Source: an uncultured Nitrososphaerota archaeon (GTDB lineage Archaea > Korarchaeota > Korarchaeia > Korarchaeales > Korarchaeaceae). Taken from it: a stretch of 16,578 nt of DNA. Positions 1 through 16,578 of this stretch are shown here, one piece after another; the stretch's first letter is position 1; the number at the start of each line of letters is the position of its first letter. The position numbers and the translations under genes were made by a program. The DNA is taken from positions 1 through 16,578 of the forward strand of contig CAZUBM010000032.1 of assembly GCA_964618805.1 (NCBI GenBank), in the 5' to 3' direction. The notes beneath the pieces were generated by a model. That model searched no databases. It was given only the letters and a program-made list of their open reading frames with translations, and was not told where the DNA came from.

Positions 1-398
1 CAGGAGTGATGAAAAAGGTAAAGAAGCTAGAAGATGCGGGCATAATCACAGGATACACGGCTCTAGTTGATCATTCTAAGCTGGGAAAGCCTTACAAGTA
101 CATGGTTTTCTTAAAAGGAGAGTCAGGAAAAACTGCAGCAATATCAAGAAAACTTAAGGAAGCTTTAGGAAGCAGCGTGCTGGAGATTCATAGGATTACA
201 GGCATCTATGATATCGTTATCAAGCTTATAGCAGGAGAAGGCGAGGAATTAACCAAGTTACTCGCTAAAATACAATCAGTTCCAGGTGTAAAGGAAACAA
301 ACACTTCTCTGATATTAGAAACTATAGAAGAGAGGGCTTCTGTAGTTCCAGAGGATATAAGATTACCTATTCCTCTAAAGGAACTCGGAAAGGTGTAG
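1..398 (+). CDS. Lrp/AsnC family transcriptional regulator (5' end probably outside the window)
   Basis: KVKKLEDAGIITGYTALVD is the end of the Lrp HTH plus linker; IHRITGIYDIVIK and IQSVPGVKETNTSLIL match the RAM domain. The frame is open to the window edge and the first HTH helices are missing. Confidence 0.93.
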   Translation, partial: GVMKKVKKLEDAGIITGYTALVDHSKLGKPYKYMVFLKGESGKTAAISRKLKEALGSSVLEIHRITGIYDIVIKLIAGEGEELTKLLAKIQSVPGVKETNTSLILETIEERASVVPEDIRLPIPLKELGKV

Positions 399-852
399 GC
401 ATCTGATAATAGCAAGAGTCATTCTCTTGTAACGTTTCAAAAGCTACAAAGTTAGCAAAATAGATCCTTACACAAGAGCTCATTAAGCAGCTGTATTAGA
501 AGATTTTGGTTAATCTGAGGGCAGCCAAGGCTCTAGCTAATTTTTCCATGCGCAATTTATTTACACGTCTCACAGTATCTATCCACTTTTCTGGCAAGAT
601 TGGAGGTAACCTAGCAACGACGAAATCGAGGATATATGTAGATTTCAAGGGTGAGGAGGCAAATATCGGCTCAGTTTGGTTTTCAACACTCCTCTTTAAT
701 ATGATATGGCTCGAAGATGAAACCTACGAGATATCAACCGTAGAATATAGGCCCTGCGTTAAATGCATAGGTAAAACCTTTGAAACAGCTTGGAGACACC
801 CATAAAAATGGAAGAATGTGTAGTTGCAGTCTTCACTTCATTAGGTTAATCT

Positions 853-1265
853 CTACTTAGTTATCTCTCCTCTCCTAGCTCTAGTGTAATTTTCTAACCC
901 CAATGTCTTAATTTGCTCAATAAGCTCTCTTCGGTGTGCAGCTTGCTCTACAGATACTATATTACAAGGATAATCATCGCAGTCGAAGCATCCTCTAACT
1001 CCTTTTGCCTGAGCACACTTCCTAATAGGACAATCAGGCCATCCAGCTCCAGCAAGGCATCCAAGACAACCGCTTGACGATGCTATCCACTCAAGTCCCA
1101 AGATAAATTGATCTACATTTAAAGGAGCCTTAAGACTTTTCCAAACAGTTTTGATCTATTCGTTCTTCTCTATCTCGCCAAGAAGGTCCTTTGCCCTGCT
1201 ATAAAAGACATTTTATAGTAATCACATTCACGGCAATATATTCCACAGAACCCTACTAGATTCAT
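853..1265 (-). pseudogene. DUF3795-family Cys-rich protein, disrupted
   Basis: ATG at 1265 gives MNLVGFCGIYCRECDYYK. A 1-nt frameshift near the T run 1211-1214 is followed by SRAKDLLGEIEKNE*IKTVW (TAG 1156-1158), in frame with ORF 853..1101 (CLGC...CPIRKCAQAKGVRGCFDCDDYPC). Confidence 0.85.
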
Positions 1266-1328
1266 TTCAAATTTGTATGAAATTTCGTCTTGACTCATAA
1301 CAGTTCTATGATTTTACATTATAATAAA

Positions 1329-3224
1329 CTACATCTTTTCCAGCCTAGGAATCCCTAAAACATCCATAGCATTGCCCAATGCGATTGAAATCGCCTTTAC
1401 CAGAGCAACCCTAGCCTCTCTAATTCCCTTAGGAGCAGCAATCACTGGACACCTCTCATAGAACTTATTTATCAATATGGCAAAATCGTTTGCGTATTGT
1501 GCTAGTATATCAGGACGCATCAACCAATAACAGCTTCTTATAGTCTCAGGTAGCTCAGCAATCTTATAGACAAGCTCTATCTCAATATCATCTTTCAAAA
1601 AGGAGGCATCAAACTCTTCTGCGACATTTCCTGCTCTCCTTAAAATCCCCCTCATCCTAGTGTACGCATATTGAATGAAGGGACCACTGTTCTCCTGAAG
1701 ATTCAGAACTCTTTCCCATGTGAAGATAACCTTCTTGTTAGGCACAACATTTATCAGAGCATATCTTATGGCTCCAACAGCAACCTTCTCAGCTATTTCC
1801 TCAATCTCCTTCTCCTGTACACCAGATCTCTCCTTCAAGAGATCTTTAACCCTTTTCTTTGCTTCATCCAAGAGCTCGTCAATTGTTATATATCTCCCTC
1901 TTCTTCCGCTCATTCTGATTTCTGGGAGATCCACAAACTCATAGCTGAAGTGCACCAAATTCGACGGATCGATTCCCATTAGAGCCACAGTAGCTCTAAG
2001 TTGAAGCTGAGGTAGCTTTTGGTCAACCCCTATCACGTTGTAGACTTTGTCCATCTTTAACCCTTCAAACTTGTAGAGGGAGTAACCAACATCCGTCCCT
2101 GTGTAAAGCCAAGTCCCATCGGATCTGCTAAGATAGTAGACTGGAGGCATCTTGGTCTTTATCTCTTCAAGGTCCCCTCCTAAGATTTCCCTTATGTCTT
2201 CTCTCTCCTCTGCAGCCTTAAGCAAGTTCACGCAATATGCTCCATCCTCGCTCTCAAGATACCCCGTCTTTTTCACCTTCTCCAGGGCTCTGTCAATCCA
2301 TCCTCCCCAAATAAGCTCACTTTCCCAATCGTAAGCGTCATGTCTTATTCCTAGCCTATCTAAGGTCTGCCTGAACCCCTCCATCACAGCCTCAGTGACT
2401 TCGCGAAACATGGCTTTCACGACCTCATCCTTTCCCTCTTGATACCTCCTGTTGAGTTCCGCAACTGATGCTTCTGGATCTTCATCCTTGTTTATTTCCT
2501 CTTCTAACTTGTTTATTAATTGGGGAGCCTTTTTTCTGAGTTCTTCGAGGGCTTCTTTCCACTCATCAGCCTCCTTACCTTCTCTCTTCTTGAGTTCGAT
2601 TATACAGTTGCAAGCTGCGTAAATGATACCGTACCAGTGGTCTGGCTTCCCCTCAACCTTAGCATTTGGAAGCTTTGACCTAGCATAGACAAGAAGAGAG
2701 ACTTGCCTGCCGCTATCATTAACTAAATAATGCCTTGAAACCTCAAAACCTAGTTTCTCAAGGATGTTAGCAAAGGCGTCTCCGATTACTGCATTCCTGC
2801 CGCTTCCAATGTGAAGTGGGTGAACTGGATTTGCACTTGTGTGTTCAACCATTACTTTGCCTTTTCCAATCTTTGAAGAGCCAAAATTAGTCTCAAGCTG
2901 AATTGCTGCTCTTATTACAGCCTCAGCAAAGCTCTTTTTGTTAAGCCCCAGGTTGACGAAACCTTCAACAGCTTGAGATGAAATCGCGTAGGGAATCGAT
3001 GAGATCTTAAGGGAGCTTGATAGTCGATTGGCTATCTCGCTCGGGGACTTCCTAAGGGCCTTAGCAAGTTCGAATGCTACTGGCGACCCAAGATCCCCAA
3101 GTTTCTTGTCTGGAACCCTTGAAATCGTTATCTTTGTTTTGATCGAATAGAAATCCATTATCAAGTCTGACAGGCTCTGGGCAAAGGCTTTCTTAACTTC
3201 TCCGAGGGGATCCATGGCTTTCAC
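1329..3224 (-). CDS. argS: Arginine--tRNA ligase
   Basis: VEHTSANPVHPLHIGSGRN (HIGH region), RSDGTWLY, MSGRRG (KMSKS equivalent) and GPFIQYAYTR...DALR anticodon domain; 631 aa. Start is GTG 3224 or ATG 3215. Confidence 0.98.
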   Translation of the reverse strand: MKAMDPLGEVKKAFAQSLSDLIMDFYSIKTKITISRVPDKKLGDLGSPVAFELAKALRKSPSEIANRLSSSLKISSIPYAISSQAVEGFVNLGLNKKSFAEAVIRAAIQLETNFGSSKIGKGKVMVEHTSANPVHPLHIGSGRNAVIGDAFANILEKLGFEVSRHYLVNDSGRQVSLLVYARSKLPNAKVEGKPDHWYGIIYAACNCIIELKKREGKEADEWKEALEELRKKAPQLINKLEEEINKDEDPEASVAELNRRYQEGKDEVVKAMFREVTEAVMEGFRQTLDRLGIRHDAYDWESELIWGGWIDRALEKVKKTGYLESEDGAYCVNLLKAAEEREDIREILGGDLEEIKTKMPPVYYLSRSDGTWLYTGTDVGYSLYKFEGLKMDKVYNVIGVDQKLPQLQLRATVALMGIDPSNLVHFSYEFVDLPEIRMSGRRGRYITIDELLDEAKKRVKDLLKERSGVQEKEIEEIAEKVAVGAIRYALINVVPNKKVIFTWERVLNLQENSGPFIQYAYTRMRGILRRAGNVAEEFDASFLKDDIEIELVYKIAELPETIRSCYWLMRPDILAQYANDFAILINKFYERCPVIAAPKGIREARVALVKAISIALGNAMDVLGIPRLEKM

Positions 3225-3242
3225 ATCTACTAAAATCTCCTT

Positions 3243-3302
3243 CTAATAAATCTTAAGATTCGAAGGCTTTTCACCTGTTAGGACTCTTATGCCCTCCTTC
3301 AA
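3243..3302 (-). pseudogene. Possible orphan 3' tail of a deleted gene upstream of argS
   Basis: Reads LKEGIRVLTGEKPSNLKIY* and ends just before the argS AAGGAG RBS. It resembles RVLxGExPxN C-termini of D-2-hydroxyacid dehydrogenases, but is only 19 aa. Confidence 0.25.
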
Positions 3303-3364
3303 TCCTCATCTCCTCACTTATTTCCTCCTGCCCCTTGGTTAACTTTCTTGCCTACCAATCGACC

Positions 3365-4228
3365 CCCTTCCTTAGATGATAGGTATCATGCCGAGAGCAT
3401 TGGCAAACCAGTGCCAGAGGGCTGAAGGAGCGATTCTTTTAGTCATGTGAAAGAGGTAATCTCAGAGAACTTCTAGGCTCAAAGTAGAAGTTAAATAGCA
3501 AGCTCATAATTATGAAAAAAGTCCAGAAACCCTTTGAACTCCATCTAAAATATCCTTCTATCCTATTTTGGATTAATCCATTCCAAGCCACGTTTTGAAA
3601 CATATCCGTAGCATGAAAAAGCATAAATGGAAGCAAGGATTTTAGAGGAATTCCTAGAGTTTGCGGTTCAGGCGGAGTAGTTATCAGCTTTGAAATTAGG
3701 AAATTGAGAGCGTCAATTACTGTAATTCCAATTATAGCAGTAGAGAATGCTCATATGATGTCCAAGCGTAGCGAGCATCTATTCCTAAAGCCTAGACTGG
3801 TCCAGCCCTCCTTTTTCCAAATTATATCATATGCTGTTGAAAGGAAAAACATAGGTCCACCTCCTCATCAAAGAGAGGATCCATTCAGGATCGCCTATCC
3901 TTGGAAGCACGATCGCTGCGAGTCCGGTTCCAGGAAACATCAGAACTAGTAACGGAAGAAGGTCCAGGACGCCCCTTCTGGAGTACTCCTTTTCTAACAA
4001 AGGGAATTCCAATTCTCCAAGAATCAATCTTATGAGCAAAAGAGAAAAAATAAGCACAATAAAGCTTAGAATGAGATTATTTGATGTGAGATTTCTATAT
4101 AAACGACCCTCAACTATCCTTAACCTTGAAATGTAAACTATAAGGAAAGTTATTGTTATTAAACTCAGAATGATTTCCAATTCGGTTGATTCTCTGGATC
4201 TAGAGGATCTAGATCACTGGTCATATCC
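3365..4228. repeat. Direct repeat copy A (pairs with 11584-12497)
   Basis: 3376-3458 and 3502-3948 are identical by eye to 11595-11677 and 11771-12217. 3941-4200 has about 45 mismatches in 260 nt by manual count. Confidence 0.97.
3372..4210 (-). pseudogene. CPBP (CAAX protease/Abi)-like membrane protein, copy 1, disrupted
   Basis: Joins ORFs 3827..4180 and 3439..3636. Lesions: frameshift near 3864, in-frame TGA 3751-3753, a net 50-bp deletion near 3459-3461 relative to copy 2, and loss of the copy-2 ATG. Motifs KEGWTSLGFR and KRIAPSALWHWFAN. Confidence 0.8.
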
Positions 4229-4374
4229 TTTACTTGGATTTTTTATCTTAAAAACCTCTCACATGGATTAGAACAGACTGACTATATCTATTCTCCTTGT
4301 AATGAGACACTTGATATGGGCCCAAGGGGGAAGGCCTCAGCCTTTGTTGTGCGGAGTGAACGAACTTGCACGAC

Positions 4375-4406
4375 TTAAATAATTGATATATATGTATATA
4401 CATATA
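4375..4406 (+). promoter_or_regulatory. vapBC promoter: TATA-like box plus 18-bp palindromic operator
   Basis: TTAAATAA at 4375-4382; perfect palindrome TATATGTAT-ATACATATA at 4389-4406 abutting ATG 4407. Confidence 0.7.
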
Positions 4407-4649
4407 ATGGCTAGAAACATAATGGTGTCCGACGAGGTTTATGAGGAGCTGAAGAGGCTAAAGGGACCAGAAGAGAGCTTTAGCGATGTCATCAAGAAAT
4501 TGCTAGCTTCTAGAAGAGGTAGTCTACTTGATATGGCTGGATCGGGTACCATAACCGAAGAAGGTGCGAAACTCCTTGAGAGATATAAGAAAGCAATGGC
4601 ACTAGCTGACTCCGAAAGATTGAGAAAGTTATTGGAAGGAGGGCAGTGA
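4407..4649 (+). CDS. vapB: VapB-family antitoxin (archaeal DUF217/UPF0330 type)
   Basis: MARNIMVSDEVYEELKRLKGPEESFSDVIKKLL is the typical signature. 80 aa from ATG 4407 (TTG 4383 is unlikely). Its stop overlaps the start of the PIN gene. Confidence 0.92.
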   Translation: MARNIMVSDEVYEELKRLKGPEESFSDVIKKLLASRRGSLLDMAGSGTITEEGAKLLERYKKAMALADSERLRKLLEGGQ

Positions 4650-5056
4650 TGTACCTACTTGACACCAGCTTCCTCATAGACCTAGTCAGAGGGAAACCAG
4701 GCGCTGTAGAACTTGCTAAGAGAATAGAAGAAGAGAGAGCTTATGTGGCTATCTCTGTTGTCACATTCCATGAATATCTGCTCGGGGTATACCTTTCATA
4801 TAAAGATGAAAATAAGCGAAAAGAAATGTTAGTTAGGGCTGAGTTGGAGTTGTCTCGATTTGATGTTCTGCCTTTTACTGCTGACATAGCTAGAAGAACG
4901 GCTGGAATAATGGCCTCTTTAATTAAGGAAGGAGAACCTCTTGGGCTGGGAGACGTGATAATAGCGGTCACTGCTATAGAACGTCGCCTTTCTCTAATCA
5001 CCAGGGACGTTAAACACTTCTCTAAAATCCCAGGGCTTGAAATTCAAAGCTATTAG
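4646..5056 (+). CDS. vapC: VapC PIN-domain ribonuclease toxin
   Basis: YLLDTSFLID, TFHE, GDVIIAVTA and LITRDVKHF supply the PIN acidic residues. Translationally coupled by GTGATG (start 4646 or 4649). Confidence 0.95.
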   Translation: MMYLLDTSFLIDLVRGKPGAVELAKRIEEERAYVAISVVTFHEYLLGVYLSYKDENKRKEMLVRAELELSRFDVLPFTADIARRTAGIMASLIKEGEPLGLGDVIIAVTAIERRLSLITRDVKHFSKIPGLEIQSY

Positions 5057-5143
5057 TTGGATGGTCTCCCTTAACTCATCTCTGGCTAAACACTTACTCT
5101 GTGAAGAGAGGTTTAAGTATTAAAATAAGCTAAAAGGATTGAA

Positions 5144-5393
5144 ATGAAGTATGTAGAGCTTGGGAAGTCCGAAATTAAGGTCTCAAGGATAGGGCTAGGG
5201 ACATGGCAGATAGGAAACTCCTAATGGGGAAAGGAGTTTAACAGAGAAGCAGACATAAAAGTGATAAAAACAGCTCTGAACTGTGGAATAAACTTCATAA
5301 ATACGGCAGAAGCCTATCGGGAGGTCTACCTAGAGAGATAATAGGAGAAGCTATAAGAGAAACTAGAGACGAAGTGATCATAGCTACTAAGTC
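5144..5393 (+). pseudogene. Aldo/keto reductase, N-terminal remnant
   Basis: MKYVELGKSEIKVSRIGLGTWQIGNS*WG...ALNCGINFINTAEAY, then a frameshift to EIIGEAIRETRDEVIIATK. TAA at 5222-5224; the catalytic Asp of DTA reads N; the gene is truncated after the catalytic Lys. Confidence 0.92.
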
Positions 5394-5501
5394 TCCAGCT
5401 ATCGCGCGCGCAAAATCATTCACTAATGTTCAGGGCTCCCAGGCACGCTAGCTCTCACTGATTCGAACTAAACCAGGAGGAGCTTTTAATGACAGCTTAC
5501 G

Positions 5502-5528
5502 ACTAATAAAGAAGCAATCTTTATTAGT
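5502..5528. promoter_or_regulatory. 11-bp perfect inverted repeat overlapping the putative TATA box of the 5550 gene
   Basis: ACTAATAAAGA-agcaa-TCTTTATTAGT; TTTATTA at 5520-5526 lies ~24-30 nt before ATG 5550. Confidence 0.55.
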
Positions 5529-5549
5529 TTTCCGCATTTTCTTTGCATA

Positions 5550-6203
5550 ATGGAGAGGGTAGACAGGGAGCGTGAAGTAAAGGAGAAGCTAGACAAGCTT
5601 GAGGATCTCAGGAGATCGGGACAGATCTCCGAAGAAACTTATAGAAAGATGAAATCCGAGCTGCAAGAGAGGCTTAAGAGAATTAAGGCTTTGAAGAAGG
5701 AGGAGAAGGCAAAACGAAGACGAAGGCTTCCAAAGAGAGAGGTAACAAGAAAGGAGAAAATAGGACTGAAGGTTCCTAAGAGAATGCCTTTCTTTGGAAG
5801 GAAAGGCCCGGGATTAGCTTATCTCAGTACTGGGGTGATCTTAGGGTTCCTAACGCTCCTTCTATCCTCCTACTTCAGACCAGACCTGATGTCATCGCTC
5901 ACAGGACTTATTGCTCTTCCTTTGTCAGCTGGTTTCATTGGCTGCCTGCCAGGAAGGCTTGCAGGAGGTGGAGTAAGAGAAGCTGGCTACTCTGCCTTTG
6001 GCCTTGTCCTACTGTTCTCTTTGGCTGCTTCGGCCTCGGTTTCGCTTTATCCAACAGATTGGGTTACAGCTCTCTCCTCTTCGCTTCTTAAGTCAGAGGC
6101 CGTAAACGATCCCATAAGGCTTGGATGCTCCTCATTTCTATGTCTGCTTGCTCCATCTTTTGTCGGAGCTTACTTCGCATCCAAATTGATTCCAAGGAGG
6201 TGA
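5550..6203 (+). CDS. Membrane protein with N-terminal SHOCT-like domain, basic linker and ~4 TM helices
   Basis: LDKLEDLRRSGQISEETYRKMKSEL, then a K/R-rich linker, then four hydrophobic segments. Confidence 0.8.
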   Translation: MERVDREREVKEKLDKLEDLRRSGQISEETYRKMKSELQERLKRIKALKKEEKAKRRRRLPKREVTRKEKIGLKVPKRMPFFGRKGPGLAYLSTGVILGFLTLLLSSYFRPDLMSSLTGLIALPLSAGFIGCLPGRLAGGGVREAGYSAFGLVLLFSLAASASVSLYPTDWVTALSSSLLKSEAVNDPIRLGCSSFLCLLAPSFVGAYFASKLIPRR

Positions 6204-6556
6204 GTGCCCTGAGCCTGATAGACCTGCTGATAAGAGGCGTCGTCTTAACTAGGTTATTGATGGACAAGCTGATGATGAAGGAAACGCTAGCGATTCACGT
6301 CTCCTTGGACTTTGGTCTTGCTACCCTAGGCTTAGTAGGCCTGCTCTACATCACGAACTTGAGGAAAAGGGCTGGATTCTGGCTGGGTGTCTTTGGTTTA
6401 GGGGCAACTAGCCTCGTCATGAGAAGCAAGATAGCTGGAGGGCTTCTTTCTCTCCTCTTCCTAAAGAAGTTCTGGAAAATATTCCTACTGTTGCTGGTCT
6501 CTCTGTTCTTGATATATCAGGGCCTAGGGGATCTTGCGCTGAGCGCCCTCACATAA
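6200..6556 (+). CDS. Small hypothetical polytopic membrane protein
   Basis: Almost entirely hydrophobic and coupled to the upstream gene. Start is GTG 6200 (GTGA overlap) or CTG 6209 after GGAGGTGA; ATG 6125 would overlap the upstream gene by 79 nt. Confidence 0.7.
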   Translation: MSALSLIDLLIRGVVLTRLLMDKLMMKETLAIHVSLDFGLATLGLVGLLYITNLRKRAGFWLGVFGLGATSLVMRSKIAGGLLSLLFLKKFWKIFLLLLVSLFLIYQGLGDLALSALT

Positions 6557-6591
6557 AATCTTCTCCATGTTGAGTGGGTCTCAAGCTAATA

Positions 6592-6975
6592 TTATCCAGC
6601 CCTTAGTTTTTCCTTTTCTCTCTCTAGTTCTTCCATCTCTTTCACTAATGACTTCAGTTCTGCGTCTGTTGCCTCATATTCACCTGATTTTATCAGTTCA
6701 TAGACCCTCTTTCCTATCCTTTCTGCAACCTTGTCCATTTTTGACTCTATAAGCTTTACTTCGGCCTTTGATTTTGCGGTCTCAAACACTTCCTTGATCT
6801 TCTCCACGACGCCCTCCTCTTCTCCTTTCTTTTTTGAAACAATCGTTCTAGCTTTTTTCTCTTTCTTGCCCTCCATTTCATACTTGGCTCTCAGTTCTTT
6901 GTATGTTTCCTCACTTATCCTCCCTTCTAAAAGAGCCTCCTCAAGCTTCCTCAACTTCTCCTCTCTGTCGCTCAG
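6592..6975 (-). CDS. Soluble coiled-coil protein with N-terminal SHOCT-like domain
   Basis: EEKLRKLEEALLEGRISEETYKELRAKYE plus a helical C-terminus (ERIGKRVYEL...KEMEELEREKEKL). A G-rich RBS suggests a CTG start at 6975; the ORF track uses GTG 7008. Confidence 0.8.
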   Translation of the reverse strand: MSDREEKLRKLEEALLEGRISEETYKELRAKYEMEGKKEKKARTIVSKKKGEEEGVVEKIKEVFETAKSKAEVKLIESKMDKVAERIGKRVYELIKSGEYEATDAELKSLVKEMEELEREKEKLRAG

Positions 6976-7301
6976 GATCCCATCCCCCCTCCCCTTATTT
7001 GAATGCACTTGCCTGACTTGTCCTTTATCTTTAGAAACTGATAAGTCTTACCCCCTGTGTTTCTGACGGACCTAGATTCGGGTTTATATGCCGATAAGTT
7101 TGTCTAAACCTCTGGGCCTCCGTAAGTATAAAGTTTTTATCGGGGCAGGAATGTAAGTCGGCAGAATTACATCTTTGTAATTGGAGCGTGCTTATGTTGC
7201 GGGGATACAGCAAATAAACTCCATCGGAAAAGGAGAAGTGCTAAGTTGAGATATCACCCATAAGGTTAAAAAGAAATCATGTAGCTTTCATCAAGGGTGT
7301 T

Positions 7302-8198
7302 TTGTTGGCCGAAACTAGGGAGGAGGTGAATAAAAAACTTGAAAAACTAGAGAAACTGTATAGATCAGGGAAGATAAGCGAAGATCTCTACAAGGAACTC
7401 AAAGAAAAGTACCTTTCAGAACTTAAATCCAAAGCACCAAGTCCTATCGAGACTCCTCCGAGGCATCGGCTTAGTAAAAAGATCCTTCCTTTGGCTCTTC
7501 TGTTGGTAATTTTAGCGGCTGGAGTTTTTTACTTCGTTAGATCTGGTGTTCCCCAATCCCATGGTGGAGCCTTTCCAAGCCCCTCTCCAGGTCCTGGTTC
7601 CCCTTCGACGCCCAAGCCCTCTTCAACTCAGCCCCCTCAGAGCGGAAAAGCTGTCACGTTTGAGGAGGCCATGGAAATGATGAGTTCAGAGGCATTCAAA
7701 TGGTGCCAAAACTGTTATCCTATCTCGGCTTGGCTACCCCCTCATCCGAGGGCAATTAGTTTCGGTGGAATTGCTCGTGAATGGCATGCAAAGTTTTACT
7801 GTCCAAGCAAAGGGAAAGTAGCTTGGTTCTACTATGTTAATGGAAAGGTTGAAAGAATGGAGCTGGTGGGAAAGAAAGAGTGGGATTGGGACGCTGATTT
7901 CACTCCAGAAGCATTCTCAAAGTCATTACCTGCGATTGAAGTTTATTCAATAGCTTTAGCTGCTGGAGGAAACGAATTTATACTGAACCATCCGGAAAAG
8001 GAGGTCTATCTGAGCATGATAATTGAGAGCAGGGAGGTAGCCAGATGGTATGGGACCCTCTTGCCAGAGGAATACGAGAAGACGAAAGCTCAAAGCATTT
8101 GGAGGGTGGCTTTTCAGATACCCGCCGGAGACGAGTTTTTCGTTTTTATAGATCCCACGACTGGCCATGTTCTCTTCACTAAGACAGCCCATCACTAA
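7302..8198 (+). CDS. Single-pass membrane protein: SHOCT-like N-terminus, TM helix, Pro/Ser linker, external domain
   Basis: KKLEKLEKLYRSGKISEDLYKELKEKY; TM ILPLALLLVILAAGVFYFV; linker PSPSPGPGSPSTPKPSSTQPP; the C-terminal WRVAF...VFIDPTTGHVL is PepSY-like. Confidence 0.82.
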   Translation: MLAETREEVNKKLEKLEKLYRSGKISEDLYKELKEKYLSELKSKAPSPIETPPRHRLSKKILPLALLLVILAAGVFYFVRSGVPQSHGGAFPSPSPGPGSPSTPKPSSTQPPQSGKAVTFEEAMEMMSSEAFKWCQNCYPISAWLPPHPRAISFGGIAREWHAKFYCPSKGKVAWFYYVNGKVERMELVGKKEWDWDADFTPEAFSKSLPAIEVYSIALAAGGNEFILNHPEKEVYLSMIIESREVARWYGTLLPEEYEKTKAQSIWRVAFQIPAGDEFFVFIDPTTGHVLFTKTAHH

Positions 8199-8224
8199 GG
8201 AAATATCATTTTCTAGAGGAAAAG

Positions 8225-8338
8225 GCAGTAGAATACCTCTTGTCTCATCGGATCAAGCTCCACCATGTACGAAGATGATTACAAGATGCTTTCTCAGCAA
8301 CCAGGGATGTAAATGTCCAATAAGGCCCTGTGCTCACC
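8225..8338 (-). pseudogene. Alpha/beta-hydrolase (HGG-type esterase) fragment
   Basis: GEHRALLDIYIPG, frameshift, KHLVIIFVHGGA* and then DK in a shifted frame, matching LDIYxP...VIIFVHGGAWxxGDK. Confidence 0.7.
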
Positions 8339-8351
8339 CCTTAAGCCTCTG

Positions 8352-8598
8352 ATGGCAAGGAACATATTGGTGTCAGACGAGGTTTACGAAGAGCTTAAGA
8401 GGTTAAAGGGACAAGGATAGAGTTTTAATGATGTCATTAAGGAACTCTTAAGATCTAGGAGTGAAATCTGCTTAGTCTGGCAGGGTCTAGAACTATAACC
8501 GAACTGAGGGAGGCGCCAGGCTGCCTTGAGAGTACAAGGGGTTGGGTTCTCTAGCGGATTTAGGAAGGGTAAGGAAGCCGCTGGAAGGGAGCATTTAG
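8352..8598 (+). pseudogene. vapB: Second, degenerate vapB copy without vapC
   Basis: MARNILVSDEVYEELKRLKGQG*SFNDVIKELLRSR / NLLSLAGSRTITE / GARLP*EYK...LADLGRVRKPLEG aligns end to end with 4407..4649; two stops and two frameshifts. Confidence 0.92.
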
Positions 8599-8667
8599 TG
8601 CGATTAGAACGGATCCTTTTTTAACTGCAATAAAAGAAAGGAGATATCGAATCCGAACGGCCTAACG

Positions 8668-9042
8668 AATTACCTTCCCTGATTGGTCTAATAATTCGCC
8701 ATAGGCTTACTTCCCTAAAGAAGCAAGAGAGATGATTTAAGGTAAAAAAGAGAGAGCGCGCTTAAGCCTTAGGTTAACAAAACCGCCTTTTGCCTCGAAA
8801 GAGAGAGCATAAGGGATTGAAGAAAAGTCTAAAGAGCTGGAAATTTGGCTGGCTATCTTATTTGGAGCCTTTTTCAGGATCTTGGCAAGCTTAAAGGCCA
8901 CAGGAGAACCAAAATCCCCTATCTCAAGATTTGGAGTCCTTGATACACTCAACTCTACTTTTGTAGAGTAGAGGCTACTACAGACTTCGAGCAGGGACGA
9001 GGTAAAGACCCTCTTAATCTCTTGGAGGGAGTCTTGAAGCAT
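8668..9042 (-). pseudogene. argS: Truncated argS paralog (N-terminal additional domain only)
   Basis: SRTPNLEIGDFGSPVAFKLAKILKKAPNKIA...SSIPYA...GFVNL versus ArgS SRVPDKKLGDLGSPVAFELAKALRKSPSEIA...SSIPYA...GFVNL. Weak similarity continues past two stops to GKVI at ~8668. Confidence 0.88.
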
Positions 9043-9195
9043 CTTGTGGGAGAGAATTGTGTCAAATTAAATATTGAGGAACAGAAATGGACAACCTTTT
9101 TGCTTGGAAGTGGCAGCGGAATTGAGGGTGTAGAGGGATTGAAAGACATGGGCAAAAACCAACGCTAAATTTCGCTAGACGGCCGTAGTATATAC

Positions 9196-9360
9196 CTAAA
9201 ACGATCCTGCTAGAAGACTCGATATTATCACATGTTCGTTTCCTAGGATCTTTACATCTCTTAATATGTTCTCAATTTCCTCTTTAGAAAAAGAGTTTCA
9301 TCAAAACCTTTTTTCATAGAGCCCTTCTGTCCTTGTTCTGAAGCTATTTATTAGTAATTC
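9196..9360 (-). pseudogene. Possible C-terminal remnant of a class I SAM-dependent methyltransferase
   Basis: LINSFRTRTEGLYEKRF(fs)DETL...FSKEEIENILRDVKIL resembles the GxYxRFDE...SxEEIxxLL tail of YqeM-like methyltransferases. No SAM motif is visible. Confidence 0.3.
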
Positions 9361-9564
9361 AGGTCTCTTCGTGTGTGTCATCTTTGGTCTTAAGATTTAA
9401 GAGTACGCCTTTTCATAAAACGTAATCATGAAGAAGGTTTGAAAATTCGGCTCAATCCTTGCTGAGAAACCATAATGGTTTAGCATTTTTCATGAGGGGT
9501 TAAGGATGGAAAGAATACAGGCTCTTGGACGAGAGACCTTTTTAGCTTCCACAGGATTCTGGAC

Positions 9565-11598
9565 ATGATGCCTGGTACTAGGTATCCTTACACAAAGAAA
9601 GTAAACGTAGTTGAGGTTATTCATGGCGTAGAGATCCAAGATCCCTTTCGATGGCTAGAAGACTTAGATAGTACGGAAGTAAGAAAATGGATTAAGGAGC
9701 AAAATGCCCTGACAATTTCTCTCCTAAACACACTTCCCTGGAGAAAGGAGATACAGGAGGAGCTAATGAGAATATATCAGTCGAAGGTCATTCTATTACC
9801 CGTAATCTGCAAGGAGAGATATTTCTTTTTCACCAGACAGGGTGGACAAAGACATGCCGTTTTGAACATGTCAAAGGGTAAGTTTGACCCAGAGAAGGCG
9901 AGAATTATCTTAGATCCAAATACCTTCAGTGAGGACGGAACGGTAGCTTTAGACTGGTATTACCCTTCCCTAGACGGGAGTTACATTGCTTACGGAAAGT
10001 CCGAAAAAGGGAGCGAAAGAAGTGTTTTACACATACTCAACGTGGATTCAGGAGAGCACTTGCCCGAGACCATACCAAACACTCAGTGGTCTACAGTTGC
10101 TTGGTTAGAGGACTGCTCTGGGTTCTATTACACTTGGAACTCCGACAATGAAAGATATATCCCCAGAGTTCGCTTTCACGAGCTAGGCAGCGATCCCAAG
10201 GAAGACCCATTGATATTTGGGGAAGGTCTACCAGAGGGAATATGGCCAAGCATTTATCCCTCATCCGACGGAAGATACCTCTTCTTGGCAGTAGATGAGG
10301 GGTGGATTAGAAATGACCTTTATGTGGAGGATCTGCGGGAGGATGGTGAGTTTATACCAATTGCTGTGGGGAAAGAAGGAAAGTTCTTTGCAGATGCTAT
10401 TGAAGGCTCGCTAATCATTCAGACGAACTACAAGGCACCAAGGTATCGCATCCTGAAAACATACTTGGATGATCCTAGAGAGGAGAATTGGAGAGAGATA
10501 ATACCTGAAGGGGAAGGGGTGATAAAGAGGTTTCAGATAATAGGAAGGAAGTTAGTTATATCTCTGAAGGAGAATACATATTACAGACTGCTTGTTTATA
10601 CCTTAGAAGGTGAATTCCTGTACGAGATCAAGCTTCCTTCAATTGGCAAGGTTGATTTTACTGGAAGATGGGACAAAGACGAAATGTTCTACATGTTCTC
10701 ATCCTTTGTCTATCCTCCTGCATTATTCAGGTATGACTTAAGCGATCGAAAACAGGAGAAGATCTTTCAGCAAGATGTGAAAATTAGCCCATCTGAATAC
10801 GATACAAAGCTCATTTTCTACAAATCGAAGGATGGGACAAAGGTTCCAATGTATATAATCCATAAAAAGAACGTTAAGCTCAACGGCAACAACCCAACAA
10901 TTTTGAGCGGATACGGTGGGTTTGCATTGGGTAGAGAACCAGCTTTTCTTAAGAGCTTCATTCCATGGCTGTCGAGGGGAGGAGTGTATGCCGTTGCTTG
11001 TATAAGGGGGGGAGACGAATTCGGGGAGGAATGGCACAAGACAGGAATGAGGGATAAAAAACAAAATGTATTCGATGATTTCATAGCAGCTGCCGAGTGG
11101 CTAATCGAAAATAGCTACACAAACCCTAGTAAGCTGGCAGTATGGGGAGCCAGCAATGGAGGACTTTTGGTAGGAGCTGTCCTTACCCAAAGGCCAGATC
11201 TGTTTAAAGCTGTGGTATGCAAGGTTCCGCTACTTGACATGATCCGCTATCACAAGTTCCTGGTTGCTGGCCTTTGGGTCTCAGAATACGGCTCGCCTGA
11301 AGACCCGGAGGAGTTTAAGTGGCTTATCAGCTACTCTCCTTACCACCACGTTGTTGAGGGTCGGACATATCCTGCAGTCTTCTTTAGAGCAGCGGAATCT
11401 GATGGAAGGGTTCACCCTATGCATGCCATGAAAATGGCAGCTAAGATGCAAACATACGGAAAAGGAGGGCCATTTCTCCTTTATGTCGAACCAAAAGCAG
11501 GACATGGCGCGGGTAAACCTTTAGACATGTTCGTTAAAGGAGAAGCTGACTGTCTAGCATTTGTTGTATGGCAGTTGAATCTTCCCTTCCTCAAATGA
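9565..11598 (+). CDS. Prolyl oligopeptidase (peptidase S9A)
   Basis: DPFRWLED N-terminus, GYGGF, RGGDEFGEEWH, catalytic GASNGG, Asp in SDGRV and His in AGHG; 677 aa, no signal peptide. Confidence 0.97.
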   Translation: MMPGTRYPYTKKVNVVEVIHGVEIQDPFRWLEDLDSTEVRKWIKEQNALTISLLNTLPWRKEIQEELMRIYQSKVILLPVICKERYFFFTRQGGQRHAVLNMSKGKFDPEKARIILDPNTFSEDGTVALDWYYPSLDGSYIAYGKSEKGSERSVLHILNVDSGEHLPETIPNTQWSTVAWLEDCSGFYYTWNSDNERYIPRVRFHELGSDPKEDPLIFGEGLPEGIWPSIYPSSDGRYLFLAVDEGWIRNDLYVEDLREDGEFIPIAVGKEGKFFADAIEGSLIIQTNYKAPRYRILKTYLDDPREENWREIIPEGEGVIKRFQIIGRKLVISLKENTYYRLLVYTLEGEFLYEIKLPSIGKVDFTGRWDKDEMFYMFSSFVYPPALFRYDLSDRKQEKIFQQDVKISPSEYDTKLIFYKSKDGTKVPMYIIHKKNVKLNGNNPTILSGYGGFALGREPAFLKSFIPWLSRGGVYAVACIRGGDEFGEEWHKTGMRDKKQNVFDDFIAAAEWLIENSYTNPSKLAVWGASNGGLLVGAVLTQRPDLFKAVVCKVPLLDMIRYHKFLVAGLWVSEYGSPEDPEEFKWLISYSPYHHVVEGRTYPAVFFRAAESDGRVHPMHAMKMAAKMQTYGKGGPFLLYVEPKAGHGAGKPLDMFVKGEADCLAFVVWQLNLPFLK

Positions 11599-12497
11599 TA
11601 GGTATCATGCCGAGAGCATTGGCAAACCAGTGCCAGAGGGCTGAAGGAGCGATTCTTTTAGTCATGTGAAAGAGGTAGCAATTAATTAGTAATCCAAGAG
11701 TGCTTCCAGGTGCATATCTAATGAAATCTATCAGAGAACTTCTAGGCTCGAAGTAGAAGTTAAATAGCATGCTCATAATTATGAAAAAAGTCCAGAAACC
11801 CTTTGAACTCCATCTAAAATATCCTTCTATCCTATTTTGGATTAATCCATTCCAAGCCACGTTTTGAAACATATCCGTAGCATGAAAAAGCATAAATGGA
11901 AGCAAGGATTTTAGAGGAATTCCTAGAGTTTGCGGTTCAGGCGGAGTAGTTATCAGCTTTGAAATTAGGAAATTGAGAGCGTCAATTACTGTAATTCCAA
12001 TTATAGCAGTAGAGAATGCTCATATGATGTCCAAGCGTAGCGAGCATCTATTCCTAAAGCCTAGACTGGTCCAGCCCTCCTTTTTCCAAATTATATCATA
12101 TGCTGTTGAAAGGAAAAACATAGGTCCACCTCCTCATCAAAGAGAGGATCCATTCAGGATCGCCTATCCTTGGAAGCACGATCGCTGCGAGTCCGGTTCC
12201 AGGAAACATCAGAACTACTAAGATGAAGAGATCCAGGATATCCCCACTAGAGTACTCTCTTTCCAGTAAAGGGACCTCTAACTCCCTAAGAATCAATCTT
12301 AGGAGTGAAAGAGAAAAAATAAGCACCACAAAGCTTAGAATGGGATTATTTGAAGGGAGATGTCTGTATAAACGACCCTCAACTATCCTTAACCTTGAGA
12401 TGTAAACTATGAGAAAAGTTATTGTTATTAGAATCAGTATAATTTGCAATTCGGTTGATCCTCTGGATTTAGGCATGGAATCACTCTGGTCATATCC
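11584..12497. repeat. Direct repeat copy B (pairs with 3365-4228)
   Basis: Offset from copy A is 8219 nt before, and 8269 nt after, the 50-bp indel. Confidence 0.97.
11591..12476 (-). pseudogene. CPBP (CAAX protease/Abi)-like membrane protein, copy 2, disrupted
   Basis: ATG 12476 after GAGTGA; frameshift near 12133; TGA 12020-12022; the remaining frame runs to TGA 11591-11593, overlapping the end of the prolyl oligopeptidase gene convergently. Confidence 0.82.
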
Positions 12498-12555
12498 TCC
12501 TTTTGTTTGATTTTTATTTAATAACCTTCCTGTGTTTTAGGAAGAATGTAGATAA

Positions 12556-13296
12556 ATGGTAGGTCCTATGTCGAACTCAGGTTTTCAACCAAAGGAGAAA
12601 TTTGTAGAGTGGAAAATGGAAGTTCCTAGCAAGATTGAAGTAATTGGGGCTTTTTTGGTGTTACTTCCAGTCTCTTTTATGCTTGCTGGATCCAAAGACG
12701 TGCAATTTTTGTTCAAGGGCCCCTTTGATTATCTATGGTTTCTTGTACTCACTTTCATTGTAATATTGCTTCATGAAGGGGTTCACATAGTTGTAATCAA
12801 GGCTCTGGGTCTGGGATATCGTTTGGGGATTGGAGGCTATTATGTTTACGTCACCATAATAGGGGAGATAGACAGATGGAGGTTCTTCTTAATTGCGATC
12901 TCTCCCTTATCCATAAGCCTTCTTCCTTTTGTTTTTCCAAACTGGCCTATTTTGAGAATAATGTCTTTTCTGAACTTTTTAGGCTCTGTTGGTGATATTT
13001 TGATCCTTATGAAGCTTTTAGGGGTCGGAAAAGCTAAAATAGTGGACAGAGGAAGGTTTATAGTTGTCTTATCAGAAAAACCACCAAGAACCTCAATTTT
13101 AGTAAAGAACTTCTTCAGCTCATTCCCATTGTTTATGCTTGCTTCTCTTCTTATAACCCTCATGGTATTACTTAGGCTTGGAGGAGCTTTTGAGATCTCT
13201 CTAATTCCAGATCGTATTTACTTTCTAGCAGCGGACTTTTCAATGGTTTACGCCATCTTAACCCTCTTCTCAGCAAATCATGAAATGCATCTCTAA
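12556..13296 (+). CDS. DUF3267-type membrane zincin metalloprotease
   Basis: TM-embedded LLHEGVH, then IAISPL and NFLGSVGD motifs; multiple TM segments. Confidence 0.8.
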   Translation: MVGPMSNSGFQPKEKFVEWKMEVPSKIEVIGAFLVLLPVSFMLAGSKDVQFLFKGPFDYLWFLVLTFIVILLHEGVHIVVIKALGLGYRLGIGGYYVYVTIIGEIDRWRFFLIAISPLSISLLPFVFPNWPILRIMSFLNFLGSVGDILILMKLLGVGKAKIVDRGRFIVVLSEKPPRTSILVKNFFSSFPLFMLASLLITLMVLLRLGGAFEISLIPDRIYFLAADFSMVYAILTLFSANHEMHL

Positions 13297-13451
13297 TCTT
13301 CTGCAGTAATTTTCCATATCTCTGAGGTTATTAAGAGAAAGATTCGTTAAAAGCTATCATTGGACGATAAACGTCGATCAGAGAGATTCTGCTACACATC
13401 CAAACTTTATAGTAGTAAGAAATATAATGCATCATCTAGTAGGTGAGATTT

Positions 13452-14834
13452 TTGGCCAATAAGTTCGAAAGCTTGGAGAATTTCATTTTTAAGAAGATGT
13501 CTGAAACAAACCTCCCTGGTTTAAGCATAGCCGCTATTGAAGATGAGAATACGGTGTATATAAGGGGATTTGGCTTTAAAGATCTCTTAAGGGGATTGCC
13601 AGCAACCCCAGAAACTCTTTATTGCATAGGCAGTGTTACAAAGTCTTTTACATGCTTGGCTATCATGCAGCTTCAAGAGAAAGGGGCTCTAAGCATTGAG
13701 GATCCCATTGAAGAATATGTTCCGCTAAAGATTAGACCCAAGGGGGAACCTATAAGGATATGGCACTTAATGAGCCATACGAGTGGAATTCCAGCTCTAG
13801 CATATGCTGAGGCTGTTATCAGGCAAGCTACAAAGGCATCTAATGAATGGCTTCCTATATCAAGCTATCAAGATATGATCACGTTTATGGCTGAGGCTGA
13901 CAAATGGGTTCATTCAAAACCAGGGGAGAGATGGTTTTACCTTAATGAAGGCTACATTCTGCTTGGATACATTATAGAAAAAGTATCTGGGGAGAAGTAC
14001 GCTAATTATGTTAAGAAGCATATACTGGAGCCTTTAGGAATGAAAAGGAGTTACTTCCACAAGGAGGAGGTCGAGAGAGATCCTGATGTAGCGGTGCCGT
14101 ACATATTAACGAAGGATGGTGATAAAATAGCCAGCACATATCCTTATGGGGCCATATTAAGCGATGGTGGTCTGATAAGCAATGTCGTTGATATGATAAA
14201 ATATGTAAAAATGTTCATTGATTACGGCAAAACAGATGGAGCAAAGATAGCAAGTGAAGATTCCATTAGAGAAATGATGAAGCCTAGAATACGCCTACCT
14301 TACGAGCCTTTTATAAGCAAAGGCTTCAGATATTACGGATATGGACTTGGAATAAAGCCAGATTTCTTTGGTTATAACCTCATAGGTCATGGGGGAAGCG
14401 TTCTCGTATCGACCGCTTACATGGGATTCGTTCCAGAAAGAAGGATAGGGGTAGTGATACTTGCTAATGGAAGTGGCTATCCTTTGAGCTATATAGGAGA
14501 ATACGCTTTGGCCCTTATGCTGGGAAGGGATCCCAAGGAATTATCAATTATAAAATATGAGGAAATCTTAGATGAGCTTACGGGAATTTATGAGACCTAC
14601 AGAGGCACGATGAGGGTCACAGTGACCAAGAGAGGGAGCCTATTACAGATAGAGAGAAGAGACAGATACACAGAGTTTACGTTACCCTTAATACCTGCAG
14701 ACATAGACGGAGAGACAAAAGTATTTCACGCTATATCCATGGATATGAAGGTACCTGCTGAGTTTATTATGGAGAATGGGGATCTCTTCTTGATTTATGA
14801 GAGATACAAGTTGAAGAAAGTTGGAAAAATCTGA
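13452..14834 (+). CDS. Beta-lactamase-fold serine peptidase (S12), Pab87/CubicO-like
   Basis: SVTK, YLN and HGG motifs, LMSHTSG, and a C-terminal beta domain (LTGIYETYRG...LIYERYKL) like the Pab87 octamerisation domain. Probable TTG start at 13452 after GGTGA; the track starts at 13443. Confidence 0.92.
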   Translation: MANKFESLENFIFKKMSETNLPGLSIAAIEDENTVYIRGFGFKDLLRGLPATPETLYCIGSVTKSFTCLAIMQLQEKGALSIEDPIEEYVPLKIRPKGEPIRIWHLMSHTSGIPALAYAEAVIRQATKASNEWLPISSYQDMITFMAEADKWVHSKPGERWFYLNEGYILLGYIIEKVSGEKYANYVKKHILEPLGMKRSYFHKEEVERDPDVAVPYILTKDGDKIASTYPYGAILSDGGLISNVVDMIKYVKMFIDYGKTDGAKIASEDSIREMMKPRIRLPYEPFISKGFRYYGYGLGIKPDFFGYNLIGHGGSVLVSTAYMGFVPERRIGVVILANGSGYPLSYIGEYALALMLGRDPKELSIIKYEEILDELTGIYETYRGTMRVTVTKRGSLLQIERRDRYTEFTLPLIPADIDGETKVFHAISMDMKVPAEFIMENGDLFLIYERYKLKKVGKI

Positions 14835-14902
14835 TTGGTCTTGGCTATCTCAACCTGTCCACAACGAAACTCTTATTTTATTCAAAATCCAAGCTCCAGA
14901 AG

Positions 14903-15370
14903 ATGAACGAAGAGCTGACAAGAAGGATGATGAAGAAATTTGGTTTTCAAGGAGAGATAATCCCTCATGAAGCTAGTGGAAGGACCAGTGAGGATGCAGC
15001 AAAAGCTTTAGGAGTTCCAGTTCGGAGGATCGTCAAATCTCTGCTCTTTAGGTCAAAGGACGGCTCATACATTGGTGCTATTTTGTTAGGCACATCTAAG
15101 GCAGATGTTAGAAGGCTTGAGAGGATATCTGGCTTGAAGAAGCTTAGACTAGCAAGGAAAGAGGAAGTTCTTGCTTTTACCGGATTTAAAGCCGGAGGAG
15201 TTCCTCCCATAGCCTTTAAAGGAAAGTGTCAAGTGTTCGTTGACGAAGAAGTCTTCTCTCTCGATTGGGTAATTGGAGCTGGAGGAACAGAATACTCAGG
15301 ACTTAAGTTTAAACCCTCTGAACTCTTGAAGCTTGGGTATAGGAGGGAGAAAATAGCTAAAAACGAATAA
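14903..15370 (+). CDS. YbaK/EbsC family aminoacyl-tRNA deacylase (trans-editing)
   Basis: TSEDAAKALGV, IVKSLLF (conserved Lys), TGFKAGGVPP, VFVDE and GAG. Confidence 0.92.
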   Translation: MNEELTRRMMKKFGFQGEIIPHEASGRTSEDAAKALGVPVRRIVKSLLFRSKDGSYIGAILLGTSKADVRRLERISGLKKLRLARKEEVLAFTGFKAGGVPPIAFKGKCQVFVDEEVFSLDWVIGAGGTEYSGLKFKPSELLKLGYRREKIAKNE

Positions 15371-15457
15371 GTACAGGAACCTTCATCAGAACATGAGCTA
15401 ATAGCATGATATTGGAGAAAGTTTATAGATCTTAAGCAGCTGATTCGTCTCCCAGAT

Positions 15458-16549
15458 TTAACTCCTCGTAAGCCAATCAAAGACCATTGGACCAACATCT
15501 TTGTTCTCCTTGGCATCGAAGGACTCTCCATAGATAAAAATGGGAACTTTTCTCTCATGTAACGAGCCATGAGATCTGATGTTCACATGAAAGAAATCCT
15601 CTTTTCCTCTTCCAAAGACTACATCCTTCTCTCCAAGAACCATTATATCTCCTATCCTATCTGGATGCAAATTGTAAAGCATTGTAGCCTCTTCTTTACT
15701 TAGCGCTTTCTCAATTCCCTCGGTTTCGGAGAGAATCTCTAAAGCTTTTCCTACTCCGCTTTCAAGATAAAGGTATGAGGACCCTCCTAGGTTCTGATGA
15801 TGTACCACGTATCTATCCTTTATTATTGGAATAGATCTGGCCTTTATACCCTCCTTTTCCAGCAATTTCTCAAGGTCTATGCCTCTTCTCTTTTCAGACA
15901 TTCCATGATCGGCTGTGAGACATACTAAGAAATTTTCTGGAGATCTCTGTGATTCGATGTAATCTATCAACGATCCCAGCCACTTATCTATTGTTCTCAT
16001 GTATCTTTTAGCTTCTTTGCTTTTTGGAGGGAATTTATGCATTGCATAATCAGTTGTCATCAGAAAGATTAGATCTGGATTGAATTTCTTGAGAACTTCA
16101 AAAAACGACCTGAATAACCATTCATTTACTTCTATAGAGTAGATTTCAGGAGGAGGTCCTATCTTATCAACGATCCAGCCAATGGGCCTTTCAGCAGAGA
16201 AGGAGAGACTAGCTCCCTTGCCTAAGAGGGCTCTAAGCTTGTCTTTAGCTGTGATCAGTACTGACTTAAGGCCTCTTTTTGCTATCTTCTCAAAGATATT
16301 TTCAACTAAGATCGAATCAGCAGACTCCATGTAATAGGCTTTGCCTAGCTTTCTGTCATAATAAAAGTTTGAAGTTATTCCGTGTTCCCTTGGATAGACT
16401 CCAGTTATGATGGAGACGCTATTTACATTAGTGGTAGTTGGAACAATGGCAAGACCTAGCCTTTGCTCAAACCTACGAAAGTTTGGAAGAGTTTCCTCGA
16501 GATACTCCGGATCACAACCGTCTAAGCAGATGATGATAGCCTTTTTCAT
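15458..16549 (-). CDS. Alkaline phosphatase superfamily protein, phosphonoacetate hydrolase (PhnA)-like
   Basis: CLDG, PTTTNVNSVSIITG (Thr nucleophile), TTDYAMHK, TADHGM, DRYVVHH, DRIGD and RSHGS parallel PhnA motifs. Confidence 0.85.
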   Translation of the reverse strand: MKKAIIICLDGCDPEYLEETLPNFRRFEQRLGLAIVPTTTNVNSVSIITGVYPREHGITSNFYYDRKLGKAYYMESADSILVENIFEKIAKRGLKSVLITAKDKLRALLGKGASLSFSAERPIGWIVDKIGPPPEIYSIEVNEWLFRSFFEVLKKFNPDLIFLMTTDYAMHKFPPKSKEAKRYMRTIDKWLGSLIDYIESQRSPENFLVCLTADHGMSEKRRGIDLEKLLEKEGIKARSIPIIKDRYVVHHQNLGGSSYLYLESGVGKALEILSETEGIEKALSKEEATMLYNLHPDRIGDIMVLGEKDVVFGRGKEDFFHVNIRSHGSLHERKVPIFIYGESFDAKENKDVGPMVFDWLTRS

Positions 16550-16578
16550 TACATTAGTGATGAAGTTTCAAAATTTTA

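Follow-up and report, generated by a model that had tools for sequence, protein, structure and literature searches.

A rare, tag-sharing gene cluster as a candidate membrane module in an uncultured archaeon

Here we describe a cluster of four adjacent genes (A, D, B and C) for membrane and coiled-coil proteins, three of which begin with the same tag, in DNA of an uncultured archaeon contained in hydrothermal-vent metagenomes. The cluster is real and, though rare, conserved, and we take it for a membrane module restricted to its lineage. In the reading that we favour, and to which we give an even chance, the tags of this lineage-restricted conserved module would bring A, B and C together at the inner membrane face. 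SHOCT-like modules are widespread, and because three to five adjacent tagged genes on differing bodies occur here in an arrangement kept across genera, the cluster offers a compact natural test case for mutual pairing versus a hub versus lipid binding. The pay-off would be insight into a common prokaryotic domain and into the links that some archaea make between their surface proteins and the cytoplasm; since the module is rare and dispensable, its own physiological importance is probably local.

The window, by which we mean the whole stretch of 16,578 nucleotides that was analysed, has open frames for all four genes in its ORF listing. The features of the module are as follows.

5520 to 5526, plus strand: TATA-box-like TTTATTA, read from the sequence 24-30 nt upstream of the ATG of A
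5550 to 6203, plus strand: gene A, 217 aa; N-terminal SHOCT-like tag, Lys/Arg-rich linker, then four transmembrane (TM) segments
5583 to 5663, plus strand: tag of A; aa 12-38, where the Pfam SHOCT model aligns
6200 to 6556, inside an ORF at 6125 to 6556, plus strand: gene D, ~115-118 aa; small glycine-rich multi-pass membrane protein
6592 to 6975 or 7008, minus strand: gene B, 127-138 aa; SHOCT-like tag and conserved helical body of ~80 aa
6856 to 6972, minus strand: tag of B, tag profile match of 62.8 bits
7302 to 8198, plus strand: gene C, 298 aa; tag, one TM segment, Pro/Ser stalk, PepSY-like ectodomain
7311 to 7436, plus strand: tag of C, tag profile match of 57.3 bits

An earlier note on this DNA had read three different bodies behind the tags, and a Kyte-Doolittle scan agrees with it. 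Together with direct reading, the scan places four TM segments in A (aa ~87-105, 115-133, 146-164 and 196-214) and a single one in C (aa ~57-75), followed there by the Pro/Ser stalk (aa ~80-117) and a 180-aa domain, predicted to be external; the scan finds none in B, as expected of a soluble protein. The membrane part of A has the conserved loops GGGxREA and DPxRL, and the ectodomain of C has two conserved Cys and a PepSY-like C-terminus. The putative TATA-box-like element of A might fit a leaderless archaeal transcript; a scan for sigma-70 promoters and intrinsic terminators, which is not applicable to archaea, returned fewer sites than shuffled sequence. The stop codon TGA of A (6201-6203) is overlapped by a GTG at 6200 (as GTGA), and in G015, a genome of a different genus, A and D overlap by 10 nt, in line with the claim that D is coupled to A; this coupling is probably translational. 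An AAGGAGG at 6194-6200 lies 8 nt ahead of a CTG at 6209, which in an alignment corresponds to the Met of the D orthologue in G015, and either GTG 6200 or CTG 6209 may be the start of D. B is convergent with D, 35 nt separating their stop codons, and B and C are divergently oriented. The start at 6975 originally assigned to B holds up as the probable one: the B orthologue in G015 has its Met at the position of this CTG, and a close strain in an independent metagenome run (X2) has a 1-nt deletion at 6990, which disfavours the alternative GTG start at 7008.

A, B and C have in common an N-terminal motif of ~36 residues. Its strict form, KL.KLE.{5}G.ISE[ED].Y.{3}[KR], was found in only five of 19,993 six-frame ORFs (>=40 aa) of the 2.18-Mb genome, and three of these five are A, B and C, which confirms the shared motif pointed out in the earlier note. 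The pattern, a helix-favouring ..KL.KLE.. followed by a nearly invariant Gly and then ISEE.Y.ELK.KY, would fit a short two-helix hairpin. Weak, sub-threshold Pfam matches support the term SHOCT-like. Against SHOCT (PF09851, gathering score 27 bits), A as a whole protein reached E=1.9e-4 and 21.5 bits and its tag alone 26.7 bits, below the cut-off; B and C had no Pfam SHOCT match, and the membership score was thus reached by none of the three. B matched DUF1707, a SHOCT-like family, at E=0.038, and C matched GvpG at E=0.0039, with A also matching GvpG at positions 29-66. Among 29 related tags, 13 matched SHOCT at E<=0.01 (best 26.7 bits, again below the cut-off) versus 24 that matched the C-terminal half of the GvpG model, and six of the isolated tags weakly matched the Pfam CdvA coiled-coil model at E<=0.01. 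A, B and C as whole proteins had no match to the CdvA-like coiled coil (PF18822), and a search of PDB sequences with the tag profile gave nothing significant (best E=0.22). The tag thus appears to be of a known domain type, a sub-threshold module resembling SHOCT and the C-terminal part of GvpG.

Co-location of the genes was confirmed in relatives. All four loci in which D was found with flanks have A first, D next and then B on the opposite strand, namely the window, G015 (L013) and the metagenome contigs L017 and L018, although G015 has a GC content of 66% (vs ~43% here) and other neighbours (XPB-like helicase, DUF72). C adjoins the triad in the genome of the window (G000) and, on the opposite side, in G015, where a further protein of this kind, C', is encoded; run X4 has, from a relative with ~90% identity, one contig that joins B to C, and in the independent run X2 a single contig covers D-B-C. 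Neither A nor D nor B lies near the full-length relatives of C that occur in G001 (C99) and G002 (C27). Identity between G000 and G015 is 82% for D and 63% for B, and only 50% for arginyl-tRNA synthetase (ArgRS). A (dN/dS 0.11-0.13), D (0.08) and B (0.09, vs L018) are under purifying selection, with values spanning 0.08-0.13. At the same time, D was detected in just two of the 36 genomes from the family, and the module is therefore dispensable. In 200,000 trials with 11 tagged genes placed randomly in the genome, a group of three or more starts inside 1.8 kb arose 60 times, so that the clustering exceeds random placement. Tagged neighbours occur elsewhere as well: two at G000:C11, five at G015:C6, three at G014:C67 and two at G038:C53.

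We propose that A and D are co-translated and would most likely form an integral-membrane heteromer, that B is a small cytoplasmic helical protein, and that C (and C' in G015) crosses the membrane once and exposes a PepSY-type ectodomain at the surface, joining the module in some genomes. The tags would gather A, B and C at the inner membrane face, either by mutual pairing or through a common target, which could be a lipid surface or a multi-tag coiled-coil protein, and a single assembly would in this way combine a membrane core with an extracellular domain and with a helical protein of the cytoplasm. The six membrane proteins of G000 that bear a tag, at either terminus, all have it on the side of the TM segment that is rich in Lys/Arg, which by the positive-inside rule suggests that it is cytoplasmic and adjoins the membrane. 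A complex prediction for A + D + B, with B as partner, scored 0.00 against a mark of 0.32, and as it was run without controls it speaks neither for nor against binding. The earlier note took SHOCT for a known oligomerisation module, which is not established: the only published test, in the SHOCT-defining paper of Eberhardt et al. 2013, was negative in the available part of that text, and the experiments described there do not support self-association (PMC3581485).

That negative test also favours a rival that we consider possible but rather doubtful, in which the genes are a functional unit and the tag is a general address label, each tag separately binding lipid or a common hub without tag pairing among A, B and C. 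The tag is promiscuous, occurring N- or C-terminally on 12 ORFs of G000 with unrelated bodies and mostly dispersed (seven of the 12 have no adjoining tagged gene). It is therefore not a code specific to an A-B-C complex, nor one private to these three proteins. The tagged proteins of G000 show the terminal placement on many unrelated architectures that is typical of SHOCT: among 11 examined, the tag is N-terminal in seven, C-terminal or nearly so in three and repeated in one, and a surface protein of 1,718 aa has its tag in the cytoplasmic tail. Moreover, searches for the tag were positive in 32 of 41 related genomes, and anchoring at the inner leaflet is itself a published prediction. In the available portion of Ravi et al. 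2024, the prediction is that SHOCT-like domains anchor disparate domains there and assemble membrane-associated complexes, and the general idea of such assembly is thus already in print (PMC11237479).

A and C are already anchored by TM segments, which would make a lipid anchor redundant for both. Across orthologues, furthermore, the tags of A and C keep the RSG subtype and those of B the LEG subtype, a hint that recognition is specific and not generic. Orthologous tags are also more alike than co-resident ones: tag identity is 48% between A orthologues vs 34-41% for A-B and A-C, and 70-86% between B orthologues. As for a hub, several genera have a family of ~225-280-aa proteins that combine two to four tags with a CdvA-like coil, and the multi-tag gene directly adjoins the cluster in G015. 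That is the only genome with such adjacency, the multi-tag gene having no tagged neighbour in G000, G002, G004, G012 and G027. The multi-tag paralogue G000:C24 as a whole protein reaches 27.9 bits against SHOCT and passes the 27-bit cut-off, its match and that of the G015 protein to PF18822 (24.2 and 25.6 bits, respectively) remain under the cut-off of 30 bits, and NCBIfam, PADLOC and PHROGs gave nothing significant for the multi-tag protein. A remark in the earlier note on likeness to CdvA therefore has some basis in the weak matches of the six tags and in the below-cut-off matches of the multi-tag bodies. It would be a long step from here, and we regard it as improbable, to a hairpin of SHOCT/GvpG type that serves as the address system of a sub-membrane scaffold: the multi-tag protein would polymerise under the membrane and capture single-tag proteins (surface-protein tails, the A-D core, soluble adaptors such as B), and A-D-B-C would be a client complex linking an extracellular PepSY sensor to the scaffold.

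Recombination offers a different account: local duplication, gene conversion and domain shuffling in an accessory island prone to recombination would be the main source of the shared tag and of the clustering, and the genes would not have to function jointly. The G015 tags of B and C' agree in 131 of 132 nt, the similarity ends abruptly and the sequences beyond are unrelated, so that neighbouring tags may resemble each other through recent gene conversion and not through function. The surroundings of the cluster bear signs of rearrangement too.

4383 to 5056, plus strand: vapB-vapC pair, intact-looking and directly upstream (VAPB_antitox E=6e-16, PIN E=4e-20); context, outside the module
8352 to 8461, plus strand: VapB remnant, 79% nt identity to 4407-4516; context
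8737 to 9042, minus strand: ArgRS N-terminal fragment of 101 aa, a diverged second copy (Arg_tRNA_synt_N E=2e-15); context

The cluster had been called intact though flanked by pseudogenes, which is right for the four open frames and for the VapB and ArgRS remnants downstream, and not for the upstream side, where vapBC looks intact. The foreign-looking ArgRS fragment has 51% aa identity to the full resident ArgRS (1329-3224) and 60% to the ArgRS of G002, a block of ~950 nt is duplicated in the window (3365-4257 and 11584-12527), and a split CPBP/Rce1-like gene is present in two copies further out. A is 96% identical to its orthologue in G001 vs 83% for the adjacent ArgRS, but 44% vs 50% in the comparison with G015, which suggests recent exchange within the genus, and the distribution is patchy, as the scarcity of D in the family illustrates. 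We nevertheless judge this account unlikely. The tags of A, B and C in the window are only 34-41% identical to each other, so that no recent conversion has taken place there; A-D-B order and orientation are kept across genera despite different GC content and neighbours; and all genes are under purifying selection.

A mobile or defence island with the cluster as its cargo, such as a toxin-like or membrane-acting abortive-infection module beside vapBC, is very improbable: vapBC, gene remnants and duplications do lie nearby, the distribution is patchy, and common defence effectors include small multi-pass membrane proteins with helical partners, but the window ORFs and a tRNA scan gave no integrase, transposase or tRNA gene, leaving a classical integrative element unsupported, A, D, B and C have no significant PADLOC or PHROGs match (best PADLOC E=0.0021), and neither G001, at the equivalent place, nor the G015 version contains vapBC.

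Beyond the tag, the bodies of A and D are near-orphans in databases of billions of proteins. D had no match in Pfam, NCBIfam, PADLOC or PHROGs, and nothing significant was obtained for A, D, B, C and C' in the last three; B had no significant match to family libraries or solved structures, a search of PDB sequences with its profile giving nothing below E=0.1. In the ESM Atlas, the A body returned chance-level matches (score 0.80, EIIC-GAT fragments) and the B body generic helical-hairpin look-alikes, some with zinc ribbons (feature score 0.77), both of which are leads only. A match of D in a Chloroflexia MAG (L020) proved spurious, as it fell on the TM stretch of a 428-aa multi-pass protein near glycosyltransferase-like genes. 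C matches PepSY (PF03413) at 20.2 bits over aa 256-291 (cut-off 24), and its paralogue G000:C18, 31% identical over aa 123-291, passes with 28.6 bits.

In common with SHOCT, DUF1707 and SHOCT_2, the tag is short and predicted to form two helices that a conserved Gly separates, the second of them acidic and aromatic. Like SHOCT, it stands at the termini of many unrelated bodies, often beside a TM segment, is predicted to be cytoplasmic, and is sometimes carried by each of several neighbouring genes. It differs in being N-terminal in seven of 11 G000 proteins, whereas SHOCT is named for a C-terminal position, and the bodies of B and of A with its partner D are not among the described partners (band-7, bPH, Toastrack, PspC, LiaI-LiaF-TM). 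GvpG (PF05120) is described, in the available part of one account, as a gas vesicle assembly factor that binds several partners during assembly of the protein shell (PMC11445434). The tags align to positions ~28-66 of its 67-position model, but the match is partial (13-26 bits vs a full-length cut-off of 30.6) and there is no gas-vesicle context; GvpA had no match in G000, which is little informative since the control was likewise silent in 14 of 14 reference genomes.

The Psp/Lia envelope stress modules follow an analogous plan, combining small integral membrane proteins with a peripheral helical cytoplasmic protein. The cluster differs in having no regulator gene, and B, at ~130 aa, is shorter than PspA. 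The Pfam hits of A, D, B and C at E<=1 include no PspA/IM30, PspC, LiaI-LiaF-TM, Toastrack or band-7, those of the other window ORFs at E<=0.001 include none of the first four, and by Pfam the cluster holds no PspA, band-7 or ESCRT gene. SHOCT-like domains are reported in the neighbourhoods of Psp/Lia-type systems in the available portion of Ravi et al. 2024 (PMC11237479). Finally, C resembles PepSY surface proteins in the strand pattern with which it ends (W.V.F ... V.ID..TG.VL) and in being predicted as single-pass and extracellular, and it differs from them in an ectodomain larger than one PepSY unit, in its two conserved Cys and in its predicted cytoplasmic SHOCT-like tag.

We read genes A, D and B, often accompanied by C-type surface proteins, as a conserved but rare membrane-associated module, the best-supported interpretation of the cluster. 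The window makes up the entire contig C32 of a 2.18 Mb assembly in 62 contigs, and all four reading frames described in the earlier note are there and open. A, B and C share an N-terminal, putatively two-helix motif of ~36 residues, the tag.

Gene A, 5550-6203, plus strand: 217 aa; tag, Lys/Arg-rich linker, four TM segments; ORF open
Gene D, 6200-6556, plus strand: ~115-118 aa; glycine-rich small multi-pass membrane protein; ORF open
Gene B, 6592-7008, minus strand: 127-138 aa; tag, ~80-aa helical body, no TM segment; ORF open
Gene C, 7302-8198, plus strand: 298 aa; tag, one TM segment, Pro/Ser stalk, 180-aa ectodomain; ORF open

By hydropathy the three tagged bodies differ: A has four TM segments, B lacks them and C has one. 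In C the TM segment gives way to a Pro/Ser-rich stretch and then to a 180-aa domain in which two cysteines are conserved. As the earlier note had it, D is coupled to A: the TGA stop of A (6201-6203) overlaps a GTG at 6200, and in G015, a relative from another genus, the two reading frames share 10 nt. The sequence AAGGAGG at 6194-6200 lies 8 nt ahead of a CTG at 6209, the codon that lines up with the Met of the D ortholog in G015. B most likely starts where that reader had placed it, at the CTG at 6975, since the Met of the G015 ortholog falls opposite this codon in the alignment; in an independent metagenome run, a closely related strain carries a 1-nt deletion upstream of it, at 6990. CTG starts are apparent for B and possible for D, both aligning with ATG in G015. 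B and D are convergent, with 35 nt separating their stop codons, while B and C are divergent.

Full-length relatives of these genes are rare. D was found in two of 41 relatives, two of 36 family genomes, four clusters in a search of 5.8 billion clustered proteins, and two short contigs among the metagenome contigs searched. An exhaustive HMMER search of 1.84 billion representatives with A returned four at E<=0.001 (two full-length, and two repeat proteins that matched through the tag alone), and a word-based search with the C ectodomain returned itself and one protein of 84% identity; profile-free genome searches revealed relatives of C at 31-37% identity in G015 and two further related genomes, G001 and G002. 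For A, D and B, no clue to function came from family libraries, PDB or the Atlas, and there was no RNA among the sequencing runs found to contain the stretch.

The co-location of these genes extends to relatives: the order A, D, opposite-strand B is kept at all four loci having D with flanks (the window, locus L013 of G015 in another genus, and metagenome contigs L017 and L018). The G015 order is C, C', A, D, B (opposite strand) and then a multi-tag/CdvA-like protein, C' being a second C-type protein with a tag, a TM segment and a DUF3108-like ectodomain. GC content at that locus is 66% versus ~43% here, and its neighbors differ (an XPB-like helicase, DUF72 and a large surface protein). In G001, an A of 96% identity stands at the end of a contig and, like the window's A, follows argS. 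Two independent vent metagenomes contribute a single contig covering D-B-C (run X2) and a contig connecting B with C, its spacer partly missing (run X4). Values of dN/dS were 0.11 (A) and 0.08 (D) in comparisons with G001 and G015, respectively; against L018, B gave 0.09 and the end of A 0.13. Between this genome (G000) and G015, identity was 82% for D, 63% for B, 44% for A and 37% for C, with ArgRS at 50%.

The tag itself is a known domain type, attached to bodies that appear to be new orphan families. The strict motif recorded by the earlier note occurs in five of the genome's 19,993 six-frame ORFs, three of them being A, B and C. Its SHOCT-like label stood in part, with weak Pfam matches of the whole proteins, all below cut-off: SHOCT (E=1.9e-4, 21.5 bits, cut-off 27) and GvpG (E=3e-4) for A, the SHOCT-like DUF1707 (E=0.038) and GvpG (E=0.11) for B, and GvpG (E=0.004) for C. 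A, B and C fall outside formal PF09851 (SHOCT) membership, while a multi-tag paralog (G000:C24), scanned as a whole protein, scores above the SHOCT cut-off at 27.9 bits. When the 29 tags of alignment A5, drawn from G000 and relatives, were scanned singly against Pfam (E<=0.01), 24 matched the GvpG model in its C-terminal half, 13 SHOCT (best 26.7 bits), six the CdvA-like coil model and four DUF1707. The consensus of these tags, ..EKLRKLEEA..EG.ISEETY.ELK.KYE., with L14, G21, I23 and Y28 almost invariant, has the pattern expected of a pair of short helices meeting at a glycine. Given sub-threshold Pfam matches and no significant solved-structure match in PDB, the tag is best called SHOCT/GvpG-C-terminal-like.

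An HMM built from seven G000 tags placed 12 G000 ORFs over the inclusion threshold, and the larger A5 profile gave 13 matches in 12 ORFs; in both searches the seeds match by construction. The tagged proteins have mutually unrelated bodies; beyond the cluster they include:

6-TM protein (G000): tagged
2-TM protein (G000): tag at the C-terminal end
G000:C10 1784-6937, minus strand (L027): surface protein of 1,718 aa with CARDB, PD40 and Ig-like domains
Three soluble proteins (G000): 226-400 aa, tagged
G000:C24 9162-9860 (L021 4163-4864), also G015 L013 11743-12399: multi-tag coiled-coil protein

In the 1,718-aa protein the tag forms a predicted cytoplasmic tail past the C-terminal TM segment; an open frame of 1,761-1,806 aa with a tag match is also present on G015:C14. 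The multi-tag protein is conserved (~220-240 aa, 2-4 SHOCT-like repeats and then a coiled coil), has similar counterparts in several related genera, and contains the sole CdvA-model match in G000 (24.2 bits, below cut-off). In all six tagged membrane proteins of G000, the flank of the TM segment that is rich in Lys and Arg is the one bearing the tag; under the positive-inside rule this suggests a cytoplasmic location for the tag.

Profile A5 matches 32 of 41 related genomes, with 13 matches each in G000 and G015, 4-8 in their genera and about one per genome in a sister genus. Twelve tagged ORFs with unrelated bodies, together with this distribution, make the tag a lineage-expanded promiscuous module, not a docking code private to these proteins. 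The main rival to our reading takes the tag as a general address label for a lipid or a multi-tag scaffold, not a pairing code. Weighed against genome-wide motif frequency, the clustering here nevertheless exceeds chance: three tagged starts fell within 1.8 kb in 60 of 200,000 random placements of 11 genes, making random placement unlikely. Tagged neighbors occur elsewhere too, at G000:C11 (two), G015:C6 (five), G014:C67 (three) and G038:C53 (two); in the remaining genomes the tagged ORFs lie dispersed. The C11 genes (7751-8950, minus; 9583-10260, plus) form a second divergent pair, both with the ITE, not ISE, motif variant.

Local recombination, another rival, accounts for some of the resemblance among tags. 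The B and C' tags of G015 agree at 131 of 132 nt (codons 2-44), after which similarity stops abruptly; they form a 131-nt exact inverted repeat (L013 9165-9296, plus; 11444-11575, minus), and the first 44 codons differ only at the start codon (TTG versus ATG) of genes unrelated beyond. This represents recent gene conversion between neighboring tags, one way in which the tag spreads and a caution against taking its similarity as function. Orthologous tags are more alike than co-resident ones (A-A 48% versus 34-41% for A-B and A-C; B-B 70-86%). Local recombination does not explain the conserved synteny.

The locus bears signs of being accessory and of recombining: the module is missing from most relatives searched, and its surroundings are rearranged. 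A direct duplication of ~950 nt (3365-4257 and 11584-12527, 8.2 kb apart; 88% identity, ~99% over the first 400 nt), with no further copy elsewhere in the genome, encodes on the minus strand a CPBP/Rce1-like intramembrane protease; ~50 nt are missing from the first copy, and the second is split into two ORFs. Two remnants adjoin each other:

8352-8461: VapB remnant
8737-9042, minus strand: ArgRS N-terminal fragment, 101 aa

The ArgRS fragment shares 51% identity with the resident enzyme (1329-3224) and 60% with that of the congener G002, and the two remnants look like scars of foreign-DNA recombination at the argS locus. X2 contigs break within the fragment, at 8760/8765. Since A exceeds the adjacent ArgRS in identity to G001 (96% versus 83%) and falls below it for G015 (44% versus 50%), exchange within the genus is suggested. 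Downstream of the PepSY-like C, at 9565-14834, three peptidase-type genes stand in a row (prolyl oligopeptidase, a DUF3267 zincin-like protein and a beta-lactamase-fold protein with a Pab87 octamerization domain); they are not conserved beside the G015 cluster.

Within the A-D-B module, it is plausible that the tags hold the members together at the cytoplasmic face of the membrane, direct tag-tag pairing being one of several routes allowed. We give this whole reading, tag-held assembly included, an even chance of being correct. The observation behind the earlier note is confirmed, and its interpretation is partly supported: in co-location and clustering, not in a private code or in oligomerization. 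On the latter, the SHOCT-defining paper proposed oligomerization, put it to the test with a fusion protein and concluded that the results speak against support for it (PMC3581485). Among the papers listed by a full-text search aimed at the domain, two dealt with SHOCT (PMC3581485, PMC11237479) and none with this cluster. N-terminal SHOCT cases described in that paper include CorA, Tic20 and a kinase (PMC3581485), and the relevant passages of Ravi et al. 2024 place SHOCT-like variants on both termini of many domains (PMC11237479). The central idea is a hypothesis already published, though not for these proteins, because the same passages predict inner-leaflet anchoring of disparate domains and help in membrane-associated complex assembly (PMC11237479). 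GvpG is reported to be an assembly factor that has several partners (PMC11445434).
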